From positions 248,001-312,000 of the forward strand of contig CP145424.1 in the NCBI GenBank assembly GCA_036867785.1: a DNA stretch of 64,000 nucleotides, written 5' to 3'. Below are positions 1 through 64,000 of the stretch, in pieces (position 1 is the first letter of the stretch; each line of letters starts with the position of its first letter). The notes under the pieces were generated by a model. That model made no database searches, was not told the DNA's origin, and saw only the letters and a list, made by a program, of their open reading frames with translations. The stretch comes from Plasmodiophora brassicae. Its lineage: Eukaryota. A program made the position numbers and the translations under genes.

Positions 1-1138
1 GGTACACAAGCGCCCGTCGTCGGTCCTGATCTGATGGAAAACCGCTGACCGCCCGTATCAGTGCCACGTTCGAATCGAAAACCGAGTTCTCCCAGGAGAA
101 ATGGTTGAGGAAGAAGCGACAGCAGCACATTGTCGAGATTCGCATCCTGCGCCCGACAGCGCTGACCGTATCGCGTATGTACTTGAGCGACGCGAAATCC
201 GATAAGGTCATGGGCATCCGTCCCGACACGCTGGCAATGATCCTTCAGAAGGCGTCCCTGCGGCCCATGTCGCAAGTTCTCGTGCTGGACCAATGCGTTG
301 GCCTCATTGTGGCCTCCGTTGCGGAGCGCCTGGGCGGCTACGGCCGTGTTCTTGCACCGTACTTTACAGGGCCTGGGCCCAATGCCGAATGCGTCAACGC
401 GTTCGGCCTCGACCTATCTATTCAGAACTCGATCGTGCACTTCCCGGCGGCCCTGATGAAAGATGCCTCGATGCAGGACCTGCCTGACGACGACCCTGTT
501 CTCGTCTCCGAATATGTTCACGATGCGTCCAATGTGAACGCGAAAGGGCGTACCAGGTCTGGCATTGGCTCCTCTGTGACCCGAGTCGATGTCTGACTTT
601 GGTATGTGTCGCAGGTATCCTGAAGAGCTGGTTCGGAGATGGCTCGCGAACCAGGTGGAATCAGTCATCATCTGTGCCCGGTTTGACGTGGAATCCGCCA
701 TGTAACGCGCGTACCTGCTGTATTTGGGATGCATCCTCTAAGGTTCGTTGGTCCAGGGACGCATGCCTGCCGATCCTGTGTGGCGGTGGCTCGCTCGTCA
801 TCTACTGCCCGTACCTGGAACCACTGCAGAAGGTCGCTCTCCGGCTTCGACAGTCGAAGCAGGCGATCATGGTCCAGGTGCGACCCCTGTCCCGTTGCAA
901 AGCGGTACCGCGATGAGTATTCATGCCCGCCCTATAGGTGTCGGAGAACTGGTACCGGGAGTACCAAGTGCTGACCAACCGGACGCACCCGACAATGCAG
1001 ATGCATGGCGCCAGCGGTTACATACTATCGGCCATCAAGACTGCCAACCAACTGTCGTCGGGACCGTCGGAGACCCCAGATGAATCTCCCGACGCCAAGA
1101 GGCACAAACCCGACGACATCAATGAACGTGACACCTGA
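1..1138 (+). CDS. TRM6: tRNA (adenine58-N1)-methyltransferase non-catalytic subunit (Gcd10/TRM6), 5' end outside window, intron-containing
   Basis: TFESKTEFSQEKWLRKK, IRPDTLAMILQKASLRP...VLVLDQCVGLIVASVAERLGG and C-terminal LSENWYREYQVLTNRTHPTMQMHGASGYILSAIK match the Gcd10 family. Confidence 0.93.
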
Positions 1139-1400
1139 GCGGAGTGTTTCGGCATTCATTCCCATCCGCCTCGAAACTGTACTGCCTGTTTGCACAGCGG
1201 ATGGCCAGTAGTGGGCCTTGTCAAAAAACGTCATCGTTGCCTCGTTGAAGGACCGCCCAGTGCTGCATTGCTCATCTACACGACTGTAGACGTGTGGGTT
1301 CTGTTGACGAAGGCCAGGCTGTCGCGAACCTGCTTCGTACGGAGGGGCATATACTAACGGGCAACGGCAACCGGCGTGAAGCAATCGAGTATGATGTTGT

Positions 1401-2601
1401 TTACCCTTGGAATGCCGGTGTGCTGGTGCGGGCTTGGAGTCTGGCGCCACTGCCAGCGAATCCGGTCGCGCCCCATTCCACCGATCGCTTGACACGCTCG
1501 CCACAGCTGACACATTTCCGCTCCGGTTTCACCAGCGTCTCGAAGCAGGTCTGGAGCATCAGCGCTGTCAGATTCCTCCCATCGGTCCACGACGAACGAA
1601 CCATGTGACCTTGCAGACAACGTGGCCACATGGGCGCGCCCAGACAGTTCGTATCGTTGGCGTCAGGTTTCGCCGACATGACGGACACATGTACCTGCAG
1701 GAATCGTCGCCCGTCTGCCCCGTATCTAGCATTGCACAACCATTGTCAGGAGGGCAGCAACAGGAGTACGATGAGCATTGCTAGTTGACCTGCGTCGCAC
1801 CGATCTGTAAACCGAACCGGGCACAGATGCGATCGTTTCAGCGGCTTCTGGTCCTGGACGCCCAGCGTTCGTCAGCAAAGCCGGGACCGCCCAGCTGTTC
1901 GATTACCTCGGGGCAGCGCGTAACAGTGTCTGGCCGTTCCAGCGATGTTCGCTGCTCGCGTTCCGGTTCACAACTCATGGCGGCTGCCGGCAGCCAGAAG
2001 GCGCGGAGCGCCGGCTTAGTACCCGACGATTGGTTCGCCTCGTTGTCATCACCGGCACATTCGAGCACCACCAGCGACGAATCCGTCTTCTCGAACCTGG
2101 CCCGCAGGTCAGTGGCTGACCCAACATCCACTGGAACCGCTCGTCGCCCACCTCTCGATGCGAGCGATCTCCTCCTCGGTCCTGGCCTGCGCCTCGCGTG
2201 CCGTCTGCTCTCGCAAATCCCGTTCGTACTTCTCTTGCGCTGCCTGATCGAGACGCATCCGCGTTAGTTCGCCGATGCCGACCCGCCTGGGCACACACAA
2301 CCTTGATGGCCTGTTTCTGGTGCAGGAGGTTCTCATAGATGCACTCCTTGCAGAATACGTGCCCTTCGCCGCAGGCACAAGGGTCTTGCGCCTGACACAC
2401 ACAGACGGGTCATTCGACACGGGCAATTATGCAACAGGGTGCCGGCGGCGGCCGTACCGTCTCCAGGCACAACGAGCACGAGTAGGCGCGCTTCTGACTG
2501 TCGCCATCCAGCCGCGCCGTCACCGTGCCGTACTTCAGCGCCTTTCGCTCGCCGTACGAGAAGAACTGTCTGGCCGTCGCGTTCTTCGAATGACGGGGCA
2601 T
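1401..2601 (-). CDS. NOSIP: Nitric oxide synthase-interacting protein (RING/U-box-like), multi-exon
   Basis: N-term MPRHSKNATARQFFSYGERKALKYGTVTARLDGDSQK, CGEGHVFCKECIYENLLHQK, AFWLP, C-term GATGFAGSGARLQA. Confidence 0.88.
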
Positions 2602-2801
2602 TGTCAGGTTCGCCACGCGGCGTCGCTGGTCGCGCGCGCCGCTGCGTCGATCGCGAACGCCCGCGCACCTTTCGCGTCGATCTGCGCCCGGCGGACGGAC
2701 GAGGGCCGGGCGCGCACGCGACGCCGCCCAGCGCGATATGTGTGTACTGCCCGTCTGTATTATGCACGCTACATAGGTCGGACAGTGCAGCGCAGCGCCG
2801 T

Positions 2802-3375
2802 TCAGGCGGACTGGATCAGCGAGTACGCCAGGCGCGCGGCCGTGATGACACAGTACAGCTCGCCGAAATGGAACGGGCCGCCCCAGGTACGCGACGTCGT
2901 GGCACGCAGGTACCCGATCGCGAACAGAAGGCGGAACGCGAAGATCCAGAGCCCCTGTAGACGCATCGTTACTTGGACGTCCAGCGGCGTCCGTCCGACG
3001 GTCGCCTTACCGCGATGGCCGTGTACACTGGGTTGTACAGGCCAGACAGCAGGAACACGGGAACGAACATGGCCATGAACTCGACTGGACGACGCACGTT
3101 GTGGTCAACGGGGGCGCGATGCGGCGGCGACGGCGGACACGAGACGTACGGTTGTTCTGGTGGATCCGCTGCGCGCGCATGTAACCGTCGACCTGGTCGG
3201 GCGATAGTTTCAGGTCCTTGATCTCGCTGTCGCGCGGGTACAGCGTCGGCGCCTTGATGTGCGTGCGCATGCGGGCGCGGACGACGATGACCACGAATAT
3301 GACCTGCTGCTGCAGGTACAGGAGCAGGGCGGCGGCCACAACCCAGCCGTACTCCCCATCGACGTTCAACTTCAT
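2802..3375 (-). CDS. MAPEG family microsomal glutathione S-transferase, multi-exon
   Basis: YGWVV hydrophobic helix, RAQRIHQNN|VEF, FRLLFAIGY, GPFHFGEL are MAPEG hallmarks. Confidence 0.88.
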
Positions 3376-3624
3376 GGTCACGGCCGATCGATCCCCCTCC
3401 CGTCCCCGGCACCCGAACGCCTCCACAAAAATGCGTCGGTCAGCGCCGTCGAGAAGCGCGCGACTCACGAGGAGGAACAGTCGGGGGCGCGTGAGTGGCG
3501 CACAAAAATACAACAGTGGCGTTGTATTGGAATGGTGCGGCACGTTTTGTTTTGCGGTGTGTCGAACGTTCAGTCAGGGGCGGGCCTTGGCGATGGGCGC
3601 TGGATGGGGACGGGTGAGCGTGTG

Positions 3625-6077
3625 TCAGAAGTGCACGTCCGCCGGTAGACGAGCGCCAATGAGCGTACGCCTGCTGCGTCGGCAGGCGATGACGACGCCG
3701 ATTGCGATGGCGGCGAGGACGGCGACGCCGGCGGCGATGATGGCGGCGATGGTGATGGTCGGCCGTTTCGGCGGTTCCTGTAACAAGCGGCCGATCAGGT
3801 ATCGTCTGCTGCTGGATTGCGGGTGTTTGTGCCTACCGTGACAGTCTGTGGTGCAGTCGTGCGGGATGAACGGGCGCTCGGTTGTGCCGCTGGCCGGCTT
3901 GGCAGGCCCGAGAGCGCCAGGGCGCCAGCCGTGGAGGCAGCGGCCACACCGCCGACAACCATGGCCTTCTGCATGACAGTGGAACGCTGCCACGCCCTTT
4001 TCCCGTTGGCAAGGAAGTCGGGAACCTTGACCTGCTTCTTGATCGGTGCCGCCGGTTTCTTGAAACCCGGCAGGCTCGACCTCCATGGCATCGATCGCCC
4101 AGTCCAGGAATGCGTCTGCGTCAGCGTCTTCAGGTGGGGCGCCACAAGGTACGCCACGATGCCCGCTTTCATGGCGTTCGACTGCTTGGAAATCGTGTTC
4201 TGATTGGCCCGGACGCTTTCTTTGATGCGCTCGGCGTTGGTCTGGATGATGCGCAGTTCGTTTGTCATCTCTGAGGTCGCGTTCTTGATCGCGCCGACCA
4301 TATGGCCCGCCGTTTTCGTGATCTCCTGCTTGCTGGCGCGGACATCGTCGGTGATGCGTCCCGCCATCTTGTTGATGCTGGTCAGCTGCCCAGATATCGT
4401 TCGATTCACGCTCTGGAACGCATTGCCGAGTTCGTTGCTCTTCGTCTCGATCGTTTCTCGGTTGGCAACTTCGATGCGTCCGGCTTCTTTCTTGATGCTG
4501 CTCAGTTCATTTGTTATCTGTGAGGTCGCGTCCTTGATCGCATCGTCCAACCGAGACGCCGTCTTCGCGATCTCCTTCTTGTTGTCGACGACATTGCCGT
4601 CGATACGTCCCGTCACCTTCGTGATACTGCTCAGCCGCCCACATATTGTTCGATTCACACTCTGGATCGCGTTGTGCAATAGTTTGCTCTTGGTTTCGAT
4701 CGCCCGTTGGTTGGCTTCGACTCCGTTTTTGACGTACTCGGTTTCGATCTTGATGCTGTTCACTGCACGTGTCATCTCTGAGGTCGCGTTCTTGATCGAG
4801 CCGTCCAACTGCTTGCGCGTTTCCGTGAACGCCTGATTGCTGCCGGCGACATTGTCGGCGATCGTTTTCGTCATCTCCTTGATGTCGCTCAGTCGCCCAA
4901 GTACTGTTCGATTCACGTCCTGGATCGCAATCTCGAGTTTGTTCCCGATCGTGCCTTGGCTGGCCGTGATCCTTTCCTCGATGCGTTTGGTTTCGGTCTG
5001 GATGCGGCTCAGCTCACGTTTCATCTCTGAGGTCGCATCCTTGATCGAACCGTCCAACTCGTTCGCCCTTTCCATGATTTCCTGCTTGCTGCCGGTGACC
5101 TTGTCGTCGATCCTTTCCGTCATCTCCTTGATGTCGCTCAGTCGCCCAAGTACTGTTCGATTCACGCCCTGGATCGCAATCTCGAGTTTCTTCCCGATCG
5201 TGTCTTGGCTGGCCGTGATGCTTTCCTTGATGAGTCCGGTTTCGGTCTGGATGCGGCTCAGTTCACGTTTCATCTCTGAGGCCGCGTTCGTGATCGAACC
5301 GTCCAACTCGTTCGCCCTTTCCATGATTTCCTTCTTGCTGCCGATGACCTTGTCGTCGATACTTTTCGTCATCGTCTTGATGGCTGTCAGATTCCCATAT
5401 ATCGGTTTATGCAGGGCCGCTATCTGGTGGTAGAGGTTTTCGCTCGCGGTAATGATCATCTGTTGACTGTTCCTGACGCCGTCATTGATGTCCTGGATTG
5501 TGGTATTGATCCTGATGACGTCAGCTCTTGTCGTTCTGACCGCATTCATTGTGACGCGCTGCAACTCTGAACTCCACCGACGTTGGGCGTCTTTGAACCT
5601 CTGGGTTACTGGATCGAGATCTACCGCCACGCCTTCCTCTGCTGCGCCGCCATCCCTCTTTTCCCACAGTCGTCTTCGTTGTTGTACAGTCAGAGCGAGG
5701 TCCTATGACATGAACCGGCGTACGTACCTGTACTGGTCTAACATCTTGAATGGCCTATGCCATACTGGTTTCGCCACTGTGCCATTCAGCTTGCCCTCCT
5801 CTCGTTGTACAAGCACATCCGCCTGGTCGCCAAGTGCCCTCAAGAGTTCCTCGAATGTTTTCGCGTCGCCATCAGGTGGGTGTGAGGCCAACACTGCTGC
5901 AGCCTTATGCACGAGTGTCAAGGCTGCCCTGTCACAGCTGTCAACATCGGCAACGCGCAGGAGATCGGCCGCGTAATCCTGGCATGCTGCGGCCATGCGG
6001 ATGTACGCTTTCTGGTCGACTTCACTCATGGCCACAACGCACGCCCCTGCTAGGGCAAACACTGTCCATGCCAACAT
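3625..6077 (-). CDS. Signal peptide + long coiled-coil repeat + C-terminal TM surface protein (paralog 1), 3 exons
   Basis: MLAWTVFALAGACVVA signal; 611-aa heptad-rich exon with 83-aa repeats; phase-0 intron about 3779-3836 joins a TM exon ITIAAIIAAGVAVLAAIAIGVVIACRRSRR. Confidence 0.8.
4210..5410 (-). repeat. About five coding tandem repeats of about 249 bp (83 aa)
   Basis: Near-identical blocks at 4872 and 5121 (offset 249); recurring VNRT(V/I)xGxL motif. Confidence 0.9.
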
Positions 6078-6187
6078 GCCGCTGCCGAACGTCCTCACAA
6101 TTTCCGAATGAACCGTCCCGCAGACGGATGTCTCGTGTTCCTGGTCCTATTCTAGGTCCACCAATAGTGCACTTGTTTGGTTCGAAG

Positions 6188-6250
6188 GTTGTATTTATAG
6201 GTTCGCCCGTTGTATTTATAGGTTCGCCCGTTGTATTTATAGGTTCGTCG
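6188..6250 (-). promoter_or_regulatory. 21-bp tandem repeat x3 containing TATAAATA on the minus strand
   Basis: gttgtatttataggttcgccc repeated, about 110 bp upstream of ATG 6077. Confidence 0.6.
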
Positions 6251-6523
6251 CCAATGTGTCGGTCCTTCGTTAAGTCGTATAGCACGGGCACTGAGCCCTT
6301 GGCGAACCTAGTGGTGCAAATTGCCGGGGCCGCCGGCGCCAACTGTCCACCCTAGGGGGGAGGGGGGGGGGGGGGTCACTAAATCAGGGACGTCTCCGAC
6401 TATGCAGAGCAAACTGCCCATTGTCGCCTGATGTGCCTACGCATGCCTCTGCTCGTTTACTGGGTGGCGCACCCACGCCCGACATAACGCGGACGGCGCC
6501 AGTACCCCAGTGTCAGGGCGGCA

Positions 6524-7760
6524 TTAGAACAGCATATCGTATCATGTCGGATGGCGCTGCTTGGCGTTTGCTCTGGATGCCATACGAAGCGCGGCGCACG
6601 CGACCAAGAAGGCGGCCTCGAGTATCAGCAGCGGCGCCCAGGTCGTGTGGACCCAGACCCGGGGCTGCTGGCGGGCGGCGACGACAGCGCTGGGCCCCAG
6701 CCACATGGTTCGCTGCGACTGGTGCAGCAGGCGCCCCAGGCCATCGCGCAAGTCAGCCAGCTCGCGCATGATGGCGTACGTCGGGCTTGGGCCTCAGGAT
6801 CTCCCCACCAGATGCACCGGTCGCGACCGGGTCCTCTGCGTCTGGTGCAGTACCTGGACCTCGACGTGCTCGGCTCGCTGCAACGGCCCGCTTCATCATC
6901 GCGCTCATGGTGTCTCGCCAATACAAGGCTGCTCAACGTGACGTCAAGACGGCGTTTTCGACGCGGCACTTGAGGACGACATCCTTGTCGAGCAACCTCA
7001 TGAGGGCACGGCTGATTCCGCTCATCCATCCTGGGTTTGGCGCCTACGCAAGAGCATCTACGGCCCGGCACAAGCCCAGCTCCAGTGGTTCACGCTCCTG
7101 GTTACGACGCTTCTGTGGATACGAGCAGTGCCCACCGGAAAATCGCGCATCTTCATCGTTGTGATCGTCGACGACCTGGCAATCGTCATCAGTTCACCTC
7201 GACTGATGGGCTGGCATCGTCAGCAGTAAATTCAAGACAACCGGACGCGAGACCTTGACCTGGCTTGTCGGTGTCAAGGTCCAGGGCGGTGCACTGGGGA
7301 GGTTACACTGAGCCAAGAGGCGTACGTGAACACCTTGCTGACCCGGTGCACAATGAACAACTGCAAGGGGGTCTCGACGCCAATGGATCCGGGACTAAGA
7401 TTAAACTCATCTACGCTATGAACGCGACCCGTCCAGACATCGTCTATGCTGTCAGCCAACTGGCTAGGTAGGTACAGCATCACCCATTGTAGGGCGGCGA
7501 AGCGCGTCCTACAATATCTGGCAGCAACCAAGACCGTCGGCTCAAAGTTCACCCAGAGCAAAGAGGAGCGCGCTCGGGTTGGGCAGGCTGTCTGGACACA
7601 TGACGATAGACTACAGGATTCGTTTGCATTTTCGACACCAACGCGATGCTTGGGACGTCCACCTTCACTTGGACGGGCCAGTGCCCCTCTATCCACCCGT
7701 GGTGTCGTCGAACGCCGCGTCCATCGTCGCCAGGTGCACCACCCACACGAGCATCCTTCT
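6524..7760 (-). pseudogene. Disrupted copy of the small membrane-protein gene at 10739-11362
   Basis: 6524-6887 and 7657-7790 align to 10735-11119 and 11252-11400; the middle is replaced by copia sequence. Confidence 0.8.
6890..7600 (+). mobile_element. Degenerate Ty1/copia reverse transcriptase fragment
   Basis: YKAAQRDVKTAF, LSQEAYVNTLL..MNNCKGVSTPMDP, LIYAMNATRPDIVYAVSQLAR, HCRAAKRVLQYLAATK in shifting frames; no LTRs seen. Confidence 0.88.
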
Positions 7761-8569
7761 GCCTCGATCGGACGTTGGCGGGCCCATTGCGTAAAATGGT
7801 GGCGGGCGCGGCGACGACGGCGCCGTGCCGCAAGTTGGCCTGCGAGATCCAGGCCTGCCTCGCCCAGCACGGGGTACACGTACGGCCGACCATCGCCCCG
7901 TCCCGATTGACTCACCGCGCCCGGACAGTACCGCGAGGATCGCTGTCGGGACGTCATCCGCCTCTGGAAGGCCTGCATGGCGCGCGCCGACCAACACCAC
8001 CACCAGCAGCACCAGCAGCAGCAGCAGCAGCAGTCGCCGTCATCACCATCACCACCACGTACACAATCGTAATACTGGTGCCCATATGCCGAATCGTCGT
8101 GAGTCATGGCCCCGGGTCCGGATGTTCGACATGTGTCGATGCTCGCCGCCGGCAACAGCACGCCTGGCAAACGCGCGTCGTCGTTGTGCGAACACCATGG
8201 CGACGATCGCGCCAGCAGCAGCAGCAACAGCAGCAGCACCAGGCGTGGAGGCAGCGGCCACACCGCCGACAACCATGGCCTTCTGCATGACGGGTGAACA
8301 CTTCGCCTCGATCGTCCCGAGGGCGGCGACCATGGTCGGGCGCGAAGCGCACCGCTGGTTTGATGGATTGTGCCCAGAGCAACCGGACGCGATCCGGGCG
8401 GCAGTGATCTGTTCATGCACGTACGTGCATCGGCGAGCTGAACTACACGAAACCGCCTAGTATCCAGTACGATCCATCTCATTGGGTCCCCTCGTTGTAT
8501 GCGTGTATTGACCCCCACAGGCGGTGCCGCGTGCGACTCGATGGCCATGTTCTCGGGTTGGGAGGACAA

Positions 8570-10144
8570 TCACAGCTGGAGATCGTCCATCGGTTGCTCG
8601 ACGGCCATGGCGACCGTCTGCTTGCGGCGTCGGCGGTAGCGCGCCCCGGCGACCGACAGCGCGACGACAAGAGCAACGGCGACGCAGGCGATGACGGCGA
8701 TGGTACTGGCGACCGGGGCCGTCCGTTTCTGCGACGACGCGCACGCGTTAGGTACACGTATCCCGCCGTCATTCGACCATAACCCTTACCGTCGTGTTCG
8801 CCTGTGTAGATGCTGGGGACGGGCGAGGACTCGGTTTCTGCACGCGCCAGCTTGGGGGCAGCCCATTGAACGCCATGGCGCCAGCAATCGACGCGGCGGC
8901 AACGCCCCCCGCGAACATCGCCTTCTGCGCAGCAGTCGAACGCTGACGCGTCTTCTTCTCGTTGGCGGCAATCGACGGGGTCTTGACGGCACGCTTCGCG
9001 ATGGCCGCTGTCAGCCACGTCGCCGCCACGTCGGCTTGATGAGTCGGTCCGGCGAGGGAAGCGAGGAGACCAGCGACTTCACTTTCGGTGACGCCAGGTA
9101 CGCCAGAGCGAGGACGTTGATGACGTTCAGGCGCTTGGAAACGCGAATCGCTTGTTCCTGCTGCTGATGCAGCCCGTCGCGCTCGGCCGCGATTTGCTTG
9201 ACGCGAACGTCCATCGGGCGCGTCTCCTGCGTAACGACACTCCTCACGGTTGTGGCCAGTCTTTCAACGATCGCCTGGATCTCCTCGTCGGTTCTGTTGC
9301 TGCTTTGATCAGTCCCTTCGGTAACGGGGGCCCCGGCCTGCCGGGCCTTCGACGGAAGGGCGTGGCTCTCCTTCGTCAAGTTCTTCATTTGCTCAATGAC
9401 CTCCTTCATCTCTTCCAGGCCCAGTTTCACGCCATTGATCTCGTTCTTGACGCTGCCGACACTTTCGTCGTTCCGCCGTGCTTCCTTCTGCATGGTCGCC
9501 AACGCTTCGGAGTGCCTCTCCGCCGAATCGCTCATCTTCCGGACCAAGACGTTAACGTTCTCCAGTCTACCATCCATCGTCTTGGCTGTGACGTCCTGAA
9601 TCTCCTTCTTGGTTGCATTGGCGTATTGCTCGATCCAACTCTTCAACTCCATCGTGGCCTTCCCTCTGCCCACATCGCCGTTGTTCTCGATTTGTTCGAG
9701 GCTGCGTTTCCGATCCTTGCAAAGGGCCAGGGACAGTGCCAACCGACTGCGCACATCGACTACGCCGTTTCTCCGATTGCCTTGCTTCGCAATGTACACG
9801 CCGATCTGCCCAAGTAGTCCATCAGCATCGTAGAACGGGCCGGTCCAGAAACGCGAAGATCGATCGGCCAGAGTGCGTGCTCGGTCCGTGAACCGCTGCG
9901 TATCCTTCTCGGCACTTGTCATGTCCGTCATATCCATAATCGCATTGGCTTGGGTTCTCGTGGTATCCAGCTCTTTGTCGCTGAACAGCTCGCTGGCAGT
10001 ACTGGAGACGTCGGCCAGATAACGAACGCAGTCCACAAGGTCGATGCAGTCTCTGGCGGCTTCGTGGTACACGGCCAGATCAGAATTGGGCGCGCCAATG
10101 GCTCCGCACGCTGCGAGCAGAGCAAGAACGACCCATCTCCCCAT
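8570..10144 (-). CDS. Coiled-coil surface protein paralog 2, frameshifted near 9020 (truncated or pseudogene)
   Basis: Signal MGRWVVLALLAACGAIG; coiled coil; main frame stops at 9011 while the homologous QKAMFAGGVAAAS segment and TM exon (intron about 8729-8789) continue in another frame. Confidence 0.75.
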
Positions 10145-10257
10145 GATGACGACCCCGTACATCATCCAGCTCCACAAATCGGAAATGACGGCGCGGCGTA
10201 CGGATTCCCACCCCAAGTCGTCGGGTTCCAATTACATGCCTGTGCGCACAATTCATC

Positions 10258-10428
10258 GTCGTCGTTGTATTTATAGGCACCGCCGTTGTATTTACAGGTC
10301 CATCGTTATATTTATAGGCTCGTCGTTTTATTTATAGGTTCGTCGTTGTATTTATAGGTTCGTTGTTGTATTGGTTTATAGGTTCGTCGTTGTATCTGCA
10401 GGCTCGTCGTTGCATCGGTTATAGGTCC
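10258..10428 (-). promoter_or_regulatory. About 8 degenerate 20-21 bp repeats containing TATAAATA on the minus strand
   Basis: cgtcgttgtatttataggtt-like units about 115 bp upstream of ATG 10144. Confidence 0.6.
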
Positions 10429-10738
10429 ATCGCTGGATGTGTAGGTCCCTCGTTTCTGTATGCCTCGGTTCGCAGGAGCGTACGACCAACACGGGCGGTG
10501 ATCAACGATTGGCGAACCCAGTGGCGCAGGTTGCCGTCGGCGTCACCGGCGCCAACTGCCCGCCTTTGGCATTTCGGTACATCGGCGACGTCTGGGCCGA
10601 CTGTACAGAGCACACTGCCATCTTCGTTCATTGCCGACTGCAGTGGAAGCGACTGCGCATGCCCTCCTGAATTCGTTTAGTGAGCCGCACGCACGCCCGA
10701 CGTAACGCCGCCGGCGCCACTCCAGTGTCGGGACGGCA

Positions 10739-11362
10739 TTAGAACAGCATCGTGTCCGGTCGATGACGCTGCTTGGTGTTTGCCCTGGACGCCATACGAA
10801 GCGCGGCACACGCGACCAAGAAGGCGGCCTCGAATATCAGCAGCGGCGCCCAGGACGTGTGGACCCAGATCCAGGGGCTGCTGGCGGACGACGATGACGA
10901 CAGCGCTGGGTCCATCCACATGGTTCGCTGCGACTGGTGCAGCAGGCGTCCCAGGCCGTCGCGCAGGTCAGCCAGCTCGCGCGTGATGGCGTCAGCCTTG
11001 GGCCCGGGATCCCCACCAGACGCAGTACGCGACGACTTTGCCCCGGTGGCGACCGCCTCCCACGTCTTCTGCGTCTGGTGCAGCACCTGGGCAGCGACGT
11101 GCTCGGCACGCTGCAACGGCTCCTGTATGGGTCCCTCCAGCACGACCCTCGCGTTGTGCACGATATGCTCGACCAGGTTCTGCTCCAGCTCCCTGAGCGC
11201 CTCCGCCGTCGACCTGGCCGACGCCCTGGCGTGCGTCGCCGACACCAACTGGTCCACCTTCACATGGACGGGCCGGTGCTCCTCTATCCGTCCATGGTGG
11301 TCGAACGCCGCCCCCGTCATCGCCGCGACCGCCGCCACCAGCACCACCACCCACACGATCAT
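10739..11362 (-). CDS. Small type-I membrane/secreted protein with short coiled coil
   Basis: MIVWVVVLVAAVAAMTGA signal, helical middle, WAPLLIFEAAFLVACAAL TM followed by basic tail. Confidence 0.7.
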   Translation of the reverse strand: MIVWVVVLVAAVAAMTGAAFDHHGRIEEHRPVHVKVDQLVSATHARASARSTAEALRELEQNLVEHIVHNARVVLEGPIQEPLQRAEHVAAQVLHQTQKTWEAVATGAKSSRTASGGDPGPKADAITRELADLRDGLGRLLHQSQRTMWMDPALSSSSSASSPWIWVHTSWAPLLIFEAAFLVACAALRMASRANTKQRHRPDTMLF

Positions 11363-11667
11363 CCTTCTGCCTCGATCGGAGGTTGGCGGGCCCATTGCGT
11401 AGAGCGATGGCGCCGACCAACACCATCACCACCACGTACAATGTCGCCCGGTATGGCACAGGGTGCTCTCGCCATCGTATCCGGAAGGCCAGCGACGTGA
11501 GTCATGCCTCCCCGGTCCGGATGTTCGGGATGTGTCGACGCTTGCCACCGGCAACGACACACTTGTCAAACGCGCGTCGTTGTGCGAACACCATGGCGAC
11601 GATCGCGCAGCAGCAGCAGGGACACGCGACGACACCGGCGCCGCCGCCGCCGTTCAGTACCAATCCG

Positions 11668-12540
11668 ATGGCGTTCCTCGTCGGGCTGGCGTCGCCCGAC
11701 GCCAGCGTCGTCCGCGTCTGCCTGCAGACGCTGCTGGGGCGCCTCGCCGACCTGACCGACGAGCAGTGCCAGGTCGTCGTCCAGCGCCTGCTGTCGATAT
11801 CCCATCCGGCGCTGGGCGCCAGCGTCGTGGACGCGCTCGTCACGATCCTGCCGACGCTGTCCAGCATCGACGCCGACGCGCTGGTCGCGATCGTGACGCG
11901 CGTCGACGCCGGCCACCTGTCGCCGCTCGTCCTGACCGCCGCGCTGTCGTCGCCGGCGGGCCCGGACGCGTCGCCGGCGATCACACGTCGCGCCCTGTGC
12001 ATCGCCATGCGCCTCGCCGACCTCCACCTGCTGTCCGTCGCCGTCGTCTGCTGCCCGCTCGTCAACCTCCTGTTCGACCTCGACGCGGTCATCGCCCTCG
12101 TCGAGCGGCGCCTGCACGACGACCCGGTCATGGCCGTCTCCGTCATGCACGAGCTCGTCATCCGCGTCCCCGACGTCGCCGCGCGCCTGCACCCGATGGC
12201 GTTCGCGCTGGCGGCGCGCAACCAGCACCGCCCGATGCTGATCGTCCAGGTCGGCGCCCTGCTCGCCGAGGTCGCCGATCGCGTCCCGCGGCACCTGATC
12301 GCCCTGTTCCTCGGCCAGTGCACCGAGCTCGCCTCCAGCACCGCGTTATCCGTCAACGCGCGCGTCCACCTCTACGAGGAGGCCATCCGGATCACGACCC
12401 GCCTCAGGGACGACGCCGCCGCCGTCCACCACGCGACCGCCATCGCCAAACAGGTCGCAGGCGACCCCGTCCTGCTGCATCGCCTGCGACGCCCGCTGCT
12501 GCGCCTGATCGACGACGCGCTCGACGGGCACTGCCCCTGA
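11668..12540 (+). CDS. Hypothetical all-helical (ARM/HEAT-like) protein
   Basis: Uninterrupted ORF with strong GC3 bias and Leu/Val/Ala-rich helices. Confidence 0.65.
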   Translation: MAFLVGLASPDASVVRVCLQTLLGRLADLTDEQCQVVVQRLLSISHPALGASVVDALVTILPTLSSIDADALVAIVTRVDAGHLSPLVLTAALSSPAGPDASPAITRRALCIAMRLADLHLLSVAVVCCPLVNLLFDLDAVIALVERRLHDDPVMAVSVMHELVIRVPDVAARLHPMAFALAARNQHRPMLIVQVGALLAEVADRVPRHLIALFLGQCTELASSTALSVNARVHLYEEAIRITTRLRDDAAAVHHATAIAKQVAGDPVLLHRLRRPLLRLIDDALDGHCP

Positions 12541-12619
12541 CCATTCCCAAACACAATACAGCGACCAGGGCCCACGCTCTGCCCAGCGGATTCGATCGAT
12601 ACGGTGTACCCGTTGTAGG

Positions 12620-13636
12620 ATGGCGAAGCGGAAGCGGTCGCCGCCCGGCGCCCTGTTCCGCCATCAGCTGCTGGCGGTCGCCACGAAACGTCGTCGACGT
12701 TGCGCCGGGCGCTGGGCGACGATCGGCGACTGGCTGTGGGTCGACGTGCTGTCGTTCCTGGAGCTGGGCGACCTGCTCTGCAGGGTGGCGCCCAGCTGCC
12801 ACCGGTTCGCGTCGCTCGTCTACGACGGCGACCTGCTGGGGCGGCAGCGCACGCTGGACCTGTCGGCGGTGCCCAGGCAGATGGCCCGGCGCGACCAGCA
12901 CGCCCTGTTCGGCCGCCTGCCCCAGGTCGACACGCTGATCGGGTACGCGCCCGTCACGACGAACGCGACGCTGACGATGGTGCCCGACACGTTGACGCGG
13001 CTGCACGTCGCCGGGTGCACACTGCTGACCGACATTGGCCTGGGCGTCGTCGCCCAGCACTGCTCGCTGACGTCCGTCGTCCTGGACGACTGCCCGATCA
13101 CCGACCGGTCCATACGGCTGCTGGCGCTGTACTGCAAGGCGATGCAGGCGCTGTCGGTGAAGGCGTGCAAGCACCTGACGGACACGGCGGCGTCGTACAT
13201 GGCGACGATGACGCGGCTCACTGACGTCAACGTGGCCGACTGCGACGCGATCACCGATGCGGGCGTCCTGCAATTCCAGCGGCTGCCGCGCCTGGCGGCG
13301 CTGTCGGTGGCGGGCCTTCGCGTCGACCACCAGACCGTCCTGCTGGTCTGCAGCCGCCAGCGGCCGAACCTGCGCCACCTGGACCTGAGGGACTGCCCGA
13401 CGATCCGCAACGAGGACGCGCGCGCCCTGCGCGTCCTGTTCCCGTTCGTCACGGTGCAGTACGGCAAGGGGGCGCGGCACCGCCGCCGATCCGCCTGGTG
13501 GTGCTCCGGGCTGATCCCGCCGGTCGCCCTGATGACGATCGCCGTGCTGGGCGCCGACTACCCGACGCTGAACGCCATCACCGGCGTCGCCGCCGCCAGC
13601 TACGTCCTGGCGCAGGCCATCAAATGCATACAATGA
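12620..13636 (+). CDS. F-box/leucine-rich repeat (LRR_CC) protein with hydrophobic C-terminus
   Basis: F-box-like DWLWVDVLSFLELGDLLCRVAPSCHRF; repeats GCTLLTDIGL, DCPITDRSI, ACKHLTD, DCDAITDAGV. Confidence 0.85.
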   Translation: MAKRKRSPPGALFRHQLLAVATKRRRRCAGRWATIGDWLWVDVLSFLELGDLLCRVAPSCHRFASLVYDGDLLGRQRTLDLSAVPRQMARRDQHALFGRLPQVDTLIGYAPVTTNATLTMVPDTLTRLHVAGCTLLTDIGLGVVAQHCSLTSVVLDDCPITDRSIRLLALYCKAMQALSVKACKHLTDTAASYMATMTRLTDVNVADCDAITDAGVLQFQRLPRLAALSVAGLRVDHQTVLLVCSRQRPNLRHLDLRDCPTIRNEDARALRVLFPFVTVQYGKGARHRRRSAWWCSGLIPPVALMTIAVLGADYPTLNAITGVAAASYVLAQAIKCIQ

Positions 13637-13732
13637 TGTGTCGTGTCTGTTACGCACCGTGTGCCGCGGCCAACGCCATCTGGGTTGGCGCTCGAGCGCG
13701 CGTGTTTGTCGGGTGGGTGTCTTGGGGGGCGA

Positions 13733-13896
13733 CTGGGGCGGTGACGACAGCCAACTGGTGGCGCCTTGCAGCTCGCACGCAGTCGCACTGGGGCGGTGAC
13801 GACAGTCAACTGGTGGCGCCTTGCAGCTCGCACGCAGTCGCACTGGGGCGGTGACGACAGTCAACTCGTGGCGCCTTGCAGCTCGCACGCAGTCGC
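13733..13896. repeat. 55-bp tandem repeat x3 upstream of CCT7
   Basis: ctggggcggtgacgacagtcaactggtggcgccttgcagctcgcacgcagtcgca-type units start at 13733, 13788, 13843. Confidence 0.92.
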
Positions 13897-13982
13897 TCAA
13901 TACCGTAAATAGACGTATCGGCGATAGTCCGTGGCGGTGTGCGTTGCTCGATTGGCCCAACGGCGGTCGTCGATCCGTCATC

Positions 13983-15836
13983 ATGATGCAGCCGACCATT
14001 ATCCTGCTGAAGGAGGGCACCGACAAGTCCCAGGGCAAGCCGCAGCTGATCTCGAACATCAACGCCGTGCAGGCCGTCACCGACATCCTCAAGACGACGC
14101 TCGGCCCGCGCGGCATGGATAAACTCATCCACAACAAGGAGGGTCGGTTGCCGCCTGCCCGCCGCCGTCGGCTACGTGATCCGTTAACCCCTCCCCCGTC
14201 GGACCAGGTGTCACGATCTCCAACGACGGCGCCACGATTATCAAACTGCTGGACATTGTCCACCCCGCGGCGAAGACGCTCGTCGACGTCGCCAAATCGC
14301 AGGACGACGAGGTCGGCGATGGGACGACCAGCGTGTGCCTTCTGGCCGGTAAGTACCGCCGACGTTGTGTTCGTACGGTTCGCACCTGCTCATATGATAG
14401 TGGTGCAGGCGAACTCCTGAAGGTCGCCAAGCCGTTCGTCGAGGATGGCGTTCACCCGCAGGTCATCATCCGCGCGTACCGTCAGGCGCTTCAGGCCGCG
14501 CTGGACAAGATCCAAGGTTGCCAATCGTTGCTCGTTGTCGTCTGCTGAGCGCCGCCGTGACTAACGGTTCGCCCAGACCTGGCCGTCCAGGTCAACACGG
14601 AGGGATGCGATCAGCGCCAGATGCTGGAGCGATGCGCCGAGACGTCGCTGAACTCGAAGCTGATCTGCGACTACAAGTCGTTCTTCGCGCCCCTGATCGT
14701 CGACGCGATCATGTCGCTGGACCCGGCCGAGCTGAACCTGGACCTGATCGGCATGAAGAAGATCAACGGCGGGTCTGTCACCGATTGCTTCCTCGTGAGG
14801 GGCGTCGCCTTCAAGAAGACGTTCAGCTACGCCGGCTTCGAGCAGCAGCCGAAACTGTTCAAGCAGCCGAAGATTGCCGCGCTGAACGTCGAGCTCGAGC
14901 TGAAGTCGGAGAAGGAGAACGCCGAGGTCCGCATCTCGAACCCGGAGCAGTACCAGTCGATTGTCGATGCCGAATGGAAGATCATCTACGACAAGCTGGA
15001 GCTGATCGCGAAGAGCGGCGCCAAGATTGTCCTGTCGCGGCTCCCGATCGGCGACCTGGCGACCCAGTTCTTCGCGGACCGTGACATCCACTGCTCCGGG
15101 CGTGTCCCGCTGGACGACCTCAAGCGTGTTTGCCAGGTGCGTCTGACGCCGTCATGTCACATCATCGTCCCCGTCTAACCGTACTGCCCCGCAGGCGACT
15201 GGCGCCAAGATCCAGACGAGCCTGCAGAATATCAACGAATCGGTCCTGGGGTCCTGCGAGCTGTTTGAGGAGAAGCAGATTGGGTCGGAGCGGTACAACG
15301 TGTTCACAGGGTGCCCGACGGCGAAGACGGCCACGCTGATCCTCCGCGGCGGCGCCGAGCAATTCATCGCCGAGACCGAACGCTCGCTGCACGATGCGAT
15401 CATGATCGTGAAGCGGACGCTCCAGCACAAGAGTGTCGTTGGGGGTGCGGGCGCGATCGAAATGGAACTGTCGCGTTACCTGCGCGAGTACGCCTCCAAG
15501 ATCAAGGACAAGCGCCAGCTCATCATTGCGGCGTACGCGCGCGCTCTGGAAGTCATCCCCAGCCAGCTGTCGCACAACGCCGGGTTCGACAGCACCGACA
15601 TCGTGTCGGCTCTGCGGGCCGCCCACGCCAACGGCAAACGATGGGAGGGCGTCGACATCGACAACAGCGGCACCGTCGACGCGTTCCAAAGCTTCATCTG
15701 GGAGCCGGCGCTCGTCAAGCAGAACGCACTGGCGGCAGCGACCGAAGCCGCCTGCGTCATCATGTCTGTGGACGAAACGATCCGGAACCCGAAGAGCGAA
15801 GGCCTGCCCGACCAGGGGCGCCCGCAGATGATGTAA
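13983..15836 (+). CDS. CCT7: T-complex protein 1 subunit eta, multi-exon
   Basis: [75 protein letters not shown]. Confidence 0.97.
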
Positions 15837-16004
15837 CTGAGGAACGGTTCGCGACGAGCGCGCACGGATATCCCTTGACTAAAACGAAGGTCACTGAAGG
15901 CCCGTCCGCGGCCTCAACAACAACGGCCGAGCGAGCGAGTCACGCCACAGTGCGACCCGACCGCTGACTGTGGGGCGCGCGCCCCCCCTGCATTCGCTCG
16001 ATCG

Positions 16005-16466
16005 ATGACGCGCTTCTGCGGCTGTGTGCCACCGTTCACGGCGCTGGTCAGCTTTGCGGTGCTGGCGTTCACCCGGGCGGCCCTGTACGCGTTCGCGGCC
16101 GCGAGGTACCCCGAAGTCGACAGCGTACTCGCCCGCGTCCTTCTGGGCGTCCTGGCCGCCGGAGAGATCGCGCAGTGCATCGTCATCGCGCTCGCCATCC
16201 AGAATCGCAAACCGTTCGCTGGCGCCATCGCGTTGAGGGTCGTCCTTATGGGGCTCTGGGTTGCGCTGTTCGTCGTGATCTACGTGGGGGCGATACCGGT
16301 ACGCCTGCGATCTGCGGCGGCGTCGGTTACCGAGGTGTACTGGTCCTGGGTGCTGGGCTGCCTCTCGTTTGCGATCACGCGCATCGTCGACGTCTACGAG
16401 CTCATCGTCCTGGTGCGGTACACGGCACCGAACTCGCGGACGAGATCCGCTATTCTACGACAATAA
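16005..16466 (+). CDS. Small multi-pass (about 4 TM) membrane protein
   Basis: 153-aa ORF with four hydrophobic segments. Confidence 0.6.
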   Translation: MTRFCGCVPPFTALVSFAVLAFTRAALYAFAAARYPEVDSVLARVLLGVLAAGEIAQCIVIALAIQNRKPFAGAIALRVVLMGLWVALFVVIYVGAIPVRLRSAAASVTEVYWSWVLGCLSFAITRIVDVYELIVLVRYTAPNSRTRSAILRQ

Positions 16467-16564
16467 CGCGAGGCGTGGTCCCTAAATTCGCAATGCATTG
16501 ACGAGTCGGTAACGAGCGAAGGAATGCGGTGCGGGCTGGCCAGGCGCACGATATGCTTAACGGG

Positions 16565-18212
16565 CTAGCGCAATTCGGCGACGTAATTCGACGGGATCCA
16601 ACCCTTTCTCAGGACGCCTTCTTGGCTGCAGAGCTGGCCGAACCACCATTTCGAGTCCGGCTGCACAGACAACGGTCAGCAGGGGCACGTTCAAACGGGG
16701 GGGCAGACCAGCGGCACCTTGCGGATGAGCAAGTCGATCACGTCGCCCTTGCTGAAGGAGAGAAAGTTCTCTCGGGTCGACTCCAACGAGAACAACGCGG
16801 TGACTTGGCCGATGACGTCGGGCTGGGCAACTATCGGCCCGGATGTCTTGCGATGAACAGCGGACCCTGTCGGCATCCTGGAGCCAGGGTGGCCTGGTTG
16901 CTGCTTGGTCGGTTGCTGGTCGCTGGGCGAATGCGTTCGACCGGGAGCCTTGTCCGAAAACGACAACGAGTGCATCGCAGCAGGAAGAGAGGCCGGTGGC
17001 GACAGCGCCGATGATGAGCACTCCCTTAGCCACAGTACAGGTCGTACGTGGTTCGCCGTAAACTGTTCGGTAGGCCCCGCTCAAGAACGGTCTCAACGAT
17101 CTGCAGCGTCGTGGACGGCTTACAATATCCCAGTGATCTTTGTGAACGGGACGGCCTCGACACAGGTAGCTGAACTGGCGACTGCGCAGGGTGGGCATCT
17201 CGCCACACAGCTGCTCATGGAGGTCATCAAGCGGTACGCTCGGACGAACACGAACGGTGGTCACGGGGAAGGACGCGCTCTCCCACTGAACAGCAATCCG
17301 TACCACAGGGTCGGCATCTGAGCGCAGACGTCGTCAGAGAAACCCATCGTCAACCGAAACCCTCGCCGATACGACCATCGTTCGAATCCGATACGCTGCC
17401 CCCAGCGTCTCGAACAGACGGCAACTCTGACAGCGACTTCCTGCTCCCCGGCGTCGCCGACGCTAACGGCTCTTCATCGAGAATGGCTCCCCCGAACAAG
17501 TCGAAACGGCAATGCAAGCAGACTCGCACTGGGTTCTTGCCCTGTTCGGAGCGAATAAGCCGCACAGGCCAGTGATCATGGTAACTGCACCAGGCCTACC
17601 TGCTTCCGGAAGCTAGGAGGGACATCCATGGACGCTGTGCAGTCGGAGCAATGGATCGATCCACAGCAATGACATATGGCGCCTTTGCCGCAATCGCGAT
17701 CACAGATATGACAGAAGGCGTGCTTGCGAGGCAGTGACCAGACAGGCGCGTGATAATGGATCCGCCCCGCTTCGTCGACGGAGCGGCGAAGGCCCGGGCG
17801 TGACAGCTCGGTGATCCCCGGGCCCATGTGCTTATCGCGTTCGTCCACACACGACTGCACACATGCGAAGCACACGCGAACTGGGCCTGCGAACGCGCCT
17901 ACGTTGGCGTGACTGCAGCAGGCGGCATGCTCACCCGGCACTGACCTGTCTTGGCCTTCCGCCTGAATTCACCCGGGACATGGAACTTGCCGGTGCACAA
18001 CGAGCAGAACAGCTGCCCGCACAGCCTGCAATTCTGGCAACGCGATCAGCCGCGGGGCCATTGCGCACGCCCTCCCCCGCCGCCCTGCCTACGTGCGAGT
18101 GCGACCGTTGCAGGCGCTCCAGGCACCGCGTGCACTTGTTGGCATCCTCGGACCAGTCGGGCACGGCAACGTGCTTCGTCCAGGGCAGGATGGCGCGCCC
18201 GTTATCGACCAT
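16565..18212 (-). CDS. Tandem FYVE-like zinc fingers + ubiquitin-like segment + SH3 domain protein, multi-exon
   Basis: WSEDANKCTRC..SH..C..FCSLC..PVRVCFAC; second finger ending PVRVCLHC; C-term ALFSLE..ENFLSFSKGDVI..EWWFGQL..KGWIPSNYVAEL. Confidence 0.8.
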
Positions 18213-18506
18213 GATCCCAACGATGCACGCCGCGCTGCTATCGGACGCGTGTCGTGACGGTAGCCGCCAACGCAAACGTTGGCGCCGCCCGCCAAAATGC
18301 GAAGTGACGCGCCCCGGTCCGGTCGATCACCCGTCGCGGTGCCACCACTACGCCCCCCACTCGGCACTGGCGCAGGGCGGCACGAGCGCACGGCGCGACT
18401 CCAAAAATCGCCACCCCGCTCAGTCGCACTTTATACGACGGTGCCCGTGCCGCCACGCCAGTCCGTTCCTGCGCTGGACTGCCGCCACATCGAGGAAACC
18501 GCGCGT

Positions 18507-19163
18507 TTATACTGGTAGCGCGGCGGTCTGTAGTGCAAGTGAGCCCGGTAGCGTGCGGCCAGCGAGGGGATCATACGGCAGGACGCGAGCAATCGTGGAC
18601 GATTGAGCAGCAGCAACATGCGGGTCGGTCGACGCGGGCGAAGGGTCATGTGGTCATCCGCCGGCGTGATCTGGACGTTCCAGGATGGGGACAATGGCGG
18701 CCTCCAGCTTGTGCCGTTTGATCGTGGCAGTGGCGCCGTCGAACGATAGACAGTGGTCGCTTAGTACGTCGCCTTTCGGCGTCCTGACCTGCAGCGACGC
18801 TGTTGGGGATCCGGCCGTCAACTCGGCCAGCAGGTCCGCCATTTCTCGTGACGTCTTCGTCCTACAAAAGACATTGCAATGACGACCACGGTGGCCCCCG
18901 GCATCCCCGACGCATTACCTCCAGGTACAGGCCTCCCCCGCCTCCACAGTCCAGGTGCCGATGGCACGATCCCGCCTGACGATTATCGGCGACGCGCCAC
19001 GAGGCGTCACGACCACCTGCATCGGCCCGCGGTCCGCCAGCACCGTCCAGCGCGCACCTCCGGGCGCCTTCCCGGGCACAGCACTGCCCGCCGGCTCGCT
19101 GTACACCTGCGACTCCAGCAACGCCACGTTCAGCGACGACGACGTTGACACCGCCGATCCCAT
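18507..19163 (-). CDS. Hypothetical protein with possible N-myristoylation (MGSAVS), multi-exon
   Basis: Short minus-strand ORFs separated by GT..AG gaps; no family recognised. Confidence 0.45.
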
Positions 19164-19450
19164 CTGCCCTAGCGCCGGACACTCCGTCCGACAAGAAACG
19201 CCGCGTTTCGGCTACCGAGGGCAGTCTTCACGACGGACGTTCCGATTCCCCGCCTCGATGCGTCACGTTCCATTTTTGGATGACGCCGACGGGCGGGGCG
19301 CCCGTCGGCCCAGTGGACTGCATCCCGGGGGGCTGTAGTTCCTACCTGCGGTGCGTCGTCCATTTTTGGGTTCGTAGGGTGTTTCGCGGGGAATAGGGGG
19401 CACGGCGACAGCGGGCGCAGCCACCGTCGGCAGACGGTCATCGGTGGGCG

Positions 19451-21046
19451 ATGATGTGGCGAGCGTTGCAGTCCCGGGGCGCGCGTCGCCTGCTCTCGTC
19501 GTCGTCCGTCGAGTACTACCCGGGCGTCAAGCTGACGGCGTTCACGAACGAGATGGCGTTCCAGAGCGCCCGGTGCGACATCCCGACGTACCGTGTCGTG
19601 GACGAAGACGGCAAGCTCCTGAACGCGAGCCACAACGTCCAGGTCGGGCGGATCACTGCGCAGGCAACGCCGAATCCGTCATCTGACACGCGCCGGGTAG
19701 GTCGACAACGGCACCCTCGTTGAAATCTACCAAGGCATGAACCGCTTACGGGTCCTCGACACGATATTCTGTAAGGCCCTCGGCCATGATCACGTGCAGT
19801 GCGCCCTCTGAACATGGCCGTCTGTAGATGACATTCAGCGCCAGGGGCGTATCTCGTTCTACGTAATCGGGCGGCAGCTTTGTGATCCGTTGCTGGCTCT
19901 GCTGACATTGGCGGATGCAGATGACAAGCACGGGGGAAGAAGGGCTCCAGTTCGGGTCGGCGGCGGCCCTGGCCCCCGATGACGTTGTCTACGGCCAGTG
20001 TACGTCTCCCTTTATCTCATCAGTGGGTAGGCTTTGCCCGGTGACATGCTGTGAGTCAGATCGGGAGCCGGGCGTGATCATGTGGCGCGGGTTCACGCTG
20101 GACCAGTTCGCGTCGCAGTGCTTCGCGGCCCACGACGACCTCGGCAAAGGGCGGCAGATGCCCGTCCACTACGGCAGTGCCGAGTTGCACTACCACACCA
20201 TCTCGTCGCCCCTGGCAACGCAGATCCCGCAGGCCACCGGCGCCGCCTACGCCATGAAACGTGACAAACAAGGTCCTTCCTCCATCGCATGTCCCGGGCC
20301 CCCCTCAGGCGACTGACCGGGCGAGGTTGGATAGGGCGCTGTGTCATATGCTACTTTGGGGACGGCGCTGCATCGGAAGGCGATTTCCACCCAGCGTTGA
20401 ACTTTGCGGCGACCCTGGATTGCCCCGTTCTCTTCTTCTGCCGTAACAACGGGTACGCGATCAGCACGCCCATCGCCGATCAATATCGGGGCGATGGCGT
20501 TGCGCCTCGTGCCGTTGGGTACGGCATCGAGGCGGTGCGAGTCGACGGCAACGACGTCCTTGCATGCTACGAGGTTACCAAGGAGGCGCGCCGACGCGCC
20601 GTCGAGGAGAACCGTCCGATCCTCATTGAGGCCATGTCGTACCGGCGTGGGCACCATTCCACAAGCGACGACTCCACAGCGTTGGCCACCGGAAGCGTCC
20701 TCGGATGGTCGCAGCGCGGTCTAACCGTCGATTCAGGTACCGATCAGCGGAAGAGATCCAGTCGTGGCAAGAGGGCGATGACCCGCTGCGGCGGCTGCGA
20801 ATGTTCCTGGAAGAACGAGGGCTTTGGGACCAGGACAAGGAGAAGTCGCTGCTGGACACGACGCGTCGGCAGATTATTGACGCGGTGAAGGTCGCCGAGG
20901 CGAAGAAGAAGCCCAGCATCGAGGAGCTGTTCACCGATGTGTACGCCGACGTGCCTCACCACCTGCAGAAGCAACGCGCTCAGCTCCAGCAGCATCTCGC
21001 CAAGTACCCGGACGTCTACAACATCGATGACGTTTACCAGTCGTAG
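19451..21046 (+). CDS. BCKDHA: 2-oxoisovalerate dehydrogenase E1 alpha, mitochondrial, multi-exon
   Basis: [68 protein letters not shown]. Confidence 0.97.
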
Positions 21047-21130
21047 CCACGGTCGTCGTCATAAAACGAGTGGATAACGAAGACGCAGCCTGGAGAGGCC
21101 GACGTATATTACGAGGTGTACACGGTGAGC

Positions 21131-24051
21131 TTACAGCTTGCTCTGGAGGCCAGCAGTCGTCCCCGCCGTGCTGACCTCGCCGGCCGAGTACATTTCCTTG
21201 ATCTGCTGCTCAAAACGGATCTTGGCGTCGTGGCGCTTCAGCTTCAGGGAAGGCGTGAGCAGGCCGTTCTCGACGGTGAAGTCTTCGTCGACAAGGACGA
21301 AGCGTCGAACCTGTTCGTAGCCACGCAGACCCTCCTTCTGAGCGTGTTTCCTCATGTCCTTCTCAAGCAGGGCCCGCGAGTCGCCCTTGAACCCGTGCGT
21401 ACTTGTGTACTTCACGATCTCCTCCTTGTTGGGGACGATAACTGCCACAAGGTAGGTCTGGAGGCTATCACCGTAGACGAATATGTTGGTAATGAAAGGC
21501 GACATCTTGTACACGCCCTCGATATGCTCAGGGCGAATGTACTCTCCTTGGGCTAACTTGAAGATATTCTTAACGCGATCGATGACCTGGGCGCAGGATA
21601 TCAATACGGCGAGTAAAGCGGCAAGAAACCATATACCTGAAGACGACCATCCGGCCTCCACAAACCGACGTCACCAGTTTTGAACCATCCATCCGACGTA
21701 ATCGATTCCTTGGTCACATCAGGCTACGAAGCACGTCGAACGTCAGATATCATCGTGGACGGCGAACCATCACCCGAACCTGCTTGTAGTACCCGAGGAA
21801 CACGTTGGGACCACGAAGCCAAATCTCCCCCCGAGGATACGGTTTGTCAGTCGTCAGGTAGTTCATCGACGGTACATCGACAAGCATGACTTCACAGCAA
21901 GCTGCCGAACCGGTTTAAAAGGTGACGACCCGGCACTCACCGAAGGAACTTACAGGAGGGAATACCAACGTGCCCGTAGTCCGTATCGGACAGGGGCGTC
22001 AGCGTCGTCATGGCGCAGGTCTCCGTCAGGCCATACCCCTCAATAAACGCTGAGCGCGTACAGATCCGCATGAACGTTGCAATGCGCGCACTGAGAGGCG
22101 CACCGCCAGAGACCACTGTCCAAAGCGCCGCGTCAGATCACAATACGTTTCTTGGTCTACGACAGATTGGCTACGTACTCAGGGTCAAGTTGCCGCCGAA
22201 CTTGTTCGAAATCTTCTTGAACACGAGAGAGTCAAGGAGACCCGAGTCTGGATTCGGGGCGTTGGCCTTCAGCGCAGAAAGCTTGGTGTCGTAGGCAGCT
22301 TGGAACAGCTTGCGCGTAACCCACCCACTTTCGTTGACCTGGGCAGTGACCTTGTCGTAGATCCGTTGCCACACACGAGGGACCCCGGGGAATACAGTCG
22401 GCTTGAGGATCTCAACGTCGTCTAGGAGCGTTGCCGTATCGCCACTGTAGTATCCGATGCCGATGCCCCGAGTCAATGCCGACAGCTGGGCGATCCTCTC
22501 GTAAATATGTGCAAGCGGCAGGTACGATATGGTCGTGTCGACGCCGGGCTGAAGTCGTTGCGTTCCACCTTGCAGCAGGTGAAGATTAAGTGCAGCCGTG
22601 GCGGCGACCAGGTTTCCGTGCGATAGGATTACGCCCTGCGTTCCCCCTTAGATGGAACCCTAACGCATCTTCCACACCTCCGCACCTTCGGCTTGCCAGT
22701 CGTACCGGACGTGTAGCAGATGGAGACGATGTCTTCTGGTTTAGTGGGCACCCCTGCAGATGATGGCCTTGACGATCCCTCTCTGTGCACAATACCCCGT
22801 CAAACGTCGTAGGAACAGGGGTTCCAGGTAGCGGCACCTCTCTATTTGCGACAAGCGATGCGTGAAGCCCGAGCCTTTGAACGCGCGATCAATGGGAAGG
22901 TCGTCCATCAGGACGACGTACTTCAGGGAGGGACATTTCGAGCGGCACTTTGATACTTGGGGCAGCTGACGTAGCCGATCAGTGGCGTGCGATGGTTGCG
23001 GCAGCAGCTGGGTACTACGTACCATGTTTTGGCTGACGACGACCGCTTTGACGTCGGCGTGATTGATGATGTACTCGATGACGTCGGCGCCGAACGTGTC
23101 ATACAGCGTGACAGCGACAAAGCCGAACATCATGCAAGTGAAATCTGTGATCGCCCACTCGGCCCGATTGACCGACATGATGCCGACCTTGTCGCCCGGT
23201 TGCAGGCCCAGGCCCGACAACCCTGCAGCGAAGTTCCTGCACCGCTTGTACACGTCTTGGTACGACTGCCAGGAGTACGAATGTCGGCGCTCCGTATGCT
23301 CCTGTGTGCAGAACAATTACGACAACACAGCAAACGGGCACGTAGCGCAACCGCGACGAACGTCATTCCAGTCGCGGGTGCCGAGGAACTTGAACGAGGC
23401 GCATTCTTTGAACGATCGCTGCAGGACGCTCGCCAGCGTCGTGTGCGCCGAATCCAGGCTGCCGATTGGCACGGGGACGGATCGATGCGCAGGCCCACGT
23501 CCAGGGACCGTACTGGGAATTTCGTACCACAGCCGGAGGCGGGGTGGGATCGGGCACGTCCCGTCGGACAGTGGTGACCCGTTGATGAGCGTCAGGACGT
23601 GGGCCTCGGCAGGGAGCTTCGTTCGGCCAGCGAGGAGGAACTTCAGGTCGGCGATCGTATCGGCGTGATCAACGGTGACGGGCACCGCGTCCCCGATAAA
23701 CGGCTCAACTGGACAGGGATCAGGCGCCGGGGTCATTCGTGGCGTCCGCCGAACAGGTACCTGACACCGTAGCCGACTCGGAGCGGTTGCGGACAGAGCA
23801 CGTCAGCTTCTGAGGAACGCTGACGTCCGATGCGCTGTGCACGCAGAGCAAGCCGTGAATCGGTGTTCAGCCATCCACGCGGACCCCCATTATGCTTACG
23901 GAGCGATGCGAAGGCGCTCGACGGGGATCGACGCGGCCGCCGCGACGGCTCGCCGGATCTCATAGTACGCAAACGCGGGGTGGCCGCCGACCGTCACCGA
24001 GATCGGCGGGCGGCCGTCGACGGCGGCGATGACAACAGATGGCCCGACCAT
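21131..24051 (-). CDS. Long-chain acyl-CoA synthetase with N-terminal ubiquitin-like segments, multi-exon
   Basis: [73 protein letters not shown]-term SKL; 5' extent inferred. Confidence 0.9.
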
Positions 24052-24499
24052 CCCTCCCAGGTTACCTTCTCGACGCGCCACCTCCAAAAACTCACTCCGA
24101 CCCACACTGGTGGAGATGGGTGTCGCTGTTGGTATGTAGGCGGCCTTCGCGATGACACCACCACTGACGGACGGTGTGCGCGTCGCGGCTACAGCGACAA
24201 AAAAAGGGGAACAATACAACAAGGTCAGTTCTGCCGGAAGTTGTGACCGTTCGCTCTGCAATATCGTTCGTCCAATGCTATTCTGTTGCCATGAGTCACA
24301 CGGGGACGACCCCTGGTGACGTCACGCGGCATGTTCGAGTGTTCGTACGTTGGTATCTGCGCCCAGCGCCCGCATTGTTATATCTGTGCAAGCGTTCGCG
24401 AACGATCCGCACCGAGCCAGCTGGTCACGCGTTTGAGATAACTCGATCGCGGTCGACTGCCGCCCCCGCCCCCCGCCCCCCTCGAATCAGCTTAACAGA

Positions 24500-25090
24500 A
24501 TGTCGCTGCAAGAGCAGATGATTGCGATCGACCCGTTCATTGCCGTGCACAAGGAGTCGCCTGAGCGGGTCCGGCGCCGCCGTTTCATCGCGGCCCTGGA
24601 GACCGCCGCGCTGATGGTGGCGGTGATCGTTTACATGACCAGTTTGAACGCATTCATGAATTCGGTGCGCGATGGAGCCGAACGGTCCTGGTCGGCAACG
24701 TCAACGAGGCGGCTGTACCGTGCTTTCCGCTCCTGGCGATGGATGGCACTCTTTTTCCTCCCCCTAGCGCTCTTGGTCATCAATCGCGCGCAGCGCTGGC
24801 TTCTTCGTCAATGGCACGTGCTGAGCGCGTCCTTGCTGGTGCCAAGGGTTGCCGGGTGCGCCTGGATCCTCAGCCAGTTCGCCCAGCTCGTCTACCTGAT
24901 GTACCGCATGAAAGCGCGGGACGAAGCCTGGTGCATCAATGCGATCACGTACCTGACGTTGGCTATGGCCGCCCTGACCACCGTCGTTCTCGTCGAGTCC
25001 CTGCATGCGTTCGACGCTGGCCTCCAGATCCTGGGCCAGCGCCGCCGATCCTCGGCAACGCTACCAACAAAGTCTGTCAAAGCTCTATAA
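24500..25090 (+). CDS. Hypothetical membrane protein (about 4 TM)
   Basis: 196-aa single ORF with hydrophobic segments. Confidence 0.6.
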   Translation: MSLQEQMIAIDPFIAVHKESPERVRRRRFIAALETAALMVAVIVYMTSLNAFMNSVRDGAERSWSATSTRRLYRAFRSWRWMALFFLPLALLVINRAQRWLLRQWHVLSASLLVPRVAGCAWILSQFAQLVYLMYRMKARDEAWCINAITYLTLAMAALTTVVLVESLHAFDAGLQILGQRRRSSATLPTKSVKAL

Positions 25091-25640
25091 ACTTTCTGAA
25101 AGCTATACGTAGTGGCTTGACGATTGCACGGACAGCCTGGCTCTCGACCACGACGTTCACGGTGGGCGGTCGTTCCACAGAATGTCGTCCGAGTTCGGTC
25201 TGCGCTTACAATTGTTCGGGACGGGAATAACCCGGCCTAACGTTCCTGGTTTCAAACCTGACTATGTGCAACGACGCCAGTTCATGCAGAGCAACGTGTA
25301 CGTTCGACGCATTCGTGATATCAACGGGTATCGTCTCAGGTTTGAACTACTTACGATGGGTCTGATTCGCGGAAGCGATACGTAAGCAGCCCTCCAGGGT
25401 TCAAACCCATCACACCAAAACTGGCCAAACCAACAACAACGACGCCGACGACGACGCCAACGGTATCGTGCAACACCGTCAGTCCAAGCCCTAATATCTA
25501 CACCATGACTCGCCACTGTGACCCGATCGGACGACCGTTAGAGCTCGACTGGGTGGGGGCACGTCGGCCACCGGAGACTGGTCGTACCGGGCGCGTTCGT
25601 GTACAGAGGGCACGGCCACAGTAGAGCAACAAACGGCGCG

Positions 25641-26210
25641 ATGGCGCTGCGGGAGGCCGTCGGCTTCGGCATGGGGATGCTTGCCCAGGAGGCCGTCAAC
25701 TGGGGTAAGTTAATCGTCGCGCAGCGGCACCGCTCAGGTCACTGATCGCATCGCACACGAGAAGCGTGCCGCTGGTACCAGGCGAGTGCGAGGAACGTAT
25801 CGACGGCGCCTTCGGTGGTGCGACTGACACGACGGGCCGACCTCCAATATAGTACCCCAGGTAGCGCGCGTTCGGCTCGCGTCAACAGCAACGCGTGGGC
25901 GATGCCGCCTGGTGCCGTACTGGAGGGCCACCTGCACATCGACACATCGCAGCCGCCGGGCGTCGAGTACACGATTGCTGCCCCACCCTGGCTCGACGTC
26001 GGACGCATCAACAGGCACGTCCGCAAGGGGCTCCTGGGCGGCTCCTTGGCTCGGGGTGAATCACAGTGCCAGGACCGGTTGCTCGATAAGCTGGGCCGTC
26101 AGGCGGTGACCCAGGCGTCACTCGTGATGACACCATTCCATTTGGCGTACTCACCGTTGATTCGGCTCTCCATCAATCGATAACAGTCGCGCGTAGAGCG
26201 GACGTGATTC
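25641..26210 (+). CDS. Hypothetical protein, probably multi-exon
   Basis: ATG 25641 followed by a GTAAGT donor and a downstream open frame (AMPPGAVLEGHLHID...); 3' end uncertain. Confidence 0.35.
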
Positions 26211-26530
26211 TGTTGTCCTGATGTGAAGCTGGGTGAAGCAGCCGTCCAATACTACCTCACGGCCGCGTGTGTACGCCGGCGGCGATGGCTACCACCACGA
26301 GCCGCACCCGCAGAAAACACCTGATGATGCATCCTGACGAGTCTCAACTGCCCGAAAGCCTGGAGAACATTCTCCAGGCACCCATCTTATAAACAGCGCG
26401 CCATCCAGGCAATGACCTCGAAAGGGCGCCTCATCGTCGGTCTCGTTCATTGCCATTACAACGCGTCCAATCACGTAGCAGCCGCGCTACCATTTGCAGT
26501 CATCAATACAGGAACATGGTACTGGCGCGT

Positions 26531-26592
26531 GCAGAACCAGTCCATGGAGCTGCAGAACCAGTCCGTGGAGCTGCAGAGACAGTCCGACGGGC
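26531..26592 (+). repeat. 21-bp tandem repeat x3 upstream of zinc-finger gene A1
   Basis: gcagaaccagtcc(a/g)tggagct units. Confidence 0.8.
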
Positions 26593-26647
26593 TCAGAATA
26601 TTGCGCCGCGGATCACTTCTGATCTGGAGACGTCCTCGCGTCTGGAA

Positions 26648-28696
26648 ATGACATTGTGGACGAAAACACTTGCTGTCGTCCTGGTGGCATGCCAGCTGAC
26701 GTTAGTGACACCCCAGACATCGCAGAATCTCGATGGAGGTGCTGAATGCTCGCTAGCTCCGACAGCAGACGCCAGCTGGCCATGGACCGAGTCTGACGTA
26801 TCTCCACCAGACGTCAACTCGGACCTATTGCACTGTCAGTGAAGGTGCACATGTTCACTGTTTCCTCCTACCTGACCACATGTGGCCGCCCATATAGACC
26901 TCGGTGATCGTGCTTTACTACACGCCTATTCAGCCACCGCTGACGACGTCATCGACGGAAGCGCTCAGTACAAGGCGTCGTTAGCACAGGTATCAGATTG
27001 GTGGCCACTTCTCGATGATGTGGAGTTTCCTGCCGGCAATGACCACGTCTGGCGCCCAGAATCAACTTTGCACAATCCAATTCAAGCAGACCCGCGACCT
27101 GAAACTCACCTCGTGGATGAGTCGCACCCTGCTACAAACCAGCTGTCGTGGCTCTCCCCTACCCTTGCCTCAAGCGACCTTAGCTATGGCATTCGGCCGC
27201 CATGGTCAACTGTCGATGGCGCCTTCACTAGCAACGGAAACATGTTATCGCCACCAATCAGTATGCCAATGCTGACAAACTCCCATGCTGATGAGGAGAT
27301 TCTCACTCGGTTCAACTCCAACGAGTACCTTCCCACTTACATTGATCTTTCGGTAGACCCCTGGCATGACGAACATGGCTTCTGGTCGACATCCCCCGCT
27401 GGCAATGTTGTCTACAGCTTCGGGAACGACGTGCTAGGGGTATCATCCGTCCTTTCTGATATGGATCTGCCCTCTTTTATTAACCTTGGAGGGCAGTTCC
27501 CCTTGCCATCCGCCCATGCAGATGAGCAGTTTCTCTCTCATCTTAACCCCAACGATTGTCCTCCCACTGACGTTCATCTTCCGGTAGATCCCTGGTATGG
27601 CGAACATGGCCTCTGGTCAACACCTCCCGCTGGCAATGTCGTCTCCAGCATCGGGAATGATGTGCCAGGGGTATCATCCGTCCTTTCTGATGTGGACCTG
27701 CTCTCTTTCATCAACTCTGACGGGCATTTCCCCAATGCCTTTCACTCCCCAACCAGCTCCATTCAAATTGCGTTACAGTCGCAAATCGCTACCCAGATAC
27801 CACCTGACACCTTTTTGAGCACATGGCCGGCTCACGCCATCGGGGACATTCCCATTGATACCCACTCCATAGACACCTCTCGTATCGTGTCTCTTTCCCA
27901 CGCCGCGGCACGTATCTCGGACGATGCCGACTGCTGTCCCCTGTCCTCTCTAGCTTTACAGAAACCGCAGTTCCCCGACAATGGACATTGGATGGAAACA
28001 GGGCCCTCCTATGTGCTTTCTGCAGCTGAGTGCATTGCCTCGCAATCGATGCAGCGCTCGCAGAATCAAGTCGCCGCCGACCAATACGCCTACAATATGT
28101 TCATTCCAGCAGCACTGATTCCGACTCAGATTCGTGAGGGCGACTACGGCACCTTCAGCAGGATCATAAGCGAACCCCCTTCCCTGGAGTCGCTTGCTGC
28201 ATCCAGCCACGACCGCTGCACTGCTGTCCCGTTCCCACCTGAACCAGTGCGGGCTCAAGGTACCACTGAAGAATCTGTCAACATGAGCGGTTTACAGTTG
28301 CAGCAGGGGCTGCCGAAACCTCATGGGCGTCGACCCCGACGTCCCAGTAAGAAATGTGAGCATGGGCGTCATCAACATAACTGCAAGATCTGCAGTCCCC
28401 ACAGGTTCTGTGAAGCGCATGGACGACGGAAATGGGATTGCACGATATGCGGCGGTCCCGGCACCTGTGTGCATGGGAGACTGACCTACAGTTGCGGAGT
28501 TTGTGGAGGGAAGGGCATTTGTCCACACGACCGACGGAGGGACCGTTGCCGGGAGTGTCGAGGAGGCAGTTTCTGCAAGCACGACAAGTATAAATACGAG
28601 TGCAGGGCCTGTGGTGGCAAAGGCCTTTGCGTCCACCAACGGCGGAAAGACCGATGCGGACAGTGTCGTCGGGCGGCCGAGCTCGCAATGGCCTGA
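26648..28696 (+). CDS. Secreted zinc-finger repeat protein A1 (candidate TF-like effector), 2 exons
   Basis: Signal MTLWTKTLAVVLVACQLTLV; intron 26835-26897 (GTCAGT..CTGAC..TAG) keeps frame; KPHGRRPRRPSKK; six Cx(1-2)Hx6CxxC repeats. Confidence 0.85.
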
Positions 28697-28979
28697 GCGT
28701 GTTGCATCTTGTCCCAATATCTGCGCAAATTGCGATTAAAGAGCAAATCGTGTGATGGATGGGTTCGTATAAGTCTAGTTATAACCGCTGGTGGGACTGG
28801 CAATGGTAGTCCTCGTCGACCCGCTGTTGAAGTTTCTGGGTTTAGCACGTGAAATCGCGTCCCGCGTTTGACGTGCACCGGCAGCGCAGCGGACGACGCC
28901 TCGTTCCGGCCCTGACTGGATGGGGTTCAATCAGGCATGGCGTTTCCCGCTCCGGGTGAGCCTGGAGCGCGTGTTGACG

Positions 28980-29328
28980 CGTGCAGCGGTGCAACCGCGC
29001 GCGTCGGCGCCGCAAGGACGACGACGGCGGCGGCGTCGTTGGATGCCAGGCCCTCGCCACTTGGTCGACGTGACGTTCGTCGTACATAAGGCTCGCGACC
29101 ACCACGACGTTGTCGGCACCGGCGCCACCGAAAGGCGTCCCAACGCGTGCCCAGACGCCCACCGCGCGGATGGCGCCGCTGCTTGTCGCGGAGGCCGCCA
29201 GGCGCAAAGCGCAGATGGCGTCGAAGACAATGGACGCCGGGAACGACCGGTGCCAGTGCCCAGAACGGGCAGGGAGCACCCGAAGCCCGTTCAAGGCGCA
29301 GTGCATCAACTGTTTCTGCAGCCATTAA
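28980..29328 (+). pseudogene. 3' fragment of the gene at 63442-63966
   Basis: LSAPAPPKGVP..MAPLLVAEAARRKAQMASK..SPFKAQCINCF; lacks the 5' part. Confidence 0.75.
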
Positions 29329-29703
29329 ACCGTTCGACCCTGGTCGTGCCCTTGACGTTGTTCTGATGGTGCTCTCCGTTGGCTCGATCGCGCGAACGGC
29401 GATCCGCAGGGAACCCTCAGCGACCCCGGGCACACACGTCACTCGGTGTGAGCATCGCCATGTACTTGTTGAAGGCGCAGGCGCCGATCGGGACCATCCC
29501 GCAGGGCATGCCTTTACCGGCGACGATCATGTCCGGGTGCAGGTCGAATTGCTCTACCCCCGAGCACACCGCATGGCGTCCGGTAGCCTCAGCCAGCCTT
29601 GCTCTATGGCACTCGCCCTAATATGCCACGGAGACAGTCCGACGGACTCAGAATTGCGCCGGATCATATTGTATTTTGCAGATCTGGAATCAGCGCGTGT
29701 GGA

Positions 29704-31514
29704 ATGACATCGTGGGCAACACTTGCAGTCGTCCTGGTCGCATGCCAGCTGACGTTAGTGGCATCGGTGATATCGCAGCATCTCGGTGCAGGTACCGGTG
29801 CGCTAGCTCCGGCATCAGACGTCAGCTGGACCCAGTCTGACGTGTCTCCCCCAGACGTCAACTCGGACCTGTTTCACCGTCAGTGAAGTTGCACATGTTC
29901 ATTGTTTGCCTACTACCTGACCACATGTGACCGTCCATATAGACCTCGGTGGTCGTACCTTACTACACGCCGATTCAGCCACCGATGACGAGTTCGTCGG
30001 CGGCGGAAGCGCTCAGTACCAGGCGGCATTAGCAGGGGTATCCGATTGTTGGCCACTCCGCGATAATGTGGGGATTCCTGTCGGCGACATCTACGCCTGG
30101 CATCCAGAATCAATCATCCACAACCAAATTCAAGCCGGCCCGCGACCTGAAGCTGACCAAATCGTGTCGGAGTCGCTCTCTTGTGCATAGCCTGCCACGG
30201 CACTGTCCAGACCTTGTCTCAGGCGACCTTGTAATCAGTTATGGCGTTCCGCGGCCATCGTCAGCCGTCGATGGCGAAACGAGCAACGGAAACGTACCAT
30301 CGTCATCGATCCGTGCGCCTTTCTTGCCATTCGCCCACGCAGATGAGCAATTTCCCTCTCCATTTAACTCCAACGATTGTCCTCCCAATGACGTTCATCT
30401 TCCGGTAGATCCCTGGTATGGCGAACATGGCCTCTGGTCAACATCTCCCGCTGGCAATGACGACGTCTCCAGCATCGGAAATGAGGTGCGAGGGGTATCA
30501 TCCGTCCTTTCTGATATGAATCTGCTCTCTTTTATCAACTCTGAAGGGCATTTCCCCAATGCTTTTCACTCCCCTATCAGCTCCATTCAAGTTGATTTGC
30601 AGCCGCAAATCGCTACCCAAGAACCACCTGGCACCTCTCTGAGCACATGGCCGGCTCACGCCATCGGGGACATTCCCATTGATGCCCACTCCATAGACAC
30701 CTCTCGTATCGCGTCTGACGTTTCCCACGCCGCGGCACGTCCAGACGACGCCGACTGCTGTCCCCAGTCCTCTATAGGTTTACAGAGACCGCAGTTCCCC
30801 GACAATGGACACTGGATGGAAACGGCGCCCACCAATGTACTTTCCGCAGCTGAGTGCATTGCCTCGCAATCGATGCAGTACTGCTGGCAGAATCAAGTCG
30901 CCGCCGACCCATACGCCTGGAACCTGTTCACTCCAGCACCACTGAATCCGGCTCAGATTCGTGAAGGCGACTACGGCACCTTCAGCAGGATCATAAGCGA
31001 ACCCCCTTCTCTGCAGTCGCTCGCTGCATCTAGCCACGACCGCTGCAGTACTGCTGTCCCGGTCCTACCTGAAGCAGTGCGGCCTCAGTGTACCACAGAC
31101 GAATCTGTCAACATGGGCGGTTTACAGTTGCAGCAGAGGCTGCCGAAACCACCCCGACGTCCCCGTAAGTCATGTGAGCATTGTCATCACAAACATATGT
31201 GCAAGATCTGCAGTCCGCACAATTTCTGTGAACCGCATGGACGACGGAAATGGGATTGCACGACATGCGGCGGTGCCGGCACCTGTGTGCATGGGAGACG
31301 GACATACCTTTGCGGAGATTGTGGAGGGAAGGGCATTTGTCCACACGACCGACAGAGGCAGCAGTGCCGGGAGTGCCGAGGAAGCAGTATCTGCAACCAT
31401 GACAGGTATAAATACCATTGCAAGGCCTGTGGTGGTAAGGGCCTTTGCTTCCACCAGCGGCAGAAAGGCCAATGCGGAGAGTGTCGTCGGGCGGCCGAAC
31501 TCGATATGGCCTGA
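29704..31514 (+). pseudogene. Secreted zinc-finger repeat protein B1, frameshifted (TAG at 30188-30190)
   Basis: gcatagcctgcc versus gcatacctgcc in B2, a 1-bp insertion; the rest is intact including six repeats. Confidence 0.8.
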
Positions 31515-31809
31515 GCGTGTTGCATCTTGTCCCAAGTTGCCCGAATTGCGATTAAACAGCAGATCGTGTGATGGATGGTTTCGTATAACCGCAGGTCGGA
31601 CTGGCCATGGTTGTCTTCGCCGACGCGCTGTTGACGTTTGCGGTATGGTGTCTGCTGGGTCATGTAGCACGTGGAATCCCGTCGCGCGTTTGATGTGCAC
31701 CGGCAGCGCAGCGGACGACGCCTCGTTCCGGCGCTGACTGGATGGAGTTCAAACTTCAATCAGGCATGGCGTTTCCCGCTCCGGGTGAGCCTGGAGCGCG
31801 TGTTGGCGC

Positions 31810-32225
31810 ATGCAGCGGTGCAACACGAGTCGGCGCCGCAAGGAGGACGACGGCGGCGGCGTCGTTGGATGCCAGGCCCTCGCCACTAGGTCGACGTGAC
31901 GTACGTCGTCAGGCCCGCGACGACCACGACGTTGTCGGCACCGGCGCCACCGACAGGGGGTCCAACGCGTGCCCAGGCGCTCATCGCGCGGCCGATGGCG
32001 CCGCTGCTTGCCGAGGATGCCGTCAGGCGCAAAGCGCAGATGGCGTCGAAGGCCAAGGACGCCGGGGAACGGTCGTCGGCGAGCGACGGGCACGGCGATC
32101 CGGCGCGGTGCCGGGCCCCGACCGGGCAGGGAGCATCCGCCACCTGCGCCGCCTGCGATTGCACCGGCTTCCAACGCAGCCCGTTCAATTAGGCGCAGTG
32201 CATCAACTGCTTCCACAGCCATTAA
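31810..32225 (+). pseudogene. 3' fragment of the gene at 63442-63966
   Basis: ATCAACDCTGFQRSPFN then premature TAG before AQCINCFHSH. Confidence 0.75.
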
Positions 32226-32901
32226 ACCGTTCGACCCTGGTCGTGACGGCGTGTGTACGTCCACTGTGTGTTGCATTGGGGAGAGATCCTTGCTGTGTGC
32301 CCGCGCGCGTTCACACTCGACATGCTGGCCGGCGTGCCGCTCGGGCCCTGTCCTGTCCCAGCGCTCTCCTTGCCCGGTATAGGCGGCCAGGTGCGCTCGA
32401 TGGCCGGGCGCCCGTGGCGTTCTTCTGTGCAGTGACATGGGTAAGCAACCAGGGGCGCACCAGTCCGATGATCGATCTTGCATCTACTGCGGTCGCCTTA
32501 CAGGTCGACCACCACGCCCGTTCCTCCACCTGCCCTGTCTGTCCATTCGTGGCCCAAGTTCTCTCCGCTGGTTCGATCACGTGAACGGCGATCCGCAGGC
32601 CGTCCTCAGCGACCCCGGGCGCGCACACACGTCTGGCGATCTGGGACGTTGCAAGGTTCGTTGATCGCCGATCGATACCCGATGCGGTCGCACAGCACAA
32701 TCACCATCGTTGTCATCGCGCTGCTTGCCGTCAACAACCCGACCGCGGCGACATGGACCCCGTATTCCGGACGGTCGTCATCGTCGTCCTGGGCCGCACC
32801 GTCGCCAATATTAGCGAGCCAGGCCGCCTCGCCGTCGTTCGTCGCCTTTAGCGTCGTACCGACAGCGCGACTTCCTGCTGAGGAAGCGATTCCGTAAGCG
32901 G

Positions 32902-33294
32902 TCAAATGCCATGTTTCTCGCCCTGCTCACGCTGCGCCGCATCGGCGTGCGACGACTGTCGCGAGAGTTCTTGCTCCGCCTTGTAGATCCTATCGCGCGT
33001 ACGCGCCAGCTCGGCATCAGACGTCGACATCGTGATGAGGAGCCGCGGCTGTTCCAACGGGTCCATGGCCTGCTTCTGGTAATTCCGCATGCAGGTCAGG
33101 TACTGTTCGACGTCTTGCAGGCTCCTGGTGAAGGCACTTGCGCATGCTCGCTGGTCTTTCTCGTCTTGAAGCAGACGTGCGCCAAGTCTAGCTCGGTCGT
33201 CGATGCTCAGGATTGCCGCTTGAGTCCATGGCATCGTGTGGGCTGGCCATCTGACGGACCTGCTAGTCCTGTAGTTGGCGTGCAAACGCTTCAT
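32902..33294 (-). CDS. Hypothetical small coiled-coil protein, exon structure uncertain
   Basis: Helical charged frame LQDVEQYLTCMRNYQKQ..ELARTRDRIYKAEQEL. Confidence 0.4.
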   Translation of the reverse strand: MKRLHANYRTSRSVRWPAHTMPWTQAAILSIDDRARLGARLLQDEKDQRACASAFTRSLQDVEQYLTCMRNYQKQAMDPLEQPRLLITMSTSDAELARTRDRIYKAEQELSRQSSHADAAQREQGEKHGI

Positions 33295-34076
33295 CGTCGA
33301 TGATCACCAGGTAGGTTGCTTCTGGGGCGTCGTGCGAGCGCACCAGACACAGCTGGCTTATAGGGCGACAGAACGACTTTAGGCCAGGGGGCCTTGCAAT
33401 GTAGAATCGCCTGCATGCACGACTCAACGTAAACTGTATATAGATGACCGGCGCTTAGCGAAAATGTGCCCCAACACTGCGTCAACACACCTTGTCAGTT
33501 CGCGTCGTCATCAGGGAACCCGACGGGACGCACTCGGGGTCGACACCTGTGGGCGTCGCCAGTGGCGTTGATCCAGGGATGGCTGGTCGGGGCCACGCTC
33601 CTTATCTTCAACATAGCTCGATCGCTCTCACGATCGAGCTGGATGCGTCCCATACTTTGTGGAGCGCGGCGGGTTCTCCTGTACTGGAGCGATGCGATCC
33701 GAGGGCGCTAACGACTTGCACCTCAGTACGAGCCGATTGTCAACGACGACAATATCATCCCGCCTGCCGCTGTCCGAGAGTCAAGATTCTCGAGCCACTT
33801 GCCCGAGAGTCAGTCAAGCGTCACTGGGGAGCTCACTGCGCGCACTGCGTGAGAGGCTGAGAGCCCACGCCGCCTGCCGCCTGGTGCCAAACATAGCGCC
33901 TTGCCTGCATGCACGACGGGGTCCCTGTCGACGGACAGGCCCCGATTTTCGACGCGGACTGCGCAGGCGCCCCTGGACCTGGCTGGACTGGGGGCCCGGC
34001 CGCCGGTCGGCATGTCGTCATTCCTCAAACCGTTGCGCTGGCGTTGCGACTGTTCCTGTCCGAAGGCTCCAAGACC

Positions 34077-35321
34077 ATGCTGCGCATGTCGCTTCTGGCC
34101 GCTGTCGCCGTCGTGTCCCTGGTCGCTGCGCAAGATCGCAGGGCTGCCATTGTGATCACCGATGTCAGGTTGGATGACAAGGTGGCGGTGAACTATGTGA
34201 GCTCTGCCGGCAAGTACAGCAGCGTGACTGCCGTGATCACGTGCGTTGCTGACGCTGATCGCGCGCACGGCGACCTGCGAGACTTCCTGGTCAAGACGTA
34301 CCGCAACGGCAATAGCCCTGTTCGCATCATGAGAGTCCCGAATCCGAGGAGCGAAGCCGTCCGATATGAGAAGTTCTTCATCGGCAATGCAACTGAAACT
34401 TCCACGTTCCTGGACCGTATCGACCAGTTGTTCGACAGCCCCACCGTCGTGGACATCTTCCAGATCGCGCCGACTCCTATGGACAACATCGTTCGCCTCA
34501 TTAAGGCGAAAAATGTGCACGTTGGCCTGTACCATCTGAGCTTCGGGTACTGCTCGTCGCAGTACGACTCGTGCGGTATTCCGGACCCTAATGCCCAGAA
34601 GGTATTCCTGGACAGCATCGGGGACGAGATCCGCCGCCAGCACCCGAACGCTGTCGTCGTGTTCTGCAGCAACAAGCAATCGTTCAACCCGCCGGGATCC
34701 GGCAGCTACCAGCCGTACGCGGCCATGAAGGACCTCCTGCCTGAAGACCACCTGGAGGCCGAACTTAAAGAACCGTTCCTCGCCGACAGGCTCCTGGAAG
34801 CCAAAGAGGCCCTGGAGTACTGTAACGTGTCCACCACTACTCCCCTGTTCCCGAACATTCCCGGGCGCAATGTGGATACGACAGCCGATGTCCTGCACCA
34901 GCTGGTCCTGGAGGTGCGCAAGAACGAAAACAAAAGCATGAGTCGCGAGCTTCGCCAGCACTTCCGCACGTATCTCGACGAAGCCCTTCCCGAGCTGAAT
35001 CGATGCATGCATGCAGGTTCCTCGGTCGTCTGGCAGCGCTGCGACAATACCCTGGTGAAGCGTTTGGAAGAGCATGTTCTCCCGGTCTTCCAAGACGATG
35101 CGCAAATGCAAATCCTCATCAGCGATGGCAACCAAGTTGCTGCCGTCATCGACGCCAAGCATCAGAACTGGACCAACCTGAAGGGCATGGAGTTCGTCTA
35201 TAACCACAAGGACAAGGTCTACGAGTTCGCTGAAGCTCCAGGTGCCGCCGACAAAATGCTTTGCGACGCGTCCCCTACTCGGTGCCTCGAACTGCTGCGT
35301 CCCACCTTGCTGTCGCAGTGA
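34077..35321 (+). CDS. Secreted protein with probable nucleoside hydrolase-like (IU-NH) fold
   Basis: Signal MLRMSLLAAVAVVSLVAA; IVITDVRLDDKVA, VDIFQIAP..NIVRLI, LISDGNQVAAVID recall NH motifs; intronless. Confidence 0.65.
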   Translation: MLRMSLLAAVAVVSLVAAQDRRAAIVITDVRLDDKVAVNYVSSAGKYSSVTAVITCVADADRAHGDLRDFLVKTYRNGNSPVRIMRVPNPRSEAVRYEKFFIGNATETSTFLDRIDQLFDSPTVVDIFQIAPTPMDNIVRLIKAKNVHVGLYHLSFGYCSSQYDSCGIPDPNAQKVFLDSIGDEIRRQHPNAVVVFCSNKQSFNPPGSGSYQPYAAMKDLLPEDHLEAELKEPFLADRLLEAKEALEYCNVSTTTPLFPNIPGRNVDTTADVLHQLVLEVRKNENKSMSRELRQHFRTYLDEALPELNRCMHAGSSVVWQRCDNTLVKRLEEHVLPVFQDDAQMQILISDGNQVAAVIDAKHQNWTNLKGMEFVYNHKDKVYEFAEAPGAADKMLCDASPTRCLELLRPTLLSQ

Positions 35322-35655
35322 CCTCGCTCGAATATGGCATGACAACATGAGCAATACACCTGGCGCTGAGCCGCCCATCGCGTTTGGCTTTAAGTATACG
35401 TACTGCAGAGGCACGGCGCGGGCGAGCATCGATCACGTGTGCGCGCGCAGATTGCCACTGCATAGAACGGGGTGCACGTTTGGTCGTCGTTTGGTGCTGG
35501 ACAGAGCAACAGACGAACCAGATACGTACGTGCGAATGCCCGGGGGGCAGATTTCAGGCGGCGAATCGTGCCGTTGCTGTGCCAGGCCGGTAACGTTAGT
35601 ACAGCGTCAGGGTGCCGTCGCGCGATGGATGAATCTAACTCTGTCCGTGCCGCGT

Positions 35656-36184
35656 ATGGACTCCGAAGATGGCCGGCCCGTCGTCGACCTCTACGCCGAC
35701 CTGCCCGACGTCCTGTACAACCTGCAGCTGAGCTGTGTAAGTCAACCGTCAATCCAGGGGCGCGCACCCTGTCGAAATGATCAGCCGACAGGCCACAGAC
35801 GAACTCGGCAAGGCGACTCAGGCGGTTGCCGGTATGAAAGAGCAGTTACGATCGTGCGAAACGACCCTTGATGTATGTCGCGTTGCCTCGATAGCACATC
35901 TACGACGGCTGGTTGATGACTGGCAAATTCAGTTAGCGCTATCGCAGAACAAAATCCTGATTCGTAACCTGAGCGTTCTGTTTTCAACCGCCAAGGCAGA
36001 GATCGAACGGAAAGACAGCATGATCGACGACCTTCGACAGGAGTACGCGCCTATCCATCGTCGTCCACCTCCTGCTAATCCGTCTAACCGGCGTCTTTCC
36101 AGAGTCACCTCACTGCGGGACGAGCTGCAGCGACTTCGCAGGCCCAGGCGCGCAGATCGCGACACAAACGTGCAGCCACAATAA
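35656..36184 (+). CDS. Small coiled-coil protein resembling the FLASH/CASP8AP2 N-terminal domain, multi-exon
   Basis: DLYADL followed by QNKILIRNLSVLFSTAKAEIERKDSMIDDLR. Confidence 0.6.
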
Positions 36185-36384
36185 AGTCGTTCGCTGCTGT
36201 TGCCATGTAGGCGCTGTCCGCCAGCCTCCCACTTGCGATTAGTCCCCCGTCCCGTGTGCGCCATGCAGTTGCAGGTGTCCGCGCTTCGGATGCAGCTCCG
36301 GCCCGCACAGTGCACGACCGACTGGGCGCTGTAGTTGCAGCTGCACAGGCCGCGACGCAGTGACCGTGTCAGTGCCGTCTGCCG

Positions 36385-37471
36385 ATGCTGGGCGTCGTAC
36401 GGCGGGCCACGCGTCGTATTGCCAGGGCGCCGGCGCGTTTCTGTCGGTACGAGTCGACGACGAGAGGTGCGTCGCCCTGGGTCGTCCGGACGGGCGTTCG
36501 CTGACGGGGGGCGGTGGCTAGTAGGCGAGCGCGGGCCGACAAAGGTGCCGAATGAGGACGAGGTCGATCGTATCGTGGAGGATTTGGGCGGGTATGGACA
36601 GGTAGACAAATATGGGAGCATTGCTGTCGCCCGACTGGTGACGTCATGTGGGTATAGTGCGTCCTACAGCTGTGGATCGCACAAGCGATGGAAGACCTGG
36701 AGGCGCGTCGAGGGTCGCCGATCCAGTTGCGACACGCGAACATGGCCGACCGGATCCGCCTGTTCGGCAGCGCCGAGACGAAAACGCTGACGATCAGCCA
36801 GAACGGCCTCGGGAAGACCAAGCAGGATCTGCAGGACGCCCTGGGGCCGCTCATGAACGCCAAAGAGGTGGATCTCGAGAAGTACATGGATGACGAGGCG
36901 ACAACGCCCGCGGTGCTGCTCAGGCAGCGATTCGTGTCGACGTTCTTCGTGGCACATCGCGTGCGTGTGTACGAGTGTTTCGTTCCGGATCGCTGAGCAT
37001 CTTGTGTCTAGGTGGAAATCTTCGCACGGTCGTTCTTGGATGACGCTCATGGGACGTACTGGTGTACGGAAGCCATGGGGCCGAGTAACGCCGACTTCCG
37101 CAAAGACGATGTCGAGATGGGCATGAAGGTCGTGCTCCACCTGCGAGACGAGTATATGGGGCTCACAGAGGCCGACCATCTGCGTCGGAAGGTGCTGGCG
37201 CTGTGTAAGAGTCGCATGATGATCAGCAACCACATTTTCCCGGTGTTCGTTAACGGACGGAGAGTGAGCGTTATCGGTGGACGGCCATTGAACAAGGAAG
37301 AAAATGAGCCCACGCCAGCATTCGTAAGCCCATCATGACGACGTGCAGCTGTCGATTATCATTGCTCACATTTCTGTGTGCGTTCAGACGCCGGAGGAGA
37401 TGGAGCAGCAGTGCGAACCGGGACCGACAAGCTTCAAGACGCACCCTGCCAACTTCAAGAGGGATCTGTGA
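36385..37471 (+). CDS. Degenerate HSP90/TRAP1-like N-terminal domain protein with mitochondrial presequence, multi-exon
   Basis: MLGVVRRATRRIARAPARF; KTLTISQNGLGKTKQDLQDALG, FVSTFFVAHRV.VEIFARS, GMKVVLHLRDE, FPVFVNG. Confidence 0.7.
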
Positions 37472-38212
37472 AGCATTAACGACCCTGCTGTGTCATCTTG
37501 CGAGTGATCGATGCCCGACCTGTTTGTGATGGGCTGGGTAATGAACCCATGGCTAGAGTGTATTGCAAGGGGGACGGAGTCGGCTATGGAATGACATCAT
37601 TCATTGACGATCGTGGCCAGCAAGTTGCTGGCATGTCCCCTCGACGACATCCTTGGTCATGGATTGCCTTAGATGGCCTGCCTTCCTGCCCAAGATGGCA
37701 TCGGTGAATCCAGGCAGCCAGTGACTGGACTTCTCCTTGATGATGGGGTAATGAGTGTGAGATACCCTCCATTGATAGCGGCGTTAGGGATCGTTCTGGG
37801 CACCAGCCTCTTCGAACGGAACGGTCCGGCAGTCACCTGCTGTCCTGATGTACCGCGGTCACACATCCGGGCTGCAATCGATGTGGATATCGGATCCATA
37901 GAAACCTGGTCAGGCACTTGTCCCTAATGCCGGCAACTTCGAGTGATTGCACCTGCACAATACTATACCGCTAACATCATCGATGTATGCGGTATACGCT
38001 GCCTACCTCTGAGTTGCCTGTCACTTCAGGTGCTGCTCCTCCACAAATCGTCCGTTCACAGTACAGTCGTTGTACCCTGCGAGGCTCTGTTTTCTGAAGA
38101 GCGAGTAACCGAAGGCGTAGTCTTGCAACGCGGTGGAACGTGTTATCGCAACCTCACCACTCGGTCTACAATGGTTCGGGCTCAGTAATATTCTACATCG
38201 ATACAGGCGGCA

Positions 38213-39995
38213 TTAACCCTTTATGGCTTCGGAGTTTTCGACGCAATCGTGTCGCATATAGAAACTGCAATAACTTTTTGAATATCGCATGTAGAAACGT
38301 CCGACCAACAGATTCGAATAGAACACGACGCGAGGAGCATACAGATGGTTTCAGCCCATCCAGACGACAATTATAACAAAAGTTAGATTATGCGGAAAGT
38401 CGCTTCGACACGATCGCGTCGCTAATTTGGGCAAGCCATAACTTTATATGTAGCTGTCCAAATGGAACAGCTTTAACGGGAGCTGGTGCCACAGATCATG
38501 AGAGCGCGGCGGTATGCCGCGTCAAGGCCGTCCGGATTCCTGGATCACACACGGTTGGCGAGTTCCGAGCACCCACGGGGTTCCTCGACGAGAACGGCTA
38601 GGAAAGGCGTTAGCTCCGGGTTTCTCGCGTGCGACAAGTGCATACGCTATGCCAAGCGGAAAGTGGTCGCCAAAGCTCACGAATTATCCGATGCCGATGC
38701 CCGAGCCGAGGTGACGGAGGCGAAGTCGCGTTCATATCGGCCGAGTTCCGCTGTGGTTGACGCGATAGACACGCCGCAAAGGGTGATAACGAACGAAACC
38801 TCAACAATGTCGCCGTTCAAGATCAGTCCGCTCATTAGAGTGCATATTACGTTCCTGTTATTTAGGTCAAACCCATGCACAGGACAACAGCGAGCCACTC
38901 TCTCAGTCCCTGCAGTAGTCAACGGTCGCCAATCGCGGTATATACGTACTTGACCTGTGCAGCATAGATGTTCGTACAACGTACAATCGTATTCAGCATG
39001 GACGTATCCAGGAACTGCCCAAAGATCAAGTGGACGGCGTCGTGCTCACTTAGTGTGTCCACGCCTTCGAACTTCGTGCGGGGCGGACCCGTACGTGGCA
39101 CGGCTCAGAAACTCTGGAATATCTAGCAGGAACGTTCCGTCCTAGATACTCTCTGGATGTTCGATATTCCACCCGTATACGTTCATCTACAAGGTCGCCA
39201 GCTAGCGCCAGTATCGCAGAGACCAACGTGTACGCGAATACGATGCCCATGACCGTCCAATTGAACAACGCCAGATCCATCGTTATCATCGGCGCCGTCA
39301 TCATCGGAAGCGTCAACCTCGACTGGCTGGGCCTCGTACGGATCTGGATTGGATTCTGAGCCGTCAGAGTCGGTTTCTGGCGCAAAGACGTGAAGCACTT
39401 CGCCTCTATCGACTTGGTCCACTCCGATGTCGTCGTCAGCATGACCCTCACCGACATCTTGGGCGTTATCTGCGACATCAAGGACCAGTGAGCAAATCTG
39501 TCGCGACTTGAACATTGCCTATTACCTCCTAGAGGTGTACGGTTAGGAGCTGGAGCTGCTGGTGCGCTGCCACTGCCTGCCAGAGATGGATCTCCCGCAG
39601 GACCTCCGCCTGACCCCTTCCGCGACGAACATGTCATGCGATTGTGACCGAGCGCCTTGCAATACGAGCACTTGTACTGTCGTCTGGGTATGCCAGCATC
39701 CCCTCCGACATCTGCTGCGCCGGCCATTGTGCTTTGACCTACAGTACGCTCAGAATTTGGCGGGACTGCTTTTGACCAGTCCTAGACACGATCGTGACTA
39801 ACTTTCAATGTCCGATAACTTTTCATGGAATTTTGATAGGAAGTTATAATTTCGTTTATTTGGAGAAATGCATGGTCGGGTCGCCCAGTAAAATTTTCAG
39901 ATGCGAATAACCTCACCAGTCTGCGCAATGAATGTCAGAAAATCGAAATCCCGAATTTGCGACGCAATTGTGTCGCAAAAACGGTAAAGGGTTAA
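38213..39995 (-). mobile_element. Non-autonomous/internally deleted piggyBac-like DNA transposon
   Basis: TTAA-CCCTTTA at 38213 and TAAAGGG-TTAA ending 39995; subterminal CGAC(A/G)CAAT..GTCGC repeats; relic LIFGQFLDTSMLNTIVRCTNIYA. Confidence 0.85.
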
Positions 39996-41162
39996 GGGAC
40001 TTTGCATGTTTATTCGAATTGCAGCACTTTGCTCAACACGGTTGAACGACCAGACGAACAACGCTGAAAGACAAACTGGTACTAGCGTCGCGCAGCGTGT
40101 TCTTCACCTGGAAGAAAACCGAACTACAATTGGCGATACACTAGCCTGATGTGTTAATGCAGACAGTGGAACGATGAATAGTGGTGGCGGCGAACGTGCG
40201 ACGCACTAACACGGTAGCAAATGATGTAGAACGATCAAGTGCTTCCTCCAGAAAGGTGAAAATGAAATGTTGGCGTCCCGATTGGTCGTTATCGGCACTA
40301 GTCAGCAGATAAGACCACCAAGGACGCCATGAGTTTGCTTTTGGACGCAGGCAACCAGGGTCACCAATGTTTTGACCGGCACGCCCATAGACAAAAGGGC
40401 GGGCCGGCTTCGAACAGTCCATGAACCGTCATCACATAATGACGCCACCTGCAAACCATTTGTCAGACACGGTTTCGGCAATGCAAGATCAATAGGAAAG
40501 TGAACGTCGCGTTCAGAACGGTTAAGTTGTCCGCACGATCACCTCAGTAGACCATCGCGAGAATAATTGGATTCATCAACGCAAACGATAATAAAACCGT
40601 AAACAGACGCAAAGGAAGACACCAACCTGATCATCCAACAGCGTTCTCGACGCCGAGCGGCAGTTGCCTGAACACAACGTGTCAGGTACAATACGCAGGA
40701 CTACACGCTGGCAAACGATAAATCAAAATGTCTCCGTTGAATCTATCGCGGTTCTCGTCAAAGCCGAGGCTTGGAGTGGTGCATGGTCACGAATAAACTC
40801 TTCATCGACAGCAACAACAGCAACAAACGTGCAACCTTAGCATACCGTTTCGCATCCGGAACCATGCAGCAAAGTTCGACATCGAGAACGCTGTCGCGCT
40901 GCAAATGGCATTGTGATTTGCGATGGGCTGTCCGCCGTCGCGCCGTGCCGCGGGGTCCGCCACGGCGTCCGTGGCGCAGCCGCCTGCCCGCACGATATAC
41001 GTTTTAGGGCGCAGCTCATACAGCGAACATGTCCTCGGCCGTATATACGACGAAGGAGTGCAGGGTTGGTACATGTGACGCTGAAATCGCGCGCGAACGC
41101 ACATTGCTTCCGGCGTCAAGCACGACGATGATAACAGGCTCACGTAGATGGCGTAGCGTTCT

Positions 41163-42519
41163 TTATGTATCAATCCATTTGAGGGACCCGTAGAGAAGGC
41201 AGGTATATGGTAGTGGTCCCGGGCAGGGTGCCAGTATCTTCAGGGAATGTTTCGCGCTCTCGACGGCGGCAACGAACACGAAACCGGCGACGGGCGCCGT
41301 TAACAGTTCTTCAGGGGACGACGCTTGCGACACGGCCAGAATCGAATTGTTGAACTCGTTGGATGGTGTAACAGGCATGATCTGATTCGGTTCCAGCTGA
41401 CGTTCTTCGCCGATGGGCAGCATGGTTGATGGCGCCTGCGCCAGGCCGCCGACTTGGTACACGCCGACAGCGTTGTATCGCAGGACGGACGTATGAGGGC
41501 ACAGGTCGCCCGACACGCCGTAAAAGTATTGCCGGACGCGCTTATGCATCTGAAGACGACGTGTAGATGGATCTCTCGCGATAACGCCGCCCGACTTCGG
41601 CACCTGTGGCACCCGCTGATTACTATCCCAGAAATAACAGCAGTACCTGGCCGCACTGATCCTACCTTAACAACAACAACGCCCGCTAGTTCCGGTTCGT
41701 TACCGAGCTGTGCCCGAAGTCGATCTTGCCCGATCACGACGATATGTGAAATGCGGAGCAGTTTCGCCACCTCGATAATCATCTTGTACCCTTCGCCGTC
41801 CGTCCACCCGCACGTGCTGACTACGAACCCGCTGCGGCGCTCGTCTTCGTGGACGCCGAACCTCTTATCGACAGCAGCGCCCAGCTGCTGAACACAGGTC
41901 TTGTAATGGTCGACGTTCTCGACCGGCGCCACGTGACCGTAAAAGAAGACGACAGGAACGCGATGTGTCAACCCTTTCTCGACATCGAACGGATGCAGTA
42001 TAGACGTCGCTGCTACCGCTCCCGGAATAGCAATGTCGTTATGGCCGACATCGATATCGAGGAACAGAGGACGGCGTCCGGCCCGCACCGAGTACGACAG
42101 CAAGATCCTCGCCAGCGTCGATTTCCCGGAATCACTACTGCCGACAATCATGACGCGAGGGCCGTCGGCGGACGATTCGCGAAGTGCATCAATCTTCGAA
42201 TGCAAGTTGATATACTCGCGCATTGGCGTCTCGTCCGATATATAAACGACCGCGGTTCGCCCTTTAACCTCTGAACGAAACGCGTTAACAGACGGACAGG
42301 CGCGGGTGACGGTTCGTACATACCAAGGGAGCATCCGTGCCACGTGTAGATCGCAGCGGCGTCGGCCAGACTGTACTCGACGTCTTTGGCGAGTTCCGTC
42401 CCGAACAGTTCAGCGGTCCCATTCAGGAGACGCACGGTCACCGCCTGGTCCGGCAGCGTCTCCAGACGCAGCTCGGACTCGGACGCCAACTGGAACTTCT
42501 GCACCGGCGTCTCCTCCAT
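41163..42519 (-). CDS. CLP1: Polyribonucleotide 5'-kinase / mRNA cleavage factor Clp1, multi-exon
   Basis: ESELRLE, GTAELFGTEL, AIYTWHGC, GPRVMIVGSSDSGKSTL, LDIDVGHNDIAIPG, KSGGVIAR, VAGFVFV..LAPCPGPLP. Confidence 0.95.
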
Positions 42520-42866
42520 CCCGGATAGCCGCACTGCCGCAGTTTCCGCCGCCCCTGGCACTGACGACGGCTTTCCTCCATCGCCACGGGAGGGGGACGG
42601 GCGGACGGCGAACTGCGCACTGCAATCACCGCATCGCCTACGACTGCCGCGTATCGCACTCTGTGAACTGCATTCGACGCACTTGGAGCTACACATCACG
42701 ATTCGGCACACACAGTTGAGCTGCACATCAACGCAGTGCGAGGCTACCCGGTCATTAATGTATGTGTCGAGCTGCACACCATCCCAAGTGGGCCAGCAGG
42801 AGGGCATATCACCGGATATAGGTCGTGGACGATCAGGTGGTACGATCGGTTGAAGCCCCAACGAGG

Positions 42867-44336
42867 ATGTATGCGACAAGTGTTGCGTCGTACGTGGTGT
42901 ATCCGGTCCTGACGGCGGTGTTCGTCGTGTACTACAGCGTCGTGCTGGTGCTGTTCTGGAGGCGATGGCGCCTGAGCCCGATCCGGCACATGATGCCGAA
43001 GCACATGTTCCTGGCCAGCGTGTTCGCAGCGTGCTTCTCGACGCTGATCTGCTTCGTCCACATCGTCAACGATACCATCAGCTACTTTGCGTTCATAATC
43101 ATATGCCAGATCCCGTTCTGTCTCACGTGCGATATCTACGTTGTCATTGGCGCGTCGCTGTACCTGGCATTCAATAAGACCCAGGACCAGCTGAAGCTGA
43201 ACGCCCTCGCGCAACAACGAGGTGACGTCGACAGGCAGATGGAGATCGCCAGGTGGATCCGGGTTTCGAACACACTGCTGAAGCCGCGCACTGGCGTCAT
43301 CTTTATGGCAATCAGCGTGTCCGCCCAGGTCCTTGTGCAGACGGTCTACGGGTTGTATCACTGGGCCGACGTATCCAACACGTTGGCGGACGCCGACAAC
43401 GCGAACCCATACGTGTCAACATTCACGAACGTCGCGGTTTACAAAAGCCTTGTCAACACGCTGATCTTCGTCATTCTCGCGTTTCGCCTGCGAATCGTCG
43501 TTGACGCACATGGCATGAAACAGAACCTGAAGCGCATCGGTAAGTGGTCGCTGATCGGCTTCGCGGTCTACCTGGCGCTGTACCCGTTCACGAAGTATTT
43601 CGTGTTCAACCCGTCGAATCCCATCACGGCCGTGATCGCCTGCATCGTGTTCACGTTCTCGGCCACGATCCCGGTCTGGCAGACGTATCAGCCGGATCAC
43701 ACTGCTGTCGACGACGCCACCCACATCAAGCTGAACATGTTCGAGAAGCTGCTGAATACCAAGGCCGGATATGACGCCTTCTACGACCAGCTCACGAGGG
43801 AGTTCGCCGTTGAGAACCTCCTGTTCTGGACCGAGACGGAAACCTTCCGAAAGTCGTTTCAGTCGGGGCGGGGTATAATTCGACAAGGGTTCTTCCCGGA
43901 TCATCAGGCGGGATCCGTTTCGCTTCCGGCGGACACTGGTCGGGTAGACCTGCCTAACGGGAAGGATGCTGATTCTGCCGCGCAGATGGCCAGGTCGATC
44001 TACGCCAAGTACATTGGCAATGACGCGCCTCTGGAAGTGAATCTGTCAAGCGACCTGTTCCGGTACTATCGGGCCTTCTTCGAGAGCGGCGACGATATAA
44101 CAACGAAGGACGGTTTCGGCCCGCTTCTGTTCGCCAGGGCATCCGCCTGCATTCTGGCGCTGATGGAGTCGAACTCGCTCGCGCATTTCAAGGTTCGCCA
44201 CGCGGCCGTCTGGCAAGGGTTCCTGGACTCTCTCCAGGAGGCGACCGTACTGGACCGGTTCACAATCGGGGTAGATGACAGCATCACGCCCAACCGCCCA
44301 GATGCGGGCACCTCTCACTCACCATCAATCGCGTAA
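42867..44336 (+). CDS. 7TM-RGS protein (copy 1)
   Basis: About seven hydrophobic helices then RGS box: GYDAFYDQLTREFAVENLLFW..IYAKYIGNDAPLEVNLS..LMESNSLAHF. Confidence 0.9.
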   Translation: MYATSVASYVVYPVLTAVFVVYYSVVLVLFWRRWRLSPIRHMMPKHMFLASVFAACFSTLICFVHIVNDTISYFAFIIICQIPFCLTCDIYVVIGASLYLAFNKTQDQLKLNALAQQRGDVDRQMEIARWIRVSNTLLKPRTGVIFMAISVSAQVLVQTVYGLYHWADVSNTLADADNANPYVSTFTNVAVYKSLVNTLIFVILAFRLRIVVDAHGMKQNLKRIGKWSLIGFAVYLALYPFTKYFVFNPSNPITAVIACIVFTFSATIPVWQTYQPDHTAVDDATHIKLNMFEKLLNTKAGYDAFYDQLTREFAVENLLFWTETETFRKSFQSGRGIIRQGFFPDHQAGSVSLPADTGRVDLPNGKDADSAAQMARSIYAKYIGNDAPLEVNLSSDLFRYYRAFFESGDDITTKDGFGPLLFARASACILALMESNSLAHFKVRHAAVWQGFLDSLQEATVLDRFTIGVDDSITPNRPDAGTSHSPSIA

Positions 44337-44429
44337 TAAACGCACCAAAGCATCGCTGCCGGGATACGGGCGCGCGTGACGACGATCCCCATGTGGTACC
44401 TTTAATACTCAGCTGAGCCCGCCAGCTCG

Positions 44430-45875
44430 ATGTATGCGAAGGATGCGGCCGGGTTCGTGGTCTACCCTGTGCTGTCGTCGCTGTTCGCTGTGTACTACAG
44501 CGTCGTGCTGGTGCTGTTCTGGAGGCGGCGGCGGCTGAGCCCGATCCGACACATGATGCCGCGGCACATGTTCCTGGCCAGCGTGTTCGCAGCGGCGTTC
44601 TCGTTCCTGATCCTGTTCACGCACATCGTCAACGATTCAATCAGCTACTTCGCGTTCATCCTGATAACACAGACGCCGTTCTGCATCAGCTGCGACATCT
44701 ACGTTGTGATCAGCGCGTCGCTGTACCTGGCGTTCAACAGGACCCAAGACCAGCTGAAGCTCGCGCAGCCAGGCGCCGACGGCAGCAGCAGGCAGCGAAG
44801 TATCGCCAGGTGGATCCACGTCTCAAACGTTCTTCTCAAGCCTCGTATCGGCGCCGTCTTCATGCTGGTCAGCGTGTCGGTACAACTCCTCGTCCAAATC
44901 ATCTACGGGTGGCACCACTGGGACGACGTATCCGTCAGTATGGCGTACGCTGACATATCGAACCCATTCGTGGCGACGTTCACGAACGTGGCTATCTACA
45001 AAAGCCTCGTCAACACTGTGCTCTTCGTCATCCTGGCATTCCGCCTGCGAATCGTGGTGGACGCGCATGGCATGAAACAGAACCTGAAGCGTATCGGCAA
45101 GTGGGTTCTGTTTGGTTTCACGATCTACTTGGCGATGTACCCGTTCGGTGACTACTTCGCGTTCAACCCGACGAGCCCGATCATCGCAGCTCTGGCCTTC
45201 ATCGTGTTCACATTCTCGGCAACGATCCCGGTCTGGCAGACGACCCAGCCTGAACACATTGCCATCGAGGACATCACCCAGGCCAAGGCCAACCTGTTCG
45301 AGAAGCTGTTGAACACGAAGCCTGGGTATGAGGCCTTCCGAGAACAACTGACCAGGGAGTTCGCCATCGAGAACCTCCTGTTCTGGACCGAGACGGAAGC
45401 GTTCCGAAAGTCGTTCCTGGCTGGGCGCCCTCATGTGATTCGCCAGGGGTTCTTCCCCGACGCGGGTTCCGCTCTCGGCGCAGCCGATCAGGGCAGCGAC
45501 AGGGACGTGCGCCCCTTCGCAGACATGGCAACGTCGATCTACTCCAAGTTCATTGCCCAGGAGGCGCCGTTGCAGGTCAACCTGTCCAGTGACCTGTTCC
45601 GATACTATCATGCGTTCTTCGAGGGCGGTGAAGACATCGCGGGCAAGGACGGGTTCGGGCCGCTCCTGTTCGCCAGGGCCTCCGCCTGTATCCTGGCGCT
45701 GATGGAGTCGAACTCGCTGGCGTACTTCAAGGTCCACCGTCCGGACATCTGGCAAGGATTCCTGGACTCGCTCCAGGAGGAGTCCGTACTGGATCGGTTT
45801 ACAATCGGGGTAGATGATAACACCATGCCGTTCCGCACAGGTGCTAGCAATTCTCACTCGCCATCAACCGCGTAA
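44430..45875 (+). CDS. 7TM-RGS protein (copy 2, tandem paralog)
   Basis: Same architecture; EFAIENLLFW, IYSKFIAQEAPLQVNLS. Confidence 0.9.
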   Translation: MYAKDAAGFVVYPVLSSLFAVYYSVVLVLFWRRRRLSPIRHMMPRHMFLASVFAAAFSFLILFTHIVNDSISYFAFILITQTPFCISCDIYVVISASLYLAFNRTQDQLKLAQPGADGSSRQRSIARWIHVSNVLLKPRIGAVFMLVSVSVQLLVQIIYGWHHWDDVSVSMAYADISNPFVATFTNVAIYKSLVNTVLFVILAFRLRIVVDAHGMKQNLKRIGKWVLFGFTIYLAMYPFGDYFAFNPTSPIIAALAFIVFTFSATIPVWQTTQPEHIAIEDITQAKANLFEKLLNTKPGYEAFREQLTREFAIENLLFWTETEAFRKSFLAGRPHVIRQGFFPDAGSALGAADQGSDRDVRPFADMATSIYSKFIAQEAPLQVNLSSDLFRYYHAFFEGGEDIAGKDGFGPLLFARASACILALMESNSLAYFKVHRPDIWQGFLDSLQEESVLDRFTIGVDDNTMPFRTGASNSHSPSTA

Positions 45876-46399
45876 TACACAGTGGCTGGCGAAAGAACCT
45901 CTGGCTTTGCAAGCGACGGACGGAATTGCAATGCAATATCATGTGGAAGGACGTGACGCGAAATGCACTTGGCCAAAAGCTGGTTGGACGTTCGCAGGAA
46001 GTCGAACGTCGCTGTCCACCGCTGGACTGATGCTTTGCGTTGGCATCCAGAACGCTGTAAACTACTGAGTGGAAATCACCAATACCGAACACCTAGCCAT
46101 TTGCGAATAGATCATGTGCCTTCCACGGTCGTCGAACGAAGCAGCTGAAGCAGCTGAAGCAGCTCTTGGGTTGATCCGCATTACCTATATGCGAGACTTA
46201 TGATTCTCTTGAAAGTTAAACATACCCGTGCGCCAACGAAATTTACGGGGCATGGGCCCTCCATCGATGCAGAAATGACACACCGCCATCCCTGTTCCTC
46301 AAGAAATCCAACAAGATCCCGAATGTTCACTGTGAGGAACTCGAAAAACCTACCCATTCAGACGCAAAGTGTCATGGTTCATATTGGCATGCATCAGGG

Positions 46400-47084
46400 T
46401 GGCACCGGCGACAGCGCGCCATGGGTTCGCCCAATCCTGCGGGACCTGGTCGACGACGTACACATATACCGGCCCCTGCCGATGAACATTGTAGATTCGA
46501 GGCCAGCGTACCAACGCCTTGTTGGTGCCGCCGTGCATAACGACCTGCAGCGTGAGATCGGACGAAAGGTTGCGGCATCCTTTGTCAACGGGGAAGCGAG
46601 CATCACCTTGATCAACAATGGGCACTTCACCTGGGACGGCGATAACGTGCTGGACTGGGACGTTCGCTGGAGCGATATTCACGGTGACGCGGTTGTCGAG
46701 ATGCTAGTGAATGCACCCGGCATCGTTGGCGACCTGCCCATGAAGCCTAAACCACGGCTGTTGACGCCGCTCCAGAAAGTGGCAGCGTTCGGTAGAGCGC
46801 GGGTCGTTGACCTGCTACTGGGCGTCCCCGACAATAAGGTCGACGCAGGCACCGGGGCACATGGTGGCACAGATCTGCATAGGTGCTGTGATAGATCGAA
46901 CACGGAGCGGACGTTAACGCGCTTGAACCGCTGCGCCTGGCGGCGCGACACCCAGTGCACGATCACGTTATCCCTTGCTACTGGAGAACGGGGCGCGGGT
47001 GAATGCCAAGGACAGAAACCGGCAGACACCGCTTGGATCACGCTAGGGCTGCAGGACAACATGATCGCTTTGAGCCCCAGCTAG
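46400..47084 (+). pseudogene. Degenerate ankyrin-repeat gene remnant
   Basis: VVEMLVNAPGI, TPLQKVAAFGRARVVDLLL, GGTDLH; later repeats broken; weak codon bias. Confidence 0.5.
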
Positions 47085-47222
47085 AAATTGACAAGGTGAC
47101 CGCAAACCGACGGGCCCTGTCGATCGTTACACTGATCATCCTCAACGTTGCCGGCCGATGTGTGCCAGCCTTACACACCCAGAGTCAGCAACGAACGCGG
47201 GGCGGTGTATCCCATAATTGTT

Positions 47223-48593
47223 TCATATGAGGGACCCTGCAATTAATTTGGAGGTGTTTGATGGTTTCGGGCGTCCATACCGTGAAAACGCCCAGGTCAC
47301 GATGGCCGAGAGGCCAACGGTCGCAATGCTGACCGAGTGGGCGGCAGTCAAGTTGACCATGGTGAGCAACGGGAACACGATCCTGCCAACGGAGCCCGCC
47401 GTCGTTAACCACCCCATGACACCTCCTTGCGGACGCGACCCCATCAACTGCGAGTACGTCGAGATCGTCAGCACCTGGGTGATTGGTGAGCCAACGGACC
47501 AGATCAGGCCCGTGCCAAAGATCAGGAACGGCATTCGGTCGTTCATGACTGGCGGAAGAAGCAGAATGGAGCCAGACACGATTGCGCCCATGCCGAAGAT
47601 GAGTAGCGAGTCGCTTGAAAAGTACGCGCTCATGTACCGCAGGGACAGGAAAGTGGCCGTCCCGACCAGGCCCAGCATCAGAAGGAACTCGGAGCTGTCG
47701 TCAACGGCATCAGCGTCATCGCTGTTGACGCGCTGGTGCTCTTCGGCGGCGATCGTCTCGGCAATGCCGACGACCCCGCGCAGGGATACGTTCAGGAAGA
47801 AGAACAGCGCGAACGCAACGTCTAGCCTTGACCACGCCCAAGGCGATGCAACATGGCCGAGTAGTCGACGAACGCGTTCCCATCGGGACTCGTCTGGCGT
47901 CGTCATCGTCGTCGTCGTCGTTTCGACGTGCTGGTCACCAGACGGGTGGTACTTGTCGACGCGCGGCATGACGAGCACGAGCAGAAGGATCATGACCGTG
48001 TTCAACACCATGATGACCAGGCCAGGTATGTACACGTCATCGAGGCGCCAGTTGGGGGACCCGGCAGGTGCCATTTTTCGAATCAGCATCGGCAGGATCG
48101 GTGACAGCGACATGCCGACGAATTGCATCAGCGTGTTCCAGCCGATGTAATCCGTTCGTTCTTCGGGGCGGCTGATCTTCACAACGAACGCACGCGTGGC
48201 CGACAGCGTCCCACTACCGAACCCTGATATGAACCTGGATGCGAGGACGAGTTGGACGGCGGCCAGGCCGTCTCCGACGTAAGCGCCGGCCATATACATG
48301 ATGCTGCCGAAGATGGTGATCGACGTCGATACAAGGAGAGTGTTCCGCGTCGAGTTCGTCCAGTCGACCATGTAGCCGTACGGGATGGAGGAGACCAGGC
48401 GCCCAACGGAGAAGAGGGACACAGCTAGTGCTAGCTGCCGGCGCGCGTCTTGGTGAGACGATATCAGTTGGTGCAGGTACGGCCAGAGGCCCGCCATGAC
48501 GATCCCGCGCGAGCATTCCGAAAGGAACGTTTGCCCGAGAACAATGAACAGGCTAGCCGAAATCCTCTGCTTGTTTGGCGAGCTGGGCGGCAT
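47223..48593 (-). CDS. Major facilitator superfamily transporter (MFSD8-like)
   Basis: About 12 TM; FSVGRLVSSIPYGYMVD, SRFISGFGSG, QGGVMGWLTTAGSVGRIVFP. Confidence 0.9.
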   Translation of the reverse strand: MPPSSPNKQRISASLFIVLGQTFLSECSRGIVMAGLWPYLHQLISSHQDARRQLALAVSLFSVGRLVSSIPYGYMVDWTNSTRNTLLVSTSITIFGSIMYMAGAYVGDGLAAVQLVLASRFISGFGSGTLSATRAFVVKISRPEERTDYIGWNTLMQFVGMSLSPILPMLIRKMAPAGSPNWRLDDVYIPGLVIMVLNTVMILLLVLVMPRVDKYHPSGDQHVETTTTTMTTPDESRWERVRRLLGHVASPWAWSRLDVAFALFFFLNVSLRGVVGIAETIAAEEHQRVNSDDADAVDDSSEFLLMLGLVGTATFLSLRYMSAYFSSDSLLIFGMGAIVSGSILLLPPVMNDRMPFLIFGTGLIWSVGSPITQVLTISTYSQLMGSRPQGGVMGWLTTAGSVGRIVFPLLTMVNLTAAHSVSIATVGLSAIVTWAFSRYGRPKPSNTSKLIAGSLI

Positions 48594-50123
48594 GGTAAAT
48601 AGGGGTCTGTTGTCGATATGTCGCGTCGGTTTCCCAAGTGGAAAATGATTCACTTATATGGGTCGATCTCCAACCATGACTCACAGCGGGCGCCATAGGC
48701 ACGTCCCACTGCTGACTCATGTGGACCGTCATTAGACGTCAAACCCACTTGCCCACAGACGGCTCTGTAAAACAGCCAATGCCAATGGCGGTGCAGTACT
48801 TCACGACGTATGGTTCCCATCCGTTAACAATTCCGCTCATCGATTTAGCAGCTGAGAGATCTTTTCAACGATTGACATGACATGTCGTTAATATCCAGCC
48901 GTACGCCGGCAACGGCACTCAGCCAAGTCGAGTGGCGAGCAGGCGACAGTGCGCACGGTGCCCCCGATGTGCGGCAGACCGGGGAGTCACAGCATCCGAA
49001 GAGAAGTGGACGACGTGCGTCCAGAGTCTGGCATGCAACGCTTCACATGGGCAGGTTTATGGCGCCTAGAGGCGGGGTCCCGCCCTTGATGCGGTCCACA
49101 TGTCTCGTAGGATGTTATCGATGGCCACGCGTCGTACAGATCGTCGCGTCAGCGTCCAGGCGCGTGCACCTGCTTGAGGCCGACAGTCGCCCTGCAGACG
49201 ACGTCGACGCGTATACTAACATCCCACCGGTCGTATCCTTGCATGTCGCGCTGAATCATGGGCATGTTCGTTCAATCCGTCAGCGCGGAACGACGCCTCG
49301 CAGGAAGAAGCCGCTCTCCGTAGTGACCCATCTGACGGTGCTGAGGGTGAGGATGCAGGGACCCACATCGTCTCGCTTCCAGATGTGACGGTCTGCGAAC
49401 GGGGAGTTCGCTGCGTCCGTTGGCGACGTTGTCGCCCGTTCGGTCTGCATCATTCTGACGTACGTACGAACGTACTCTGGTCGCATGCCTGTCTGGATCA
49501 CGGACGGACCTCGAATTTATTGTCATCCAAACATCGCCAATTATCACCGATCTCTGGGCAATATCCAGATATTCCTGCCCGCGCATTGCCCGATTGAGTT
49601 TTTACTGGGGATGATCAAGCGGCGGCTTCATCGGATTAGGCCCTCGCTTCGTGCATGAACAACGTCGGGTATTCATAAAAAAGGTCCACAATCTGATGTG
49701 CGGAGTGCTTCTTGTAGATACGGTGAGTCACCTTGCGGGAGCAACTGAACCGTCGCGTTCGTATTACTGGGTCCAGTGCGATATGGTCGAGAGAGAGAGA
49801 CTTTCCATACATGAACACAAGCCGCCGGATCCGCCTCGCGACACCGTATACGACCGTGGTCCCTCCCGCCAGGCGCACGGCGTCAGCAATACAGGACGTT
49901 GACCCGTGGGTCACCGACGCCGATGACTCATCGGAACGGTGACCCGTTTGATAGGCCCGTGCGCGCGTCACTGCAGTGCCGCGCGTTGACGTACGCAGGC
50001 GGCAGGCGACGTTCGCCCTACCGTCAGTCTATATTTTAAGGTCGAGCCGCGCAGCACAGTCGTGAGCTGCAGGTCGTGCCGCGCCGCCTCCTACATCTAA
50101 TTCCTACACCCAAAACGGCTCCC

Positions 50124-50927
50124 ATGCGCCGCCTGATCGCCACGCTCGTCCTTATCGTCGTCGCCAGCGACGCGTACGCCCAGACGCAGCGCCTGTTCAT
50201 CAATGCGTTCAACAACGGCCCGTCGACGACGTCGGTGAACGCCCTGAACCTGCAGCAGACGATCGCGAACGCGCAGGCGTCCATCAGCCAGAATCGCCTG
50301 CAGATCCTGACGACGCCCGGCAAGCCGACGACGTTCATGACGCAGCTGGCCACGCCCGGCCAGTGCCTGCTGATCCCGCCGCAGGCGAACATCGACACGA
50401 TCTTCAGCGTCCTGATGCAGGCGCCGCCCGGCGTCGACATGTCCATCACGCTGCAGACGGGCACGGTCGGGTGCGGCGGCCAGGTCAACAACTCGGCCGT
50501 CGTCCGCCTCAGCGACTACAACGCGCTGGACGGCCAGATCGCGTTCGTGCGCATCCCGCTGATCGACTTCAACATGGGCAACATCGACTACTTCAACGGG
50601 CGGGCGCGCGCGGTCATGTTCCAGATCCCGGCGCTGCCGTACGGGGCGGTGATCCAGTTCGGCGACATGCAGCTGATCTCGCGCCCGCGCCTCTTCCCCA
50701 TCTCGTCGTCGTTCAACGTCGGCCAGATGATCAACCAGATGCAGCAGGGGCCGCCGAACGCGCAATGGGGCAACGTGCGCACCGACGGCCGGTGCGGCGC
50801 CGGGTTCGGCTGGGCGGGGTGCAACGCCGGCCAATGCTGCTCGACGCGGGGCTGGTGCGGGTCGACCCCGATGCACTGCCTCAGCACCGGGTCCGTCCTG
50901 GGCCAGATCTCGCCGTTCCTGTTCTGA
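50124..50927 (+). CDS. Secreted protein with C-terminal chitin-binding CBM18 (hevein) domain
   Basis: Signal MRRLIATLVLIVVASDAYA; DGRCGAGFGWAGCNAGQCCSTRGWCGSTPMHC. Confidence 0.88.
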   Translation: MRRLIATLVLIVVASDAYAQTQRLFINAFNNGPSTTSVNALNLQQTIANAQASISQNRLQILTTPGKPTTFMTQLATPGQCLLIPPQANIDTIFSVLMQAPPGVDMSITLQTGTVGCGGQVNNSAVVRLSDYNALDGQIAFVRIPLIDFNMGNIDYFNGRARAVMFQIPALPYGAVIQFGDMQLISRPRLFPISSSFNVGQMINQMQQGPPNAQWGNVRTDGRCGAGFGWAGCNAGQCCSTRGWCGSTPMHCLSTGSVLGQISPFLF

Positions 50928-51008
50928 CGGGACACGCGCCGGGGACCCTTAATAATCACATAAACGCAATGGACGGGGCGCAACGGCGTGCACAATGCGA
51001 ATAGTCGT

Positions 51009-52127
51009 TTACTGGACGGCGAGCAGCAGGGCGGGCAGCAGGAACAGGGTGGCCATCGAGTACGATGACGCGGCAGACGACGTCTCGTGTTCGGCATCGG
51101 CGGCCGCGTCGGCGAAGACGAGCAGGTTGCCACGGGCGGACGCGTCCTGCTCGAACCGGACGAGGACCTGCGACCTGGCGTCGGAATGCTCGTCGAAGAT
51201 GCGCATGTCGGTGTCCTTGTTGCCCTCACGTTTGTGCGAGTTGAACCAGACGAAGCCCTTGTACAGCGGGAAGCGCTGCAGGGCTCTGTCGTCGACCAGC
51301 TGGTTCCACCACAGGCTCTTCACTTCGATCTCGTGCTCCTCGCCCGTGGCCGTCTTCCAGTAGGCGGCGGTTTCGCCGACGACGAACGGCTTGTTCTTGG
51401 CGGCGGCGAACCGGTCGTAGAAGTTCCACAGCGGCTGATCGGGCCACTTCTCGCCCGTCACCGACTTGACGAAGATCTCGTCGTCGGCGACGTTGTCCGG
51501 CTGCTTGCCGACCTCGTAGTAGATATCGACGCCGACAATGTCGACGTACTGGTCGCCCGGGTAGTAGTCGTCGTAGGTCGTCGGCGACAGCGCCGCATTG
51601 GCGATGTTCGGGCACCAGAACATCGCCGCCGAGTCGCCGATGGCGTCGGCGACCATGGCCCAGTTGGCGACGAACTGCTGCGGGTTGCCGCCCCATTTGA
51701 TCTCGTGCAGGTTGAACTCGGGCCCCCATCGGACGACCATGCGCAGGCCGGCGCCCGCGAACTTCCTGACGTGGTCGACGAACTCCTGCAGTGGCTCGGG
51801 CGCGACCGGCCCGTTGTCCGCCGGCTGGATCGTCAGGTGGACCTGCGGCGGCTGCACGTTCGCGTCCGCGGCACGGTCCAGGGCGCCCTGGCAGAACTCG
51901 TCCATGATCCTCAGGTACTGGTCGCCGACGACGTTCTTGTACGGCAGGAAGACGCCCAGCATGGCCGGGTAGCGCCCGTTGACCGCCAGCCTCGCGAACG
52001 AGTTCTGCACGGGCTGATCGGGGAACACGCCAAAGTAGATGCCCGGGCGCGGGAACAGGTCCCGCTGCTCCGCGCGCGCCCGGGCGCCCACGACGAGCAG
52101 TGCGGACAGCAGCAGCAGCGCCAGCAT
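51009..52127 (-). CDS. Glycoside hydrolase family 26 protein, secreted, probable GPI anchor
   Basis: VRWGPEFN (acid/base), FWCPN, YYPGDQYVDIVGVDIY, KPFVVGETA (nucleophile); hydrophobic C-tail. Confidence 0.9.
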   Translation of the reverse strand: MLALLLLSALLVVGARARAEQRDLFPRPGIYFGVFPDQPVQNSFARLAVNGRYPAMLGVFLPYKNVVGDQYLRIMDEFCQGALDRAADANVQPPQVHLTIQPADNGPVAPEPLQEFVDHVRKFAGAGLRMVVRWGPEFNLHEIKWGGNPQQFVANWAMVADAIGDSAAMFWCPNIANAALSPTTYDDYYPGDQYVDIVGVDIYYEVGKQPDNVADDEIFVKSVTGEKWPDQPLWNFYDRFAAAKNKPFVVGETAAYWKTATGEEHEIEVKSLWWNQLVDDRALQRFPLYKGFVWFNSHKREGNKDTDMRIFDEHSDARSQVLVRFEQDASARGNLLVFADAAADAEHETSSAASSYSMATLFLLPALLLAVQ

Positions 52128-52390
52128 CGATGATTCGTTCTGGCGGAAACGGTCCAGATCGAACGTTCGTCGCGCCCGTGGGGGGCGTCACGGCCGGTGA
52201 GTCACGGGTCGCGGTCTTCCTACATCACATTTCGGCAGGTTTCGGTCGGCGTCGCGGCGTGCACGATGTGGCCTGGGCCGCCACTGTGCCCGGGCCAGTG
52301 TGCAGCCACGGACTCCGGCGCCGTCAGCCAAATTTGGCAGACGGCGGCACGCGCGCCAGTCGCAAGGCGCAACCCGTACGGCAGCTCGCG

Positions 52391-53234
52391 ATGATGGTGG
52401 CCGCCGTGGCGTGCGCCGCCGCCGCGCTCCTGACGGTCCTGGTGCTGCCGGCGGCCGTCGTCGACGCCGACGGGAACAGGACCGTCACGTTCTCCGCGAG
52501 GGCGCCGTCGCCCAGCGCCGGTGGGACGTCGGCGTCCGCCGCCGCCGCCGAATCGTCCGATGGCGTTGTGCGCGCCGTGGAGATTGCCACAGCGGACGTC
52601 CCGCTGGACAGGAATGCGAGCACGAAGCCCGTCGGCGATCGCCGGCTTGCACTGCGGCCGGTGACGAGGGGGCGTCTGGCGACGGCGTCGTACATGGATA
52701 TAGGCTCCCGGTTTGACGACGAGCCGGAGCCGACGCTGCGGCAGAAGGTTGTCGACGTCGTTCGCGCGCGTGCGGTACGGTGAATCGTTTCGTGGCACCT
52801 GATCTGCTCTGACTGGGGACCGGGTGCAGTGGCCGCTGATCGCACTGACAAGTGCGGCCATGGGGCCTGTTGGGTACTGGGCGATCCAGCCGGACCCGCC
52901 TGCCCCCGAGCCGCTTCTGAACCGGGAACGCATCCTGGCCCTCGCGGTCACCGCTTTTGCGGCGGTCGTCATCGATCACGCCGTACGTCGAAGCAGCGCA
53001 GGTCGAGGGACGCCGGGCACGGCGGCAGGCTCGTCGCCCAAGGGCGGGTCGTCGTCGGCCAACGCTCAGCGCACCTGCTCGCCGACGCCACCCGTGTCGT
53101 CCTCGACGATAACGATCATCGCTGTCAGCACCGTATTCGTCGTCGCCGGCGTCACCGTGATCGCGTTCGCCATCGTGTCCCGCCTGCAGGTCATGCGCCC
53201 GCTGCCCCATCCGACTAGCGCCCTCCTGGCGTAG
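52391..53234 (+). CDS. Hypothetical secreted/membrane protein, intron-containing
   Basis: Signal-like MMVAAVACAAAALLTVLVLPAAV; C-terminal TM ITIIAVSTVFVVAGVTVIAFAIV. Confidence 0.55.
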
Positions 53235-53605
53235 GGGCGGGCGTATAGTTTATCGCCTTTGCCTGTAGCTATCTATCGCAGTAAATTATGTTGGTCTCTG
53301 GCGCATTGCCAATAACCTGCGGCGGCACGACGACGGCGTCGGGTTACCGACGCACAAAACAAACGCAGCGGCCGTCGGCGCGCGCGACTCGAACCGGCGA
53401 CGTCTCCAAATCGGGAGCGGGACCCCGACCGAAAAAAAATGCGCTGCCCAGCGGCGGGCGACGTGACGCGGCAGCACGAAGTGAATCCGTCGCCGTCGCC
53501 GGGCACGACTCATTTTCGGAACCGGTCGCCGGGCGGTGCGGGTCGTCGCTGCTGTCGACGGCGGCGGGGAGGCGGCGGCGCGCGCCCGCCTATGGTATCG
53601 AGGTG

Positions 53606-56060
53606 ATGATGAGCACGCCCCACGACACGGCCGCCGATGCGACGCCGCCCGTCATGTCGGCGCGGCTGATCTCGGCGTCGCAGGGCGCGGCGCCGGCCGG
53701 CAAGGCGCTGCGCGGGCCGTTCGGCGGCCCGAAACGGCCGCGCGTCCCCCGCGTCTGCCACGTCCGCGTGCACCAGCTGGAGACGCTGCGACCGCTGCAG
53801 AAATCCGCGCGGTTCATCACGATCTCGGCGCGGATTCGCGGCCAGAAACCGAAACACATGCTGACGTCGGCGGCGCTCCCGTCCGCCCCTGACGATTCGG
53901 CGGCGCTGCCCCTGCCACTCGACCTATGGTTCTCGATATCGTATCTGCATCGCTTGAAGGGCGAACCGTCCGTCGTGCAGCTGTCCCTGCATAAGTGCAA
54001 GGCGGACGGGCGTAATCCGAGCCTGCTTGGCAGTCTGGACCTGCCCCTGGACCAGATCCTGCAATGCCCGCTGCGAGTCGCCAACGTCAGCCTGGAGCAC
54101 ACGCGGATGAACGCACGACCCGTGCCCATTGCCCGTCTCCTCGTCGACGTCTGGACATCGCCCGGCGCATCTGGTTGGTACCGACGCGGGGCCCTGCGGC
54201 GTGCACCGAATCTCACACGCGATGTGCACAGATGCGCCTCCGGATATGCCACCGCCTGCCCCCGCCGCCTTTGATGACGCAACGGCTGCGCACGCTGTCG
54301 ACAGCGCTCCGGACGAGGACGACGATCTGACGTCACCGTCAGCGATATCGGACGTCGCGTCGGATTCCGACGAGGACAGCTTCAATCGCGACCTGCGGGC
54401 GTCGGCTGTGCCGGCAGCGCAGCGACAGCAGCAGCAGCAGCAGCAGCAGCAGGCCATCCCGAATCCGCTGCTGAAACTGAGGCCCGCGCTGTACTCGAAG
54501 ATGAGGATCGTCAAGCAATCCGGAACGCGCTTCTTTGACAGGATCCGCGCTCTGCGCCGGAACAAGCCGATGTCGTCGTCCGACGAGGACGGCGACGACG
54601 AGCTGCAGGTTCGCGACATGCAGACGATCGGGCCCGCGTACCCGCAGCCGTCCGAGGATGCGGCCTCTGTCCATGCGGCCCCTGCGCCCCACGAAGACGA
54701 CGACCTGCACGCCGTCGCCTATGTCGACGTGTCGACGCAGATGGAGAACCTCGGCGCCTCGATCGTGGACGGGGCCGGTTGGCCCCAGACGATCATCCTC
54801 GTTGATCGCAACGCGCGCCCAGCTAGGCAGATCCTCGACTGGGCCCAGCGAACCTCGCGCTCGTCCGTCCTGGCGACGCACCGCCTGCTGTTCTTCGGGG
54901 ACTGCAGCGAAGCCGATTTCGTGTTCTCGGGCATCACCCAGCTGTACAGGCAGCACTGCCCGGGCACGACGCTCGCGTTTCGTATTGGGATCGCGGGCGA
55001 CGACACGTCCGTCAGCATGATCCTGCGGCCGTTCGTCCAGCTGCTCTCGCGAGAGCCGCGGACCTGGAACGATCTTCGGTTCCACGTGATCCCGCTGAAT
55101 AACGGACAGTCGCCGCACGATCACGTTGCCGCCGAGCGGATCGCCCGGCACGACGCCCAGTTCCGATCGCTGTTCTTCTCGGCCCTGTGGGAGAACGCCC
55201 TGGATGGGCATTCGAGTCTGCTCGAGCCCGTCGGGAAGCAGATCGAGGACGCCGTGCAGCGGTACATGCTGGGCGCCGACGAGGCGTTCCGTTTGCCGAT
55301 CGCCGAGGCCATGCTGGAGATCGAGGATATGGACGACCCCGAGATGGACGGCGTCGAGCGCGTGTCGTTCCCCATGATCCGCGACTTTGCCGTCCTGGAC
55401 ATCGCCGACGACGTCGAGCAGATGCCCGCCCCGGCGCCCAGGTCGGGTTCACAACCGCCGCCTGGGGCGAGCACGGGCGCATCGCCACCGTCGCCTGAGC
55501 ACCACGTCTCACACTTCGGCAACATCTCGTTCTTCCCCACGGCACGTCGAAAGCAGCCCGTCATCGAGTACTGGACCATGTCGGACAAGAAGGCGCCGTC
55601 GAAGAAGCACACGTACAAGTCTGGGTTTGCCGCCGTTCGCGTGTACCGCTTGCTCGGCGATGTGGTCGACGCCGACCTGGTGGACTCTGCCAGTGCGAAC
55701 GTCGAGCCCGCCGGCGCCCAGGAGTTCCCGGGTTCCGCCGACGAGAAGGCCGTCGAGGACGGCGTCGACCTCGTCAACGATGTCGAGCAGCTCCTGATGG
55801 TCGTCCGGCCGCTGCCGAAAGACAAGAACAAGTTCCTGCAGCGGCTCGGCGCCTACTCGCCGAAACGGTCGATGGTGGGCGCGCTGGAAAAGGATTTACG
55901 CGAACCTGTCTGCAAGTTCGTCTGCCTCGCCCCGACGGATTCGCACATCTCCGCCTGCGTCGACGGCATTGTCATCCCCAACGTCAAGCTGGCATCGCTG
56001 ACGCCGGTCTGGCCGACGCGAACGAAATCCTTCCCCGTCGCCGTGTTTCGGTCCGCGTAA
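53606..56060 (+). CDS. Phosphofurin acidic cluster sorting protein (PACS)-like, 2 exons
   Basis: LDLWFSISYLHRLK (FBR-like); IGIAGDDTSVSMILRPFVQLLS..LRFHVIPL, RYMLGA..LPIAEAML, CVDGIVIPNVKLASLTPVWPTRTKSFPV. Confidence 0.85.
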
Positions 56061-56187
56061 CGCCCATGAACATACACATACAGCCTGAGAGTACAGGTAT
56101 GTGAGCCCTTGGGCAGAACGAGAGGTCCACAACACTGACAACGGGCATGGACGCGTACACACGCCGTCACGACCAGGGTCGAACGGG

Positions 56188-56560
56188 TTAATGGCTGTGG
56201 AAGCAGTTGGTGCAATGCGCGTTGAACGGGCTGCGTTGGATGCCGGTGCAACCGCAGGCGACGCAGGTGGGCGTGGCCGCGGGTGCTCCCTGCCCGTTCT
56301 GGGCAGGGAGCACCCCCTGGCACTCGTCGTTCCCCGGCGTCCCTTGTCTTCGACGGCATCTGCGCGTTGCGCCTGGCGACGTCCGCGACAAGCAGCGGCG
56401 CCACCGGCGCGGTGGGCGCCTGGGCACGCGTTGGAACGCCTTTCGGTGGCGCCGGTGCCGAAACGTCGTGGTGGGCGAAGGCCTGGCATCCAACGACGCC
56501 GCCGCCGTCGTCGTCCTTGGGCGCCGACGCGTTTGCAGCGCTGTACACGCCAACATGCGC
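56188..56560 (-). pseudogene. 3' fragment of the gene at 63442-63966
   Basis: SAPAPPKGVP..CVACGCTGIQRSPFNAHCTNCFHSH, frameshifted. Confidence 0.75.
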
Positions 56561-56867
56561 TCCAGGCTCATCCGGAGCAGGAAACGCCATGCGTAATTGA
56601 ACACCATCCGGTCAGCGCCTGAGCGCGGCGTCGTCCGCTGCGCTGCGCTGCCGCTGCAGCTCCGCACTGCGACGGTGCACCTCAAACGCGCGACGCGATC
56701 TCACGTGCTATGCCCAGCAGACACCATACGGCAAACTTCAACAGCGGGTCGACGAGGACTACCATGGCCAGTCCCACCAGCGGTTATAATAACTTATACG
56801 AAACCATCCATCACACGATTTGCTCTTTAATCGCAATTTGCGCAACTTGGGACAGGATGCGACACGC

Positions 56868-58931
56868 TCAGGGCATAGCGAGTTCGGCCGCCCGACGACA
56901 CTCTCCGCATCGGCTTTTCTTCCGTTGGTGGGCGCAAAGGCCCTTGCCACCACAGGCCTTGCACATGTACTTATACTTGTCGTGCTTGCAAATGCTGCTT
57001 CCTCGACACTCCCGGCACTGCTGCCTCCGTCGGTCGTGTTGACAAATGCCCTTCCCTCCACAGTCTCCGCAACTGTAGGTCTGTCGCCGATGCACACAGG
57101 TGCTGGAACCGCCGCACATCGTGCAGTTCCGTTTCCGTCGTCCATGCGGTTCACAGAAATTGTGCGGACTGCAAACCCGGCAGTTGTCTTGACGTAGCCC
57201 ATGCTCACATTTCTCACGGGGACGTCGGGGTCGACGCCCATGAGGTTTCGGCAGCCCCCGCTGCAACTGCAAACCGCTCATGCTGACAGATTCTTCAGTG
57301 GTACCTTGAGCCCGCACTGGTTCAGGTGGGAACGGGACAGCAGTGCAGCGGTTGTGGCTGGATGCAGCAAGCGACTCCAGGGAAGGGGATTCGCTTATGA
57401 TCCCGCTGAAGGTGCCGTAGTCGCCCTCACGAATCTGAGTCGGAATCAGTGCTGCTGGAATGAACATATTGTAGGCGTACTGGTCGGCGGCGAATTGTTT
57501 CTGCAAGCACTGCATCGATTGCGAGGCAATGCACTCAGCTGCAGAAAGCACATAGGAGGGCTCCGTTTCCATCCAATGTCCATTGTCGGGGAACTGCGGT
57601 CTCTGTAAACCTAGAGAGGACTGGGGACAGCAGTCGGCGTCGCCTGGACGTGTCGCGGCGTGGGAAAAGTCAGACGCGATACGAGAGGTGTCTATGGAGT
57701 GGGTACCAATGGGAGTGTCCCCGGTGGCGTGAGCCGGCCATGTGCTCAAAAAGGTGTCAGGTGGTACTTGCGCAGCGATTTGCGACTGTAACTCAATTTG
57801 AATGGGGCTGATTGGAGAGTGAAAGGCATTGGGGAAATGCCCGTCAGAGTTGATGAAAGAGAGCAGGTCCAGATCAGAAAGGACGGATGATACCCCTGGT
57901 ACCTCGTTCCCGATGCTGGGGACGACATTGCCAGCGGGAGGTGTTGACCAGAGGCCGTGTTCGCCATACCAGGGGACTACCGAAAGATGAACGTCAGTGG
58001 GAGGACACTCGTTGGAGTTAAAAGAAGAGGGCAATTGCTCATCTGCAAGGGCGGATGGCAAGGGGAAACGCCCTTCAGAGTTAATAAAAGAGGGCAGATC
58101 CATATTAGAACGGACGGATGATACCCCTGGCACATCGTTCCCGAAGCTGTAGACAACATTGCCAGCGGGTGATGTTGACCAGAGGCCATGTAATTCGCCA
58201 TACCAGGGGTCTACCGAAAGAAGAATGTCAGTGGGAAGGTACTCGTTAAGGTTAAACCGAGAGGGAATCTCCTCATCAGCATGGACGTTTGGCATTGTTG
58301 GCACACTGATTGGTGGCGATAACATGTTTCCGTTGCTAATGAAGGCGCCATCGACAGTTGACAGTGGCTTTCGAATGCCATAGCTAAGGCCGCTTGAGGC
58401 AAGGATAAGAGAGTGCCGCGGCAGCTGGTGTGTAGCAGAGTGCGACTCGGCCACGAGGCGAGTTTCAGGTCGCGCTGCTTGAATTGGATTGTGCAAAGTT
58501 GATTCTGGGCCCCAGACGTGGTCATTGCCGGCAGGAAACTCCACATCATCGAGAAGTGGCCCCCATTCTGATACCTCTGCTGCTAATGGTGCCAGGTACT
58601 GAGCGCTTCCGTCCATGACGTCGTCATCGGTGGTTGAGTAGGCGTGTAGTAAAGCACGATCCCCGAGGTCTATATGGACAGCCACATGTGGTCAGATTGG
58701 AGGCAAATTAAACAATGAACATGTGCACCTTCACTGACGGTGCAATAGGTCCGGGTTGATGTCTGGGGGAGGTACGCCAGACTGGGTCCAGATGGAATCA
58801 ACTGCTGTCGGAGCTAGCGAGCATTCAGCACCACCATCGAGATGGGGGACTGCCTGCGATGTCTGGGGTGTCACTAACGTCAGCTGGCATGCAACCAGGA
58901 CAACAGCAAGTGTTTTCGTCCACAATGTCAT
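56868..58931 (-). CDS. Secreted zinc-finger repeat protein A2, 2 exons
   Basis: Same signal peptide, intron and six Cys/His repeats as A1; open frame. Confidence 0.85.
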
Positions 58932-58994
58932 TTCCAGACGCGCGGACGTCGTCTCCAGATCAGAAGTGATCCGCGGCGCAATATTCCGAGTCCG

Positions 58995-59100
58995 TCGGAC
59001 TGTCTCTGCAGCTCCACGGACTGTTTCTGCAGCTCCGCGGACTGGGTCTGCAGCTCCGCGGACTGGTTCTGCAGTTCCACGGGCTGGTTGACTGGTTCCG
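58995..59100 (-). repeat. 21-bp tandem repeat (about 5 units) upstream of A2
   Basis: cagtcc(g)cggagctgcaga-type units, homologous to 26531-26592. Confidence 0.8.

Positions 59101-64000: not shown

Follow-up and report, generated by a model that had tools for sequence, protein, structure and literature searches.

Periodic divergence between paralogues in tandem Cys/His modules of Plasmodiophora brassicae, members of a large unnamed repeat family with a putative link to nucleic acids

In C2H2 zinc-finger arrays such as those of the KRAB-ZNF and PRDM9 proteins, the periodic positions that are under positive selection are the DNA-contacting residues. The CCHC zinc knuckles of retroviral nucleocapsid and CNBP proteins bind single-stranded nucleic acids, and the DnaJ cysteine-rich domain carries a CxxCxGxG motif four times, paired around two zinc ions and without a His ligand. 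TALE repeats are near-identical helical units of 34 residues that hold no metal, and the EsV-1-7 motif (PF19114) has the spacing C-x4-C-x16-C-x2-H. One report (10.1101/2024.02.19.579948) describes EsV-1-7, present in giant viruses and stramenopiles, as a tandem motif rich in cysteine and proposes it as a new zinc finger.

The DNA analysed here, a stretch of 64,000 nucleotides of contig CP145424.1 from Plasmodiophora brassicae (hereafter the window), holds four paralogous genes, A1 and B1 on the plus strand and A2 and B2 on the minus strand, each ending in six tandem Cys/His units. These arrays resemble C2H2 arrays in their tandem small modules, here putatively metal-binding, in their short conserved linkers and in that paralogues differ at a few periodic positions. 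They differ in that a C2H2 finger is spaced C-x2-4-C-x12-H-x3-5-H over approximately 23 residues whereas the window module places C-x-H-x6-C-x2-C in 13, and in that the predicted model of the array is without a recognition helix; assignment to the C2H2 fingers was rejected on spacing and on the absence of a Pfam zf-C2H2 match at E <= 10. CCHC knuckles are likewise small Cys3His modules (13-14 residues) that often stand in tandem arrays of basic character, but their ligand order is C-x2-C-x4-H-x4-C, and the array gave neither a Pfam match nor a structural match to them. The C-x-x-C-G-G-x-G of window units 2, 3 and 5 resembles the DnaJ motif; membership of that domain was rejected, as only some units contain the motif, an invariant His is found in every unit and no Pfam match was obtained. 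EsV-1-7 and the window-type module occur together in 2 of 90 relatives, at separate places in the protein, but its spacing does not fit the module, and neither the window arrays nor the close relatives P0002 and P0008 matched PF19114 at E <= 10.

TALE repeats offer the parallel of a periodic hypervariable pair or triplet within a repeated scaffold, and the first-pass annotation of this DNA had suggested a possibly programmable repeat. This part of its proposal was not borne out for near-identical repeats of the TALE kind, as base identity between different repeats averages only 51% (240 comparisons) against 87% for the equivalent repeat across paralogues (36 comparisons). Copying between different repeats was also rejected as a source of the variation, no word of 11 or more bases being shared at non-homologous offsets. 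Homing endonucleases and zinc-finger-bearing R2 endonucleases, lastly, combine a DNA-reading part with a following cutting part, a layout that 25 of 190 relatives of the window proteins resemble in placing the array ahead of a domain of the restriction-endonuclease fold; the window proteins lack such a domain and instead begin with a signal-peptide-like segment, followed by an N-terminal part that is unrelated.

Table 1. Coordinates of the four gene copies and their parts (positions in the window; codon starts refer to A1).
Feature	Position	Strand	Description
A1 exon 1	26648..26834	+	Hydrophobic signal-peptide-like N-terminus; modelled by homology with B1
A1 intron, predicted	26835..26897	+	63 nt, GT..AG; donor and acceptor contexts conserved with B1; spliced frame open
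A1 main exon	26898..28696	+	Fast-evolving N-terminal/middle part, 77-residue internal repeats, basic stretch, array; open frame
A1 basic stretch	28325..28354	+	R/K-rich, directly 5' of array; from translation
A1 array	28355..28666	+	Six C-x(1,2)-H-x6-C-x2-C units, five-residue linkers
A1 His+3/+5/+6 codon starts	28370, 28376, 28379, 28427, 28433, 28436, 28481, 28487, 28490, 28535, 28541, 28544, 28589, 28595, 28598, 28643, 28649, 28652	+	
3' non-coding flank, common to all four copies	28697..29250	+	Neutral yardstick; pairwise differences 8.2-11.0%
B1 exon 1	29704..29878	+	Signal-peptide-like N-terminus; joined to main exon in run X16 contig
B1 intron	29879..29942	+	64 nt, GT..AG; seen spliced out
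B1 main exon	29943..31514	+	Frame breaks near 30.19 kb in window; array 31173-31484
A2 main exon	56868..58669	-	Array 57209-56898
A2 predicted intron and exon 1	58670..58931	-	Intron 58738-58670, 69 nt; exon 1 58931-58739
B2 main exon	60784..62549	-	Array 61125-60814
B2 predicted intron and exon 1	62550..62863	-	Intron 62613-62550, 64 nt; first in-frame ATG 62863

The encoded proteins are of approximately 590-660 residues and comprise four parts, namely a signal-peptide-like start, a long part for which no known relatives were found (the ESM Atlas gave no usable match), a short basic stretch and the six-module array; none has the C-terminal nuclease-like domain of some relatives. The N-terminal segment is hydrophobic, the top 12-residue Kyte-Doolittle mean of A1 exon 1 being 2.51. 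Splicing of exon 1 was seen for B1 in a contig of sequencing run X16, filed under a different organism, in which 29878 is joined to 29943 with a shorter side of 122 letters; the contigs of four sequencing runs, in which missing cover carries no information, included none spliced in the sense direction for A1 itself. Spliced antisense transcripts were also observed. The signal-peptide-like start would fit secretion, and the proteins may act in a host; some of the sequencing runs containing the locus are filed as plant metagenome. The basic stretch of A1 is nuclear-localisation-like and could have a role in localisation. Within the A1 main exon there is an internal direct repeat (27273-27502 and 27504-27733). 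Positions 29682-30003 of B1 pair with 62489-62810 of B2 at 98%, and the B2 ATG homologous to that of B1 lies 75 nt inward of the first in-frame ATG. At the B1 frame break, contigs of runs X7, X10 and X16 have a short length difference and that of X15 matches the window. The G+C content is approximately 60%, and introns are 47-69 nt long.

A degenerate DNA pattern for C-x-H-x6-C-x2-C matched the window 21 times, with 20 matches in the four arrays and one in a low-complexity run at 8215; shuffled versions of the window gave a mean of 0.28 matches, and none of 100 shuffles reached 21. The first-pass annotation had reported hypervariable residues between the His and the next Cys of an otherwise largely fixed repeat, and this observation was confirmed. 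All 20 of the hexapeptides it quoted (repeats 1, 3, 4, 5 and 6 in four paralogues) are exact, none of the 24 ligand columns is variable, and 'largely fixed' is a fair description of the five-residue linkers, in which 6 of 25 columns vary. Variable columns number 20/36 in H-x6-C, 4/7 for the inner residue(s) of C-x-H, 6/12 for the inner residues of C-x2-C and 2/9 in the tail, such that the inner positions of C-x-H and C-x-x-C are approximately as variable as H-x6-C taken whole. Inside H-x6-C the variation is periodic: His+1 to His+6 are variable in 2, 2, 5, 1, 4 and 6 of the six repeats respectively, giving 15 of 18 columns at His+3/+5/+6 and 5 of 18 at His+1/+2/+4, and substitutions are non-uniform among the six positions (p = 0.015, shuffling within repeats). 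The array has a net positive charge (K+R 20-25 versus D+E 9-11 in 113 residues), with R or K at His+2 in 21 of 24 cells and at His+4 in 18 of 24, unit 1 departing the most.

Searches with phmmer retrieved 3,580 cluster representatives of the array at E <= 0.001 (1,375 at E <= 1e-10; best 3.6e-57), whilst word-indexed searches returned 8 and 15 matches, at 38-54% identity. Both sequence similarity and unit pattern place the window arrays in an unnamed C-x-H-x6-C-x2-C-x5 family of 18-residue units with at least 3,580 cluster representatives, whose members come from protists and from giant-virus-like contigs; a literature search, with supplementary tables outside its reach, found no published description of the module. 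Arrays in relatives always open at C-x-H and close at C-x-x-C, with four ligands in 13 residues, and the module boundaries used here are probable ones. A family profile drawn from 190 relatives (1,455 canonical units) showed that each module carries three conserved basic residues (His+2, His+4 and the first x of C-x-x-C), a conserved Gly and a hydrophobic residue, with R or K at His+2 in 89% of units and at His+4 in 94%; the linker is rich in Gly, and its last residue is hydrophobic. The highest entropies among 14 non-ligand positions were those of His+6 (3.79), His+5 (3.19) and His+3 (3.16), and variability among the window paralogues followed family entropy (Spearman 0.84, p 0.0002). The His+3/+5/+6 class is thus independently defined, because family entropy picks the same three positions.

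B1 and B2 had been singled out earlier as near-identical upstream and different in the array. The counts agree (17 differences in 802 bases upstream, 30 in 342 in the array), but the contrast fails as evidence of selection, for silent divergence also jumps, from 0.020 to 0.180. The non-coding 3' flank of the pair differs at 48 of 553 positions (8.7%), indistinguishable from the 8.8% of the array (Fisher p = 1.0). The contrast marks the 3' end of a tract recently homogenised by gene conversion or duplication; B1 and B2 differ in the array because that tract stops, and a conversion breakpoint can in this manner mimic local hypervariability. Silent divergence is 0.15-0.275 in the array versus 0.02-0.15 upstream, suggesting that the array has a history or mutation rate of its own, and the array as a whole is at least as divergent as the non-coding flank, despite 24 of its 113 codons being frozen. 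Conflicting site patterns are also present inside the array from codon column 558 on, grouping A1 with B1 and A2 with B2 at 5 sites, and A1 with B2 and A2 with B1 at 2 sites.

Codon models were fitted to four sequences only (A1, A2, B1 and B2), and as the mosaic history of the array makes any single tree wrong, their tree-based p-values are optimistic. With the tree (A1,A2),(B1,B2), omega was 0 at the ligands, 2.42 at His+3/+5/+6, 0.54 at His+1/+2/+4 and 0.66 elsewhere, and omega = 1 at His+3/+5/+6 was rejected at an optimistic p = 0.003. The remaining two topologies gave 2.36-2.67 for the same class, and four codon-frequency models gave 2.42-2.74 (p 0.0007-0.003). Disjoint pairs, which need no tree, yielded 2.41, 3.69 and 2.14 (p 0.010, 0.0001 and 0.014 respectively), and only 1 of 693 null replicates in a parametric bootstrap reached the observed statistic. 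The 24 ligand codons show no non-synonymous difference in any of the 6 pairs, at a pooled pS of 0.208. Omega over the 279 aligned upstream codons was approximately 1.07-1.11, as if neutral, so rapid change of the protein is not confined to the array.

The earlier claim of diversifying selection on specificity-determining positions is partly supported: the codon models give a rate above silent at His+3/+5/+6, but several other measures do not carry it. Domain-wide dN/dS is below 1 (0.41-0.91), and the Nei-Gojobori ratio with the local silent rate is only 1.29 at His+3/+5/+6, each pair offering approximately 10 silent sites there. Differences at 2-3 bases are frequent among these codons; when one event per codon was counted, the most natural independent pairing, (A1,A2),(B1,B2), gave a borderline 16 of 36 against 11.0 expected (p = 0.05), and the other pairings gave 21 where 9.3 were expected (p printed as 0.0000) and 20 where 13.2 were expected (p = 0.014).

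The Nei-Gojobori value and the borderline pairing are compatible with relaxed constraint only, whereby the positions are exposed and tolerant, and the excess derives from multi-base mutations, tracts from unseen paralogues and a small sample. Further points in its favour are that variability across the family also peaks at these three positions, that the array history is mosaic with an omega of approximately 1.1 upstream, and that P0059, a fifth, more distant paralogue-like protein outside the window (68% identity, with a frame-shift-like tail), could act as a conversion donor. Against this, every maximum-likelihood variant placed omega at 2.1-3.7 with p <= 0.014, a result that the bootstrap upheld; the same code returned nothing near 2 for the upstream part, which argues that the method has no inherent inflation; imported tracts would bring silent changes too, and should not lift the ratio above 1; and the array matches or exceeds the divergence of its flank with its ligand codons frozen. 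We consider relaxed constraint as the sole cause possible, though somewhat unlikely. As the least constrained positions of the family, His+3/+5/+6 do owe part of their pattern to a plain lack of constraint.

Decay of the copies as pseudogenes, with noise as the source of the pattern, seems extremely unlikely. The near-neutral upstream omega, the broken B1 frame in the window and the tail of P0059 would suit decay, but three copies keep frames open over 593-605 codons at 6-15% divergence, the ligand codons are without amino-acid change in spite of the silent differences that they carry, and His+1/+2/+4 and the linkers evolve at an omega of 0.5-0.7. B1, moreover, yields a spliced transcript in X16, and at the site of its frame break three runs have contigs that depart from the window sequence.

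An AlphaFold2 model of the array region had a mean pLDDT of 85.9, reaching approximately 91 over the array, and contained in every unit a bridge between the residue preceding the first Cys and His+3. Library comparisons of the array gave little. No Pfam model matched the array at E <= 1 or at E <= 10, DUF7895 alone surfacing below threshold; Pfam on eight relatives and NCBIfam returned nothing for the array, and PHROGs on five relatives produced two weak rows of unknown function only. The best PDB sequence match (E 0.0064, to an insertion of GEN1) was judged to be chance, and the best by profile had an E of only 0.14. Foldseek against the PDB found no match to the array model at E <= 0.001 and VIA-align found none with Z >= 2 among 48,161 chains, null results that do not amount to a new fold, as an elongated six-module model is perhaps unsuited to a global fold search.

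Considering the invariant Cys/His ligands and the confident, compact model, each module most likely holds one zinc ion. A disulfide-rich extracellular domain of a secreted or surface protein, without zinc and with surface loops as the variable positions, would also account for 18-19 cysteines per 113 residues behind a hydrophobic N-terminal segment, and a signal peptide, if real, would route the protein via an oxidising compartment in which the cysteines could pair. We nevertheless regard it as very unlikely. One His per unit is invariant (100% in the family units, by construction), the four ligands are packed into 13 residues of arrays with constant ends, and a hydrophobic N-terminal stretch is present in only 6 of 181 relatives. 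Relatives on giant-virus-like contigs, furthermore, adjoin genes for RNA-polymerase subunits and TFIIS, and some are fused to intracellular enzyme domains.

A link to nucleic acids is suggested by the domains that accompany the module elsewhere. The C-terminal domain that follows the array in 25 of the 190 relatives gave a model with a pLDDT of 91.6, the best match of which was the homing endonuclease I-Bth0305I (Z 8.2, rmsd 3.0, 93 aligned); Vsr endonuclease also matched (Z 7.2), and nearly all the remaining matches listed were nucleases of the restriction-endonuclease fold. These scores are middling, with no Foldseek match at E <= 0.001 and a single VIA match at Z >= 8, and comparison of the P0002 C-terminal domain with the PDB by sequence found nothing. 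Among 90 relatives scanned, DNA ligase, T5orf172, Chromo and SWIM domains each occurred in single relatives, and Rho_N in one, as well as in P0028 and P0030. Fusion to a nuclease-like fold hints that the array reads DNA, and from the composition of the modules we infer that it binds nucleic acid.

The partner of the array could alternatively be a protein, with selection real but directed at host targets or at escape from immune receptors, and nucleic acid uninvolved. The signal-peptide-like N-terminus with its spliced exon 1 and the plant metagenome runs would be expected of such a protein, as would the rapid evolution of the whole sequence, with omega near 1 upstream; fast whole-protein evolution is common among secreted host-interaction proteins. 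There is also a precedent, as one account (PMC8358996) describes an effector with a zinc finger, secreted by a plant parasite, that acts on a host kinase; its domain is of the MYND type and unrelated to the window module. However, the net positive charge of the array, with three basic residues conserved in each 18-residue unit, fits a polyanion better, and relatives are fused to nuclease-like, DNA ligase, Chromo and Rho_N domains. Among the isolate differences listed for four other sequencing runs, none fell on a His+3/+5/+6 codon, unlike in an ongoing arms race. A protein partner is therefore considered unlikely.

The reading we favour, which we place at even chances, is one of zinc modules that together form a basic surface, diversified between copies at the positions that set the target. 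Each module would hold one zinc, and the array would form an extended basic surface in which the conserved Lys/Arg contact a polyanion in a generic manner, nucleic acid being the most probable one. The contact patch that sets target preference would consist of His+3/+5/+6, and after duplication the paralogues would have diverged there faster than at silent sites. Under this zinc-module reading, the divergence would reflect diversifying selection between copies and not ongoing variation between isolates. The rate at His+3/+5/+6 is consistent with a putative target-reading surface. A far bolder extension, which we find doubtful, is that the family is an undescribed class of modular nucleic-acid readers in which the residues at His+3/+5/+6 determine a portion of the target, long sites being read by arrays of 6-16 units. 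In giant viruses, arrays of this kind would guide homing-type nucleases, which would make them natural zinc-array nucleases, and a plant-associated parasite would have added a secretion signal and diversified the reading residues among its paralogues so that they address different host sequences.

C2H2 fingers already provide a known case of tandem zinc modules with paralogue-diversified contact residues; the present module, different and very small, bears that evolutionary signature too and has thousands of relatives, although no family model or solved structure was found for it. If the three fast positions do read a target, the family would represent a new kind of modular recognition scaffold, with 18 residues to the unit; its nuclease-fused members would provide a direct route to decoding by pairing arrays with cut sites, and the secreted paralogues would be candidates for parasite proteins that are delivered to nucleic acids of the host. 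Should the positions prove simply unconstrained, the analysis would nonetheless have defined a large, hitherto undescribed family of Cys/His repeats. As to its distribution, a related-loci search from one relative retrieved 2 viral contigs, and in the ESM Atlas the array matched unnamed clusters at 0.89, with Chlorophyta the commonest phylum, a match taken as a lead only.

A degenerate DNA pattern for C-x-H-x6-C-x2-C matched the window 21 times against 0.28 expected, a number reached in none of 100 shuffles, and 20 of the 21 matches fell inside the Cys/His arrays that terminate the four paralogous genes A1, B1, A2 and B2. The window looks eukaryotic, with a G+C content of 52-69% and short GT..AG introns, and its other frames include PACS-1, RGS, MFS-transporter and GH26-like genes. 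The duplicated unit behind the four genes spans approximately 3-4 kb, including roughly 0.6 kb of common 3' flank, and since the copies run A1 then B1 on the forward strand and B2 then A2 on the reverse strand, the arrangement is not that of two genes merely copied together in inverse orientation. The sequence preceding B2 matched that preceding B1 at 97% as far as position 63142; a further copy may exist beyond the window end.

Features located in the window
Feature	Positions	Strand	Remarks
A1 frame	26882-28696	+	604 codons; array at its 3' end
A1 array	28355-28666	+	degenerate DNA pattern
B1 array	31173-31484	+	degenerate DNA pattern
A2 array	57209-56898	-	degenerate DNA pattern
B2 array	61125-60814	-	degenerate DNA pattern
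A1 N-terminal repeat part	27273-27733		matching parts in A2, B1 and B2
B1 intron	29879-29942		spliced out in X16 contig
Skipped tract, CT..AC ends	26825-26871		opposite-strand GT..AG; inferred from two loose ends
Skipped tract, CT..AC ends	27049-27109		opposite-strand GT..AG; X15/X16 contigs
Skipped tract, CT..AC ends	27288-27340		opposite-strand GT..AG; X15/X16 contigs
Skipped tract, CT..AC ends	27800-27861		opposite-strand GT..AG; X15/X16 contigs
Skipped tract, CT..AC ends	28721-28785		opposite-strand GT..AG; X15/X16 contigs
Skipped tract, CT..AC ends	31066-31122		opposite-strand GT..AG; X15/X16 contigs
Tandem RGS frames	42822-44336, 44406-45875		one RGS domain each
249-base repeats	4183-5436	-	five tandem copies

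Each main frame was preceded by a short ATG-starting exon encoding a hydrophobic, signal-peptide-like N-terminus (best 12-residue Kyte-Doolittle mean 2.51), a feature unusual in the family and found in six of 181 relatives by the same crude measure. The intervening introns measured 63-69 nt with GT..AG ends. The B1 transcript is spliced: a contig of X16 (a sequencing run presumed, like X15, to be RNA) crosses the joint with at least 122 letters to either side. The introns of A1, A2 and B2 were assigned by homology. The B1 main frame is broken in the window near 30.19 kb (~30186). As contigs of runs X7, X10 and X16 differ slightly in length from the window at this point, with X15 in agreement with the window, the break seems to be an allele present in certain isolates, and B1 was used only downstream of it. 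The N-terminal part of each gene contains at least two direct repeats of 231 bases (77 residues) with ~81% identity, for which no relatives were found in Pfam or the ESM Atlas.

Every array comprises six units on the plan C-x-H-x6-C-x-x-C, each with a five-residue linker behind it, except that unit 2 has C-x-x-H and that a nine-residue tail follows unit 6. The 20 hexapeptides quoted from H-x6-C (positions His+1 to His+6) in the first-pass annotation all agreed exactly with the translations. Amino acid columns were variable in none of 24 Cys/His ligands, 20 of 36 H-x6-C positions, 4 of 7 inner C-x-H positions, 6 of 12 inner C-x-x-C positions, 6 of 25 linker positions and 2 of 9 tail positions, with 80 of 279 variable in the upstream part. 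The number of variable repeats, out of six, at His+1 to His+6 was 2, 2, 5, 1, 4 and 6, respectively, and these positions were heterogeneous (p = 0.015, shuffling within repeats). The arrays are net basic, with 20-25 K+R against 9-11 D+E. Mean identity was 87% for the same repeat across paralogues and 51% for different repeats; the latter have no word of 11 or more bases in common, hence copying between different repeats was ruled out as the source of variation.

Searches with the array gave no match in Pfam at E <= 10 or in NCBIfam, and no significant match in PDB by sequence or profile. An AlphaFold2 model was confident (mean pLDDT 85.9, ~91 across the array), with a bridge between His+3 and the residue preceding the first Cys in every unit, whilst neither Foldseek (E <= 0.001) nor VIA-align (Z >= 2 among 48,161 chains) returned any structure. 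The model of a relative, P0005, placed a short helical turn from His+4 to His+6, ahead of C-x-x-C. In the relatives inspected the array starts with C-x-H and ends with C-x-x-C, which suggests, from sequence, one four-ligand site per 13-residue module. At E <= 0.001 the family counted 3,580 cluster representatives, of which 1,375 passed E <= 1e-10 and 91 passed E <= 1e-30, and 190 relatives carried a median of 8 and a maximum of 16 canonical units. Across their 1,455 canonical units, the three highest entropies among the 14 non-ligand positions were those of His+6 (3.79 bits), His+5 (3.19) and His+3 (3.16), and variability among the paralogues tracked family entropy by position (Spearman 0.84, p 0.0002). 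R/K occupied His+2 in 89% and His+4 in 94% of units, and K/R the first x of C-x-x-C in 82%; the linker had G as second residue in 94% and I/F/L/V as last in 93%. Only one closer relative was present in the collections searched, P0059 (250 residues), which is 68% identical to the A1 C-terminal part and has the pre-array architecture of the window proteins. Past unit 5 it carries a frame-shift-like tail resembling the array read in another frame, and the protein may represent a damaged fifth paralogue, encoded in another part of this genome or in a related one.

The first-pass annotation had proposed diversifying selection on the H-x6-C residues. This did not extend to the whole array, for which dN/dS was 0.41-0.91 (upstream part 0.67-1.24), and found support at His+3/5/6 in likelihood fits. 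This class was defined from the wider family, avoiding a choice from the same data. Pooled over pairs, pN and pS were 0 and 0.208 for ligands, 0.089 and 0.261 for His+1/2/4, and 0.306 and 0.237 for His+3/5/6 (ratio 1.29). A Goldman-Yang-type likelihood with branch lengths common to classes and one omega per class gave, on the best tree, omega of 0 for ligands, 2.42 for His+3/5/6, 0.54 for His+1/2/4 and 0.66 elsewhere; omega = 1 at His+3/5/6 was rejected (2dlnL = 8.9, p = 0.003). Estimates for His+3/5/6 were 2.36-2.67 on the other two topologies and 2.42-2.74 under four codon-frequency choices (p 0.0007-0.003). The same code applied to 279 upstream codons gave 1.07-1.11, not different from 1; the 77-residue-repeat part evolves with this omega. 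Tree-free fits to three disjoint pairings returned 2.41, 3.69 and 2.14 (p 0.010, 0.0001 and 0.014), and single pairs 1.84-4.36, four of six falling below p 0.05. Parametric bootstrapping of the (A1,A2),(B1,B2) pairing produced one null replicate out of 693 that attained the observed statistic, with a null 99% quantile of omega of 2.21. A conservative count, allowing at most one event per codon and clocked by the other 95 codons, found 16 of 36 residue differences at His+3/5/6 against 11.0 expected (p 0.05) in the first pairing, with 21 (9.3 expected, printed p 0.0000) and 20 (13.2 expected, p 0.014) in the others. On our reading, no method has His+3/5/6 evolving more slowly than silent sites and most have them evolving faster, which for four mosaic sequences is suggestive and not proof.

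That B1 and B2 are near-identical upstream yet differ in the array had also been read as selection. This reading failed, as silent divergence jumps as well and the flank is equally diverged. Nei-Gojobori dS rose from 0.020 upstream to 0.180 in the array for B1-B2 and from 0.066 to 0.230 for A1-A2, with 0.137-0.154 and 0.150-0.275, respectively, for A-B pairs. Raw B1-B2 base differences numbered 17/802 in 5' coding sequence; the array, with 30/342, did not differ from the non-coding 3' flank, with 48/553 (Fisher p = 1.0). B1 and B2 had no private differences in codon columns 366-533, and 12 and 7 from column 534 (unit 2) on; the A|B site pattern dominant upstream was replaced in the array by private and conflicting patterns. 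The array lies past the point at which recent homogenisation stops, and the B1/B2 jump is historical rather than a local island. A1-A2 differences amounted to 13.7% in the array, more than in the neighbouring 5' (5.7%) or 3' (8.2%) sequence (p = 0.011 versus flank).

Contigs of the four runs were compared with the window, and the following concerns the 40 differences listed of 67. The A1 array had two, a silent change at a Cys third position (28450, by codon reading) and an R-to-K replacement in unit 5, in the first x of its C-x-x-C (28605), where the remaining three paralogues likewise have K. The B1 array also had two: 31389, in the state of A1, and 31222, which may be cross-laid B2, given its partial depth and B2 state. 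None of these four lay in a His+3/5/6 codon. The X10 contig at 31358-31511 carried three differences, one of them among those listed. Isolate variation looks low and common to the paralogues, with divergence between copies rather than strains.

A conserved domain C-terminal of the array was found in 25 of 190 relatives (P0002, P0004-P0006, P0041 and 20 others). Its model (pLDDT 91.6) best matched the homing endonuclease I-Bth0305I (Z 8.2, rmsd 3.0, 93/97 residues aligned), followed by Vsr endonuclease (Z 7.2 and 6.9), BpuSI, AbaSI, McrC, Can2, Bax1, Hjc and other restriction-endonuclease-fold nucleases; Foldseek gave nothing at E <= 0.001 (best E 5.2e-3). Whilst these scores are middling, nearly all matches share one fold. 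By analogy, an array ahead of a cutting domain resembles the layout of a DNA-reading part with a nuclease, and provides the strongest indirect indication of nucleic-acid reading by the array; such relatives may represent naturally occurring 'zinc-array nucleases' in giant-virus-like genomes. The window proteins do not carry this domain. Among 90 relatives scanned with Pfam, most had no other domain, single members had DNA ligase, T5orf172/MUG113, OTU, Chromo, SWIM or Rho_N (the last also present in P0028 and P0030), and two had EsV-1-7 motifs. Family members occurred at two loci on viral contigs, one among RPB9 and Rpb6 (RNA-polymerase subunits), TFIIS, a RING protein, a DDE transposase and an N6 methylase, a gene set that is giant-virus-like. 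On the IMG/VR contig L001, a family member directly adjoins a DDE-type transposase gene (1827-2852 on the reverse and 2929-3885 on the forward strand).

The array recalls several known systems: C2H2 arrays in evolutionary signature, CCHC knuckles in size and ligand set, the DnaJ CxxCxGxG motif in part of its sequence, and EsV-1-7 in parallel distribution. By the sequence criteria that define each of these, it belongs to none of the four, and a TALE-like identity was rejected as its repeats are not near-identical. No description of the module type was found in the family libraries or literature searched. The four-ligand scaffold is conserved under strong purifying selection, three basic residues per unit are conserved, and three periodic positions evolve at or above the silent rate. 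Judged on sequence, the array is probably a tandem of zinc-type modules, putatively zinc-binding, with diversifying contact positions. Each module would hold one zinc ion, together forming an extended polyanion-binding surface whose preference would be tuned by His+3/5/6 and would diverge among paralogues after duplication; the proteins may be secreted, and could act on host nucleic acids. We consider the chances even that His+3/5/6 form a selected contact patch of the array, and a true modular recognition code improbable.

Of the CT..AC tracts, which span 47-65 bases and lie within and just past the coding regions of A1 and B1, one had 120 letters on the shorter flank of its joint and four had 26-29. 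This suggests spliced antisense transcripts over A1 and B1, with no long minus-strand frame evident over these tracts. Elsewhere in the window, the tandem RGS frames are paralogous, with DNA 77-82% identical. The 249-base copies, 64-80% identical to the reference copy, sit within a 635-codon minus-strand frame with weak, below cut-off Pfam similarities, several to helical or coiled-coil proteins.
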